Source: Octopus vulgaris (lineage: Eukaryota). From it: a DNA stretch of 64,000 nucleotides. Where the stretch lies: assembly GCA_951406725.2 (NCBI GenBank), contig OX597826.1, positions 15,686,001 through 15,750,000 of the forward strand, written 5' to 3'. A program made the position numbers and the translations under genes. Shown in pieces: positions 1-64,000 of the stretch; positions within the stretch are counted from its first letter, which is position 1; every line of letters begins with the position of its first letter. Below the pieces are notes generated by a model that was not told the origin of the DNA, did no database searches, and worked only from the letters and a program-made list of their open reading frames with translations.

Positions 1-608
1 TCATGATAAATACAGTCATCGATAAAATAGACAAAAGAAGAAAGGGATAATTATGAATATCGAGGTGAATATGGGGTAAGGTGTAAGGAGAAAGAACGGG
101 AAATAGAGAGGAAAATGTTATAAAAATGTGAGGAATAGGAGAGAAGGGGAAAATAGAAAACAAAAACCAAAAAGGAAAAAAAGAAGTGAAAGTGAAAGGA
201 AAGAAACAATGAAAACCGAATGAAAGAGAACTTTGTGATGCTTGGGCATAAAAGGAAAGGTTGTAAAACTAAGTATGGGGGGCGTCGACTGGAGAGACGG
301 GATGAAAGGAAGTATATTAAAAAGAAAAAATGGAATGCCATATAAAACAAGTTTCCTACGGTGTAAGTGAAGCAGTGTAAACTGATGGCAACCTGGTTAA
401 ATATCAGTGTCAGATGCATTTATGCAAGAATTGGGAAACTCTAAGAATAAAAGTATCAAAATGAATTTAAAAAGACGAATTATAAAACAGATATTACGCA
501 TGTAAAAGCAAAGTATGAATTCGAATTAAAGTAGTGAAAAATTCTTACTAGAGAATGTAGCAGATATAAGCACATATAAGGAAAATTGATAAAAGCAAGG
601 TCGAAAAA

Positions 609-668
<60 letters not shown>

Positions 669-1301
669 TTGTATCTATATAAGAAGATTAGAGAAAGTCA
701 GTTCATGGTAAACAGAAAATGGTTTGAAAATCTATGTGGACAGAACGGGATTACATCGTAAGCTTTATAATGGTGAACATACTTATTCTCACGAAATGTC
801 TCAAGGGATCCCGTGCTGAAAAGTTTCATGCGCCCTCACTAATAAGATCACCCAGAGAGAAGCGATAAACAATGGACGTTGAAATGATGGATATAATTCG
901 ATGAAGTAATAGAATACGTGAAGGTTGCGGTACATAACATATCTGTCATGTAAAGCCTCTTAAAATCATTAGATGTTATGTATATTTTGGCGTAAATGTA
1001 TTTTAGTGGTGGTACAATTATAAACAACACTATATCACAAACAATCACCACTCAAATAGCAAGGCAATTAATACTTAATCGACAATTATATTTCTTGTTG
1101 TCACGAGTAAAGTTCATTACAATATTTATCTAGTCATTCCTGCGAGAAGATTCATCATCATCATCATCATTATTATTATTGAAGTTACTATTATCGTGAT
1201 TATTACAACAATCATTATTGCCATTATATATCATTTTATATTCACATACATATATATGAGTGTATATATGTATATATATATATATTTATATATATATACA
1301 C

Positions 1302-1708
1302 TTACTCTTTTAATTGTTTCAGTCATTTGACTGCAGCCATGCTGGAGCAACACCTTTAGTTCAGCAAAGCGACCCAGGACTTATTTTTTGTAAGCCTAGT
1401 ACTTATTATATCGGTCTCTTTTGCCGAGCCACTAAGTTACGGGGACGTAAACACACCAGTATCGGTTGTCAAGCGAAGTTGGGGGGACAAACAGAGACAC
1501 ACAAACACACACACCTATATATATACATATATATATATATACATATATATATATACATATACATATATACGACGGGCTTCTTTCAGTTTCCGTCTACCAA
1601 ATCCACTCACAAAGTTTTGGTCGGCTCGAGGCTATAGTAGAATAGATTTGCCCAAGGTGCCACGCAGTCGTACTGAACCCGGAAGCATGTTGCTGGAAAG
1701 CAAGCTAT
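1302..1708 (-). mobile_element. tRNA-derived SINE, family A (near full length)
   Basis: Minus strand reads a B-box-like head (ccgggttcagtac), then ggcaccttgggcaa...ggaaactgaaagaagcccgtcg, an internal (TA/CA)n and a tail ...gactgaaacaattaaaagagta; closely similar to the copy at 34520-34947. Confidence 0.85.
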
Positions 1709-2165
1709 TTATTTAATTTTATTTGCCATAAAGAAAGTACATAGAGTAGCTGCGAGCTGGACAAGTACATTAATGAATGAAAATGAAATAAAATGAATAA
1801 ATGAGAGACGAAACCCAACGCCCGCCGATTGGATTTTTCTCGAAAACATATTCTTTTTTTAAAACTCAACATGAGTTTTCAAACCTCTAGCAAAAAGGAG
1901 GCACTAAAACCTCTTATTTAACATGATTTTCTTTTTAAAAACATAATTGAGGTTATAAACCACTACAAATAAGGCAAAAATATGAGGTTTCAAACCCTCT
2001 AACGAGGCTTTTTCCCCTCCTCCTCATCGATATATACATCAATATATCCGCCATTATCTTTAATGCCGTTTAATTTCCTGTATCCCTCCATTTCCCATGC
2101 CTCATTCATGTACGGGACGTAAGTCGTATATGAATATACATGCATACATATGTATATATTCAGAC

Positions 2166-2272
<107 letters not shown>

Positions 2273-2280
2273 CAATATAT

Positions 2281-3134
2281 ACACACATCAATACCTAAAT
2301 TTTAAGTCGTGCCATCCACCACATACAAAACGTAACATCCCATACTGCCTAGCCAGAAGAATTTGTACTATTGTAGAAGATGCAAATATCAGGAACAAAC
2401 GCCTAATAGAACTAAGAGAATTTTTGCTCAAACAAAAATACCCATCTCTACTTATAGAAAATGGCATACAGCGGGCTATAAAAATACCTATACAACAACT
2501 TAGGACAACCCAAGGAAGAGGAAAACAAGAACAAGTCATACCATTCATAGTGACACACAACCCATGTCACCAGAATATCTTCAACATTGCCAAAGCAAAC
2601 CTACCAATCATTGCCCAAAGTAATGAATTAAAAGACATAATCAAGGATCGAGCTATGGTACTTAGTAAAAGACAGCCTAAAAACTTGAAAACATTACTAA
2701 CAAAGGCAAAATTTGACCTCAGCAACAAAGACCAAACATTCACGGTATCTAAATGCAATGATAGCCGATGTGGCACATGCCAATTCATACATACCGGTCA
2801 ATATATAAACACAAAAACCGGGAAAATATTCACAAACGCGAATATGAACTGCAAAAGCAGAAATTTAATTTACTGCATCAAATGCCCAAATTGTGAAGAA
2901 ATATATGTAGGTCAGACGGGAAACGCACTATTAGAACGCTCACGTGTACACCGGCAACAGATTAGAGACCCAGAGGTCCGTCAGATACCTTTGAGTAACC
3001 ACCTAGCAACATGTGGTCGGAAAATATATATAATATTTCCATTCTACAAATTACACAGCCCAAGTGAAATCGAGAGGAAAATCAGAGAAAAGAATTTTAT
3101 TGATAAATTCGAACCCAAGCTAAATAAGCAATAA
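2281..3134 (+). pseudogene. 5'-truncated copy of the PLE RT C-terminus plus GIY-YIG endonuclease
   Basis: ORF 2424-3134 matches the C-terminal 236 aa of ORF 5495-7405 apart from F/C near the end; the copy starts mid-protein. Confidence 0.9.
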
Positions 3135-3450
3135 TAATAATACTTAGAGGTATTACTTCCACTGCTACGACCATGACCACTAACAACAACAACAATACTA
3201 AAGGTGATCAAGACGAAGATAGCAGGAAAATTATCTTATTTAGGGTTAAAAGTTCTATTGCCACCACCATCACCACTAGCAACAATAATTAAGGTGCTGA
3301 CAATGATGATGATGACAATTGAAATATAAAAATATAAAAATCTCTGACAAAGGATATTTACAACATTTCTAAAAATAACCCAACAATTGCTGCTTCGGCC
3401 AGGGTCAAGATACAGGACTCTTGACCTGTCCAACAAAGCCTGATGCCTAA

Positions 3451-3595
3451 ACCAATCAGCTCAACCAACCAATCAGCTTAAGTAATTGAGTGATACTACA
3501 CACTGATTGGTCAGAATACAGTTTGCAAAACCTAGCACTCTGGAGCCTACCCAGCTGTATTTATAGCAAAGAATCACTCATCTTGCTACAGTCAA
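3451..3595 (+). promoter_or_regulatory. Putative pseudo-LTR Pol II promoter (three CCAAT boxes and a TATA-like box); copy at 7722-7866
   Basis: ACCAATCAGC at 3451 and 3468, reverse CTGATTGGT at 3503, TATTTATA at 3558; lies about 300-400 bp upstream of the ORF1 ATG. PLE pseudo-LTRs are known to supply the promoter for the downstream unit. Confidence 0.5.
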
Positions 3596-3628
3596 AAATT
3601 GTGAAGCATGACTGTCAACACTACTACA

Positions 3629-3673
3629 TGAACCCGAAGATTGCAGAATTCAATGCATGAAAGTACTAGTTCA
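3629..3673 (+). ncRNA. Minimal type I hammerhead ribozyme (PLE-associated)
   Basis: Stem I TGAAC/GTTCA; core CCGAAGA (CUGANGA variant); stem II TGCA-gaattcaa-TGCA; GAAA; palindromic GTAC minimal stem III; TA cleavage site at 3667-3668. Confidence 0.8.
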
Positions 3674-3878
3674 ATCAGAATGAATATTTAACATTCTACT
3701 ATTTCATTTTATTTTATTCAATTATAATATATTATCTTATAATATATCATTATAAGATTGTAAATAAAACGTGAAAATCAGACAAGGTTGGAATTCTTTT
3801 TATTAATATATTCTTCTATACACAATCACACACACCCATATATATATATATCTATATTCCTATTGTGTATATGCCAAC

Positions 3879-5171
3879 ATGTCTGGAAAGCAACAAACAA
3901 AATTAACAGAATCCGAAAGAATTCTAATGGAAATTTCATCGAAATTATCAACACTCATCACGATGATTGACACACAATCCTCTATTTTAAAGGAAATAGA
4001 AAAACAGTCTACAGACGGAAAACTTGGAAATGAACACATAAACTCTGAAATTAAGAATTTAGCTGAAATGATACCAACAATTATAAAATCTACAAGAGAA
4101 AGCCTACCACAACCTCCTTGGATGTCAGAAATAAACGAAAGAAATCTGGAAAAAGAGGCACACCGAAAAAGAGAAGAGATACAGAAGACATGGAAAAAAC
4201 TCCTTAACATAAGAAAACAAAACTTCTGGAAGGCATATAAATGCGAAAAATATGCTGAAATACATTCGAAATGGATATCTTTAGCGGCACCCATACTTCC
4301 TCGGAAGTACCTAATTAAAGAAATTGCAGGAGAACCAGAGGAAGAAACTAAACTTCGATGGGACCTTAGTTTGATAAAATTCAGGACCGACATCTCCATT
4401 ACCCTGTCTAAACAATCCCGCTACAAAGCCAAATACGAAGCTATCGATGATCAAATCAGAGATGAAATATCCAAACTAACGACCGGCAATATAGCAGAAA
4501 AAATGCGAGAACTATGGATCAGAGATATCTCAAAAGAAGAAAGCAGATCAAGAAAGTTTTGGCAGCGGAAACAATTATTTCTCGACAAATATGCTACAAA
4601 TTACGGTAAAGACACCAGAACTCCGAGAAATAGCATTAAAAGTGGACAACCTCACCAACGCAACATACACCAGAACACGTGGCAACATGAACACCCGTTT
4701 CACCACGAATCGAAGACGAACTACGGTAAGAACTCTTCCCATTTTGTATGCAAACACCCTAATGCACACAACATGAACAAAAAGCACAAACAAAATAGAT
4801 ATTGTTTTGAACAGACCATTAGCAGTAGAAATAACAGGAGATCATTTTCAAGACCTCAACAGAGATTACCCACAAGAAACTGGACAAAAAACCGATCTAG
4901 ATCTAGAAGTAAACCCAGATCATTTCTCCAGGTGGTTAAAAACAATGCTAACAAGAAATTGAAAAGTAGCATACATAATACCAAAAACAAGACAGAAAAC
5001 ATAACGAAACCAAGTAAAGTACCACAACCAAAACGCAAAATTCATCAAGCAAACATCAACAGGAATATAAATCATAACCAGAAAAAAATCCATTTTTTTA
5101 CGTCAGGACAACAAACACCGGAGAAAGAAAAAATCCAAGAGGAAACATACCCCAAACAACTGAACGTATAG
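3879..5171 (+). CDS. PLE ORF1, 430 aa: helical/coiled-coil-like N-terminal two-thirds and a basic N/K/R/S-rich C-terminus; function unknown
   Basis: Long uninterrupted ORF with a good start context (ccaacATGt), inside the element between the pseudo-LTR and the RT ORF; contains an RSRSRSKPRS tract. Confidence 0.8.
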   Translation: MSGKQQTKLTESERILMEISSKLSTLITMIDTQSSILKEIEKQSTDGKLGNEHINSEIKNLAEMIPTIIKSTRESLPQPPWMSEINERNLEKEAHRKREEIQKTWKKLLNIRKQNFWKAYKCEKYAEIHSKWISLAAPILPRKYLIKEIAGEPEEETKLRWDLSLIKFRTDISITLSKQSRYKAKYEAIDDQIRDEISKLTTGNIAEKMRELWIRDISKEESRSRKFWQRKQLFLDKYATNYGKDTRTPRNSIKSGQPHQRNIHQNTWQHEHPFHHESKTNYGKNSSHFVCKHPNAHNMNKKHKQNRYCFEQTISSRNNRRSFSRPQQRLPTRNWTKNRSRSRSKPRSFLQVVKNNANKKLKSSIHNTKNKTENITKPSKVPQPKRKIHQANINRNINHNQKKIHFFTSGQQTPEKEKIQEETYPKQLNV

Positions 5172-7405
5172 ATCCTAAAATAATTAATTTATCAAAAAGA
5201 GATCTTGACAATGATGAAATCCAACTTCTGTCAAAAGGACTGAAATTCACACCTACACCAACAGCCAACCACCAAGAATTAAAGGAGGATATCCAAAAAT
5301 TCTGTCGAAAATTACGACTTGTAGAATTCTTCGCTAACAAAAGTAATGAGATTGATGAATCCCTAGTAAGGAATAAATCAAATTTCACCCCACCAAAAGG
5401 AAGAAATAACTACCTTGACCAATACATTGATATCCTGTCTAAATTTCCCCTTAGACGCAATACCAATGTTAGGCCAAACATTAGCAAATCAGAGATGTCT
5501 GCATGTAAACGTATACAAAACGATCAAACAATAATAATTAAACAAGCAGATAAAGGTGGTGCAATTGTTATTATGGATACCGAATACTATAAGGATTTGG
5601 TTGAAGACCAACTGAAGGATACAACCTTCTATTGTGAAATACCCGCAAATATAGACCACCACATCATGAAAAAGATCAACAACCTGATTTCAACACACCA
5701 CAACTCACTTACGGATAATGAAAAAGACTACATCACCAATTTTGAACCAAAACCCAGCAACTTCTACGGCTTACCAAAAATACACAAATCAAAAAACATT
5801 CAACAGGCAGTAAAAGAACAAGAAAGTGAGTACATAAAATTATTACATCCAAAAGACCTAAAACTTAGACCTATTATAGCTGGTCCAGCATGCCCTACAC
5901 ACCGTCTAAGCAATTTTATTGACATTGTTTTGAAACCACTATGTACTTACATACCAAGTTTCATCAGGGATGACATCGACTTCCTGTCCCATCTTCCCAA
6001 AACAACAGAAACAAATTCAGTTTTACTAAGTTTTGATGTGGTAAGCCTCTACACCAATATTCCACACGATTTAGGAATAAAGGCGATTAAATACTGGTTA
6101 GAAAAACATAGAGAAGTGATTCCCAGCAGATTCACAGTGCCATTTATATTAGACACAGTCAAACTTATTCTAGAAAATAACACATTCTTCTTCAATGGAA
6201 AGAATTACATCCAAATTAGAGGCACGGCGATGGGAACGAGGTTTGCTCCCGTTTACGCCAACTCTGTAATGGGATACTTAGAAGAACAACTCTACCAAGA
6301 GGTGGAGGTAAACTATGGCACTGGATTTAGAAAGTATATTGAAAAGGCATGGAAGAGATACCTAGACGACTGTTTCATAATCTGGACAGAATCTCTAAAT
6401 ACTCTGGAAGAGTTCAATATCCTCCTGAACAACCTACACCCATCTCTCAAATTTACAAAGGAGATGAGTAGTACCAAATTACCATTCCTGGATATAATGG
6501 TAATTAAAAAAGACACCACCATCACCACAGATATATACTATAAACACACAGACACACATCAATACCTAAATTTTAAGTCGTGCCATCCACCACATACAAA
6601 ACGTAACATCCCATACTGCCTAGCCAGAAGAATTTGTACTATTGTAGAAGATGCAAATATCAGGAACAAACGCCTAATAGAACTAAGAGAATTTTTGCTC
6701 AAACAAAAATACCCATCTCTACTTATAGAAAATGGCATACAGCGGGCTATAAAAATACCTATACAACAACTTAGGACAACCCAAGGAAGAGGAAAACAAG
6801 AACAAGTCATACCATTCATAGTGACACACAACCCATGTCACCAGAATATCTTCAACATTGCCAAAGCAAACCTACCAATCATTGCCCAAAGTAATGAATT
6901 AAAAGACATAATCAAGGATCGAGCTATGGTACTTAGTAAAAGACAGCCTAAAAACTTGAAAACATTACTAACAAAGGCAAAATTTGACCTCAGCAACAAA
7001 GACCAAACATTCACGGTATCTAAATGCAATGATAGCCGATGTGGCACATGCCAATTCATACATACCGGTCAATATATAAACACAAAAACCGGGAAAATAT
7101 TCACAAACGCGAATATGAACTGCAAAAGCAGAAATTTAATTTACTGCATCAAATGCCCAAATTGTGAAGAAATATATGTAGGTCAGACGGGAAACGCACT
7201 ATTAGAACGCTCACGTGTACACCGGCAACAGATTAGAGACCCAGAGGTCCGTCAGATACCTTTGAGTAACCACCTAGCAACATGTGGTCGGAAAATATAT
7301 ATAATATTTCCATTCTACAAATTACACAGCCCAAGTGAAATCGAGAGGAAAATCAGAGAAAAGAATTGTATTGATAAATTCGAACCCAAGCTAAATAAGC
7401 AATAA
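5078..7405 (+). CDS. PLE ORF2: reverse transcriptase + Cys-rich linker + GIY-YIG endonuclease (open from 5078; first ATG only at 5495)
   Basis: Manual translation upstream of 5495 shows no stop back to TAA 5075-5077 and gives IINLS...LLSKGLKFTPTP. Motifs: ADKGG, FYGLPKIHK, LRPII, SFDVVSLYTNIP, GTAMG, RYLDD, CNDSRCGTC, NLIYCIKCPNCEEIYVGQTG, R..H...H. Confidence 0.95.
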   Translation, partial: PEKNPFFYVRTTNTGERKNPRGNIPQTTERIDPKIINLSKRDLDNDEIQLLSKGLKFTPTPTANHQELKEDIQKFCRKLRLVEFFANKSNEIDESLVRNKSNFTPPKGRNNYLDQYIDILSKFPLRRNTNVRPNISKSEMSACKRIQNDQTIIIKQADKGGAIVIMDTEYYKDLVEDQLKDTTFYCEIPANIDHHIMKKINNLISTHHNSLTDNEKDYITNFEPKPSNFYGLPKIHKSKNIQQAVKEQESEYIKLLHPKDLKLRPIIAGPACPTHRLSNFIDIVLKPLCTYIPSFIRDDIDFLSHLPKTTETNSVLLSFDVVSLYTNIPHDLGIKAIKYWLEKHREVIPSRFTVPFILDTVKLILENNTFFFNGKNYIQIRGTAMGTRFAPVYANSVMGYLEEQLYQEVEVNYGTGFRKYIEKAWKRYLDDCFIIWTESLNTLEEFNILLNNLHPSLKFTKEMSSTKLPFLDIMVIKKDTTITTDIYYKHTDTHQYLNFKSCHPPHTKRNIPYCLARRICTIVEDANIRNKRLIELREFLLKQKYPSLLIENGIQRAIKIPIQQLRTTQGRGKQEQVIPFIVTHNPCHQNIFNIAKANLPIIAQSNELKDIIKDRAMVLSKRQPKNLKTLLTKAKFDLSNKDQTFTVSKCNDSRCGTCQFIHTGQYINTKTGKIFTNANMNCKSRNLIYCIKCPNCEEIYVGQTGNALLERSRVHRQQIRDPEVRQIPLSNHLATCGRKIYIIFPFYKLHSPSEIERKIREKNCIDKFEPKLNKQ

Positions 7406-8073
7406 TAATAATACTTAGAGGTATTACTTCCACTGCTACGACCATGACCACTAACAACAACAACAATACTAAAGGTGATCAAGACGAAGATAGCAGGAAA
7501 ATTATCTTATTTAGGGTTAAAAGTTCTATTGCCACCACCATCACCACTAGCAACAATAATTAAGGTGCTGACAATGATGATGATGACAATTGAAATATAA
7601 AAATATAAAAATCTCTGACAAAGGATATTTACAACATTTCTAAAAATAACCCAACAATTGCTGCTTCGGCCAGGGTCAAGATACAGGACTCTTGACCTGT
7701 CCAACAAAGCCTGATGCCTAAACCAATCAGCTCAACCAACCAATCAGCTTAAGTAATTGAGTGATACTACACACTGATTGGTCAGAATACAGTTTGCAAA
7801 ACCTAGCACTCTGGAGCCTACCCAGCTGTATTTATAGCAAAGAATCACTCATCTTGCTACAGTCAAAAATTGTGAAGCATGACTGTCAACACTACTACAT
7901 GAACCCGAAGATTGCAGAATTCAATGCATGAAAGTACTAGTTCAATCAGAATGAATATTTAACATTCTACTATTTCATTTTATTTTATTCAATTATAATA
8001 TATTATCTTATAATATATCATTATAAGATTGTAAATAAAACGTGAAAATCAGACAAGGTTGGAATTCTTTTTA

Positions 8074-8082
<9 letters not shown>
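6552..8082 (+). repeat. Downstream copy of the 1.53 kb direct repeat (3' end of the full-length PLE including a 3' UTR of about 680 bp)
   Basis: Matches 2281-3811; AATAAA near the end; runs directly into (TA)n. Confidence 0.95.
7900..7944 (+). ncRNA. Minimal type I hammerhead ribozyme, second copy
   Basis: Identical to 3629-3673. Confidence 0.8.
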
Positions 8083-8104
<22 letters not shown>

Positions 8105-8190
8105 GGACTATATATATATGGACACAATTATTGGTAAATACATACAGCATACAAGCATATATCCACATACACACACATACATACATGCAT

Positions 8191-8225
<35 letters not shown>

Positions 8226-9119
8226 CAAATATACAACTTGATTGCTGGTGAATAATTTGTCTCCAAAATCTCCTTGACATAATGTATTTAGAACCCTAAG
8301 ACTATGCCAGAATAACAAAAACCTAATTCAATGTGCCTCCCTGTTGTATAGAATTATTAACTATTTGGTTACAAGTGAAACGTTAACTTCGCATCTATGT
8401 CAGCACCCGTACAAAGTTCATAGAACAACACCACTCTAGATTTTTCCTGACGTAACAGCTTGGAATATTCTCCGTTAGGAACGTAATTCTTTGTTTAGTT
8501 CCACGAACAAAACACTTAAAGAGATGAAACCATTATTAATAGATAAAAGCATAATCCTTATTTGATACGTTGAAAATCCTTTGAGTCATTCTCTCTTAGC
8601 TACCTAACTTTGAGCATATTAACTATGTGGTGCAAAATTTGACTTGTAGATGAAAAGAATATGAAAGTCTACTGAAGAAAAAAATTAGCGATCTTCCGTT
8701 TCCAACCAAAATGCACTTATCATTTTATTTTATATTTCATACTTATACTTTCTACAAATTTTCTCAACCTTCATTTTTCTGAAAAATTACTAAAAATATT
8801 TTGTAGATAGTACTTATTTGATATAAAATATTAATTACTAAATTAAAATATATATCTGAACACATATATATATATATATTTGAATAGATATTAGCTAAAT
8901 AATTACATATGAGTCTCTATGAATACCATGTACATTGAATATTTTTGACAGAGATTCAGTAAAGAATGTTTCCTTATAAATAAATAGAAGAATCTTCACG
9001 TTTGGTAGCAATCATTTATAATGGAGAACATTCCAATAAATTTACTGTCCAATGCATTATAGACTGATAAAGTCCCTAAATGTGTATTACTCATATGTAA
9101 TCAATTTCATAAACAGGTA

Positions 9120-10170
9120 CAGGATGCATCAGTTTTTTGAGGACATCGCTTTTAAGAACTCTAAATTTCTTGTAATTCATTTTGTATTTTACTGTTGAGA
9201 TAAATAATATCAAATATGATGTGGACCCGACAAAGGAAAAGGCATGCCTCAGTTGTTGCCATAAAAGCGCAGCATAGTGTTTCAGAGATAGCTCGCTTCT
9301 TGAAAGTTGACCAATAACTTCATTGTCAATGTTCGAAAGGAGCTAGAAGCTGCTGACGGTGATACGAGATCAGCAGCTAAATGCAAAACGCATTCATAGG
9401 GTCTCAATACATCAGAACACAAAACTTAATACAAAATGTCCAATTGATAAACTCTCCAGAAAGTCAATCAGAGCTATAGCAAAGACCTCCCTCTCAGAAT
9501 TCACCAGCAGAAATGCACGGAGAATCCGGTAAAAGTAATCTGTAATGCGAAGGGGGTCAGTTTATTTCGGATGTGGCAAAGAATAATCGTTCGATCCGGG
9601 CAAAGCGCTTGATAATTAAGTCAAAACTCCAAAGAGGCTGGAATGCTTTGGCTTTTCTCCAATGAGAAAACACTTCCAACAGAACCGATAAGTAAACAGA
9701 GAGAACAAGAGAGGATTATGCAGGGAACTGAAAGAAATTCCAATGGTCATGCAAACTAAGTGACCAACAACTGTGATAGTTATGAGAGTCGTCAGCAACA
9801 AGGGATACGTTATACTTCGTCACTTTTATCACAGGACATGTGATAAAGAAAATGCCGCTATCTACAAAGAGGTGTTGAAGATAGTTGTGAGGTCCTGGAT
9901 AGACAGATTACCCAACCGAAAAATCGCACATCTTCCAATACGACTCAGTGCATCTCATAAGGCTATGAATACTCAAGCGTGGATGTGTACCGAAATCCAT
10001 GAATATGTTCTCCCAGGCACTATGCCTCCTATCTCGCTCAGTCCACCGTACTTCTATGTATGGGGCATAGTCACGAGAGAGGTCAATCAACACCCACGAA
10101 ACCGGACATTTCAATGCTTCCTACCCTGTGTTGAAGGAACCGATGATGCCAACAGTGTAATAAAATGATT
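9120..10170 (+). mobile_element. Degraded Tc1/mariner (maT/DD37D-like) transposon
   Basis: Left end TA|caggatgcatcagttttttgaggacat resembles the TIR at 62269; the body is colinear with 62375-63300 (ggcatgcc...gcatag, VVSNKGYVI, SPPYFYVWG). Confidence 0.65.
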
Positions 10171-12689
10171 TTCAAGATAATTTGTACCAATTTGTTTTCA
10201 CAACAGCTTTTCGTAGCTGAAATAAGCGTCTTTTTCTTAATCCATGCCAGTGACCTCGGAAAAATTACCCAGAATCGATATATGGGTGAATATATAATAT
10301 GCATATTTGAACGGAAATTTTATAACTAATGTAATCGACATGAATCTGTTTCTGGTATAATCAAGCACCGGAAGAATGAATAAACACTTTACTTATTAAT
10401 TTCACTCCTTTTTCGACAGTCACCTTACATTATATAAAGTGATCATGTTATGAGGATATCATATACGAAAAACGAAATTGCTGGTACTATGTTGACTATT
10501 GAACTATTTGGGGCATAAATAGTTTAACCGAAAGTTATCGTTGATCGACCAAATCTAAGATGAAAAGTGTACATTGTAGCCAACCCAATAACATTCCTGT
10601 CAGTTTATATAAGACGACATTATTCGCTGTCATACGTTTGAACCTTTAAAGCACTCTACGAAGGCGATTTGGTGTCAAAGGACCGTATGAAAAGTATTTA
10701 GTCTGCTGAAGTAAATGAGTTTTATGATAAAAATATCCAATCTCTGGCTTCTATAAGAGGAAGCTATTTCCCTTCTTGAAAAAGGACTAACAAAATATTT
10801 TCTTGTTAGATAACTGAAATCTACTGGTAACTCTTGATTTCTATTACCTCTTTTATTACACCAAATTCGCGTGTCATCTCAATAGTGTTCATGATAAATG
10901 GATTTGATACATAAAAGTTTAGCCTGTGGAGATGTTTTCAAAGAATTCTTCGCTTAAGACAAGAGATAACTAGCGATGATTGATCTTATTGAATATATCT
11001 AATTCATCTAAACATCAGATCGTCTAAATACAGATAGTGATCAATCATCCTCGTTGATTTATCATAAAGACTAGGATTAAACCTGCTTAATCACCTTTTG
11101 ATTCACGTATGTTTTTGCATGTAAAACGGGACTAGAAATGAAAAACCTCTTCTTTTTCATTAGTATATTTCCTACAACCTTTGATTTGTATTAATTATGT
11201 CCGTATAAATATCGACTGTATTAAGTTCTCCGCGTCTTTTGAGAGCATCACCAAAATTATCCGCTCATAATTGTGAAGGGACCAAATCAAATTACAGGTC
11301 TTGGTATAATTCATCTAAACCTAGAAAAGTTATATACATAGAAAGAAAAATGACGCCAAGTGAAATTGTTTAATTATCACGTAAGTAATTTTTAATGTAT
11401 GCATATTACAAGGAAGAGAGAATACTACAGAATGCAGCTTATATGGTGTGTTTCTCTAGTATGCGGAAGATAATGTCAGTAACACAACAACTCTTCATTA
11501 CATTACATTAAATTGAAAGTCAGGACGGGCTCGAAAGTCTAATATCGCCAATTTATACTGAATATAATGAATTTTTGTCAAGTAATACTTCGACCAGCAT
11601 TTGTTTAGAGCAGTGGTTCCAAACTGTTTCGCATTGATTTGCTTTTCTTTTTCAGATCATTTTTAGCCATTATTTTTTAAACTCCAGTGACTCACAGTTT
11701 TTGTTTTTCGCACTTTATTAGATATCGTTTTTCCTTTTGTTCCTATAAATAGAAAAACAGTTATCTCACCTGTATTTACATTATAATATAATCGGGAAAA
11801 TATTAAGTCTGAATTGTTGCATAATGAATATAAAAGCTAAGTTTTTATCAGTTATATATATATATAAACATATTTATATATGCAATTGTGTATGCAATCT
11901 TGATGCAAATATACATGGAGATAAAAAAAACGTAAACTTGTCTATATGTGTAATCATATGTATAGATGTAGGGATATGTATAGGTACATATATGTATGTG
12001 TTTATGTAGGCATATATATATGTGTTTGTGTGTGCATATGTATATATATGTATATATGGTGATGTGTGTGTATGTATAAATGTGTATATTACTTAACAAA
12101 ACCTGTTATAGAACTAGAGACTAATAGATTTGAATTTAAAAATTTACGAAATTCCTGTTTATTTTTTCTTCATCTCGCGCTTTAAAAAAGCGTTTTTTTT
12201 TTAAAAAAAAACAGTTTTAAAATCAGGAAAATGTTTACCTGTTACTCTCGCAAAATAATTAACAAGATATATCAGTCTGATGAAATCTCATTGGATTTAA
12301 AACCCTATTTTTAATTTTTCGAAGAAATCTGTTATTTACGCTGTGGGAAAAGCTATTATTGAACTGAATTAATTATTTAATGATAAAGTTTTATTATTTT
12401 TTGTTTCCGTTTCTATTATTAGTATTTTGATAAACTGATTGTTTATTCTTAACCTATATGATACGAGCGGTAGTTCATGACAATATTATTCACATAGGTA
12501 AATAACAAGTAAGTTCTTTGGATATTCAATATACGTTCAATGGTTATTTAACATCTACAAATATAAGATGATTGCCACTTCCTAACAGAAGAAAGCCATC
12601 TCTTCAATTAATAAATACTGTCATACGATCTTATATGACTAGCAAGACATGCTCTTAACAAACAAACTCTTATGCAGTCTTTGGGATTG

Positions 12690-13385
12690 CAGTTAAGTCC
12701 TGTCTACGAAGTTCTCGTTTCAAGATGCATTGTTTAATTCTTCGAGCTTCAAATGTTTTACATCTATTGTAGATCATTTGTTTCCACACCGATCAATCTT
12801 GTGTCTTCAACCTCCACATTAAGAGCATTAAGGTTGTTCTTGTCAGCATCCCTAAAACGTTTCTTAGGTTTATGTCTCGGACGTTTGCCACGCTGCACCT
12901 CCCCGTAAAACAACTTCTTTGGCAACCCGTCATCCTGTATCTTAGCCAGGTGCCCAGTCCAACGCATCTGATTGCATATGAGGATCATTTCAATAATTGA
13001 TATGTTAGCTTGCTGAAGCATAACGGTGCCTGATGTTAAAGAATTCCATTTGATGTCTAGTTTCCTTCTTAAGCAAGTCTGGTGGAATCTTTCGATAACC
13101 TCGATATGGCGCCGATATGTCGTCCAGGTTTCAGAAGAGTATAGGAGGACTGCTAAAGTGCAAGATTCATAGATACTAAGCTTGGTTTTGAAGGTGATAC
13201 CACTATCAGATCACACACGATTTTCAAGCCTTCCAAATGCTTTGCTGCTTTTTCAATTCTCAAATATATTTCAGAATCAAGGGATCCATATCTAGAGATA
13301 GTGCTGCCAAGTTAGATGAACGAATCAACCACATCTAATCTTGTACCCTGGACAAAGATATCAGGTTTCACATACGATTGTGCCT
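12690..13385 (-). pseudogene. RTE-clade LINE 3' fragment
   Basis: QMRWTGHLAKIQDDGLPKKLFYGEVQRGKRPRHKPKKRFRD is typical of the RTE/BovB-like C-terminus; upstream LLYSSETWT-like remnant. Confidence 0.8.
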
Positions 13386-13529
13386 GAGAGATCATGTACT
13401 ATATATATATATAGTACATGTATATATACATATATACATAAATATATATACATATACATATATATATATATATATACATATGCATAAATATATATATGCT
13501 TATATATACATAGGCATAAATATATATGT

Positions 13530-13583
<54 letters not shown>

Positions 13584-13595
13584 TATACATATATA

Positions 13596-13669
13596 TATAT
13601 CTAATGTAGGATTAAATTTTTTTCGAAAAAGATTCTTTTCGAAAAAAAATTTATCCTACATTAGATATA
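13596..13669. repeat. Near-perfect palindrome / hairpin (about 35 bp arms)
   Basis: atctaatgtaggattaaatttttttcgaaaa ... ttttcgaaaaaaaatttatcctacattagat. Confidence 0.9.
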
Positions 13670-14134
13670 AATTTAAGCGTTCACTTCCGGACTCTCTCAC
13701 TCTGTGAGGGCTTCAGTTCAAATCGCACGTGTCTCGAATGGGCTGGAGTATTTCTATTTTGGATGTATTTGGGGTACTTAATTGTGCTCATGACTTAGTG
13801 TTTGTTTCTTCCATGTGTATGAGTAAGTATCTCATTTATTTCTTTTGCCACATGACGAAGGGAGGGCTGTTATGAGCTAACCCTGAAATCGGTCCCATAT
13901 GGTAATAATGGAATTTTTGAGAAATTTCTATCGACCTTTTTTCGAGTAGCGTGCGTATTGTGAGAAAAAATTGTATGATTAATGGACAATATGTCCAATT
14001 TTTCGGCATATTTGGCATTCGAATTTTTTTCGTTTGCCCTTATTTATGAATATATATATATATCTTAGGAGAAAAACGGTTAGTTTTATATCTCTGAGCG
14101 AGAAATAAGTAGTAACAGTACTACAAACTAAATT

Positions 14135-14493
14135 CTATTTGCCAACGTCAAGTGACAGTCCTGATCAGGATGGTGTTACTACCTTTCTAGCCTCCAGATA
14201 ACATCTTTTTCCATCACTGCGTCGTTACGAGACCAGCAACTGTGTGTCACTTTAAAAGTATATACTCGAACAAAAGCCTAGTGCTGAGAGTCAACGGCTT
14301 TTGTGTGGTAATGAAGTGAAATAACCCAAAAACCATTGATTCGTTTAAGGCTGAGTGAGGACAATTGCTCCCTTGGTCAAGGTAAAAAGACACAGTTGTG
14401 TGTAGGTAGCCAGCTGGAAAAGATGTTTTCCCCGATCTAAAAAAGGTAGTAACATCTTCCTAATCCCGAATGCAACTTTACATTGGCAAATAG
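14135..14493. mobile_element. Foldback/MITE-like element with imperfect inverted repeats of about 110 bp
   Basis: ctatttgccaa...tgttactaccttt...aacatcttttcc...caactgtgt is mirrored by acacagttg...ggaaaagatgtt...aaaggtagtaaca...ttggcaaatag. Confidence 0.7.
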
Positions 14494-14505
14494 ACGTTTC
14501 TCTCG

Positions 14506-14538
<33 letters not shown>

Positions 14539-14660
14539 CGTATACATACATATATATATATATACATATATATATATACATGCATATATAGACGTATACA
14601 TATATATAGCATTTATATGTATATACATACATACATACATACATATGTCTCTCTCTCTCA

Positions 14661-14698
<38 letters not shown>

Positions 14699-14706
14699 GT
14701 ATTCAT

Positions 14707-15462
14707 ACAGGGTGTCTATGCAATCATGATGCAATCTAAAATACTTGTATCTTCGTAACTATACTTAATAATCGGTAAAAAGTATAATAAAGAGAATTAC
14801 CCAATTTTTCAATTCATCTTGTTAGTTTTCAACATGTCAACCATCATTAGTGAAAGAAAGTGAGGGCGGTGAGCTGGCAGAATGGTTAGCATGCTGGCCG
14901 AAATGCTTACCGGTATTTCGTCTGTCGCTACGTTCTGAGTTGAAATTGTGCCGAGGTTGATTTGTCAACCTTTCTGGGTCGATAAATTAATTACCAGTTT
15001 CTCACTAGGGCCGATGAAACTGAGTACCCCTCCTCCCAGATTGCAGGCCTTGTGCCTATAGTACAGAGAATTATTAATACAAAGAGAAATATGATATCAT
15101 TCTTTAATACTCAGGAAAATTTATCCAGCTAATATTCAGCATCATCTTCAATAATTCCAGTTATCCTTGCTTTCAAGTCTTCTAAAGAGCGAGTTGAAGT
15201 TGAATAAACTACATGTCACATGTCCTTGTAAAAACAAATCCAATAGCGTTCAATCTGTAAACTTGGACGCCTAAATAATGGTCCTCCTCTTCCAATCCAT
15301 CTGTTAGGGGCTTTCTCATTTAGAAAGTACCTAATTTTCACAGCGAATTAAGAAGGTGCACCATTCTGTTGTAAAACTATATTCCCGATGAGTTCTAATG
15401 GTTCAAGCTTGGGAAAGAAGTAATTTGTAGCATTGTAACATGAGTTTACGGACGCCATGTAT
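14707..15462 (-). mobile_element. Degraded Tc1/mariner-type element with an inserted SINE
   Basis: TIR-like TAcagggtgtc...tcatgatgcaat at 14707 and a related reverse copy at 15432-15462; minus-strand remnants QQNGAP and RWIGRGG. Confidence 0.55.
14863..15072 (+). mobile_element. tRNA-derived SINE, family B
   Basis: ggcggtgagctggcagaatggttagc...ttctgagttgaaat...gggtcgataaatt, the same pattern as the other family B copies. Confidence 0.8.
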
Positions 15463-15470
15463 TTACACAC

Positions 15471-15528
<58 letters not shown>

Positions 15529-15787
15529 AAATACATGACGTCCGTAAACTCATGTTACAATACGATTTCAAACTTACAGGGAAAAATACAATTTAGTAAT
15601 AATAAATCAATTTGACAATATATAATATTAAAAAAACGTGGTGTAAATAGGACTAGAATAAATAGATATAAATATTTATTTTATCTATGAAAATATATTT
15701 TAGCTTATAGAAGAAAAAATAGCAAAATATAGTAAATCGTTACTAGAAAATTAAAATACAAGTAATTAAAATACAATATTTAAAACA

Positions 15788-15823
<36 letters not shown>

Positions 15824-17198
15824 ATACAGAATATAGATTAAGTGAAACTAAAATACTATAATTAAATCTATATACATTAAATTATTAATTTATTTATTTA
15901 ATAAACATCTACGTTAAATCTAATTCTAATTAAGTAATATATGCTAAGATAACTACATGCTAACTTATATACATAATAGTAGTACAAACTATGGCTAAAA
16001 GAATTAAAAATAGAAAACATGTTTCAAATATATACACACAAACTAGTTAAAGTTACATAATTAGTTCAATTTATATATAGATTTAATATTATATTCATGT
16101 GCAGAATTAACCAAAGTTTCAATTATTATTAAAAGTATTTACTTAAATGCAATATTACACAACCAATAAAATTCCTTCCTATTCGATGATATTTTATCTA
16201 ACAAAACAATTTCACTATGTAAATTATATGTAATACGTTAATTTACAAGATTATAACAACAATATAAATGATTAGTAAATAAATATACGTATCGTATCTT
16301 ATAATTATCAAATAACAATATAAAAATCAATATTTTTACAATAATAATCAAACAAAATTCAATTTAAAAAATTCGCTTTATTATCTCTTTATATAAGATA
16401 ATATATGTACATTTATTTAATTATTTTATTCTTTTTATCTTAGACCTGATAAGTGACTATATTTAAATTTAATTGATTTTACTGTTATCAGTCAATTAGA
16501 CGCCATCAGATTGATGAATTTATGAAGAGTGTTGTCTCTTTTTTACAGAAATAATCAAAGTAGAAACGCGACAGTGTATTGAAATCCCCTTACACTGGTT
16601 AATCGAGTGTATAACGAGCATATATAAGGTACATAGAAGAGATAGTCTCTGATAACAAAATACTGCAATTTTAGGATATTCAAACAAAAATCAGCCAAAC
16701 TGTACTGAGAGTGTATAGAGAAGTTATTGTACAGTTTACACCCCATGGATTATCACAAATCAAACAAAGTTAAGTCAAACTTAAAATGATTCTTAAATGA
16801 TTCTTAATTATTTGGTATTCATTACTAGTTTTAATGTGGCTGCCTTTTCTTTCATTTAGCTATTCTCATTTTGTAATTTTCTGCTTGATCACGATATTCG
16901 TGTTTATAATTATTCTACTTGCCATCGTCTTAATCTTCGTTGTAATTGCAGTTCGTCTTCGTTGTATTTGTCGAGGTTGTGCGTTCACCATCTTTATCAA
17001 TTCTCCTACTCAACGTCCTCCATTATATCGTGTTCTTGTCATTGCTACCTAAATAGATTCCTCCACCAACTCCACATACCTCCCAGTTTCTTTCTTCCCA
17101 ATTCCTTCCAAATTCTCATACATTTCCAATTCCTCTCTTCCTCATCATTCTTGCAGTTCTTGGTTATTGTTTTTAACTTTCTGCTCGTTTGTTCATTA

Positions 17199-17241
17199 CT
17201 GCTGCTGCTCCTACTACTACAGCAGCAGCAGCAGCAGCAGC

Positions 17242-17308
<67 letters not shown>

Positions 17309-17347
17309 GCAACAACAGCAACAACAGCAACAGCAACAACAACAACA

Positions 17348-17388
<41 letters not shown>

Positions 17389-17422
17389 AACTGTTACTAG
17401 TAGTAGTAGTAGTAGTAGTAGT
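17199..17422. repeat. Compound trinucleotide microsatellite (CTG)(CTA)(CAG)(CAA)(CTA)(TAG)
   Basis: Directly visible; produces spurious poly-Q/N/T/V ORFs. Confidence 0.95.
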
Positions 17423-17661
17423 TGTGAATGTCGTACTTTCACAGGTTTCAAGTAATTCTAATTTCCATTCATGATAATAAAAGCTGGACCATATTTACAT
17501 AGCTTAGTAATTAAAATTTTACTTGATATGCAGGTTAATTGAGGCGAGGATGAATATTTAAGCGCCAAACACATATTAATTAAAAATTGTTATTCCGTTA
17601 TCATATCTATTTTAATGTATAGTGTTGGTAAAATATTCAAAACTCAAGTTTTATTTTTTAT

Positions 17662-17710
<49 letters not shown>

Positions 17711-17724
17711 GAAGAGAGAGATAG

Positions 17725-17784
<60 letters not shown>

Positions 17785-17858
17785 AGAAACAGAAAGAGAC
17801 AGGCAAACAGACAGGCAGATAGATAGATACAGAGAGGATGACAGAATAAAAGCTTATC

Positions 17859-18086
17859 TTATGAACTTTCTTAGCTTACAGCTGTTTCTAATAAAAAATG
17901 AAGTGGACATATAGTTAAGCGCATGAGTAGCACCATATAGCCCCATCTGGGCGTCGAAGAGGTAGTGCAATTTATTTGGGAAAGAATTACACTTGTGTCT
18001 GTAGGAAAGAGTGTAATTCTGGCACTCAACTATGAATCCACTGCATGTTATTGTTGAAACAGCTGTAAGCTAATGAAGTTCATAAG
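17859..18086. repeat. Inverted repeat with GAAA-CAGCTG-TA hammerhead 3' halves (degenerate)
   Basis: cttatgaactttcttagcttacagctgtttc versus gaaacagctgtaagctaatgaagttcataag. Confidence 0.65.
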
Positions 18087-18294
18087 ATCATTTATTCCAT
18101 TGTTATCTTTCTTATCTCTGCTCTAAACTGAGCTAATACTTCTTTCTCAAACCTTATATATATTAAGTTCTACACCTGGTTATTAGTCTTGCAATGACTA
18201 AGCACAATATATACAGACATTCATGCATACATCTACTTATCTCTCTCTCAATCTCTCTCTCTCTCTGTCGATATACATATATATATATATATAT

Positions 18295-18508
18295 AGGTAA
18301 GCCAAACATGAAAACACAAGGAGAAAGCACAACAACGCGAGGACGTGATACAAGTATAGTGTTATTGGACACTCAGGAAAGGAAATAAAGGAGGATCTAA
18401 CGTTTAGAGCGGAGGTCTTCGTCAGACATATAGGAAAAGGAAAGATCCAAGGAAGGGAAGACGGAAGGAAAAAATCGCCAACGGTACACACGCGGTCACA
18501 TTTTGAAA
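18295..18508 (-). mobile_element. Short non-autonomous repeat in (TA)n carrying a degenerate hammerhead motif (18395-18429)
   Basis: Minus strand: atgt-CTGACGA-agacctccgctc-tAAA-cg-TT-agat; (TA)n on both sides. Confidence 0.55.
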
Positions 18509-18639
18509 ATATATGTATATATATATATATATATATATACAGAAAGAGAGAGAGAGAGAGAGAAGAGAGAGAGAGAAAGAGGGAGAGAGAGACGGGAGAG
18601 AGAAAAGGAGAGAGATAGACAGACAGAAGTGAGGGCATG

Positions 18640-18748
18640 ATATATTGTGGTTTGAGTTTGCCTTGACAACCCATGCTTCCCTATTACGTCACCCCATATA
18701 GATGTATCACAACCTATGTGTGCATTGAAATCACCAAAGAGGAGATTT
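18640..18748 (-). pseudogene. RTE-type LINE AP-endonuclease fragment
   Basis: LLFGDFNAHIGCDTSIWGDVIGKHG. Confidence 0.75.
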
Positions 18749-18756
18749 ATATAGAT

Positions 18757-18845
<89 letters not shown>

Positions 18846-19379
18846 CATACATATACATACAGCCTTTCTTCAATACACACACATAGAGATATTCACACAC
18901 ATGCACTCACAAGTTGAGTCTATATGTGTGCATAGGGACAATATATACGGATGTGTATATGTATGTATATGCTTCTATATGTAATGTATGTTACCCATAA
19001 GAATGGTTCTCTGCGGTGGATTATATTTGGAATTTTTTATGTTAATTTCGTTGTTTATAATTAATACAAATTCATATAACAATTCATAGAGAATTTTTGT
19101 TATTTAGTTCAAAATTTTTTCAGTATTACAATTATTGATATGTTTGTATGTATGAACGTACGCACGTACGTATGTATGTATGTATGAATGTGTGCATGTA
19201 TGCATGTATCTATGTATTTATGTATGTATGCATGTATGTGTGTGTGTCTGTCTGTCTGTCTGTATGTATGTATGTATGTATGTATGTATGTTCCTTTCTG
19301 CTTTGAGGTATTTAAATTCTTCTGAGGAAGGAGCTGGTTTCTAACAAAAGTACAGATCTATATCGTTTGTATTCTGATA

Positions 19380-20340
19380 AGGGAAGCAACGTCACATATT
19401 GTGATGTTCAAGTTAGATGGTTGATTACTTTTTCTGAGTGTAAGCGAGGTTTTGCTTCATGTTTCCAGTTTTCACGATGATATACCCATGTATGGTCTTT
19501 TTTGCATGCTAAGCATTTGGCATACAGGTCTTCTTTGAAGTATGGTATTCCTGCTGTTTTGGGTTTGTATGGGAGGTCACCAGGTGGAGAGTGCTGTCCG
19601 AGAGAGACTAAACGAAACTCGAAGCCTATCCACACTGCTTTCAAGCCTCTACTTCCCTTATTTTTTCTTAGGTAGAGACTGTCGATGTTATTGTTCTTGT
19701 GAAGATTTTTAGTTGATGTCACTATCTTGCAAGGTTTAATATCTTTGGAGTACATTTCTTCTACAGACCAGTGAATTATCCAACACTGGTACTACAAATG
19801 AATTGTCGGACATTGTCTTGTGAGAGAAGAGTTCCGACTGCCATATTTTTCTATGTCTGGCAAAAACACTCGGGTTACTCTATCTTTATTCCCCGTACGA
19901 CAAGTTTTCATTAATTCTTAGGTAGGTCTTCATTTTCTAATTCCGTATCTAAATCAGCTGAAATTGTTAACAATTCCATCTTTGGCTTTATTATTTCTTT
20001 CATAATTTTTGAGGTGATTCACAAAGAAATTATAGGTTTCATTAATATTTCTACCAGATCCTATCGTGTAGCCATTTAAATTTTGTGTTAGGGTTTTAAT
20101 GAATTTAATGCCAAATGAAGAGAATTTCAGAAATAGACTGTATAAATCTCCTTGATATATTCTCTTTCCTTCGCCCAGTTTTAAGGATTTGTAGGATTTG
20201 TTTTCCATCTCTTTGTGAGTCTGTCAATGGTATCAATTAAAACAGCAAGAGACACTACAGCAAGCATGAGTGGGAAATAGATTCAAATGCCTTACTATAA
20301 CCAAGCAATAGTGTTGTAAGGCTCCTACTATATGTAACAC
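19380..20340 (-). pseudogene. Degraded RLE-type (R4/Dong-like) LINE RT fragment
   Basis: RIYQGDLYS (cf. GIFQGDSLS) and SLYLRKNKGSRGLK (cf. RLYLPRxxGGRGL). Confidence 0.6.
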
Positions 20341-21289
20341 ATATACATGATGGATTTAATTGATAGAATTGAATGAAATTAAACTTTTAATATCAGTGCT
20401 CCAGTATTACGTATAGTTTAACATTTCATTTGTCTAATAGTTTGTGTCAAATAATTTTTCAAAGGCAGTAAATTTATTATTGTTATGAAATAGCCCCTGC
20501 GTATATCTGTTTTTATTTATATAGTTATCTATTCATTTATTTATTCATTTTATCAATTATGCATTAACGAAAGCTGAAAGGAATATCGTATAAAATTAGG
20601 TGAAATTTATCTCCTTTTATACACGAGTAGAGTTTTTTTTCCCGATACCCTTTAGTTGTATTTTTTGATATTTTCTTCTCTAAGATCTTTTTACAGATGC
20701 AGACCAGTAATGGATTTCCCAGGTCTTAGATTTCATGAAATAAGTTCGGTCAGACATCAATATTGCACAACTAAGTAAACCGATAAACGTTTTAATCTTT
20801 TGTGATTATATTTTACTTTACACCTTGCCGTGCTTGGCTTGTAATGTTCCCTTTGCGTCTCATGGGAGCGTTGTGGCAAACTTTGGTTACAAGGAACTAT
20901 AAAATGTGATATTTCATCATTTTTATTTTTTAATGAAGTCAAACACGAGTTCTGGTAAAGTGATATGTATTGAACATCTTGTGGGGAAATAGGTTATTCA
21001 ATTTCAATATATTTAATATCCCCTCTTATGTTTGATACATGATATGCACTAGCAATGCACTTTATCGCATTTTATTTATCATGACAATCGCATGCTGTCA
21101 TTGTAATCCAACCTGATGCGATTAGACATTAGTTCATCAGCTGAGTTCATGCACATGGAAATGCTAAGTATTATCTTACTTGTTTGCATACCTAATTAGA
21201 AAAAAGCAAATAAATAAGATCATATGTACTTGAAGAGCTACAGACCTATAAGGTGCCTTTTTTCGATTCTGTAACAAATATGTTACAGA

Positions 21290-21378
21290 AAACCAAGCAT
21301 CGACCAGAGGAGGAATCGACACCACAATCTTAGAACTAGGAGCCCCACAACCTAACCGCTCTGCCACACATCTGCACA
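21290..21378 (-). mobile_element. SINE family C head fragment
   Basis: Minus strand: gtggcagagcggttagg...aagattgtggtgtcgattcct (A- and B-box-like). Confidence 0.5.
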
Positions 21379-21924
21379 TAGGCCTAATTAAACGTAAGTA
21401 TACTAATGATGCGTATATTAAAAGAGCTGTAACACAATCTGCGAAATGTTTGGATCACAAAGCTACATTTCGTGCAGCAAATACAATATTCGCGAAAATG
21501 TTTCAAGGAATATATATTTACCCCACTTGGTATAATAATCATTCTTATATCCTTCTCGCGAAAACAGTTATTTATAGAAGAGAATAGATGTGAAATTGAT
21601 AAAACATCATAATTTTAGTATTTAAAGTAATTTACCAATATAAAATAATATATAAATAAAAGTAATGTATACATGAAATGTGTATATTAGATATTCACTT
21701 ATTACATGCGTATGTGTGTATCTTGAATATGTGTATATATGTGTATATATGTGTGTGTCTGTATAAATATATATTAAATACAAATAACAAGTATGATGGG
21801 GGACGGGATAAACTACCTGCATCAACTTGCTATAAAACCAGGTAGTAATTTTACCTTGACTTAGTTCTTAGTGCAGGTTTTGAAGAGTGCAGTTGGATTT
21901 TAATTTTCGTTTTTTCAAAGCTAT

Positions 21925-22402
21925 AATCGAAGTGACAAAGAAGCATATTCAGCATATTTTGCTTTATGAGTTCAATGAAGGCAACAACGCAACGGAAACT
22001 GCGAGGAATATACATGCAGTATATGGCCATCGGACAATAAGCATAAGATAGTGTCAACGGTGGTTCCAAAATTCTGACCCGGAAACTACAGTCTAGAGAA
22101 CGAGTCTCGTCCAAGAAGATCTGTAGAGTTCGATGACGACGTCCTGCAAACCCTGGTGTTACAAAACCCCATCACAACTGTTGAAGAATTAGTAGGGAAG
22201 TTTGGATTTGGCCATTCAAACATTGATTGACTCCTGCGTGCTATCGGAAAAGTGAGCAAATTGGGTGAATGGGTTCCTCACAAACTTTCCGAGTCTAATC
22301 GCACGATGTGAGTGAATGTGTGCTCTCCTTTGCTGTCACGTCTCACGAATGAATCTTGTTTGACAGAATAGTGACTGGTGACAAGAAATTCTATAAAAAT
22401 GT
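21925..22402 (+). pseudogene. Mariner transposase N-terminal fragment
   Basis: HILLYEFNEGNNATETARNIHAVYG, WVPHKL and RIVTGD motifs; truncated by (TA)n. Confidence 0.8.
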
Positions 22403-22410
22403 CGGACATA

Positions 22411-22473
<63 letters not shown>

Positions 22474-22600
22474 AAATAAAGGTTAAAAATGAATTACAGC
22501 TGTGTTATCTATTATTTTGCTGTAAATATTATTCCTAAAATAGTTTTAAATATAAATCTTTATATATATATTCAAATTAAAATACAGAAAATAGAGAAGT

Positions 22601-22988
22601 GGATGGAAGCACTCCGTCGGTTACGATGACGAGGGTTCCGGTTGATCCGAATCAACGGAACAGCCTGCTCGTGAAATTAACGTGTAAGTGGCTGAGCACT
22701 CCACAGACACGTGTACCCTTAACGTAGTTCTCGGGGAAATTCAGCGTGACACAGAGAGTGACAAGGTCGGCCCTTTGAAATACAGGTACAGCAGAAACAG
22801 GAAGTAAGAGTGAGAGAAAGTTGTGGTGAAAGAATACAGCAGGGATCACCACCACCCCCTGCCGGAGACTCGTGCAGCTTTAGGTGTTTTCGCTCAATAA
22901 ACACTCACAACGCCCGGTCTGGGAATCGAAACCGCGATCCTATGACCGCGAATCCGCTGCCCTAACCACTGGGCCATTGCGCCTCCAC
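22601..22988 (-). mobile_element. tRNA-derived SINE, family C, full length with TSD
   Basis: Head ggaggcgcaatggcccagtggttagg...ggtttcgattccc; 12-bp TSD aaatagagaagt (22589) / aaatggagaagt (22989). Confidence 0.9.
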
Positions 22989-23779
22989 AAATGGAGAAGT
23001 AGCATTAATGTAATCTATTAACTTCATAAATTCAACATGTTCACTTACAGCTGTTTCGAGTTTGCAAAAATCATTAAATTCCAGTAATTAAAACATTATA
23101 TTGGGCAAGATCACGTCAGAGGAGTAAAAAAGGCATAACGTTAGATTATTACATGTTATCCTTCCAAAACATTTCATCAGACTGAAAGTCATTTAATTAC
23201 TAATATTGGCATAAACCTTGGTCAGTGGGTAATAGGTTATATAATGGTAATAATTGGTAAAGAAATGTTTGGTAGTGAGTTACAGCAAAAATAGCATTAT
23301 ATCATTGAGAGATCAAATCAGTAATCACTTTTATAATTTGTTTAAGAAATTGATTGAACTACTATGAAAAATAAATTACAAAATAATCGTACTCCAGTTT
23401 TATTATATATACACGGTGCACACTTATACACATATCTTTTTATAAAAAATTCTTGGTCAGCTACCGCTTTGGCTGTACAGAAAAGCCTCGTTTTTGGAAA
23501 AGAAAGCATTTTTTTCATTTGTTTTCTGTATATTTGATATTAATAAAAGGTAATATTTCTCAAAGTAAACTCGTAGAAACCTCTCAATTCGTATTTAAAC
23601 CAGAAAATATTGGTCACCTTACTGAGAAACACTATTATTGCAATAACAGTCGAACCCTAAGTCTTTAAAAATAATAAAATCGAATATACCAACACTAACA
23701 AGTATTTTCATCAAATCATTAAATAAACTAACAGCAAAAATAAAACCTTCGTGAACATAAGAACTATGGTAAAAAAATG

Positions 23780-24460
23780 TTCTCTTTCTTGATTGTGTGT
23801 CCTGTTCAATGATTTTTTAAGTCCCTTTTGATATTGCAGCAGTAGTCAGCCATCATTCGTTTGTCCCACCGTCCCTGGTAGCGCTCTTTTATTGTTTTGA
23901 TATCCTGATGGAATCGTTCTCCTTGCTCATCAGACACATCGACGCAATTATCCGGAAATTTATCTAGATGGCTATGTAAAAAAAATGAATCTTAACACTC
24001 ATATTAGCGCCTATGTTCTGTCGACATTTCAACAGCTTTTCCACTAACTCCATGTATGTTTGCGGCCCAGCGATTGCCCAAGAATGTTTTCACCACGTCA
24101 ACAAACTATGTCCAAGCGCGTAATTCCAATTCATTTATTGAATTAACAAATTCATCATCGTTAATGAGTTTCCTGATATCAGGACCATCAAACACTCCTG
24201 TTTTTCGATGCTATGTCCTGGAAACGATTTACATATATACTCAGAATATTTACTTTCTTTGTTGAGTGAGTTTACATACTGTTCCATTAATCCCAATTTG
24301 ATATGCAAGGGAGGGAAGATGATATTTCTTCTTTCTTTCCATCTCCTCATTCTTTTGCCCCCTTCCTCTATGTCGTCATCTTATTAATGTATTTCACTCT
24401 CATCTTCCCTTATTTTCCCCTATTTGTCTCTGATGACGGAATATCCTATACACGGGGTAA
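23780..24460 (-). pseudogene. Chapaev3/CMC-like DNA transposase fragment
   Basis: PPLHIKLGLM and HLDKFPDNCVDVSDEQGERFHQDIK...RYQGRW..MMADYC motifs; the superfamily assignment is from recall. Confidence 0.65.
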
Positions 24461-24781
24461 TCTCAGAAACAGCTATAAGATTTTGAATTTCTTCCTATAA
24501 TAATATTGTATACGACTTGAGATCTTGAGATGTTTGCCTTGCCTTAAAGTTTACTGTCCTGTTTAGCAATTAAATAAATAAATATATATCTATATACACA
24601 CACATACATTCATGTATGTAAGTGTAGAGATGTAGATATATTTATATAAACACACCTGTTTTTTCTCTTGTATATGTGTGCGCAGGAATCTTTATCAACA
24701 TACATTCATCCGTCTTTGGTAACAATTTTAAATCCATTGAAATAACGTATATCATGCTCAGTACAATATTTGGCAAATATT

Positions 24782-24818
<37 letters not shown>

Positions 24819-24978
24819 AAACACACACTCCTACACGTATCCATATGCATAAATGCATACTCACACAATGCTGCTATACAGTTAATCTCCATGTTTGGTG
24901 TTGTTTATCTTACACAATTATAGATGTAGACACACATGGGCGTTTACAATTACACTATTATGTAGCATCAATTATATA

Positions 24979-25022
<44 letters not shown>

Positions 25023-25557
25023 TGCGTGTATGTGTGTGTATGAGCGTGCATCCGTTTGTATACCTGGGTACATATGCATATGTTCTCTTTTTTCATTATA
25101 TTTATTATTACCTTATACATTTTTATAACACACCTTTCTCGTTGCATTGTAAAGCGAATAAATGAGAAATAACTAATTTTTCCCGTAAAAAATTTCGAAA
25201 AAGTTTTCGTAAATGTAAATAAATACGGCAGTCTAAGCCGACAAGAATGCACAAAATAACAGATGGTTTTTGACAATATTCAGTGCTTCAGATGCATATG
25301 TGAAATTTCAAGAGAATGGGAAAAAAATCGTATGAAGATGCAGAAAATTACCGGCATATCTGTTTACCTGTGTACACATACGTATATATGTATATATATT
25401 CTGATAAGATATTGTATGTATATATATACATATACATAGATGCATACATACACAAAAACGCACACAAACTCACACACACATATGTTATATCTATCTACCT
25501 ATATATATATATGTCTGTGTGTGTGTGTATATATATATATATATGGAGAGAGAGAGA

Positions 25558-25607
<50 letters not shown>

Positions 25608-26539
25608 GATGTGTGAGTATATTATTAGCAATAATACAACAGTTAATTGTGCAGGAAAGTTTGTGATGTTCGATCTCATACCACACCTGAAAAAACATTT
25701 TCACAACCGAAACACCTATATTTCCATGTACATAGCAAAACATGTAAGAGAAAAAAATCATTTTAAATACATTTCTCACTTGTTTGTAAATACAGCTACA
25801 TGCATTTTTTAAAATTTTCTCTTAGAAATATGAAAAACATCAACAATTATGGTGGAATGTACTTAGATATTTTTGGATATTTACATTAACCTATGCATTC
25901 AAATTTTTATCTGTCATTCTGAAATATAACAGATGCACTTCAAACAAGTAATATTTAAATCTTCCATATATATTAACTGGCGGGTAAATATTAATTATTT
26001 ATAAACGCATGGTTTTTTGTTATGTAATGATAATATGCTACTAAGTATCTTAAACGTTTTTATAAGTCAAACCGAGTACTACTTTGTTAGCAATGGAAAT
26101 AAATCACGTATTAACGTCATCTCTACAGATTTTCTAGAGAGATTATAGCTAGCATTGATTTTGTTACGAAGTTTCGTATCCAAGACGTCAGATGTAAACA
26201 AATAACAAAATCTAACCCATTAATTGATCACGAACTCATTGATTAAAACGTCACTACATATAGCAATATAACGATATTGGATAAATCAATTTACGTATTA
26301 AACACATCCCGGAAGCTGGCGCGTAAATATTAATAACTTGTAGGCACACGGTAATTCATTTTGCAGTGCCCTGCTAACACACCAGTACACAGAATTGACT
26401 TATAAAAATATTTGATATAGGTTCTAACTTATGTTTGCATAACCAAATACCGTGTGCCTACAATTCTTTAACGTTTAGGTACCAGCTTCCAGGAATGAGT
26501 TTAATATGTAAAATGGTATATCCAATATCGATACACCGC

Positions 26540-27360
26540 TATATGTACACACCCATTACACATTTTTGCATCTTGAGCAGTCGCGTTGCAAGCGGTATCG
26601 AGATCCGTATAAGATCAGTCGGCTGGAATTTGCAGACGATATGGTACAACTCAACACATCGGAAGGTGACCCCAGAAGCGTACTTGATAAGTTTGCTGCA
26701 GGAATGAAAATCTATGCCGCGTAGTTTGGAACACTTGTCTTCTCCAGGATGCTTGCGCAATGCAATGCACTTTTGAGTGGAGTTCCACTGCAAAAGGTAG
26801 ATATGTTCAAATATCTCGGGGTTGTTTTCACGTTTGATGGAAGCCAGGAGACTAAATTATGTTCAAGTATTACGGGAACTAATGTAGAAATGCGCCAACT
26901 TCAACTTTCGGTTATCAGAAGAAGGGAGATAGGTGTAGTAACTGCTCTCGTAATCTTCAGTTCGGTGTTCGTGCCTACGTTATGTATTGTTATCGATCTT
27001 GCGTAATGACTCAAAGATTACGATCGTGATTATAAGTGCTTGGGATAGGCGCCTTCTATTCTTAGGAGTAACATTACTCGATAAACTGCATAACTCGGAG
27101 ATTATAAGCGCTCCGGGTAGAACTGTTACCTCTCTGAACTGACAGATTAAAGCCAGGTTAGTACTGACATGTAGTAAGAATATCTCAGGAAAGAATCACG
27201 GTCAAAACTAACTGGCAGGAAACGACGGGGGAAACCATGAGCAAGATGGTTGGAATACATCACTGATCTCAGTTGTTTTCACTTGGAGATCCAGGTGAAT
27301 CAAAAGGCGAGAGTTATTTCTGGCAAGGCCAGATGGAAGAGGTACTTCAAGACATTGCTC
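26540..27360 (+). pseudogene. RTE-like LINE 3' fragment
   Basis: LQKVDMFKYLGVVFTFDGSQE...IFSSVFVPTL; ends near a (GAGAT)n tail. Confidence 0.65.
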
Positions 27361-28260
27361 CGACAATCCTTGTTGACAAAGTCGGTGACAAAGATGAGAT
27401 GAGATGAGATGTGATGAGATGAACATTGAAAATATCTCTCAGTTTAAGAGGTATATTGTTGTTCATCTTGTCGGGCTTTTGCATATTCAAATGCCTGTTT
27501 TGATCAGAGTGAGTCTTAAATGTCTTATTGCAAATATGGCATATGAGTATGTCTGCTGGAATAATGGTTGTGTTATTTGTATCAACGATATGAAGATGAG
27601 TTCTGAAAGTCAGAAGTTAAGGCACGCGTTGAACAAACGAAGGATGATACTAATTCTGTTCGTTTGTTTTTATGCAAAATATTTTACACTTGACCAGGTC
27701 ATTCACGGCATTTAATAAAGATTACGATCGTGATTATAAGTGCTTGGGATAGGCGCCTTCTATTCTTAGGATAACATTACTCGATAAACTGCATAACTCG
27801 AGATTATAAGCGCTCCGGGTAGAACTGTTACCTCTCTGAACTGACAGATTAAAGCCAGGTTAGTACAATTGTTTTCTTTATTTCTGGCAAGGCCAGATGG
27901 AAGAGGTACTTCAAGACATGGTATCGGTGACAAAGATGAGATGAGATGAGATGTGATGAGATGAACATTGAAAATATCTCTCAGTTTAAGAGGTATATTG
28001 TTGTTCATCTTGTCGGGCTTTTGCATATTCAAATGCCTGTTTTGATCAGAGTGAGTCTTAAATGTCTTATTGCAAAATATGGCATATGAGTATGTCTGCT
28101 GGAATAATGGTTGTGTTATTTGTATCAACGATATGAAGATGAATTCTGAAAGTCAGAAGTTAAGGCACGCGTTGAGCAAACGAAGGATGATACTAATTCT
28201 GTTCGTTTGTTTTTATGCAAAATATTTTACACTTGACCAGGTCATTCACGGCATTTAATA
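27013..28260 (+). repeat. Local tandem duplication (about 700 bp unit; second copy internally deleted)
   Basis: aaagattacgatcgtgattataag starts at 27013 and at 27717; both units end in ...cacggcatttaata. Confidence 0.9.
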
Positions 28261-28339
28261 GCAATAGATTCAATCTTTGTATGGTATATTCAACAATCAA
28301 GATTAATTTTTTTGTTTGCTTATATGTTTGTTTTTTTCT

Positions 28340-29520
28340 TTATGGTTCACATTGTTTTCGCTTCCTGTAGATGGATCAGCATTGAAAATCCCACTTAGCA
28401 ATGCGTTCATCCCCACTTCCATATCAAATGACCTGTCAAACTCAGCTAATTGGAAACGGACATAGAGCAAATTAAATAGATTCTTGCTCTTTCTAAAGCA
28501 TCGGTGTATTGCGTAAACAGTTTCTGGTTAATCACGAGAATTTGTCGAAGACACTTTTGACGAACGCATTCTAAGAATTTCCTGTGGTGATTTTAAACTG
28601 CTTTCATTTCTGCCGTATTATAAAAGGGAAATAGCACGAATGTATGATAAATCAATTTTCGTAACTGCACACGATTCCTAACAGAACGAAAAATATTACC
28701 TACGTTTTGAGTGCTAAATGCAATTTCTGTATCATAAGTGACTTTGAATTTAACTATACTGAATAGATATTTAGTGACATCGAAAGTAGGTAATCTTTGA
28801 TTTTCACATATATTAGAGGAACTGTAGGGACAAACCCTACAGTTTGATACATTAGCACAGTTTGATACGGATTGAATCATTAACACAGTTTTCTTTGCAA
28901 ATGTGTCACAAGTAGCCTCAAATACATTGATGGCCTCACTGATATTGAGCAAGTCACTAGGGAATCTCTAATAAGAGATTTAAGACCAAGCACTTGGTGT
29001 CAGCCCTATTTAGATTAAAGTGATTTCTTTTAGTATGAGAGCGGATATAAACATCCTCTTCACGGATACGAAAAGAAGTCGACAACATAGCGGTAAATTA
29101 AACATCGAAAAGTAGTGGAACAACAAGATTAGCCTATTCTACAGCATTATGATGTAAAGTGCATCCGGTTATGGGCTTTGTTTGGAACTCCCATGTTTTG
29201 GGAAGTGTGGAAACTTCCTAAAACATAATTTTTGTTTTGTATACTCTAACACTCTGACCCAGAGTAGGATACCGCCAGGATACCAGCTATGTGTAATTTA
29301 ACAAGTCACAGAATTATCATAGGAAAAATGTCACTCACATACACCAAAAGAGACCCACTTGGGGTACGATTATTCATCTCATTAACACCTCAGAAGGTAA
29401 CGCTATTAAAATCCTTCACGAAGATAACTCATGGGCTCTTAGCATGTGTAGTACCAAGCCAGTACAAAATTGAAAGATGAGAGGGGAATTGACTATGCTC
29501 TGACCATACCCACTATAATA
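28340..29520 (-). pseudogene. Highly degraded RTE LINE fragment
   Basis: Manual translation: FLECVRQKCLRQILVI...DALERARI...LSLTGHLI...DERIAK. Confidence 0.55.
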
Positions 29521-29642
29521 ATATTCATCGCGTCAGTTGTCCGGCAAATGCTGATTCGAAATAAATCAAGGTTTTTTATACTCAGTGGAGAAACAATGGA
29601 AGTAGACAACAATACACCTGATAATAATACAGAGTGTGTATT

Positions 29643-29830
29643 AAGGCGGTGAGCTGGCAGAATCTCTACACGCCGAGTAAAATGCTTTACAGAATTTCGT
29701 CTGTGTTTACATTCTGAGTTCAAATGCTGTTAAGGTTGACTTTGCATTTCATCCTTTCGAGATCAATAAAATAAGTACCAGTTGAGCACTGGATTCAATG
29801 TAATCATCTTACCTCCTCCTCCTTCAAACT
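29643..29830 (+). mobile_element. SINE family B
   Basis: aaggcggtgagctggcagaa...ttctgagttcaaat...ttcatcctttcgagatcaataaaataagtacc. Confidence 0.8.
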
Positions 29831-31514
29831 TGCTGAAATTAGTTACAGAGTGCATTTCGAACGACATGTACGACAACACACACATACACACACGCACGCA
29901 CTCACACACACACACACATGCGCACACTCACACACACACAAACAAACACTCATGCACACGCACACACAAACACATACAAACAGAAACGAAATTATCCTTG
30001 TGTCTTTAATGATAAAAAAGTTAAGTGGCGAAACAGTCAACTTTTTCCATTTGATCTGCTAATGAGGAATTAATTGCATTAATTTTCAAAAGCAAGAGTA
30101 TATCTACGTGAAATTGAGACCTAAGCGTGAGAGTAAACACAGCTAAACTATACGTGTGCATTACAAGAATCATATAGAAATTCCTTGTACTTTCGGCGAA
30201 CATTTGGATGAATGAGTCACCGATACATCGACTGAGGTCCCCTACATCGAGTGAGTGCAGGCATGCAAAAGAATGTGTCAGTTTTAAAGCTATGAGGCAA
30301 AGAGACGAGCGGAGTCCATCAGACGCTCTAGCATTAACTGAGACGAAGGATATAGTGAAGAAGTTTGATCGTCGGTTTTGAGGTACTTTTTTACGCTGCT
30401 ATTTGATTTATACGCCTTAAAAATGGATCGACGCTGAGCGCTGAAGTAACTTTGGAAAATGTGGTTGAGTGTAGAGCCAGCAAGCGTAAAACATTTCACG
30501 AATTTCTAAAATAATGAACGATCCTAGCGTCCCAGAGCTGTGCCTAGTATTAAACAGCTGATTAATGATTTTACGGTAGATCCTTTTCAGTAGACAGGCC
30601 AGTTGCTACACAAGGATGTAAAAAATACGCAAAGGGTCGCTCCAGAAAAGTTCCCGACGCTAAAAGGGTATATGAAAAGGATATCAGCAACAGACAATGA
30701 AACATCAGGCACAGCCACAGAAAGGTCGAAAGAGATAAACTCCTTCGAAGTTCCAACAGTGAACGTGGAATATCAGTGTCCTATTTCTCCGTTTCACACT
30801 ATCAAAACCACACTACCATGTAGCAGCAAGGAAAAGAAGAGAGAAAGTGAGGCATAACCAGAAAGGAAAAGAAAAACAGTTCAACTTCACTGCAAGGGAA
30901 GCAAGAAAAACATGTGAGGACAAGAAGACATTCTACATTACATCATACATCAAGCTGAAAACATAATTCTTTCTTCAAGAAACGCAGAACTGATATGGAA
31001 ATTATAATGAATCTACAATTCCACCTAATGGCATATTCCTTGTAGATTTGCAATTAAATAGGCTTCGACTACGTGGAGCTTTGAAAGACAAAATATTAAT
31101 TAAAAAGAAACTGACATTACTTAGGCTAACACAATATAGCCTACGAATGTTACGTGCTGCTTTAATTCATGTTAATTTTACATAATCAATATTTATACGG
31201 TGTTATAATTTTCGCATTTAAAAATATTGTCACTGTACAAAATTCTTACTACATCCTGTGCCGTTTCATGAAATTATTCCTTATTCACCCACTGTGTTTA
31301 TATTTTGTATCCCACAGACATATCGCATATTTGTATTTTGGGCCTCAGCATCCAATGAAGAATTTCTTTTAAGTATTTTCATTCGTCTGGGAACGATAAC
31401 CTGAAGTATCACAGAAGTATTGTGGTCGACGGTATCAACTACTCTTCTTTCAAAATTTATAGCCTTGTGTCCCAATCCAAATCATTATAATCTCCCACTT
31501 CTTCTTCAATACTC

Positions 31515-31561
<47 letters not shown>

Positions 31562-32116
31562 GAGTGAGAGAGCAGTTCATGCCATCAAAGTGACACCGGG
31601 GTAAAATATACGAAGCCCAATATACCCATCATGACTACCCGTCTGATAAGGGCACACCAGGCACATGCATCACAACCATATGTGCGCGGCACGGTGATCT
31701 CATATCAAGATAAACTGCACATGACCTTGCAGGTGGGGCCCAGTTAGAATTTTCTTCAGGTTGAGTAGCCCATCCCGCTCAAACGGTCCCTGAATAAGGG
31801 TTGTTTAAGGATGTTGAAAAACCCACCCATGTCTCCAGAGGTGAATTATTCAAAGCCCAAAGAATCCCTCTCAACACATGGCTATGATGCTCCCCCACTA
31901 CTTCTGCTCGTGATCAGAGATGCACATATCGTCAGCCACTAAGGGACATGCTCAACTGGTTACGGTCAAACAACTGAAAAGCAAATCTGTGGTATTGAGC
32001 AGAATATTTGCTATAGCCCATCTTTTATACCAAGACAGAACAATGTACATGATAACACTTCCAATCAGTTAAGATCAGAAGCCATGAGAGCCTCTGCCTG
32101 GTACTGCATCAGGGCA
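31562..32116. mobile_element. Non-coding repeat inserted between (TAT)n tracts; partial diverged copy at about 41707-41850
   Basis: Bounded by (TAT)n on both sides; the internal segment atggctatgatgctccc...gcagaatatttgctata recurs at 41711-41848. Confidence 0.65.
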
Positions 32117-32169
32117 TTATTATTATTATTATTATTATTATTATCATCATTATTATTAGTAGTAGTAGT

Positions 32170-32969
32170 ATTTTAAGTTTGAATTTTGCTTTATATTTGT
32201 ACAAGCTGGCTCCAAGTCTCCCCCAGAGACCTCAAGAGACAACAAGTTAGAAGTTCATGTTGCTGTTATGCCTAGGGAGCCATTTATTTGGCTTTGTACA
32301 TAGTGTTGATCTGGAGAATGTTTATAAATCCATTAGAAAATTATGTGTTTCTTTAAAAATTTGAGATTACATAGGCAGTATTTTACATAGGATATGGGCA
32401 GTTCCTATGAGCACTATCTTTTTAATTTCTGCCATTTTGGGGCTTCCTGGTGCCTGATCTAGGTAGCAATCAACCCCTTTTGCTATCATTCCTAGGGCAC
32501 CAATGACAACAGGTATTGTTTAGTCTTCAGGTTCCACACTTTACCAATTTCTATTTCAAGATCTTTATCCTTGCTCAGGTTTTGGTAGGTCTTGACAGAT
32601 ACGTTTATATCGATTGGGAGAGTTATATTAATGAGGAGGCATGATTTTTGTCTGAAATCTTTTAATATGATGTCTGGCCTATATGCACCTATCTTTCTGT
32701 CAGTTTGAATGGTGAAGTTCTAGAGGAGTGAGATGTGATCATTTTCAAGCACTGGAGGTGGTTTGTGTTTCCACCAATTTTTATCTTAGAGCAAGTCCAG
32801 TTTTTTTGCAAATTACCCAGTGAATATACTGTGCCTATCATGCCTGTTGAGATATTCTGTAGGCGCTAAAAGACTGCTCTTGGAGACAAAATGATCTTTG
32901 GTTTCATTTTGTTGTTGACATACTCGACATGTTGGGCAGCTACCGTTCTTTAATAGATTGGCTTGGTAG

Positions 32970-32972
<3 letters not shown>
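32170..32972 (-). pseudogene. R4/Dong-like LINE 3' end (Zn knuckle + restriction-like endonuclease) in (TAA)n
   Basis: CRVCQQQNETKDH, RPDIILKDF..CLLINI, KDKDLEIEIGKVW, IPVVIGALGMI; flanked by TAA/TAT repeats. Confidence 0.8.
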
Positions 32973-33011
<39 letters not shown>

Positions 33012-33013
<2 letters not shown>

Positions 33014-33268
33014 GGCGGCGAGCTGCCAGAATGGTTAGCGGTATTTCGTTCGTTTTTACGTTCTGAGTTCAAATTCCACTTTTCCACCTTTACCTTTCAT
33101 CCTTTCGGGGTCGATAAATTAAGTACCACTTCAGTACTGGGGTTGATTTAATTGACTATCCCCTCACCCAAATTTCAGGCCTTGTGCCTATAATATTACT
33201 ATTATTATGAGTAGTATTAGTAGCAGCAGCAGTTGTAGTAGTTGTAGCAGTAGTAGTAGTAGTAGTAA

Positions 33269-33321
<53 letters not shown>

Positions 33322-33660
33322 CTAGTAAGGCTACGAACTGGTAGTCGTCAGCACGCCGGGAAAGCTACTCAGTGCCATTTTGTCATTCTTCCATCCATTC
33401 CGGGACAATAAAGTAAGTGACAGTTTAGCACCGCGTTTGATATAATCGACCGACGACATCCACTGTAACCGCTGGTCTTGCGCTAAGATTTGAAAACATA
33501 ATTACGATTATGAAAGGTGGCGAGCTTTCTCTGTTCTGAGTTCAAAGTCCACCGAGCTCGACTTAGCCTTTCATCTTTACGGAGTCGATAAAATAAATAC
33601 CAGCTGTAATCGACTCAGCCCCTCCCCCCAAATTACTAACCTTATGACAAAATTTGAAAC
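33012..33660 (+). mobile_element. Cluster of three SINE family B copies (33012-33192, 33327-33490, 33514-33660) separated by (TAG)n
   Basis: Repeated aaggcggcgagct...ttctgagttcaaa...tttcatc...gtcgataaa pattern. Confidence 0.75.
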
Positions 33661-34102
33661 CCTTATTATTATGATTATGATTGTGGTTGTTGTTGATTCG
33701 GTTGTTGCAGTCGTTTTGCTTCTTCTATTTTTATTAATACGGTTATATTCTAAAATGTTTCTATTTTCACTTTTTAATATATTTAATAAATTGACTCTAT
33801 AACTTGTGTAAGTCTTTTTTATGTTTTAAAAAGAACGCATTTTTACTTATGTAAACTCAACATTATTCCAGAATTAGTTTTCCATACCACTGCATCGACA
33901 TGAAATATACTTATAATTTTCTGCTACGCCGAGTTTCTTGATTGGCAGCGTGACCGACGAATATTTTCACTTTCTTTCAATAACGATGTTAAGCATAATA
34001 GAATGCACAATTTGTATTTTCAAGAAATGAAACTTCTGTTTTAAGAATAAATATGCTAAGTGATCTTTCGAATATATCTGTTGCAGCATACTCTTATTAT
34101 AT

Positions 34103-34149
<47 letters not shown>

Positions 34150-34519
34150 AACATGAAATCTAAGTATATTTAAATTGTGATGCATTGATGATTACAGAAG
34201 TAATGTATATCTTGACATCTTAACTCGATAACATGTTGAATCCAGGAAAGAGAGATTGGGAAATTTAGTGTGAGAAGCAGCATTATATGAACATTTTAAA
34301 TCGATAAACATTTCTCCTATAAATATGTATTCATACGAAATTCAGTGGAGAAAGAAATATGAAAATGTAATTGAAAATATTCATATGTGAATAAGCGAAA
34401 AGTAACTACATGGCGCTCAGTTAAATATTCAGATAAAAGGTATATTGGCTACCCAATTTATTAATGCAATTTACAATGGTAATTCAAATTATATTTTATC
34501 TAATTAATGTTCACTACTC

Positions 34520-34738
34520 TTTCTCTCTTTTACTCTTTTACTTGTTTCAATCATGTGAATGTGGCCATGCTGGAGCACCGCCTTTAGTCGATCAAATCGA
34601 CCCCAGGACTTATTCTTCGTAAGCCTAGTACTTATTTTATCGGTCTCTTCTTTGCCGAACCGCTAAGTGACGGGGACGTAAATACACCAGCTTCGGTTGT
34701 CAAGCGATGTTGGGGGTACAAACACAGACACGCAAACA

Positions 34739-34774
<36 letters not shown>

Positions 34775-34947
34775 TATACATATATACGACGGGCTTCTTT
34801 CAGTTTCCGTCTACCAAATCCACTCACAAGGCTTTGGTCGGCCCGAGGCTATAGTAGAAGACACTTGCCCAAGGTGCCACGCAGTGGGACTGAACCCGGA
34901 ACCATGTGGTTCGTAAGCAAGCTACTTACCACACATCCACTCCTACG
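34520..34947 (-). mobile_element. SINE family A, full length
   Basis: Head ggagtggatgtgtggtaagtagcttgc...ccgggttcagtccc; same body as 1302-1708. Confidence 0.9.
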
Positions 34948-35272
34948 CTCTTACCATGTTACGTTACTTGTAGGTGTATCAGCCTTCATTTTATAAAAAT
35001 TACACTTGCTATGTATTACTCAATCTAAGCAGTACAATCGGTGCTAATCAGACATGCAGTTTAATGTAAATCTGGGGTGGGGGACTATCTTGCTAGATGG
35101 AGTTGGATAAGTATAAGAGGACTGAATTGTCAAAATAATGCTAAAATTTACCACAGTGTAAAATTTCAAGAATCATCTTGAATGAAATGAAATCAATTTA
35201 TCTCATCAATGTTTTTTCTATGGTCAATATACAAAGGTGGTTTAAAATTCTATAAACAAGAATGTTAGTAGT

Positions 35273-35304
<32 letters not shown>

Positions 35305-35415
35305 GTGTTGGCTTGTATACTCGTGTGGGGGTGCTATCTAACATATGTGCCTGCGTATGAGGCTACAGGACGCATGAGTGTGAGTTAAAGTGCCTGTGTG
35401 TTTAACTGGATAGAA

Positions 35416-35816
35416 TATTCTTTTCTACTCTAGGTACAAGGCTCGAAATTTTGGGGGAGGGGGCCAGCCGATCAGATCAACTCCAGTATGCAACTGGTAC
35501 TTTATTTATTGACAACGAAAGGATGAAAGACAATGACAATCTCGGCGGAATTTGAACTCAGAACGTAAAGACAGACGAAATACTTATTTCTTTACTACCA
35601 CAAGGGGCTAAACACAGAGATGACAAACAAGGATAGACACACGGATTAAGTCGATTATATCGACCCAGTACGCAACTGGTACTTAATTTATGGAGCCCGA
35701 AAGGATGAAAGGTAAAGTCGACCTCGGCGGAATTTAAACTCAGAACGTAGCGGCAGACGAAACACCGCTAAGCATTTCGCCCGGTGTGCTAACGTTTCTG
35801 ACAGCTCGCCGCCTTA
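35416..35816 (-). mobile_element. SINE family B, dimeric form
   Basis: Full head aaggcggcgagctg followed by two copies of the ttctgagttc...tttcatcctt...gtaccagttgc core. Confidence 0.85.
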
Positions 35817-36317
35817 AATGAACAGCTGTGTAGCTCTAGTTGACCACTTGAATTTGACACCGAAGTATAGGGATGGAGACACATTGCACTGACATCAGCC
35901 ATCCGAAAACGTTTGCATTGAAGCAGAAAACATGACGCGTGTTAGTATCAATAAAGGAATTTGAGCGGGGCATATATTAAGACATTCGTAGTCAGCGAAA
36001 TAAATACCGAGAAAATGCACTTTACAGTTTTAGGACTATCAGCTACCCTTCAATAATCTGTAAAGGTAAAAAGGTATCAATACTGTCAAAGTTAAGTGAT
36101 CTACAAACTAGATGAGTAAAAATAAAACGAAATATATAAAATCTAACAAAAAGTACGTGATTGTTTAACCCTATATTGTTGATGAGTATTTTTTTTCATT
36201 TCACACTATACTACATATCATTGTTTGGTCTCTTAAAACAATCTAATGAATCATCTATTTAATGATACAAAAACTTATAGAGACATTTTGACCCATACGT
36301 AGTTATATATATATCTA

Positions 36318-36368
<51 letters not shown>

Positions 36369-36802
36369 TATTTCATTTAATCTACGTAGTGGAAGAAGCT
36401 GCAGAGTAAAAAATTATAATTTTTGTCTTTATAACAGTTGTGGCATAAAAATCACGATACTTCATAAAAAAAAATTATGAGTAACATAAGTCAATAGAGT
36501 GGAAAAAATCGGCTATAATCTCCGTATTGACATTGGTGATGTTTTGTGAATAAAAGTTTCCTTAGCAAAGTCAGTAAAATATTAATGTATGAATAAGCCT
36601 ATAAAATGCATAAAAAGAATGCTTCTGTACTTTTTGCTATGCGTAGAGCTTATATGCAAACATGATATGAGGGATTTAAAAACTTACTTACACATTCATT
36701 TCTGCAAGAAAATTGTTCATATGTTTGAGTTATATAATTTCGAACGATTATTTACGTATATACACTTAACACTTCTACACAGATTCATACACCTTTTGAC
36801 AG

Positions 36803-37197
36803 ATAAGCAAATACAATCATTCATCAACAGATGCTTGCGTAGTATACTTAAAATTAGATGGCCCGAGCACATAAGCAATATGGAGCTATGCCAAAAAACA
36901 AATCAAGTTTTGATTTAGGAGCAAATATTTAAGAAAAATTGGAAGTGGATTGGTGGCACAATTAGAAAAGAAACGCCAAATGTAGCGAAAAGTGCTTTAC
37001 AGTGGAAACCGGATGGATATAAATGGATATAACAAGAGATGTAGGCCTAAGAACTCATGGTGTAAATCAACATAAAAGGAACTAGAGAAAGGGGGACATT
37101 CATGGCAGAGTATAAGTACAGAGCGAAAAATTATCCGACATTATAAGTGGCCTATACTACGCTTTGGAGCGTTACAGGCAGAAAGAAGAAAGAAGAC
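36803..37197 (+). pseudogene. RTE LINE 3' end with (GAA)n tail
   Basis: IQSFINRCLRSILKIRWPEHISNMEL...WKWIG.TIRK...SALQWKPDG. Confidence 0.8.
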
Positions 37198-37755
37198 AGA
37201 TTCAGACGTAATATATGCTTGTCGCTGTAGTGTATGTCATAAGAGAATAGCTCCTCCGTTTGATGACGACAGTGTGTTCAATTCAATCGGCTTTTTTGGT
37301 GTATGGCCTTCTGGGATACCGGTGTTTCGTCATTCTGCGTCTCATTAGCCAGAAGCAACCGGAACGCTGATTATAAATGAGGCAGCTGGCTTTATAATTT
37401 CAGTGAGCAAATTGTTTGCTGAACGGTTCGTATAGCTACGAAATGATTTTTAAAGATCGTTATTTGTATTATATACAGCTAGATCTGGAACGATTATTTA
37501 TTCTTAATGCACTTCAAAGGCCAAATATACTGTTCGGTGTAGTGTAGGTCATAGGCGAATGGTTTTTCCCTTTTACGTCAACACTTTGTTCAACACACTC
37601 GATCCATTGGCACACGGCATTCAAAGACAGATGGTGTTTCGATCAGTCATATCTCGTCATATCGGTATATCGGTGTTCCAGAATAAATATCCAAATATAC
37701 GTTTCAGATTTCGCTGAACACGGTGCAAATAAAATACTTTTTACCTATTAGATAA

Positions 37756-37849
<94 letters not shown>

Positions 37850-38736
37850 GTATATATATATACAGAAAGTGAGTGAGAGAGAAAGAGAGATATGTAGCCC
37901 TAGAACGTACATCACAGACTTATCCATTCTCGCCTTGCACATTTTGTGGATCCATCAAATATGAGAAGCTCGTATACGTTACTCTTTTTAACTGACATTA
38001 GTTTCAAATCCAGGTCAACTATAGATATTTGCAATTCATATTATAATGGTTAATAAAAATGTTTTCAATATGTATTTTTAAAACATCAGAAAAAAACTTT
38101 GATGTTTCTATAAATGCATTTCAAGAAATATGTATTGAATTTTTCATTTCCAAAATAAGTATAATTTATAGATTTTCTAAAATCCTCGCTTCAATTCCTT
38201 GTCAGGTTTATTAAAAAAAAATCAACATTAATATTTAATGTAAGTATAATGTTTAAAAGAAAATCTCTTTTGATATGTTCTAGCTTACATATATTCACTC
38301 TTCATTTGTGTGGAACGTTTAAAAATTTTCGATGACGATGATATGTACACAATTTTCAAATAGTTAAAACATTATTTGGATATGCATATACAAATGCATA
38401 TACACGGCATGAGACAAACACACATTAACTCAAACGTACAAACACAGGAAAGTAAAAACAACAGGCGTACACACACAGACACATACATATATAAATTGTG
38501 CATATGTGCTTCTCTCACCATCTCTTTGAGTTCAGGTTTCTATCTAAAAATAGGATTCCCAACATTTGCAATATAACGAATAAAATAAGGATTTCTTCAA
38601 CGATCAAGTAATATTTGAATGAACTGACTCAGTCTGCTAAGAACGACATATTAAGTATGAAATTTCAATCTCTCACATTAATCATTTCTCTCGGCTTTCA
38701 TTATTATTCTCTTAATCTCGAGTTTTACATTCTGTA

Positions 38737-39990
38737 CGAGGGCCGTTCAATAAGTAATGCCCCTGACCCACTTGCAGTTGCTTGATCTAGCTGCAATTAT
38801 TCATATCTCTATAGATGAAATGGGAAATTACAGCTCTGAACTAATTGTGGTTTCTGATTTACAGGTGTTTGAACTGAGTCAAGTGTGAAATGGAGCCTGT
38901 TCAGTGTCGAGCAGGGATCCGGTTTTTGTATTTCAAAGGACGCACACCACGGGAGACATTTGATGAAATGAAAGTAACTTATGGTGATGATGCCCCATCA
39001 TAACGACCTTGTAAAACGCTGGTATTCTGAATTCAAACATGGTCGGAACTCTGTGGAAACAGCTCCCAGATCTGGTCGCCCCCTTCTGCCATTGATGAGG
39101 CATCTGTCTGTCAAGTGGAGACTGCCATTTTGGAAGATCGATGCATAACTATTCACCAAATAGCCCATGAGGTCAAGATTAGTACCGGGTCTGTGGAAAC
39201 TATTATTCATGACCATTTGCATATGCAAAAGGTGCCTGCCAGATGGATTCCCAGGTTGCTCACACCTATCCAGAAGCAAGAACGCGTCAAGTGCACGAGG
39301 ATGAAATTGGAGATGTGCCAAGAAAATGAGTTAAAACTTTTTAAAAGACTGATTACACAGGATGAAACCTGGGTCCATCACTATGATCCAGAGACCAAAG
39401 CCCAGTCAATGCAGTGGAAGCACCGTGACTCACCTCCTCCAAAGAAGGCAAGGGTGCAGCCCTCCGCTGGTAAGGTCATGCTCACAGTCTTCTGAGACCA
39501 GGACGGAGTAGTGATGACAGATTTCCTGGCAAAGGGTACCACAATTACAGGAGCCTATTATGCTTCACGTTTGAGGAAATTAAGAGAAGCTATCAAAATC
39601 AAGAGGCGGGGCAAGATTCTCCTCCTCTGGTCCACAACTCGCTTGTCGCCTGATCAGATGCACAGGCGTGCGGCTATGAACTCCTCCCCCATCCCCCTAC
39701 TCTCTTGACCTTTGCACCCTCTGATTTTCACCTCTTCCCAGCCATGAAGTTGTTTTTGAAAGGAAAGCGTTTCCCAGATGATGCAGCCTTAATTTCTGAA
39801 GTCACGTCGTGGCTGAAGGACCAATCTGGGGTCTTCTACAAAAACGGTCTCCAGAGCTGCATCAAATGATGGGAGAAATGCGTAACTCTGGGTGGTTCCT
39901 ATGTAGAAAATGTGTAAAAACTGTGCCAAGTTTCTTTGCTCTACTGCTATGGGAAGTGGGTCAGGGGCATTACTTATTGAACGCCCCTCG
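38737..39990 (+). mobile_element. Full-length mariner element (irritans-like), transposase pseudogenised
   Basis: TIRs cgagggccgttcaataagtaatgcccctgaccca / tgggtcaggggcattacttattgaacgcccctcg with TA TSDs; 1254 bp; WIPRLLT and DETWVHHYDPE motifs; stops and frameshifts. Confidence 0.95.
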
Positions 39991-42758
39991 TATATGTCAT
40001 AAGCGTGTAGAAATATTTATTGTTTACTCCCGCTATATTCTTTCAGTAACGCATAGCTTTAAGTAGCTAAACAAGACTCGAATAATTGTCTTCTAAAGTT
40101 TAAGTGTTATAAAATCTATTTAGATGGGTTAGATGATTTAAAAACATTAACAAATCAATAAACCGTATTCTCAGAAGCAATAGAAAATACTGTCCAAAGA
40201 ATTTAATGAACCTAAACCATACGGCGAATGTGCAAAACTACAAACTGCGTGCGTGGACCTCTAAGAAGCATTATTTGCAAGAATCACCATTATTAGCAGT
40301 TGTCACAGTTTTATTATAAAGTAAAATGAGAGAATGATTCATCCACTGATGCTTAGGAATCTCAGTTACAAATATCTGATCTTTGCGTTTACATTATTTC
40401 TTCAGGAGGAATAGTCAGTGGACACCTAACTTAACGGATTTGCTTCCTTATTGACTCCCTTGGCTTTTACTTCTACATTTATGCTTTAACAAAATATCCG
40501 CACTATTTGGTTCCTATGAAAGACATTAATGAAAGATTTATAAGGATCCGTATTATGGTTTCCAAGTCGTTGATGTATGTAAGTAGCATCCATCGTTTGG
40601 ATAGGAATTGTTTTCGCTCCAACTTTCTCGCAACCGTCCCCACCAATCCGGCCTGGTGGAAAGACTGCCATATCTACACAGGACACGACCATGCAATAAG
40701 TTGTAAAGATGACACGTTACTACCATCACTCATGAACCACCTGGGAAGATGTCATGATGAATCTGATAATAAATACACAAATAAAACAATACTGCGTCAA
40801 TACGATATGGAATGCTTAAAACAACAGAATATATATGGTGGATTAAACTTGAAGGTAATAAGTATCTGAGAAGTCGGTATGAATTGGTACAGTTGCATCA
40901 AGGCAGAACAAAATATTATACCAAAAATGTGATGGTGTTGGATTCTTACTCCTTGCTACCTGAAAAAGAATAGGGCTTTTAATGCAACAGGCCCCAACTT
41001 TAACATTGAGAAGTAAAATTAATGCCTCATTATGTCTAGATCATGGCATTGTTTTCAATCGTCAATGGTTACAAGATTAATATCTTACTACTAATGAACC
41101 ATTAAAATGTAGCAACGACTGCTTTAATATTATGTAGATATCATGACAAGCTCACCCACACAACGAATTCAGATAAATTAGTTATCTTCGCTCTAAAATT
41201 ATATTGAACCAATGCACCTAGGTGTTTAAATGTTAGCAACGGATTCTTTGATAAAAGGTGTCAATTTTAAAGCATGTTATATATTCAGCAAAGCGTCAGG
41301 AAACACTGGTGTCCTAACCACCTAACAAAAGTGTAAAAAGAATGGGATGTGAGTGAGAGAAAGAAATAGAGAGAAAGGGAATGAGAGAGAAAAAAGAGAG
41401 CGTAGGAGCAAATTTGCTGGCACGGAATGCACTTAATGTACCTACAGCATGTGTTAAACGGAAGTAAAAAGAAACAAAACTATATATAGAGAGAATTAAT
41501 ATGTACTGATTCCTTCCAAGACTTTGTAGATCGCCACAATTATGTACCTATCACGATATTTACATAACTTTATAATCTCTGACTCATTTATTTGATTAAT
41601 TAGCTCTATTTCAAAATTTCATACATGCGTACTGATGACAATTTTTAACAAGATTACCCCTTGAAAGTATGAAAAATATCTATATTCTTCAAACTTATCC
41701 CTCTAAATCAATGGCTACGATGCTCTCCCACTATTCCTGCTCATGATGAGAGATGCACATATTGTCAGCCATAAATGGACATGTTCAAGAACTTAAGGTC
41801 AAGGAACTGACAAGCAGCTATGAGGTAATGAGCAGAATATTTGCTATAACAATATTTCTGATTCAGCACCTCAGCACTGAATGTGTTTGAAATGCAACGG
41901 AACATAGGTCAGATTAAAAACATTAATGTCCAGCTCACAATAGCAAAGTTTGAAGGGCACGATAGTCATTTCCTATGATTTCTAGATAAAAGCAAGTAGG
42001 AAATAGTACAAATCAAAGACAAGAAAAATAGAAAAAATCTAAACATTGTTACTCAGTGTTATCTGTCGACTGTCTCTGATGATTGCATATCTGACTTCCA
42101 TGTATAACACCTCCGCTGAGTATTCTGTCACACTGTAGACCTGCAAGGTTGCATCTTTTACTTGATTGAACGGGTCATTTTGTAGGATACGATGTCTGTA
42201 AAGAGCGATACGTATAAGACCTGACATCGCCTTCAAACATCTTCACATATTACACACTTGAATACTTGAATCACCTGGTGTAGGCGCACGGACGTTGCTT
42301 TACAAGTGGCTTTCCATGAGAATTTCAACTGAGAATGTCCCATGTTTCGCACGTCCAGCGATTTAGATTCTCATTGATTTGCTGATAAGAGATTTTGGAA
42401 ACAGGCGTTTCAGCGTTTTGTACAGAATGGGACTCTTAAGAATCTTGTCTTATACGTTTCTTCCATTCAACTATTTCGAAAGCTAGCACTTGCCTGTTTT
42501 TTTTTGGGTTTTTTACGTCGATTCGCAAGCATCTTCATGTTGCCTTTTAATAGTGTGTGTGTGTGTATGTATGTATGTGTGCGTGTGTGTGTATGTATGT
42601 GTGCGTGTGTGTGTGCGTGTGGGCATGCATGTGTGCTGTTTAAGTTTGTCCACTTTCTCTGCCGCAAGGAAACATATGTCGATACATTGGTGTTACTGTA
42701 TATCAGAATATCACTTCTCTCATTGTCTCACTTCTCTGTCTGTAATTCTCCCTACATG

Positions 42759-42825
<67 letters not shown>

Positions 42826-43787
42826 AACACACACGCACAAACACATATATTATCCTAATTACTTTTAGGGCTTCTCTGAAAACTGAAAATCTATTTTACG
42901 ACTAAAAGGACGACTGTAATCAAATTTAAGCAATCTATTTTCATAGCGTGACCAAAACAGATATGTAAAACTATATTGCTGGAAATCAATTGGAATTTAT
43001 TGAAATAAATTACAAGCCAAATGATAAATGATATTATTTATTAAAGAATTATTCCGATTAGTTTACAAAATATATTAAAAAATAAGACTTCGTAAACTTT
43101 TGGCATACTTTTAAACATTCCACTGTTAGCGTTATTGTATTCAAAATTATATTGTTGAATTTTCGTGCTTTCTACATCAAATTTCTTGTCTCTGTATAAT
43201 AGACAACTTTCATTCAGAAACACACACACACTCACACACACGCACATAATCTCATAGACACACACACACAGAGGCACGCTCATACACACACCCACGTATA
43301 TCAACTCTCATACACATATATACACACACGCATCTATATATGCATACATTGTTCTGTAAATATTAATTGTAAGCTTCAAACTTAGAATTATTATTTACAG
43401 AATGATGTTCAATCGTCACCGTTTCTCTATTTAATGCAAAACATGCCTATTTACTTGAAGCTTTGTGGCCACGTTGGATGCGTCTATCTTATAAGGTATC
43501 AGGAGTGGAGTAAAGCATTTCAAACAAATCCGTGATACATGAAAAGAGAGACGCGGGGAGAGAAAGAGGGGCAGAAAGAGAGAGTGAAACGGAGGGAGAG
43601 AAAGAGACAAAAGTAATATTGCAAAATTGCTGTGGGGATTGGAGTAACCAACATTACGGACTGAATCCTTCTTCGGAGCAAAATTAGCAGGGATTGAAAT
43701 AAGATAGAGAAGCGAGATTGTTTGAATAACTAGCTGTTAAATGATAAGGAACGCAAATGAATTCAAGCTTCATATGTAGACAGGAAG

Positions 43788-43893
43788 TGGAGGCGCGTAG
43801 CTTAGTGGTTAGGGTATCAGCACTATGATCGTAAAATTGCGGTTTCGATTCCTGGACCGGGCGACGCGTTGTGTTCTTGAGCAAAACACTTCT
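43788..43893 (+). mobile_element. SINE family C head
   Basis: tggaggcgcgtagcttagtggttagg...ggtttcgattcctggaccgggcg. Confidence 0.7.
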
Positions 43894-44704
43894 TGCAGAG
43901 TTTATCCGAACACAGTTGAAAGGAGGGAAATAAGACAAAATAGAATTATTTCGTATCGTCTTGGTTTTAGAAACTTGATTACAAATGAAATGACATCTGT
44001 AATTAACTTCTGCTTTCATCTATATATTGCGTGATTCCACTTATTCTAGGAAACGGAAGGAACAATGTTCCATTTCCAAATTTGGAAATATATCACTGTT
44101 TAAGGGAATATTTTTTTCTTTTGCCATTAGGTCATCGTTTAATTAAACTTATGAAATTTTTTCTGCCTTATAGAATAATGAAGACACTATTATTTTTATG
44201 TTTTGGCATTAACTAATGGGATTTGTTATTATATATTTTCAGTAATTTTCATGATGTATCTGCATGGCTACAAATATTTTTCTTGTAATTGTGTATGCGT
44301 ACTTTGCAGTGGAGATTATCGAATGCAGTATTTACAAATGGAGTAAAGTTCGGATTTGTAAAAGCCATAAATTATTTAAACAATTTCTCTGAAATATTTT
44401 ATTTAATTTTACAATTAAGAGCATTATGTCCTAATTTCAGTTTTCCCCCAAATATTTAAATTTAGTATAATAGCAGAGTTACCATATGGCATGCTCAATG
44501 CAAGCATTCGATAGGTTTTAGCTGGAAATAATATATATAGCGGTAGTAAGATGCAATGCAGGTTGAACCTGCAAAGCGATTAATCCCAAACGGAGTATTC
44601 AATTTATTTCCTTTGTGAAAAGTGTCAAACTATTTTATTGAGATTAGTATATTATATAATATATCAAAGTGCGCATACACTGTATATAATTCTGATAAAG
44701 AAAA

Positions 44705-45342
44705 TTCTCTTCTACTCAAGGCCCGAAAATTTGAGGGAGGGTGCCAATCGATTTGATCGACCACAGACGCAACTGGAACTTAATTTATCGCCCCCGAAAG
44801 GATTAATGGCAAAGTCGACCCCAGAGGAATTAGAACTCAGAAAGTAAAGACAGACGAAAAACCTATTTCTTTATTACCCACAAGGGGCTAAACACAGAAA
44901 GGACACACAAGGACAGACAACCGGATTAAATCGATTATATTGACCCCAGAGCTTAACTGGTACTTATTTAATCGACCCCGAAATGCTTAGTAGCATTTCG
45001 CCTGCCGCTACGTTCTGAGTTCAAATTCCGCCGAGGTCGACTTTGCCTTTCATCCTTTCTGGGTCGATTAAATAAGTACCAGTTACGCACTGGGGTCGAT
45101 GTAATCGACTTAATCCGTTTGTTTGTCCTTGTTTGTCCCCTCTATGTTTAGCCCCTTGTGGGTAGTAAAGAAATAGGTATTTCCTGTGTCTTTACGTTCT
45201 GAATTCAAATTCCACTGAGGCTGACTTTGCCTTTCATCCTTTCGGGGTCGATAAATGAAGTACCAGTTGCGTACTGGTGTCGATCCAATCAACTGGCCCC
45301 TTCCCCCCAAATTTCCGGCCTTGTGCCTAGAGTAGAAAAGAA
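44705..45342. mobile_element. Two dimeric family B SINEs fused head-to-head (long inverted repeat)
   Basis: Minus copy 44705-44983 joined at cgaaa to plus copy 44979-45342; both lack the 5' head. Confidence 0.85.
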
Positions 45343-45580
45343 CATATTTTAAACAAGCAAAGTAGGTACTTATAAAATCTCCGCCCTGTTAACAATAGAT
45401 TGTATAAAAAGGGTGGTTAGTGCTCCACCGATAACCAGCTGGCGGAAAATCTTCCTGGGTTAAACTAGTAGTAACATTCATCAGCCACTTTGATAAGGGG
45501 ACTTGATTTATTATTTAGTATACGTTACCACACTATCACTACATGATATTTTATAGCTAGAATAATATATATATATATAT

Positions 45581-45676
<96 letters not shown>

Positions 45677-47616
45677 CCGCGCCCATATATATGTGTGTAT
45701 GTATAAAAGTACAGAGAATCGCATATTTCTTTGTCATGATTTTCTCTAGAGACAAGTTTGCCAATCAATTTAGAAGCCTAAAACCACTTAGGACAAACCA
45801 ACAAACAAGATATCACTTTTGGCTGTAAATATCATTTCGACATTAAATAACACACCTAAAATCATTGAGTATCGATTAAAAAACACAACTATCATTGAAC
45901 AATATCATATTGATATTTGAAATTATTAATATTATACGTTAAATATATTATTTTTTCTACAAATAAATATTATATTCTTTTATTTACTGTCAGTTATCGT
46001 GTATGAACATATCATTTTATGCATACATCAGCATCGCTAGTGAGCCAACATCACATCAGTAAAAAAATAATTACACCACTAACTATAATCCGTCAGAAGG
46101 AAGGATTAAGCGCATTTTTAAGCCAGAAGACTCTTTATGAAACATTGAGTTCTAGTGCAAATTCAACTGTTTTCCAAAACCTTGTACTAATAAGAACTAC
46201 CAAAAACATGTATGTAGGATCTTTCCATGAAGCCTCTTCCGAGTGGCTTGGCGAATACTACAGCAAGGCAACATTGCGTAGCAGGGTGGAGCGAAAAACG
46301 TTACTTTTAGAAACTATTTTTTATTGCAAAATCCTTTAGAAACAACTGTGAAGCTCTTAAATTTACATCTTCAGACTCCGCAGATCACTTGAAATTTTGA
46401 ATAATTAGCGAAAAATCAATTTATAATACGTTCGCTGGTATTCATTTTAGATTTCACATTCGTTGTTACGCATCGATTTCTTTTTGCGGGAGTGACTAAA
46501 AGGAAGTGTGTTAAAATCTCAAACTCTAAAATTTATATCTTCACACTCCGCAGCGCACTTGACATTTCGAAATTATATGAAATAGGCTTTTCGACTTTAT
46601 TTTCTTAGTCATTTTCAATAATAGTTCACCGAATATACCCTGTCAGCAAAACCATATCGAGCTGATATCAAAATGATTTTGGTACATATTCGGCACCACA
46701 TTGGAAATTGTGTCGGCCTGATTTCGGCCCGATCTCATTTTGAAATCACGGCGCAACATCAGGCCGACATTTTGCCCGATGGTTGGCAGATATGAACTTC
46801 AGGTTCATCAGATGGGAGAATTTGGTCTCTTACATCGGGTTGACATTGGCCCAATGATATAATCATATCAAAGTGACATCGGTCCGATACAAAATCGAGG
46901 TTGGTCAGATGTATGGTTGTTCAACTTGAGAAATTTCAATATTGGCCTGAGCAGATTTTGCCAAATGCCTAATCTGGCTCTAAAATTCATTAATTAAACA
47001 TACATTAATTAAACATTCACACCGGTTCGACATCGGCCACACTTTATGTTCTCCAAGACATTGCACCAATTCCCTGGCATGAATTGCTCTTATTCCAGCC
47101 TCGCCCACCCAGCGTTTGAAAATAACAATGTAATATTGTTTCAATTTTCAGCCAATGAGGACCACCCACTGCTAAAGAGAAACAATATTAAGTTTATTTT
47201 GAAGATATACGTGTATGAGCATCAGTTTACATGGCATGTGTATCGGAATATCTGAAAAATCATGTAGAAACTGTCAGAAAGAAATTAAGAAATGAAAAAC
47301 TCATTTTCCTTTGCAAACATCATTTATTTTATAAACTATAACTTTGAAAAATGGCTACTTACAACAGTAAATCACAACATATGAAAGTTAATAAAAATGA
47401 AGACAAAATATAATGACCAATAAACGCTGTAAACCAAAAATATTTGATTGGTGTTAAGGTCACTTATACAGCTGTGGCATTTTGTGACAAAGCTCAACAA
47501 TCATTCATATCTGCACGTAAAATCTGGTAAATAAAGAGTAACGGCATTCATTTTAGGGTTCGATTTTATGACTTGGAATTTGGAAGATTTGTTAAAAATA
47601 TATGTGTTAAAAATAA

Positions 47617-47682
<66 letters not shown>

Positions 47683-48040
47683 GTAGAAATACGAAAAACA
47701 CATTAAATGTGAAAAATATCATCAATAAATTTGTATTTGAAACCACAGATGGGGGTATTACTTACTAATTTTATGAATGAGTAATTTGAATGGAAGACAA
47801 AACCATGTAATGGAAGCTATTCAGCCTACTCTTTCACGTGCGTCACTAAAATGGACTAGCTTAAAAAATTGAGGTAACCCTAAATGGATTATCTTAATTT
47901 TCAATTTTTGCAGACTCGAGATTCATTGTCAAGAGCAGACTTGTCCAAATTTGATTTACTCTCCTCCTTCGGCCAACATTTCTGTTACTGGTAATCCGAA
48001 ACCATTCTCGAGTCACTAACTCAACCTCTGCTACTGTTAT

Positions 48041-48228
48041 AACCAAATCGGGGATCTCTCACACTGGACGTCTAATTTCGCGTATTTTCGTAAACCTCAT
48101 CAGTGAGAGCCGCCCAGTCGGCTGGTGCTGGAATTAGCCGTTGCCAGCTGATTGGGCGGTTCTCACTGACGAAGTGTACGGATATATGCGAAACTAGACG
48201 TCTAGTCTAACAGGTTATCGATACGGTT
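48041..48228. ncRNA. Palindromic element with two divergent hammerhead motifs (minus 48056-48109, plus 48160-48213)
   Basis: Minus: ctctca-CTGATGA-...-GAAA-ttagacgtccag-TG-tgagag. Plus: ttctca-CTGACGA-agtgta..tatgc-GAAA-ctagacgtctag-TC. Confidence 0.75.
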
Positions 48229-48268
48229 TCTCCCTTTGTCAACCTATGAGTAAACATTTGCATTTTCC

Positions 48269-48351
48269 TACAGTACCAGATGTATTTTAATACTACTTGT
48301 AGCTATGTAGGTGCCTAACCCCAAGATTCCGGGTTCGATTCCAGGCAGTGA

Positions 48352-48407
<56 letters not shown>

Positions 48408-48586
48408 GCAACATCGAAAAATACCTTAGGAATGAGAAACCAGGTTCAAAATTTCCCCGAGACACCTGATGAAGGCTGGAGAGCATATCAATCCAAAACT
48501 TGTGTTAACAACAAACAAGATGAGGACAAATATCCGTCAAATGTAAATAATTTACATAATTCCTCATCTCTTAAATATTGAACTGT
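48269..48586 (+). mobile_element. Short repeat with a tRNA B-box-like segment, (AAT)n and a degenerate hammerhead (48461-48506)
   Basis: gggttcgattcc at 48331; acac-CTGATGA-aggctg...caatcc-aAAA-c-TT-gtgt. Confidence 0.55.
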
Positions 48587-48624
48587 ATATATATATATAT
48601 CACCATCATCATCGCACCTTACTG

Positions 48625-48867
48625 TAGTGATCATCGTGACCGACATCGCTGGACACAATGCGCTTCGCATTGTTTTAACCTTCAAATGACGCAAACAGGC
48701 CAACAGAGTAAGAGAAAGTTGTGGTGAAAGAGTACAGAAGGGGTCGCCACCCTGCCGGAGCCGCGTGGAGCTTTAGGTGTTTTCGCTCAATAAACACTGA
48801 CAACGCCGGTCTGGGAATCGAAACCGCGAGTCCGCTGCCCTAACCTCTGGGTCATTGCGCCTCCACA
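48625..48867 (-). mobile_element. SINE family C (deleted/variant copy)
   Basis: Shares head and body with 22601-22988. Confidence 0.85.
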
Positions 48868-49866
48868 TATATATATATATATATACATATACACACACAC
48901 ACATAGTATCAGAAAGACGATTTTCCCCTAGCCCCTTGGTAATATTTCCACATTTGATTCCCAATTCTAATAGTTTTTTTTTAATATTTTACGCCTAATT
49001 ATTTCTTTGTGCAATAATACTCATTTGCTTAGTAAATATTGCTTTCATTATTTTATCACAGTCACGATCTCGCGCTTCTAAGAAAGCATCACGGTTGTCC
49101 AACAAGAGGGAGTTTCAATTTGTCAAGTTTTACCTTCGCCTCGAAGCAACATAGAGATTACAATTCAGCAGCCCATCAGTAAGAATTGCAGTGTGTATGT
49201 GTGTGTGAGAAAGAGAGGGGATGGGGAGAGCATTACAAACAATGAATGAAGTAAACATGAAATGAAAAAATTGGTATATACAGAAGGGCATTACTACAGA
49301 TGTATATGCCCCCGTTTCTGTTACCTCATAACTTCCAGAAAAATGTGGCTTCAGAGTATGTAGAGATTTGTGGGAAGGAATTTCTTTGAGGGACTGGAGA
49401 GAGGAGTTTTGGAAAATTCCACACGATCTAAATTTTCTCCCTCATAATTTTCAGGAAAATGAGGATCTTGTGATGAAAATTTATACAGGCATAGTTTATG
49501 ATAAAAAAAAAAAATTGTGGGGAAATTTTTTTCGGGGATTTTCCCCATTTTTTAAAACACATCCTTCGAGATTATATGGTTGATGTGGTGCATCTTTCCA
49601 TGAAAAAGTTTTGTAATTTGTTTTTACAACCCTCCTCCCGCATAATCCCATTTCGGACCTATTTTTGCCAATTTTCTTTTTACAATTCAAAACCATTGCA
49701 AGAGAATTTTTGTTGAATACATTTGAAAATAGCTTTTAATATTTTCAGAGGGAAAAGTGAATGATTTAAAGGCGATTTGGCTGTTGTTTGAAGCACATCC
49801 AAATTCACCTGCCTCGTTTCATTATCACTCGCGCATGTATTGTTGCTTTCCAATATTATTCCCCAT

Positions 49867-50016
49867 TACGTTCTGAGTTCAAATTCCACCGAGGTCGACT
49901 TTGCAGTTCATCCTTTCGGGGTTTATAAATTAAGTACCAGTTGCATACTAGGGTCGATCTAATCGAGTGGCCCCCTCCCACAAAAAATTCAGGCCTTATG
50001 CCTGCTGTAGAAGAGA
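49867..50016 (+). mobile_element. SINE family B, 5' truncated
   Basis: tacgttctgagttcaaattccaccgaggtcgactttgc...aggccttatgcct. Confidence 0.8.
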
Positions 50017-50046
50017 ATATTTTCCCCATAATTACATTTATCTCTC

Positions 50047-50403
50047 TCTATATAAACGGCAGTTTGTCTGTGCGTGTTTCTGTGTGTCTGTTTGCTTGTA
50101 CCCTCACCCTGACCACGGCTTTCAACCGATTCTGATGAAACTTGACACACACATAGCCCAATGTCATAATTCAAAACTAACGCAGCGAAAATTTTGAAAA
50201 GTTCCCCCAGTTCTGAAAAAAATCGATAAATTCGACATGGGGTCGAGAATGAGAAACACAAACCACAAACTGTCTAGGGGACGCAACTCCACCTTTTTTA
50301 AATCTCAAAAAAAATTTACCATCATTTTTTGTCTATAACTCTCTAAAAATGCTTTATAGTTATTTCCCTTACAAACCTGAGCAACGCCGGGCGATACTGC
50401 TAG
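50047..50403 (+). mobile_element. Non-autonomous Helitron-like element
   Basis: 5' TCtatatata; 3' GC-rich hairpin cctgagcaacgccggg followed by CTAG|T; 3' end shared with 63526-63600. Confidence 0.7.
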
Positions 50404-50688
50404 TATCCTATAAAAAAGATTTGAGAAATTAGGAATTTTTGATAACCCCACTCACAATCCCACATTATTTCTGTTTAGAAATTAAAATATTGGAGAACCT
50501 GAAAACGTCATTGCTGGAATTTATCCTCAATGATTTTTTAAAATTTATGAAGATTTATTTGCATAGCAAGTGATTTGCTCAGAGATCGTGTGCTGAAACA
50601 AAAACAGTTGCAGTGTGCAAGTTGTTTGAAAACCATTCAAGATTACACAAAAATAGTTAGCTTCACTTCAATATTAAAATTTCGTTTG

Positions 50689-50792
50689 TGTCAAAATATT
50701 TACATCGCTTTGAAACCGTGACCCGACAAAACTTCACAAAAGTGATGCAGCACGAAGTTTTGTCAGTGAACAGGTCGCGGTTTCAATGTCAC
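50689..50792. repeat. Imperfect palindrome, possibly an inverted pair of variant hammerheads
   Basis: ttgaaaccgtgacc-gacaaaacttc ... gaagttttgtc-agtgaaca-ggtcgcggtttcaa. Confidence 0.6.
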
Positions 50793-51345
50793 GGTGGGGG
50801 TAAAAAACCTAGATTACGTTTTATTTAGTTGTTTTTCTTCCACCAGTGGACCACGCGTGTGTTACTTCGGCATCATCACTCCATAAGATATGTTTAATGA
50901 GAGAAATATAAAATATTGAAAAAGCATGAATACATGTGTAATGGAAAAGGGAGGGTGGTCTGGATTGTGCTAGAAACAAAAGCAAAACCTCCCTTGAATT
51001 GTTCACATTTTCTTCAGAAAATATTTGCAATTTGTTTTATTTTGTGGTTTGTTTTTTAGCGAAAAGGCTCCTCCCTTAGTTTTTAAATTTTAAAGGAAAA
51101 TTGCCAAAATCAGTCCGGATAGTTATTATTGTAATGCTTATAGCTTTCCAAACAGCCGTATTAACAAAATCACTTTTAGGTTTAATTTATAAAAATTATA
51201 CGGTTAATTTTCAAAAAATTTCATTCAATAAATAATGTTTTTACATTACGTATACATTAAGACAATAAACTGTCGGTTTTCCAACTAGCGAATTAAAACT
51301 TGAAATACAAACAACAAAAATGAAGGTGAGACTTTACAAATAAAA

Positions 51346-51490
51346 AGTCGGCAAAAGAGACCGATAGAATAAGTACTAGGCTTCCAAAGAATACGTCCTG
51401 GGGTCGAATTGCTCGACTACAGGCGGTGCTCCAGCAAGGCGAGAGTCAAATGAATGAAACAAATAAAAGAGTAAAAAACTAAAGAGTAAA
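51346..51490 (+). mobile_element. SINE family A 3' fragment
   Basis: tcggcaaaagagaccgatagaataagtactaggctt...gaaacaaataaaagagta. Confidence 0.8.
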
Positions 51491-51842
51491 TGCAATGAAG
51501 ATTTAAATTTGTGAATAACTGGATGCAGTGAATTCAATGGATATTTAAATATGCGATAAATTAGAGTTAAAAATACAATAAACTTGAGCAATCGAAATTG
51601 TAGAAAATTTCTCAGGACATCAATTTATAAAAATATTTCCATACGTCAACCCTTTAATAATTACTTTCTTTTAATAGTTTTAGTAATGGTTACATACCTA
51701 ATTAATAATGGATATATATATACACATACATACATATATACATACACACATACATACATATATACATACATACACACATACATACATATATACATACATA
51801 CATACATACATACACACATACATACATATATATATATATATA

Positions 51843-54316
51843 GTAGAAATATGTTACGAAAAGAAAATATAAAATACACGTGGAAATGTAAGGGTAAAAT
51901 ATGAAAAATCAACGAAAATGCATATTGCAAATAGAAAAAGGCACTTTATGACACGTAATGACAAATATATACATTTAGATTGACTGAGGTAGTAATACGA
52001 GTCATAAAGGTCATTATTATGAGATGATTATAAGATGATAATAAAGTAAGAGAAGAAAACGAACCAGTGATTTACGCGAAGGCTATTCATCGTTTGAACA
52101 ACACCGTTTAATATACGGTGTCAGGTCTTATAGTTCCTGAGAAAAAAGATTATTTTTAAAGGAGGTAAGTAGTTCTGGATTATTTGTAAGGGAGTTCTGG
52201 AATTAGAGATGTGAGTGATGTAGGTAGTGTATAGGGTTTAGTGGTTTCAATTGAAGAGTTAGTGGTGTTCTGTATTGAGTTGTGTGTTCATATTTAGTTG
52301 GGGGAGAAATTTGTTGATGAAATATCTCTTTATTCAGCCTTTGTTGCATTTTGGTGTTCTGTGAGCATTTGTAAAAGGGAAATATTTGGAAATTGGGATT
52401 AATATTCCTGGCACATCTTTCTATGTGTTCACTCACCTTTAAATGTCTGTATTGTGGGTGACGGATTTGCTCTTTGTGAATGGTGATTCTTTGACGGAGC
52501 GAAATTCCTGTTTATCCAATATTAGAGTTTACCACATCCTATGCATATCATGACATAGATTACATTTGCTGAGGCGCAGGTGAAATTTGATTTGATCATA
52601 AATATTTCTCCTTGTTTGAATTGGAATTCTGAACCCTCCAGAAGGTGGGGGCATGTTCCACAGTTAGAACGTCCACATTTTGTCAGGTTTGGCTCAGTAG
52701 TTAGTGGGTAAAGTCTAGCGCTAGTTAATATTATTTTCAGTGACTTTGGTTGCTTTTTGCTTTTTATAATTTTATATGAGTTTAAAATTTCGTTCATTGT
52801 TTTGTCTGCTGTGAGGATGGGAATGTTTTGGGTGATGATGTCGAAGGCTTCGTTGTTTCTGGGGTTATATGTGGAGATGTGCGGGAGTATTTTTAAGTCT
52901 TGTTTAGTATTTCGGCTAGTTTTCCTTAATCTTTGTATATCTATTTCCCTATCTCTTTTGATGCCTTCATTTACTAATGAGATTGGGTAGTGTCTTCTAG
53001 TTAGTGTAGATCTAAGTTCAAGGAGTCTAAGTCCACGAGTGTATGTATCGGAAACTATGGTGCAGATTATCTTTGGGGTGGCAGGAGTCAAATAATAGGT
53101 ATTGTTTAGAATCTGTGGGTTTATAAAAGATGTCTGTTTCTATGAGGTTGTTAACTATTCTAATTAAGATGTCTAAAAAAGGTAGTTGCTTACTGTCGTG
53201 TTCCATAGTGAATTGTATATTGCTGTGTATGTTGTTGAGCATTCTTTTGAAATCAAGGAGTTGGTCCATGCTATCTTGCCAAAGTATGAAGCAATCAACT
53301 AAATATCTCTTCCAGTTCTCCTTTAAGTAGCAATTGAAAGAGGCGCCATATTTTTCTAGTGATGATTGGTATAACTTAAGTTCGTGGTAACCCATTACGA
53401 GGTTTGCAATCACTGGAGCAGCTCTGGTCCCTATTGCAATTCCGCATGTCTATCGATAGTAAGTAGTATCGAACAAGAAATGATTGTTCAACAGAACGAA
53501 TTTCAGTGCTTCAATTATAAAATTGTGGTTAATTCGACCTGGGATCTCTTCTGGGTATTTTTCTAGCCAAAATGTGATTACTTCTATACCATAGTCGTGT
53601 GGGATATTAGTGTATAGATTCACCACATCGAAAGACACAAGTAGAGTTCCGTCCTTTACTGTCTTCGGGATGTGGTTCAGCATGTCTAGGTCATCCCTGA
53701 TATAACTTTTCACATATTTTAAAAGAGGTTTGAGTAATATGTCAAGGAAGTTACTCAAACGGTGGGTTTCGCAAGAAGGGCCAGCTATGATGGGTCTGAG
53801 TTTGAGGTCAGTAGGTGGAGGGACATTAATGCATAGGCTTGTAGAGACTTTGCAGGCTTCACAAATGAGTGGATTTTTATGTATCTTGGGTAATCCGTAG
53901 AATAGACTAGGACTGTATTTAAAATTGGATAGATAGTCAATTTCATGTGTTGTAAGACCCTTTCCATGAATTTGGAGTAAGGAGGATAAGTTCTTTAGTG
54001 TTTTCTGTGGGTTGTAATATGTTGGGTTTTCATAGTAAGTATTATTTTCCAACATGGAAAGTATTACATGTTCGTAGTACTCTGTATCCATCAATAATAC
54101 CGCACTTCCTTTCTCGGCTTCTTTAATAGTGAGGTTTATGTCATTTTTTAGCTCGACCAGGTCTTTCCATTCATTTAAATTTAGGTTGGATTTGATATAT
54201 TGTTTTGGAATGGTATTGTAAGGAAAACAAGTTATGTGATCACAGAAAACATCAAGTGCTTTATTTCTACCTTTTTTAGAATGGTACTCACTTTTGTTTT
54301 TCACTATTGAGTCATC

Positions 54317-54320
<4 letters not shown>
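51843..54320 (-). pseudogene. Degraded, 5'-truncated Penelope-like element of the same clade as 2281-8082
   Basis: Frameshifted ORFs with FYGLPKIHK, LRPIIAGPSC, SFDVVNLYTNIP, RYLVD, KCGRSNCGTC, NVIYVMICIGC; bounded by (TA)n / (TACA)n. Confidence 0.9.
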
Positions 54321-54380
<60 letters not shown>

Positions 54381-54429
54381 CAGTAGTTCAAATGCTTCGA
54401 AATGACACGGAAAACATTAGTCATATATG

Positions 54430-54476
<47 letters not shown>

Positions 54477-57400
54477 AATATATATAGTTCAAAAACTTCA
54501 AAAGATACGGCAAGCATTAGCTGTATAAGCAACTGCTTATATAAAAATGCAACTGAGAAATAGATGTAAGTGCTTGCATAACTAGAGTTAAAATAAAATA
54601 TCTTCCTGTTTTAAAATATTGTATCAAATATTGTTCATTAATAGTCGTATCATTTAAGAATACAATCTGAGTGGGCAGAAATTAACCGAAATAAACATTG
54701 CTTTTCTATCTGTCAGGTTTTGGTGTTTTGGGGATAGTTTCATTTTCGTTTCCATTTCTACTTTTCTGAAAACGCAATAAATCATATTCGCACGTTTCTC
54801 CATTGACACCATAATTTATTGACGAAGCAAAACTTAAAATAACAATTTATTGAGAACTGTAAACAACTTTTCAATCCCACTACCAACCACTGTTCGTAAT
54901 GGAATTCAGAAAAAAAACAACAAAATTTAGTGTCTTTGTTTGCAGCATATATTGATAAATATTCAACAACATTAATGCATTTAACCAATGAAGAAGTCTT
55001 CATTTTGGCAGAGAGAAAAAAAAATCAATGAAAATTAGAACAATCTTAAAAGGTAATATAGCTGAAATCTTATCTCAACATGTATAAATCATTCCACATT
55101 GGCTCTCTGTAGGTAATCGTTTCAACTGCACTTTCTTCAAATGTGCCATCTATGAAGATCACCCAGACAAAGACTTATCGTTTTTCAGAAATACAGTTTC
55201 GAATAGGATTATAAATGTTATTCTTCTATTTCTAATGCAGTTAGTTTTACGTTTTGTATTTTTGTTCTATATGTTAGAAGATCATTTCAGTTCCATTCCA
55301 TTTCTTAAAAGCTGTCATGCTTCCATTTTCTTTTTATCTTCCATTATTTTGTTGCTAAGATTTCGCCATTAATTTATAACGTCACTCCAACAATAAAGCT
55401 TTTAACTAAATTTGTTGCTTTTTCGGAAGTTATTTTGGTATTAAGATTGGCCGCATAACACCCGATTTTTTGCAGCTTTCATGTAGTGAATTGATGCCTC
55501 TTTAAATGTACAATGATATGTACAGAATGTACCACATTTCTCATACCATATTATTGGCATATAATTAATATTCGCTATCAATTGATACAGCACTAGGCTG
55601 GCCTCACGTGTGCATGGTCGTGAGTTTGATTCCTAGAATAAGTGAAGCATTTTGTCATTGAACAAAGCATTTCATTTTATATTGCTCCATTCTATTTAAC
55701 TGAAAAATAATACCAGCTGATAGTTGATGCAAATTTCTTTCTCTTCAAGTGTTTATTTGAGTTATGTGGAGGAAGGCTGAAATAGTAAAAATGACTACAC
55801 GCAGCTATATTGTAATCTAAAACAACGTGCGAGATTTTGGTACAGGCTACACGGTTGCACTCACTTATTAGTGACGGACTCAATGTATTAAGTAATATTT
55901 CATTTGTCATTCAGTTTAGTACATAAAATTTAGACTTTAAGAGTGGAATGTCAAATGAAATAATGTAAATGATTTTAGTATTAACATTTTGTTCCGAATA
56001 TTGCGTTAGTTATATTCTTTCCTCATTTTCTTTGGTTCTGAAAAGGGAAAAACTGCCCTGTTCATTACCTGAATCTATAAATTTTCTTGATTTACTGAAT
56101 TATTTACATATTTCGTATATACATAGGGATAATACAAAAATGTTCATTATAAAATATTTAACTTATTGTCACTGTTACTAAAGTTTGTCTTTGTATAAAC
56201 TAGGTTTTATCACCATTTCCTCATGGTTGTGTCCTTAGTAATTTAAAATTGATCTCTGAAATATAAATATTTTCTCTGAATATAATTATTTCACTGTGAA
56301 ATATAATTATTTTCTCATTCCTCCCAAGCACTATAGCAGACAAATTCTTCCTATGGTCGAAAATACTCCTGTGGTGACTAGTTTTTCATTTACTAAAGTA
56401 CATTGTTATTATCTAAAACCTTATTTTGAGTTGAGGGCTGCTGCTTTCCAAATAATAAACTTTGTGTTGAGGGTGAAGTGGCAGCTACTTCTAGCAAACC
56501 AATTAACGAACTAGTGGGTTCCCAACTGTTTCGTTTTATATCAGTCACCAACTAAATTCTAGGCCTTGATTATTCCTTTATCACACAACGACAAGCAGTT
56601 CGAAATCGGTGACATTCTAATAAGATCTACCATGATTGAAGCATTACTGGATTCATATACCGTGTATGTAAAAATGATTAAAATACTATTTGCTGTTTAG
56701 CTAATTCTCTTTTGCTTCTCCACCAGAATTATAACTGATTTTGAACCTATTCTTAAAATGTTTCCCTCAAATTCAATGGTGCTATTCATACAGACAGTGT
56801 GTCTGTAAAATAAAGCAAGTAGATTTGTTTTATTAAATACGACATTTTTGAACGCGTGTTTAAATTACAATACAACTGTTATCGTTACTGGAAGCTTTAT
56901 CACTTTCTGGATATGTTCTGCGAGACCTACTTCAAACCGAATCTGCCTAATAAGAACTTATTTTGTTCTTGTCGTCTCTCGTAGCTATGTAAATGATTAA
57001 GTAATAGCCATCAGCGAGCTAAGAATGTCTTTCCCTGATTGCATTAATATTACTAGTTAGACTCTTGATTCTCTGAGATTTTATATAACATACCTTCTCA
57101 TCTAACTAGCTGTTGCTTAATCTAGTTAAGCTATATAGCCGTAAGTTAGTATTGTAAAGTTATTGTTGTGATTGTTTAACCCCAAGCTACCCCTGACTGA
57201 ACGGAACTATGATCAATGCAATCTAGGATTTCATTATCTAATGCGTTCTGCTTATTCAGTTTTATGTGTTTCTTAGGAGAGATATAGATGTTATTTCGAG
57301 TGGACAGTGCAACTACTTAGTAGCTTCCTGTTTGGTTCATGTATAATAGTGTGTTAAGTTCTGGCAGAAAAGGTTTAAAACAACAGTGTCCTTGGCAATA

Positions 57401-57849
57401 TTTTTGCTATTCTTAAGTTTCTACTGATTTCTCATCTTTAGTAGGATTCTAAGACATACTCTGTTTCCTTACTTACAACGAAATATTTTTCTCGCTTCCT
57501 TTGCGTTCAAATATATGTTTGCATATATGTATATTTCTTAACGATGAATGCATGTTTTATAGCTGCTATCTATTATTTTATCAAACTCCTTCCTAACTGC
57601 AGTATTAATTTTAACTGATATAGATAAGGTATATCCAAATCCCTTTGGTGCACGCATCAGTTTTATCAGTCTCTAACAACATGTGCAGAGTTTAATGATT
57701 CCGTTTTCTGGTCCATCTATGAAGTATCTTCATTTATTTCATGTAAACAAAAACACGATGCGAGAAGTATGTGAGGATACTTGATTATCAATTTAGCACT
57801 ATCTTCAAGCCGATTAAATTTTATTTATTTATTTATATGAGAACCGCTA

Positions 57850-58820
57850 TGACAGATGAAATGCTAACAAAAAAGGAAAGACATGCAGTCCTTGTTGCCA
57901 TATATGTGGAACACAGGGATTTAAAACCTTACAGTTTTATAAATGTTGCACGATTTCAGTACATGAAGTTAGGATAGAATTGGTAAGTACTCACGCGAGG
58001 GTTCAACTGTATGAAATAGGAATAAAATACATTCCAAATCCCCGGACACAGGAAGTGCATCAACATTCATTATCGATAATGATAGTAGAACATCAGTAGA
58101 ATCAATCGCATAAGGAATGTCATGTGTCTGAGTAGACCATTAGAACTGTGGCGGACGAGATTATTTGAAACATGTCGCATGAACTGAGAAGAAATCAATT
58201 CATGTCTGTAAAGAAATTGTTGTGTCCATGCCATATAATTACTTACCAGTTTTAAAATCCTCACGGCCATTCATGAGAAAATATTAATGAGAAAATGTTT
58301 ATTGATCAGAAAATCTTCAACTAAGACTATAAGACGGCAAAAAGATAACAGCTACGCGTAGACCCTTCTCATATCCTCAGAGAGATGCAACTGTGCTGGT
58401 TTAAAAGTGGTAACTAATCTCGAATACCACCTCACATCTTTCCACAAGTTTTTAGAATTAATGCTTCTGGATGCGCTGAAGTGCTCGAGAGTTGTTAAAC
58501 ACCGTATGGCTGGAATATGCAGTGGAGGTCCGTGCTTGTTTCAATACGACTCAGCAACTTGTAACAAATCGACGTAAACGAGGAGTTGATGCGAGAAAAG
58601 TTTACGATCATATTACATTCAACTTGTGGCCTCCAATATCACCAAATTAATATACCATGGTCTACTACGTTTGGAGAATTAATTAAGGGGAGCCTTAATT
58701 AATATTTAACACTATCATATCTCTAATGAAGGTCACTATTATCCTGACCATATAGTGCAAGCATGCTAATGATTCCGGCCCGGCATTGAAACAGACACCA
58801 GCGCGGACAGCAGATTCATA
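57850..58820 (+). mobile_element. Highly degraded maT/DD37D-like transposon
   Basis: LTKKERHAVLVAIYVEHRDL matches the 62360 region; tggcctccaatatcacc (WPPxSP-like). Confidence 0.55.
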
Positions 58821-60093
58821 GAAGTATTGTTATGAGAAAGCTCATCGAGAATACATGAACAAATTCTTTATTAAAAACGTGTTTTTTTCTAGTTGAGAGG
58901 GGTTTTATCGGTATACCCATTATGTCCTTAACTGCTTTCCACAGCCTTATAACCTAAGATACGCATGGACTCATGCAACCATCAGTAACTGTCTTCTACA
59001 AGACGTCTTTTGCACGAACTACTTAAGCTCACTGGTGAATATTTGATGTTTACTAAACAGTACATTTTTTAACCATCATATAAGTTATTTCCTCTATTGC
59101 AACCTTTTCTACTCTGGGACTTATGAGAGAAAATATTTTTTCTTTTCCTTTGACATGAGTCGTTGGACAAGAGACATGTAAATCCTCGATGTTGTCATTG
59201 CAACAACCCTAATACAAACAGACATCTATTAAACATACACAAACTTAAAGTTTTCGCATAATCTTATCAAACTACATAAAATGTATCTACAAAGGGACAT
59301 TTTATGCTAAAATCTATAAAAGTTGTGCAAATGTTATATAATGATAAAAAAAAACTGCACAACATTATTTCAGAAAGCAGTGCGTGATTAATATCTACAA
59401 TTGCAGGAAGGATTGGCTTCAAAGAATTTATTTCGAACATATATCTCTCTACCTTTCCGTGACTTGCCACAGTGGAATTCCTTCTGTGAAAGTTTACAAA
59501 GTCTATACTTCGTCTCCATTTACTTAAAAGCCATTTCACTTATCCTAAAGATTTGTAGAACAATGAAATGTAAATAGGATATGTTGCAACATGCATAACG
59601 GAACGTGAGATATTCTCCTATATGTACACTTGTGTAGCAGAAATATATTCTTGTATATTGTGAGTTCACATTTCATTGGAAGCGAGATGCTATAGCTTTT
59701 TAAGGATACATAATGTAAAAATCCTCCTGTATTACAGGTATCAGAAAATGAAGTAATTCAGTCGGTATATGTTAATATGCGCTCATTATAGCTTTGTGTC
59801 ATCACTTTCAAGGGGATCCACTTTTAGCTGGAAAGCGTATGAGTGAATAATATGTGTTTGCGAGAGTATGGTTAGGTATGTATTGTTTACAGCAATCTAA
59901 GAAGTTTTGGCATTGATCTGGAGGCAACGTACTCACCTTTTATGTCACGTTATTCGTTATCAAAAACTTGTGGTTAATCAGGGAGTCGTGTTTATTGTAC
60001 CATTCCAGACATCAAACGTGCACAGTGTTGGTACACTAACGGGATTGACACTAATATTTGAGGCTAATATATCTATATCTATATCTATCTATG

Positions 60094-60187
<94 letters not shown>

Positions 60188-60188
60188 C

Positions 60189-60230
<42 letters not shown>

Positions 60231-61729
60231 AAATATATATATGTTACTTTTCTTACTCATTACAAAGACTATAATATTTCTAGTCGTAGATAACTATTTA
60301 TAGTACCATTTCATTCATATAGGAAATCGTTAGCATGACATAGCCGGAGACCAATATATTAAACCGAATTGGACATTTTACAGAATGAAACATTTCTTAA
60401 GATGGAAAATAGATGCAGTTAAAAAAATTTTGACAGAATGGGCTTATTTTTCTATTTTCTTCTTTTATTACTTAGAACGTTAATAGCCCAGCAATTGAGA
60501 GAAGAGACAAAGAAACGTCCTACACACGGACTGATATTTTACAGGGTGTTCTACCACGCGAAAATGTTTTTACTTTAGTTACGTTTGCGGTTTTACGTAC
60601 AAAAGAAAAGTTAAACTAAATAATTATAGAGTAATTCAAACATATTAATAGTAATTCTCAGAACGTGTAACACGTAAATCTAACGTGTCGGTGCTTTCCT
60701 GGCGTAGTATACTACGGCAGAAAGCACCGACACGTTAGATTTGTATAGAAAATGGTTCGCATAATAAAAGACTGCCTGGAAGCCTAACAACTGAAACATT
60801 TTATATTGGTAGAAAATTCGATAAATATGGGATTTGAATGAAGATGTAAGGAGCCTTAATAGATGTCTCACTCATGAATTTGACATGTATGTGAGTCTAA
60901 TTGAGTATTGAATTTCCTTATATATACGGACGTACATACACACACACATTTATACATGTGTATATTCGTATATGTGTGTGAGTGAGTGTGTGTGAGTGAA
61001 TGTGTGTGAGTGAATGTGTGTGTGAGAGTGATTGTGTGTGTGTGCGTGTGTGTGTGTGTGTGAATGAGAGTGTGTATTATCATTGTGTGAGGAAACGCAT
61101 TATTTCAAGAAAACTAAGGGTGCTATGCGATATATTTTACAGTCAATTATAATTATCTGCATATCCAAAATAAGGCACCTGCAATTTAAATAATATGAGC
61201 GCACTAACGTGATTATATATAATGCCTCGCACAGTTTTTAAATCGATGACACAATCCTTTAAATAACATGCAACCATAGATTCTCTGCAGGCATTGACAG
61301 AATTGTAACTGTGTATGTGAATTTAATCAAAGATAGACTAGGTTAGTGTTACAAGCTAAAATATACACTGTTATAATTGGATGGTCAGGACTGGCCATTT
61401 AGTGCTTAGGAGTTTTCTAGAGCATCATTCTGTAAACACTATCGAACATTAACAATGTTAACAACGGCCTCAAGATAACGAAAGGCATTAGATTATTCGA
61501 CTAATTTCTCCTTCGATTGTGAGACACCTAGGATTTAAACTTAGATTCAATTTTTAAACCATAATTAACTCTTTTAAGAAGCTATATACATATAGGTGTA
61601 TATGTGTGTGTGAATCTGCGTGTGACTTTTAGAGTTAATTTTGATTCTTATTTTTAGCAATCGCTGGTGCTACTTTGCATCATTTATTTATTAATTCCTT
61701 TGGATTCTTAATTGCTAACGAGCCACTTT

Positions 61730-62205
61730 TTATTTCATTTCATTTCAATTCATTTCATTTGAGTTTGAGTCCATGCTCAGGCCAAGTCGAAGACTCCACC
61801 CTCAGAGTCTGGTGTGGTTGCCAGGTTGTATTCTCTGTTTAATTTTGACATGTGTAGGAGCGAGTTTGAGTCAGTTTGTGCTCGTTGTGTATATCCTGGG
61901 AGATGGGGTTCATCTCTAATGGTGCTTAAGTATCTATCCAGCTGCAATTTGAATGATTCCACACTGCATCCTGATAGGTTTCTGACATGTACCAGAATGG
62001 AGTTGAATAGTTGTGCTCCTCAAACCAACAGACTTGATTCTCGCAGGGTTTTTGCTGCCTGGCCAGCCTTTTTGTTGATTGGTGGTAGCTGGCAGCGTCT
62101 TCCGTGGCGCAGTGAGTGGTAGGTTTTGATACCAAAGTTTTGCACCTTTTGCTCTATCATTTTCCAAATGTATATAATTCGGTATCGCTCAAATCTTCTT
62201 TCTAT
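61730..62205 (-). pseudogene. CR1/L2-group LINE 3' end with (GAAAT)n tail
   Basis: ERYRIIYIWKMIE...HGRRC...FKLQLDRYLSTIRDEPHLPGY...SNSLL. Confidence 0.7.
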
Positions 62206-62268
62206 TATAATGTTTAATATAGCTTAATATATTAATATATCACTATAGTGTATTTTTGTATTGATATA

Positions 62269-63467
62269 CAGGGTGCGTAAGGTATTTGAGGACATACCAC
62301 TTTTGGCTCATTGCTATAATCTTTCTTTCAGAAAATAACAGTAGCAGACCCTCAGCTTACAAAAGAAATGAAGAGGCATGCCGTTATTTTGGTTATAAAG
62401 GCTAAGCATAGCGATATAGAATTATTTTGACTTTTAAAAGTTGCCAGATCTTTCGTCTACAAAGTTTGTAAGGAACTAGAGACTGTAGATGGCAAGTTAT
62501 CACCAGTAACAAAACAGAAAAAAACATTCTAAACGCTCTGAATTCATCAGAACACCTGAATTTATCCAGTAGGTTCAACATATCATTGATTACAAACCCA
62601 AAATGTCTATGAGGTCAATTGCAATATATATCCATGTATTAGGAGGAACAGTCGGAAATGTTGTCGTCAGATATATGTCCTATATGATAAGAAATGATCA
62701 ATTTGTCAGATAAACCAATCGAAAATCATTACATCAGATCTAAAAGGTTCTTAAACAGACTGAAAACTGCAACAGAAGAAGATCTGATTTGGTTTTTCTC
62801 AAACGAGAAAAAATTCGACCAAGATCAAAGAGTTAAGAGAAGAAATGGCAGATAGTTATGTGCAGACCCTTCTGAAGTTCCAAATGTTATGCATTTCCTA
62901 CAACTATCAATGTTTTGGGAGTTCTCAGCAGTAAAGGACATGTGATGCCTCCTTACTTTTTTCCACAAGGCCTTAGAGTTGACACTGCCGCCTACATTGA
63001 TGTCCTGGAAATAATTGTTAAGCCCTGGATAGAGAGCGTATGCATTGGAAGGGCATGTGTGTTTCAGTAAGACACTGCACTATCACACATTGCTCTAGTA
63101 ATACAGTAATGGATGGCTGAAAATCGCATAACCCTTAACATTTGGCCTCCTAATTCCCCAGATCTCAATCCATTGCATTATTGAGGAGAGCTGTTTAGAG
63201 AGAGGTCAAAGAAATACTCTCATAACAACAAACATACTTTGAAAGATGCCATTGTCAAAGTAATGTTCAAAGTGATCCAGGACCACTTGATTTGGGCATG
63301 TAGATGATTAGATCTCATATAGAAGCAGATGTTGAAGCTGAAGGTGGCTTTATTGAATAACAATATATCAACTTGATAGCATTATTTGATAAATAAAGTT
63401 ATCTGTTATTATATATCTGTCTTTTTTTATAAAGATAAATATATCCTTAAATATCGTACACACCCGG
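62269..63467 (+). mobile_element. Full-length degraded Tc1/mariner (maT/DD37D-like) element
   Basis: Imperfect TIRs cagggtgcgtaaggtatttgaggacata / tatatccttaaatatcgtacacacccgg with TA TSDs; FFSNEKKF, VFQ*DTALSH and WPPNSPDLNPL motifs. Confidence 0.85.
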
Positions 63468-63472
63468 TATGC

Positions 63473-63525
<53 letters not shown>

Positions 63526-63526
<1 letters not shown>

Positions 63527-63921
63527 TAGCAGTATCGCCCGGCGTTGCTCGGGTTTGTAAGGGAAATAACTATATAAGCATTTTTAGAGAGTTATAGCCA
63601 TAAAATAGGAAAAAAATGCATTAAAAATGGAAAAAAAATTAAGGTAAATTTCTTTTTAAATCGTTGACACATCGTAGATATTTTTAGAGAGTTACTTCCC
63701 TTATATAATAGCGAAAAAATGCATTAAAATGGAAAAATATGATGGTAATTTTTTTTAAATCGTAGACTCATCGTAGACGCGCGCTAATACCCAGAAGGGC
63801 TCGATATGACTCACGACTATAAGATACCCGGTTTTGGTTACACTGCACCGCAAAATGTGGGAGTAGTTAGGAATCTAAATCGTAGGAGACAGACACACAA
63901 CTTCACTCTTATATATAAAGA
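63526..63921 (-). mobile_element. Non-autonomous Helitron-like element
   Basis: Minus strand A|TC...cccgagcaacgccggg...CTAG|T; 3' end nearly identical to 50330-50403. Confidence 0.75.
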
Positions 63922-64000
63922 TATAAGTCACGTAGTTATATACACATACTTTGTTATATACGCATTCTTAAAAGAAAATGTTATTTTGAATACAACATTT

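Follow-up and report, generated by a model that had tools for sequence, protein, structure and literature searches.

The 64,000-nt stretch of DNA analysed here (the window) contains a Penelope-like element (PLE) that encodes a 430-aa protein, ORF1, ahead of its reverse transcriptase (RT). ORF1 belongs to a protein family that is linked to PLE RTs and evolves under purifying selection, and its reading frame overlaps that of the RT at a slippery heptamer held in phase. Our preferred reading, to which we assign a probability of about 0.6, is that ORF1 acts as an RNA-packaging protein comparable to Gag or LINE ORF1p and that a rarer ORF1-RT-endonuclease fusion is made by ribosomal slippage. That ORF1 is functional seems to us almost certain.

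ORF1 and the element that carries it

The following features were annotated in the window.

2281..3810 (+): upstream tandem copy truncated at its 5' end and made up of the 3' part of ORF2 and the 3' UTR, a repeat of 6552-8081 that forms a pseudo-LTR
3629..3673 (+), with a second copy at 7900-7944: type-I hammerhead-like motif of minimal form, with C for U4 in the core and a palindromic helix III, read by eye
3811..3878 (+): short leader preceding the ORF1 ATG and confined to the 5' side of ORF1; it recurs, with variants of 1-2 nt, in 36 of 38 ATG contexts
3879..5171 (+): ORF1 (P0001), 430 aa, from translation; identity is 100% across aa 1-244 in 42 genomic copies, counting that of the window
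3909..4097 (+): N-terminal heptad helix, aa 11-73, a predicted coiled coil (AlphaFold model; 3.5-residue period)
4116..4601 (+): conserved all-helical core, aa 80-241 (alignment and AlphaFold model)
4629..5168 (+): basic polar tail, aa 251-430, predicted to be disordered (composition; pLDDT)
5093..5099 (+): in-phase slippery heptamer of seven T, codons H405-F406-F407, a likely -1 frameshift site (phase, conservation, FL imprint)
5078..7405 (+): ORF2, with a PLE RT (RVT_1, E 2.3e-6, under its cut-off), a C-x4-C-x2-C linker and, at the C-terminus, a GIY-YIG domain (E 6.3e-5)
7406..8081 (+): 3' UTR and downstream pseudo-LTR with (TA)n at its end (sequence)

The original prediction described an intact ORF carried by a PLE, with heptad-like helices, a Trp-studded helical core and a basic, disordered tail with RS repeats, and it quoted several sequence motifs. 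ORF1 indeed reads without interruption from the ATG at 3879 to the TAG at 5171, and all of the quoted motifs were located in its translation (ERILMEIS... at residue 13, WKKLLNIRKQNFW at 105, PILPRKYL at 138, LWIRD at 212 and EESRS at 220). Hydrophobic residues recur across the family with a period of 3.5 residues at positions 12-68, in agreement with heptad-like helices. The description of the core also stands: in a 122-sequence alignment, at least 80% of the aligned rows retain each of W105, W117, W132, W213 and W228, and the model is helical. The tail (aa 251-430) is basic, with 21% K+R and 4% D+E for a net charge of +30, and its predicted disorder is reflected in pLDDT values mostly below 50 and no secondary structure in the model; the RS repeats, however, amount to a single RSRSRS at residues 339-344. 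A net positive tail was found in 96 of 102 ORF1 homologues. Separately, a short motif (Y-[AS]-x-hydrophobic-hydrophobic) is present in 33 of 96 otherwise unalignable homologue tails, a raw count with no chance control.

The frame downstream of ORF1 bears out that the carrier is a PLE. ORF2 presents the DKG and GxKF motifs together with a GIY-YIG endonuclease, as expected of EN+ PLEs, and the endonuclease domain is C-terminal (aa 687-773 of ORF2), not N-terminal as in Naiad and Chlamys. The CX2-5CxxC linker was found in all six families defined below, and its spacing, judged by eye, is nearer to the Neptune than to the Nematis rows. Based on these sequence features, the element fits a Neptune-type EN+ PLE as characterized in the available parts of PMC8557442.

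The tandem repeat is nearly perfect: 2281-3810 and 6552-8081 present one difference in 1530 nt, and the tandem unit is 4271 nt long. The start of the upstream copy at 2281 adjoins (TA)n, and the element is abutted by (TA)n at both ends. Contigs covering 3140-7420 from all four runs display a jump from about 7410 to 3140 (4271-4274 nt), which points to tandem units or possibly to circular RNA. Scanning the window with Rfam yielded no hammerhead and only microsatellite noise, and a regular-expression search missed the copy read by eye. A hammerhead with a canonical core and the same layout is present in family L057, 84 nt after ORF2. Position 3635 is C in the window, whereas the canonical T is found in run X15, which bears another organism label, and as a minority in run X11. 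This very active PLE family may therefore carry a weakened ribozyme, its predicted hammerhead having C at the usual U4.

A protein family without an assigned fold

An exhaustive protein search assigned 444 clusters (50% identity) to the ORF1 family at E <= 0.001, of which 156 reach E <= 1e-10; the family sequences analysed here are the best 150 of the 444 clusters. Most full-length homologues stand alone, about 350-470 aa in length and encoded on contigs a few kb long, and the few that are named are 'hypothetical' bivalve proteins. We found no longer fused form (957-2730 aa), which is weak evidence, and no ORF1 relative on viral contigs. One homologue (P0154) is filed under the assembly of a bacterial gill symbiont and is probably host contamination. 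A match of 25 aa in a prokaryote genome (L068) was rejected as chance, and tblastn revealed no ORF1 or RT there. Eight positions are conserved at 90% or more in the 122-sequence alignment: W105, R112, P141, K143, E152, D190, W213 and E221. A neutral chance ORF was rejected as an explanation, given the 444 protein clusters and the 152 matches to the ORF1 core in the element's own genome.

AlphaFold modelled aa 1-254 of ORF1 with a mean pLDDT of 91.9 and a pTM of 0.70, with five helices and no strands. The first helix spans residues 11-73 and is followed by a core of four (80-100, 102-134, 154-200 and 203-241). The predicted architecture is thus a heptad helix, a Trp-anchored helical core and a basic disordered tail.

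None of the searches for known domains assigned the family. A Pfam scan of the 430-aa ORF recovered no family with E up to 1, and among 60 ORF1 homologues no Pfam match rose above the curated cut-offs. PHROGs gave nothing usable for the family, and neither did the ESM Atlas when queried with two homologues. PDB searches by sequence and profile matched designed or generic coiled coils only. The original prediction had proposed a Foldseek search with an AlphaFold model: this search, conducted against PDB and BFVD, returned no match at E <= 0.001, hence no significant match to a capsid fold, and it revealed no annotated domain or fold. Based on the lack of any Pfam, PHROG, PDB or Foldseek assignment, we consider the family to be without an assigned fold, which does not by itself prove that the fold is new. 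In VIA, the highest-ranking structure scored Z 9.6, with 146 residues aligned at an rmsd of 5.0 A; it stands among unrelated helical bundles, and its score is generic for such bundles.

The absence of a CCHC knuckle, an RRM or an esterase motif, as originally reported, was confirmed across the family. No CCHC zinc knuckle was found in any of 96 members. GDS is present in two of 96 cores and is not conserved, and the all-helical model differs from the alpha/beta fold of SGNH esterases, so ORF1 is not an esterase-type ORF1p. The RRM and CTD that follow the coiled coil in ORF1p of the LINE-1 type have no counterpart here either, with no strand in the confident models and no Pfam match.

A helical protein of this kind might instead act on membranes or in trafficking, as a coiled-coil or three-helix tether, in place of or in addition to RNA. 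A lipid function has been proposed for esterase-type ORF1ps in the available part of PMC3905857, and resemblances to syntaxin Habc (Z 8.5, rmsd 6.6 A, 118 residues aligned) and to BAR/ESCRT-III proteins (E > 0.6), all weak and generic, point in the same direction. These scores, however, fall below the level at which the tool is meaningful for helical bundles (about Z 13), the family displays no conserved catalytic motif, and the basic tail would suit nucleic acid at least equally well. We consider a membrane role improbable.

Genomic copies, linkage to the RT and purifying selection

The 152 matches to the ORF1 core were found in the 2.8-Gb animal genome to which the element belongs, and the identity of 42 copies over 244 aa indicates that the element family is very young. 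We examined 32 loci: the window, 30 loci selected from searches with two distant homologues as queries and one metagenome contig. The original prediction had raised the question of whether homologues always sit upstream of PLE RTs; a PLE RT was found downstream of the ORF1 homologue and on the same strand in all 32. The intact -1 overlap with its heptamer is present in 26 of these loci, and the other six are broken copies. The loci represent six families, five from the element's own genome and one from the metagenome contig, and these families share 24-62% identity in ORF1 and 44-72% in ORF2.

Several neighbouring observations concern other copies and elements. The same genome contains no fewer than four other families with ORF1, represented by loci L045, L048, L052 and L059; several of these families have intact multi-copy frames, and the N-terminus of ORF1 is extended in L059. 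Loci L034-L036 (G000:C23:4572000-4600500) are clustered full-length copies in tandem and inverted arrangement with one private SNP in common, which is consistent with a single complex insertion or a local amplification. The window itself contains a decayed, 5'-truncated PLE RT-EN of another family at 52300-54320 on the minus strand, for which no ORF1 remnant was found; the best piece of its RT is 57-58% identical to the RTs of L045, L048 and L052 and 48% identical to that of the main element. Finally, the fragment at 39031-39495 resembles a mariner-type transposase and that at 12764-13210 the C-terminus of a LINE RT.

Selection was estimated across families, as the original prediction had suggested. 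For the least diverged family pair, the ORF1 core presented dN 0.22 and dS 1.56, yielding dN/dS of 0.14 (NG86) and 0.10 (ML), and ORF2 of the same pair yielded 0.10 and 0.08, respectively. These values indicate purifying selection in the one clearly unsaturated pair; dS was undefined by NG86 in six of ten pairs, including all four that involve the window's family.

A likely programmed -1 frameshift between ORF1 and ORF2

ORF2 lies in the -1 frame relative to ORF1, overlaps it by 91 nt and opens 15 nt before the T run. Its first Met is codon 140 (5495), downstream of the IINLS and GxKF motifs. The interval from the slip site to the start of the RT contains no Met in five of six families, and in L052 a Met is found just before the RT start. 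The heptamer, U_UUU_UUU/A, is in X_XXY_YYZ phase with ORF1 in all six families. Its imprint extends to the wider protein family: of 103 homologues with lengths of 300-560 aa, 81 have FL within their last 45 aa (eight of the 103 proteins being cluster mates of others), against five and five in two upstream windows and a mean of 8 with a maximum of 17 in shuffled controls. The residue before FL is never Q, K, E, W or M, none of which has a codon ending in T (0 of 81, p about 6e-10), and the residue after FL is G, E or D in 57 of 81 cases. In-phase U runs also arise by chance, with four in AT-rich sequence upstream of ORF1 ATGs and one within an RT frame. Judged from these sequence patterns, the heptamer is very probably a site of programmed -1 ribosomal slippage.

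A simple stem search detected no pseudoknot or strong hairpin 3' of the heptamer in the five families of the element's own genome, for which minimum free energies over the following 90 nt range from -0.9 to -9.3 kcal/mol. A plausible 3' pseudoknot was found in L057 only, i.e., in one of six families.

The two-frame layout is stable across copies. The -1 layout is retained by 26 of the 30 copies with the highest scores, and no fused frame occurs among these 30. A frame fused over more than 1000 aa was found in seven of 150 listed copies. These fused copies result from different indels in nearby A runs or from deletions and share no SNP, which indicates that the fused form has not spread. The T run is unaltered in 45 of 45 genomic junction alignments, and nearby A runs vary. 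Contigs of four runs, whose status as RNA is a guess, contain neither a splice joint nor an indel at the junction, and three of them bridge it without a gap.

These data bear on two other accounts of the junction. In the first, the joining of ORF1 to the RT would come about by splicing, by transcriptional slippage or by reinitiation, with no ribosomal slip. Mussel gene models in which an ORF1 homologue is spliced to PLE RT sequence would fit such a process, as would the weak stimulatory structure observed here. The mussel models, however, leave out the IINLS motif and seem to be artefacts of gene prediction, and the run contigs offer no trace of splicing. The constancy of the T run speaks against transcriptional slippage, which should leave T8 copies after reverse transcription, and the codon phase that has been kept is needed by translation only. 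We therefore give these routes little credence. The second account, in which ORF1 is a neutral open frame or a homopolymer assembly error has split one long ORF, draws on the few fused copies. The junction is not an assembly error, since most top-scoring copies keep its layout and contigs of independent runs bridge it. Its recurrence in six families, together with dN/dS of about 0.1, refutes both variants, and we leave this account almost no probability.

Proposed role of ORF1 and comparison with known systems

Under our preferred reading, ORF1 as a packaging protein and a rarer fusion made by slippage, most ribosomes would stop at 5171 and produce abundant ORF1p. The heptad pattern suggests that ORF1p would self-associate through its N-terminal coiled coil. 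It would also bind RNA through the basic tail and core residues R112, K113, R142, K143, K147 and R160, coating the element RNA; we infer such RNA binding or chaperone activity. A minority of ribosomes would slip at 5093-5099 and yield a fusion about 1175 aa long. Its ORF1 portion would join ORF1p in assembly and thereby carry the RT and endonuclease into a particle on their own RNA. The original prediction proposed a new type of RNP-forming or chaperone protein analogous to Gag or LINE ORF1p: the conserved, likely -1 frameshift lends weight to this analogy and the protein family appears to be new, but the architecture was already known. Against a Gag-like role, no RRM, knuckle or capsid fold links ORF1 to a known RNA-binding module.

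More tentatively, ORF1 might represent a third, independently evolved packaging protein of retroelements in a large lineage of EN+ PLEs. Such a protein would be all-helical and unrelated to Gag or LINE ORF1p, would build ordered RNP particles and would recruit the RT by a Gag-Pol-style fusion at a largely structure-free U_UUU_UUA site. We regard this broader proposal as possible, though on balance doubtful.

Alternatively, ORF1 could serve mainly as an N-terminal accessory domain of the RT fusion, contributing to solubility, localization or the binding of a target or host factor, and free ORF1p would be a side product whose synthesis limits the amount of RT. The available parts of PMC8557442 present canonical EN+ PLEs as single-ORF elements, which implies that the class can do without a packaging protein, and ORF1 has no known RNA-binding fold. 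On the other hand, in-frame fusions recur without spreading, the conserved coiled coil and basic tail suit a stoichiometric structural role, and lowering the RT alone would not require a selected fold of 240 aa. We view an accessory role as unlikely.

The packaging reading invites comparison with other retroelements. The Gag-Pol slip site of HIV-1 is U_UUU_UUA. Like Gag-Pol of retroviruses and LTR elements, the PLE combines a structural ORF with a -1 overlap to the polymerase and presents the same heptamer, usually followed by G; it differs in having no CCHC knuckle, no capsid fold match and no protease, and in being a TPRT-type element with a GIY-YIG domain. In L1, ORF1p contains a coiled coil and ORF2 is translated separately. 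The ORF1ps of the LINE-1 and ZfL2 types, as presented in the available part of PMC3905857, resemble ORF1 in being encoded by the first ORF, in their N-terminal coiled coil and in a presumed RNP role, whereas ORF1 possesses no RRM, CTD, esterase or beta strand and is likely joined to the RT by a frameshift instead of preceding a separate ORF2.

Among PLEs, the closest precedent is provided by Craig et al. 2021 (PMC8557442), where the legend of Fig. 1 and the preprint legend name a coiled coil and an ORF1 separable by a frameshift with a pseudoknot. Both systems share an ORF1 upstream of a PLE RT, a frameshift, which is likely here, and a coiled coil, which is predicted here; in the present families, the pseudoknot was not found in five of six families, and the available text of that paper gives no ORF1 sequence family or fold. 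The element agrees with the Neptune clade, as far as the available descriptions go, in its RT, in the CX2-5CxxC linker, in a GIY-YIG that is C-terminal and has CCHH-type residues, in the pseudo-LTR tandem, in (TA)n and in a candidate minimal hammerhead. Neptune-like PLEs with esterases are described for fish and molluscs in the available part of PMC5408684, whereas the additional ORF found here encodes an all-helical protein of 350-470 aa that is not an esterase. The killifish Neptune of PMC12602865 (available part) possesses an unannotated 420-nt ORF1 that is short and does not overlap, and is set apart here by description only. Athena and Terminon elements, likewise compared by description only in the available parts of PMC6431247 and PMC5408684, carry putatively structural coiled-coil ORFs beside a PLE RT but are endonuclease-deficient and telomeric.

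In the full-text literature, we found no description of this ORF1 protein family and no paper pairing 'Penelope-like element' with 'programmed ribosomal frameshift'; figures, Repbase, Dfam and some earlier PLE papers lie outside that scope and may describe the family. Overall, the architecture of two ORFs with a frameshift is known for PLEs. What appears to be undescribed is the all-helical family of ORF1 proteins, together with its breadth and the family-wide imprint of the slip site.

These results have a practical consequence for annotation. The RT ORFs of such elements are currently mis-annotated, as spurious splice models, as a 'hypothetical protein' and, in one record, as part of a bacterial symbiont, and a family profile would correct this. 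PLEs form the sister group to telomerase RTs. For EN+ PLEs, ORF1 constitutes a defined candidate protein for the packaging of the RNA and for the step by which the RT finds it. The young family offers dozens of intact copies, a model of high confidence, residues that do not vary and a precisely located recoding site, which makes both steps directly testable.
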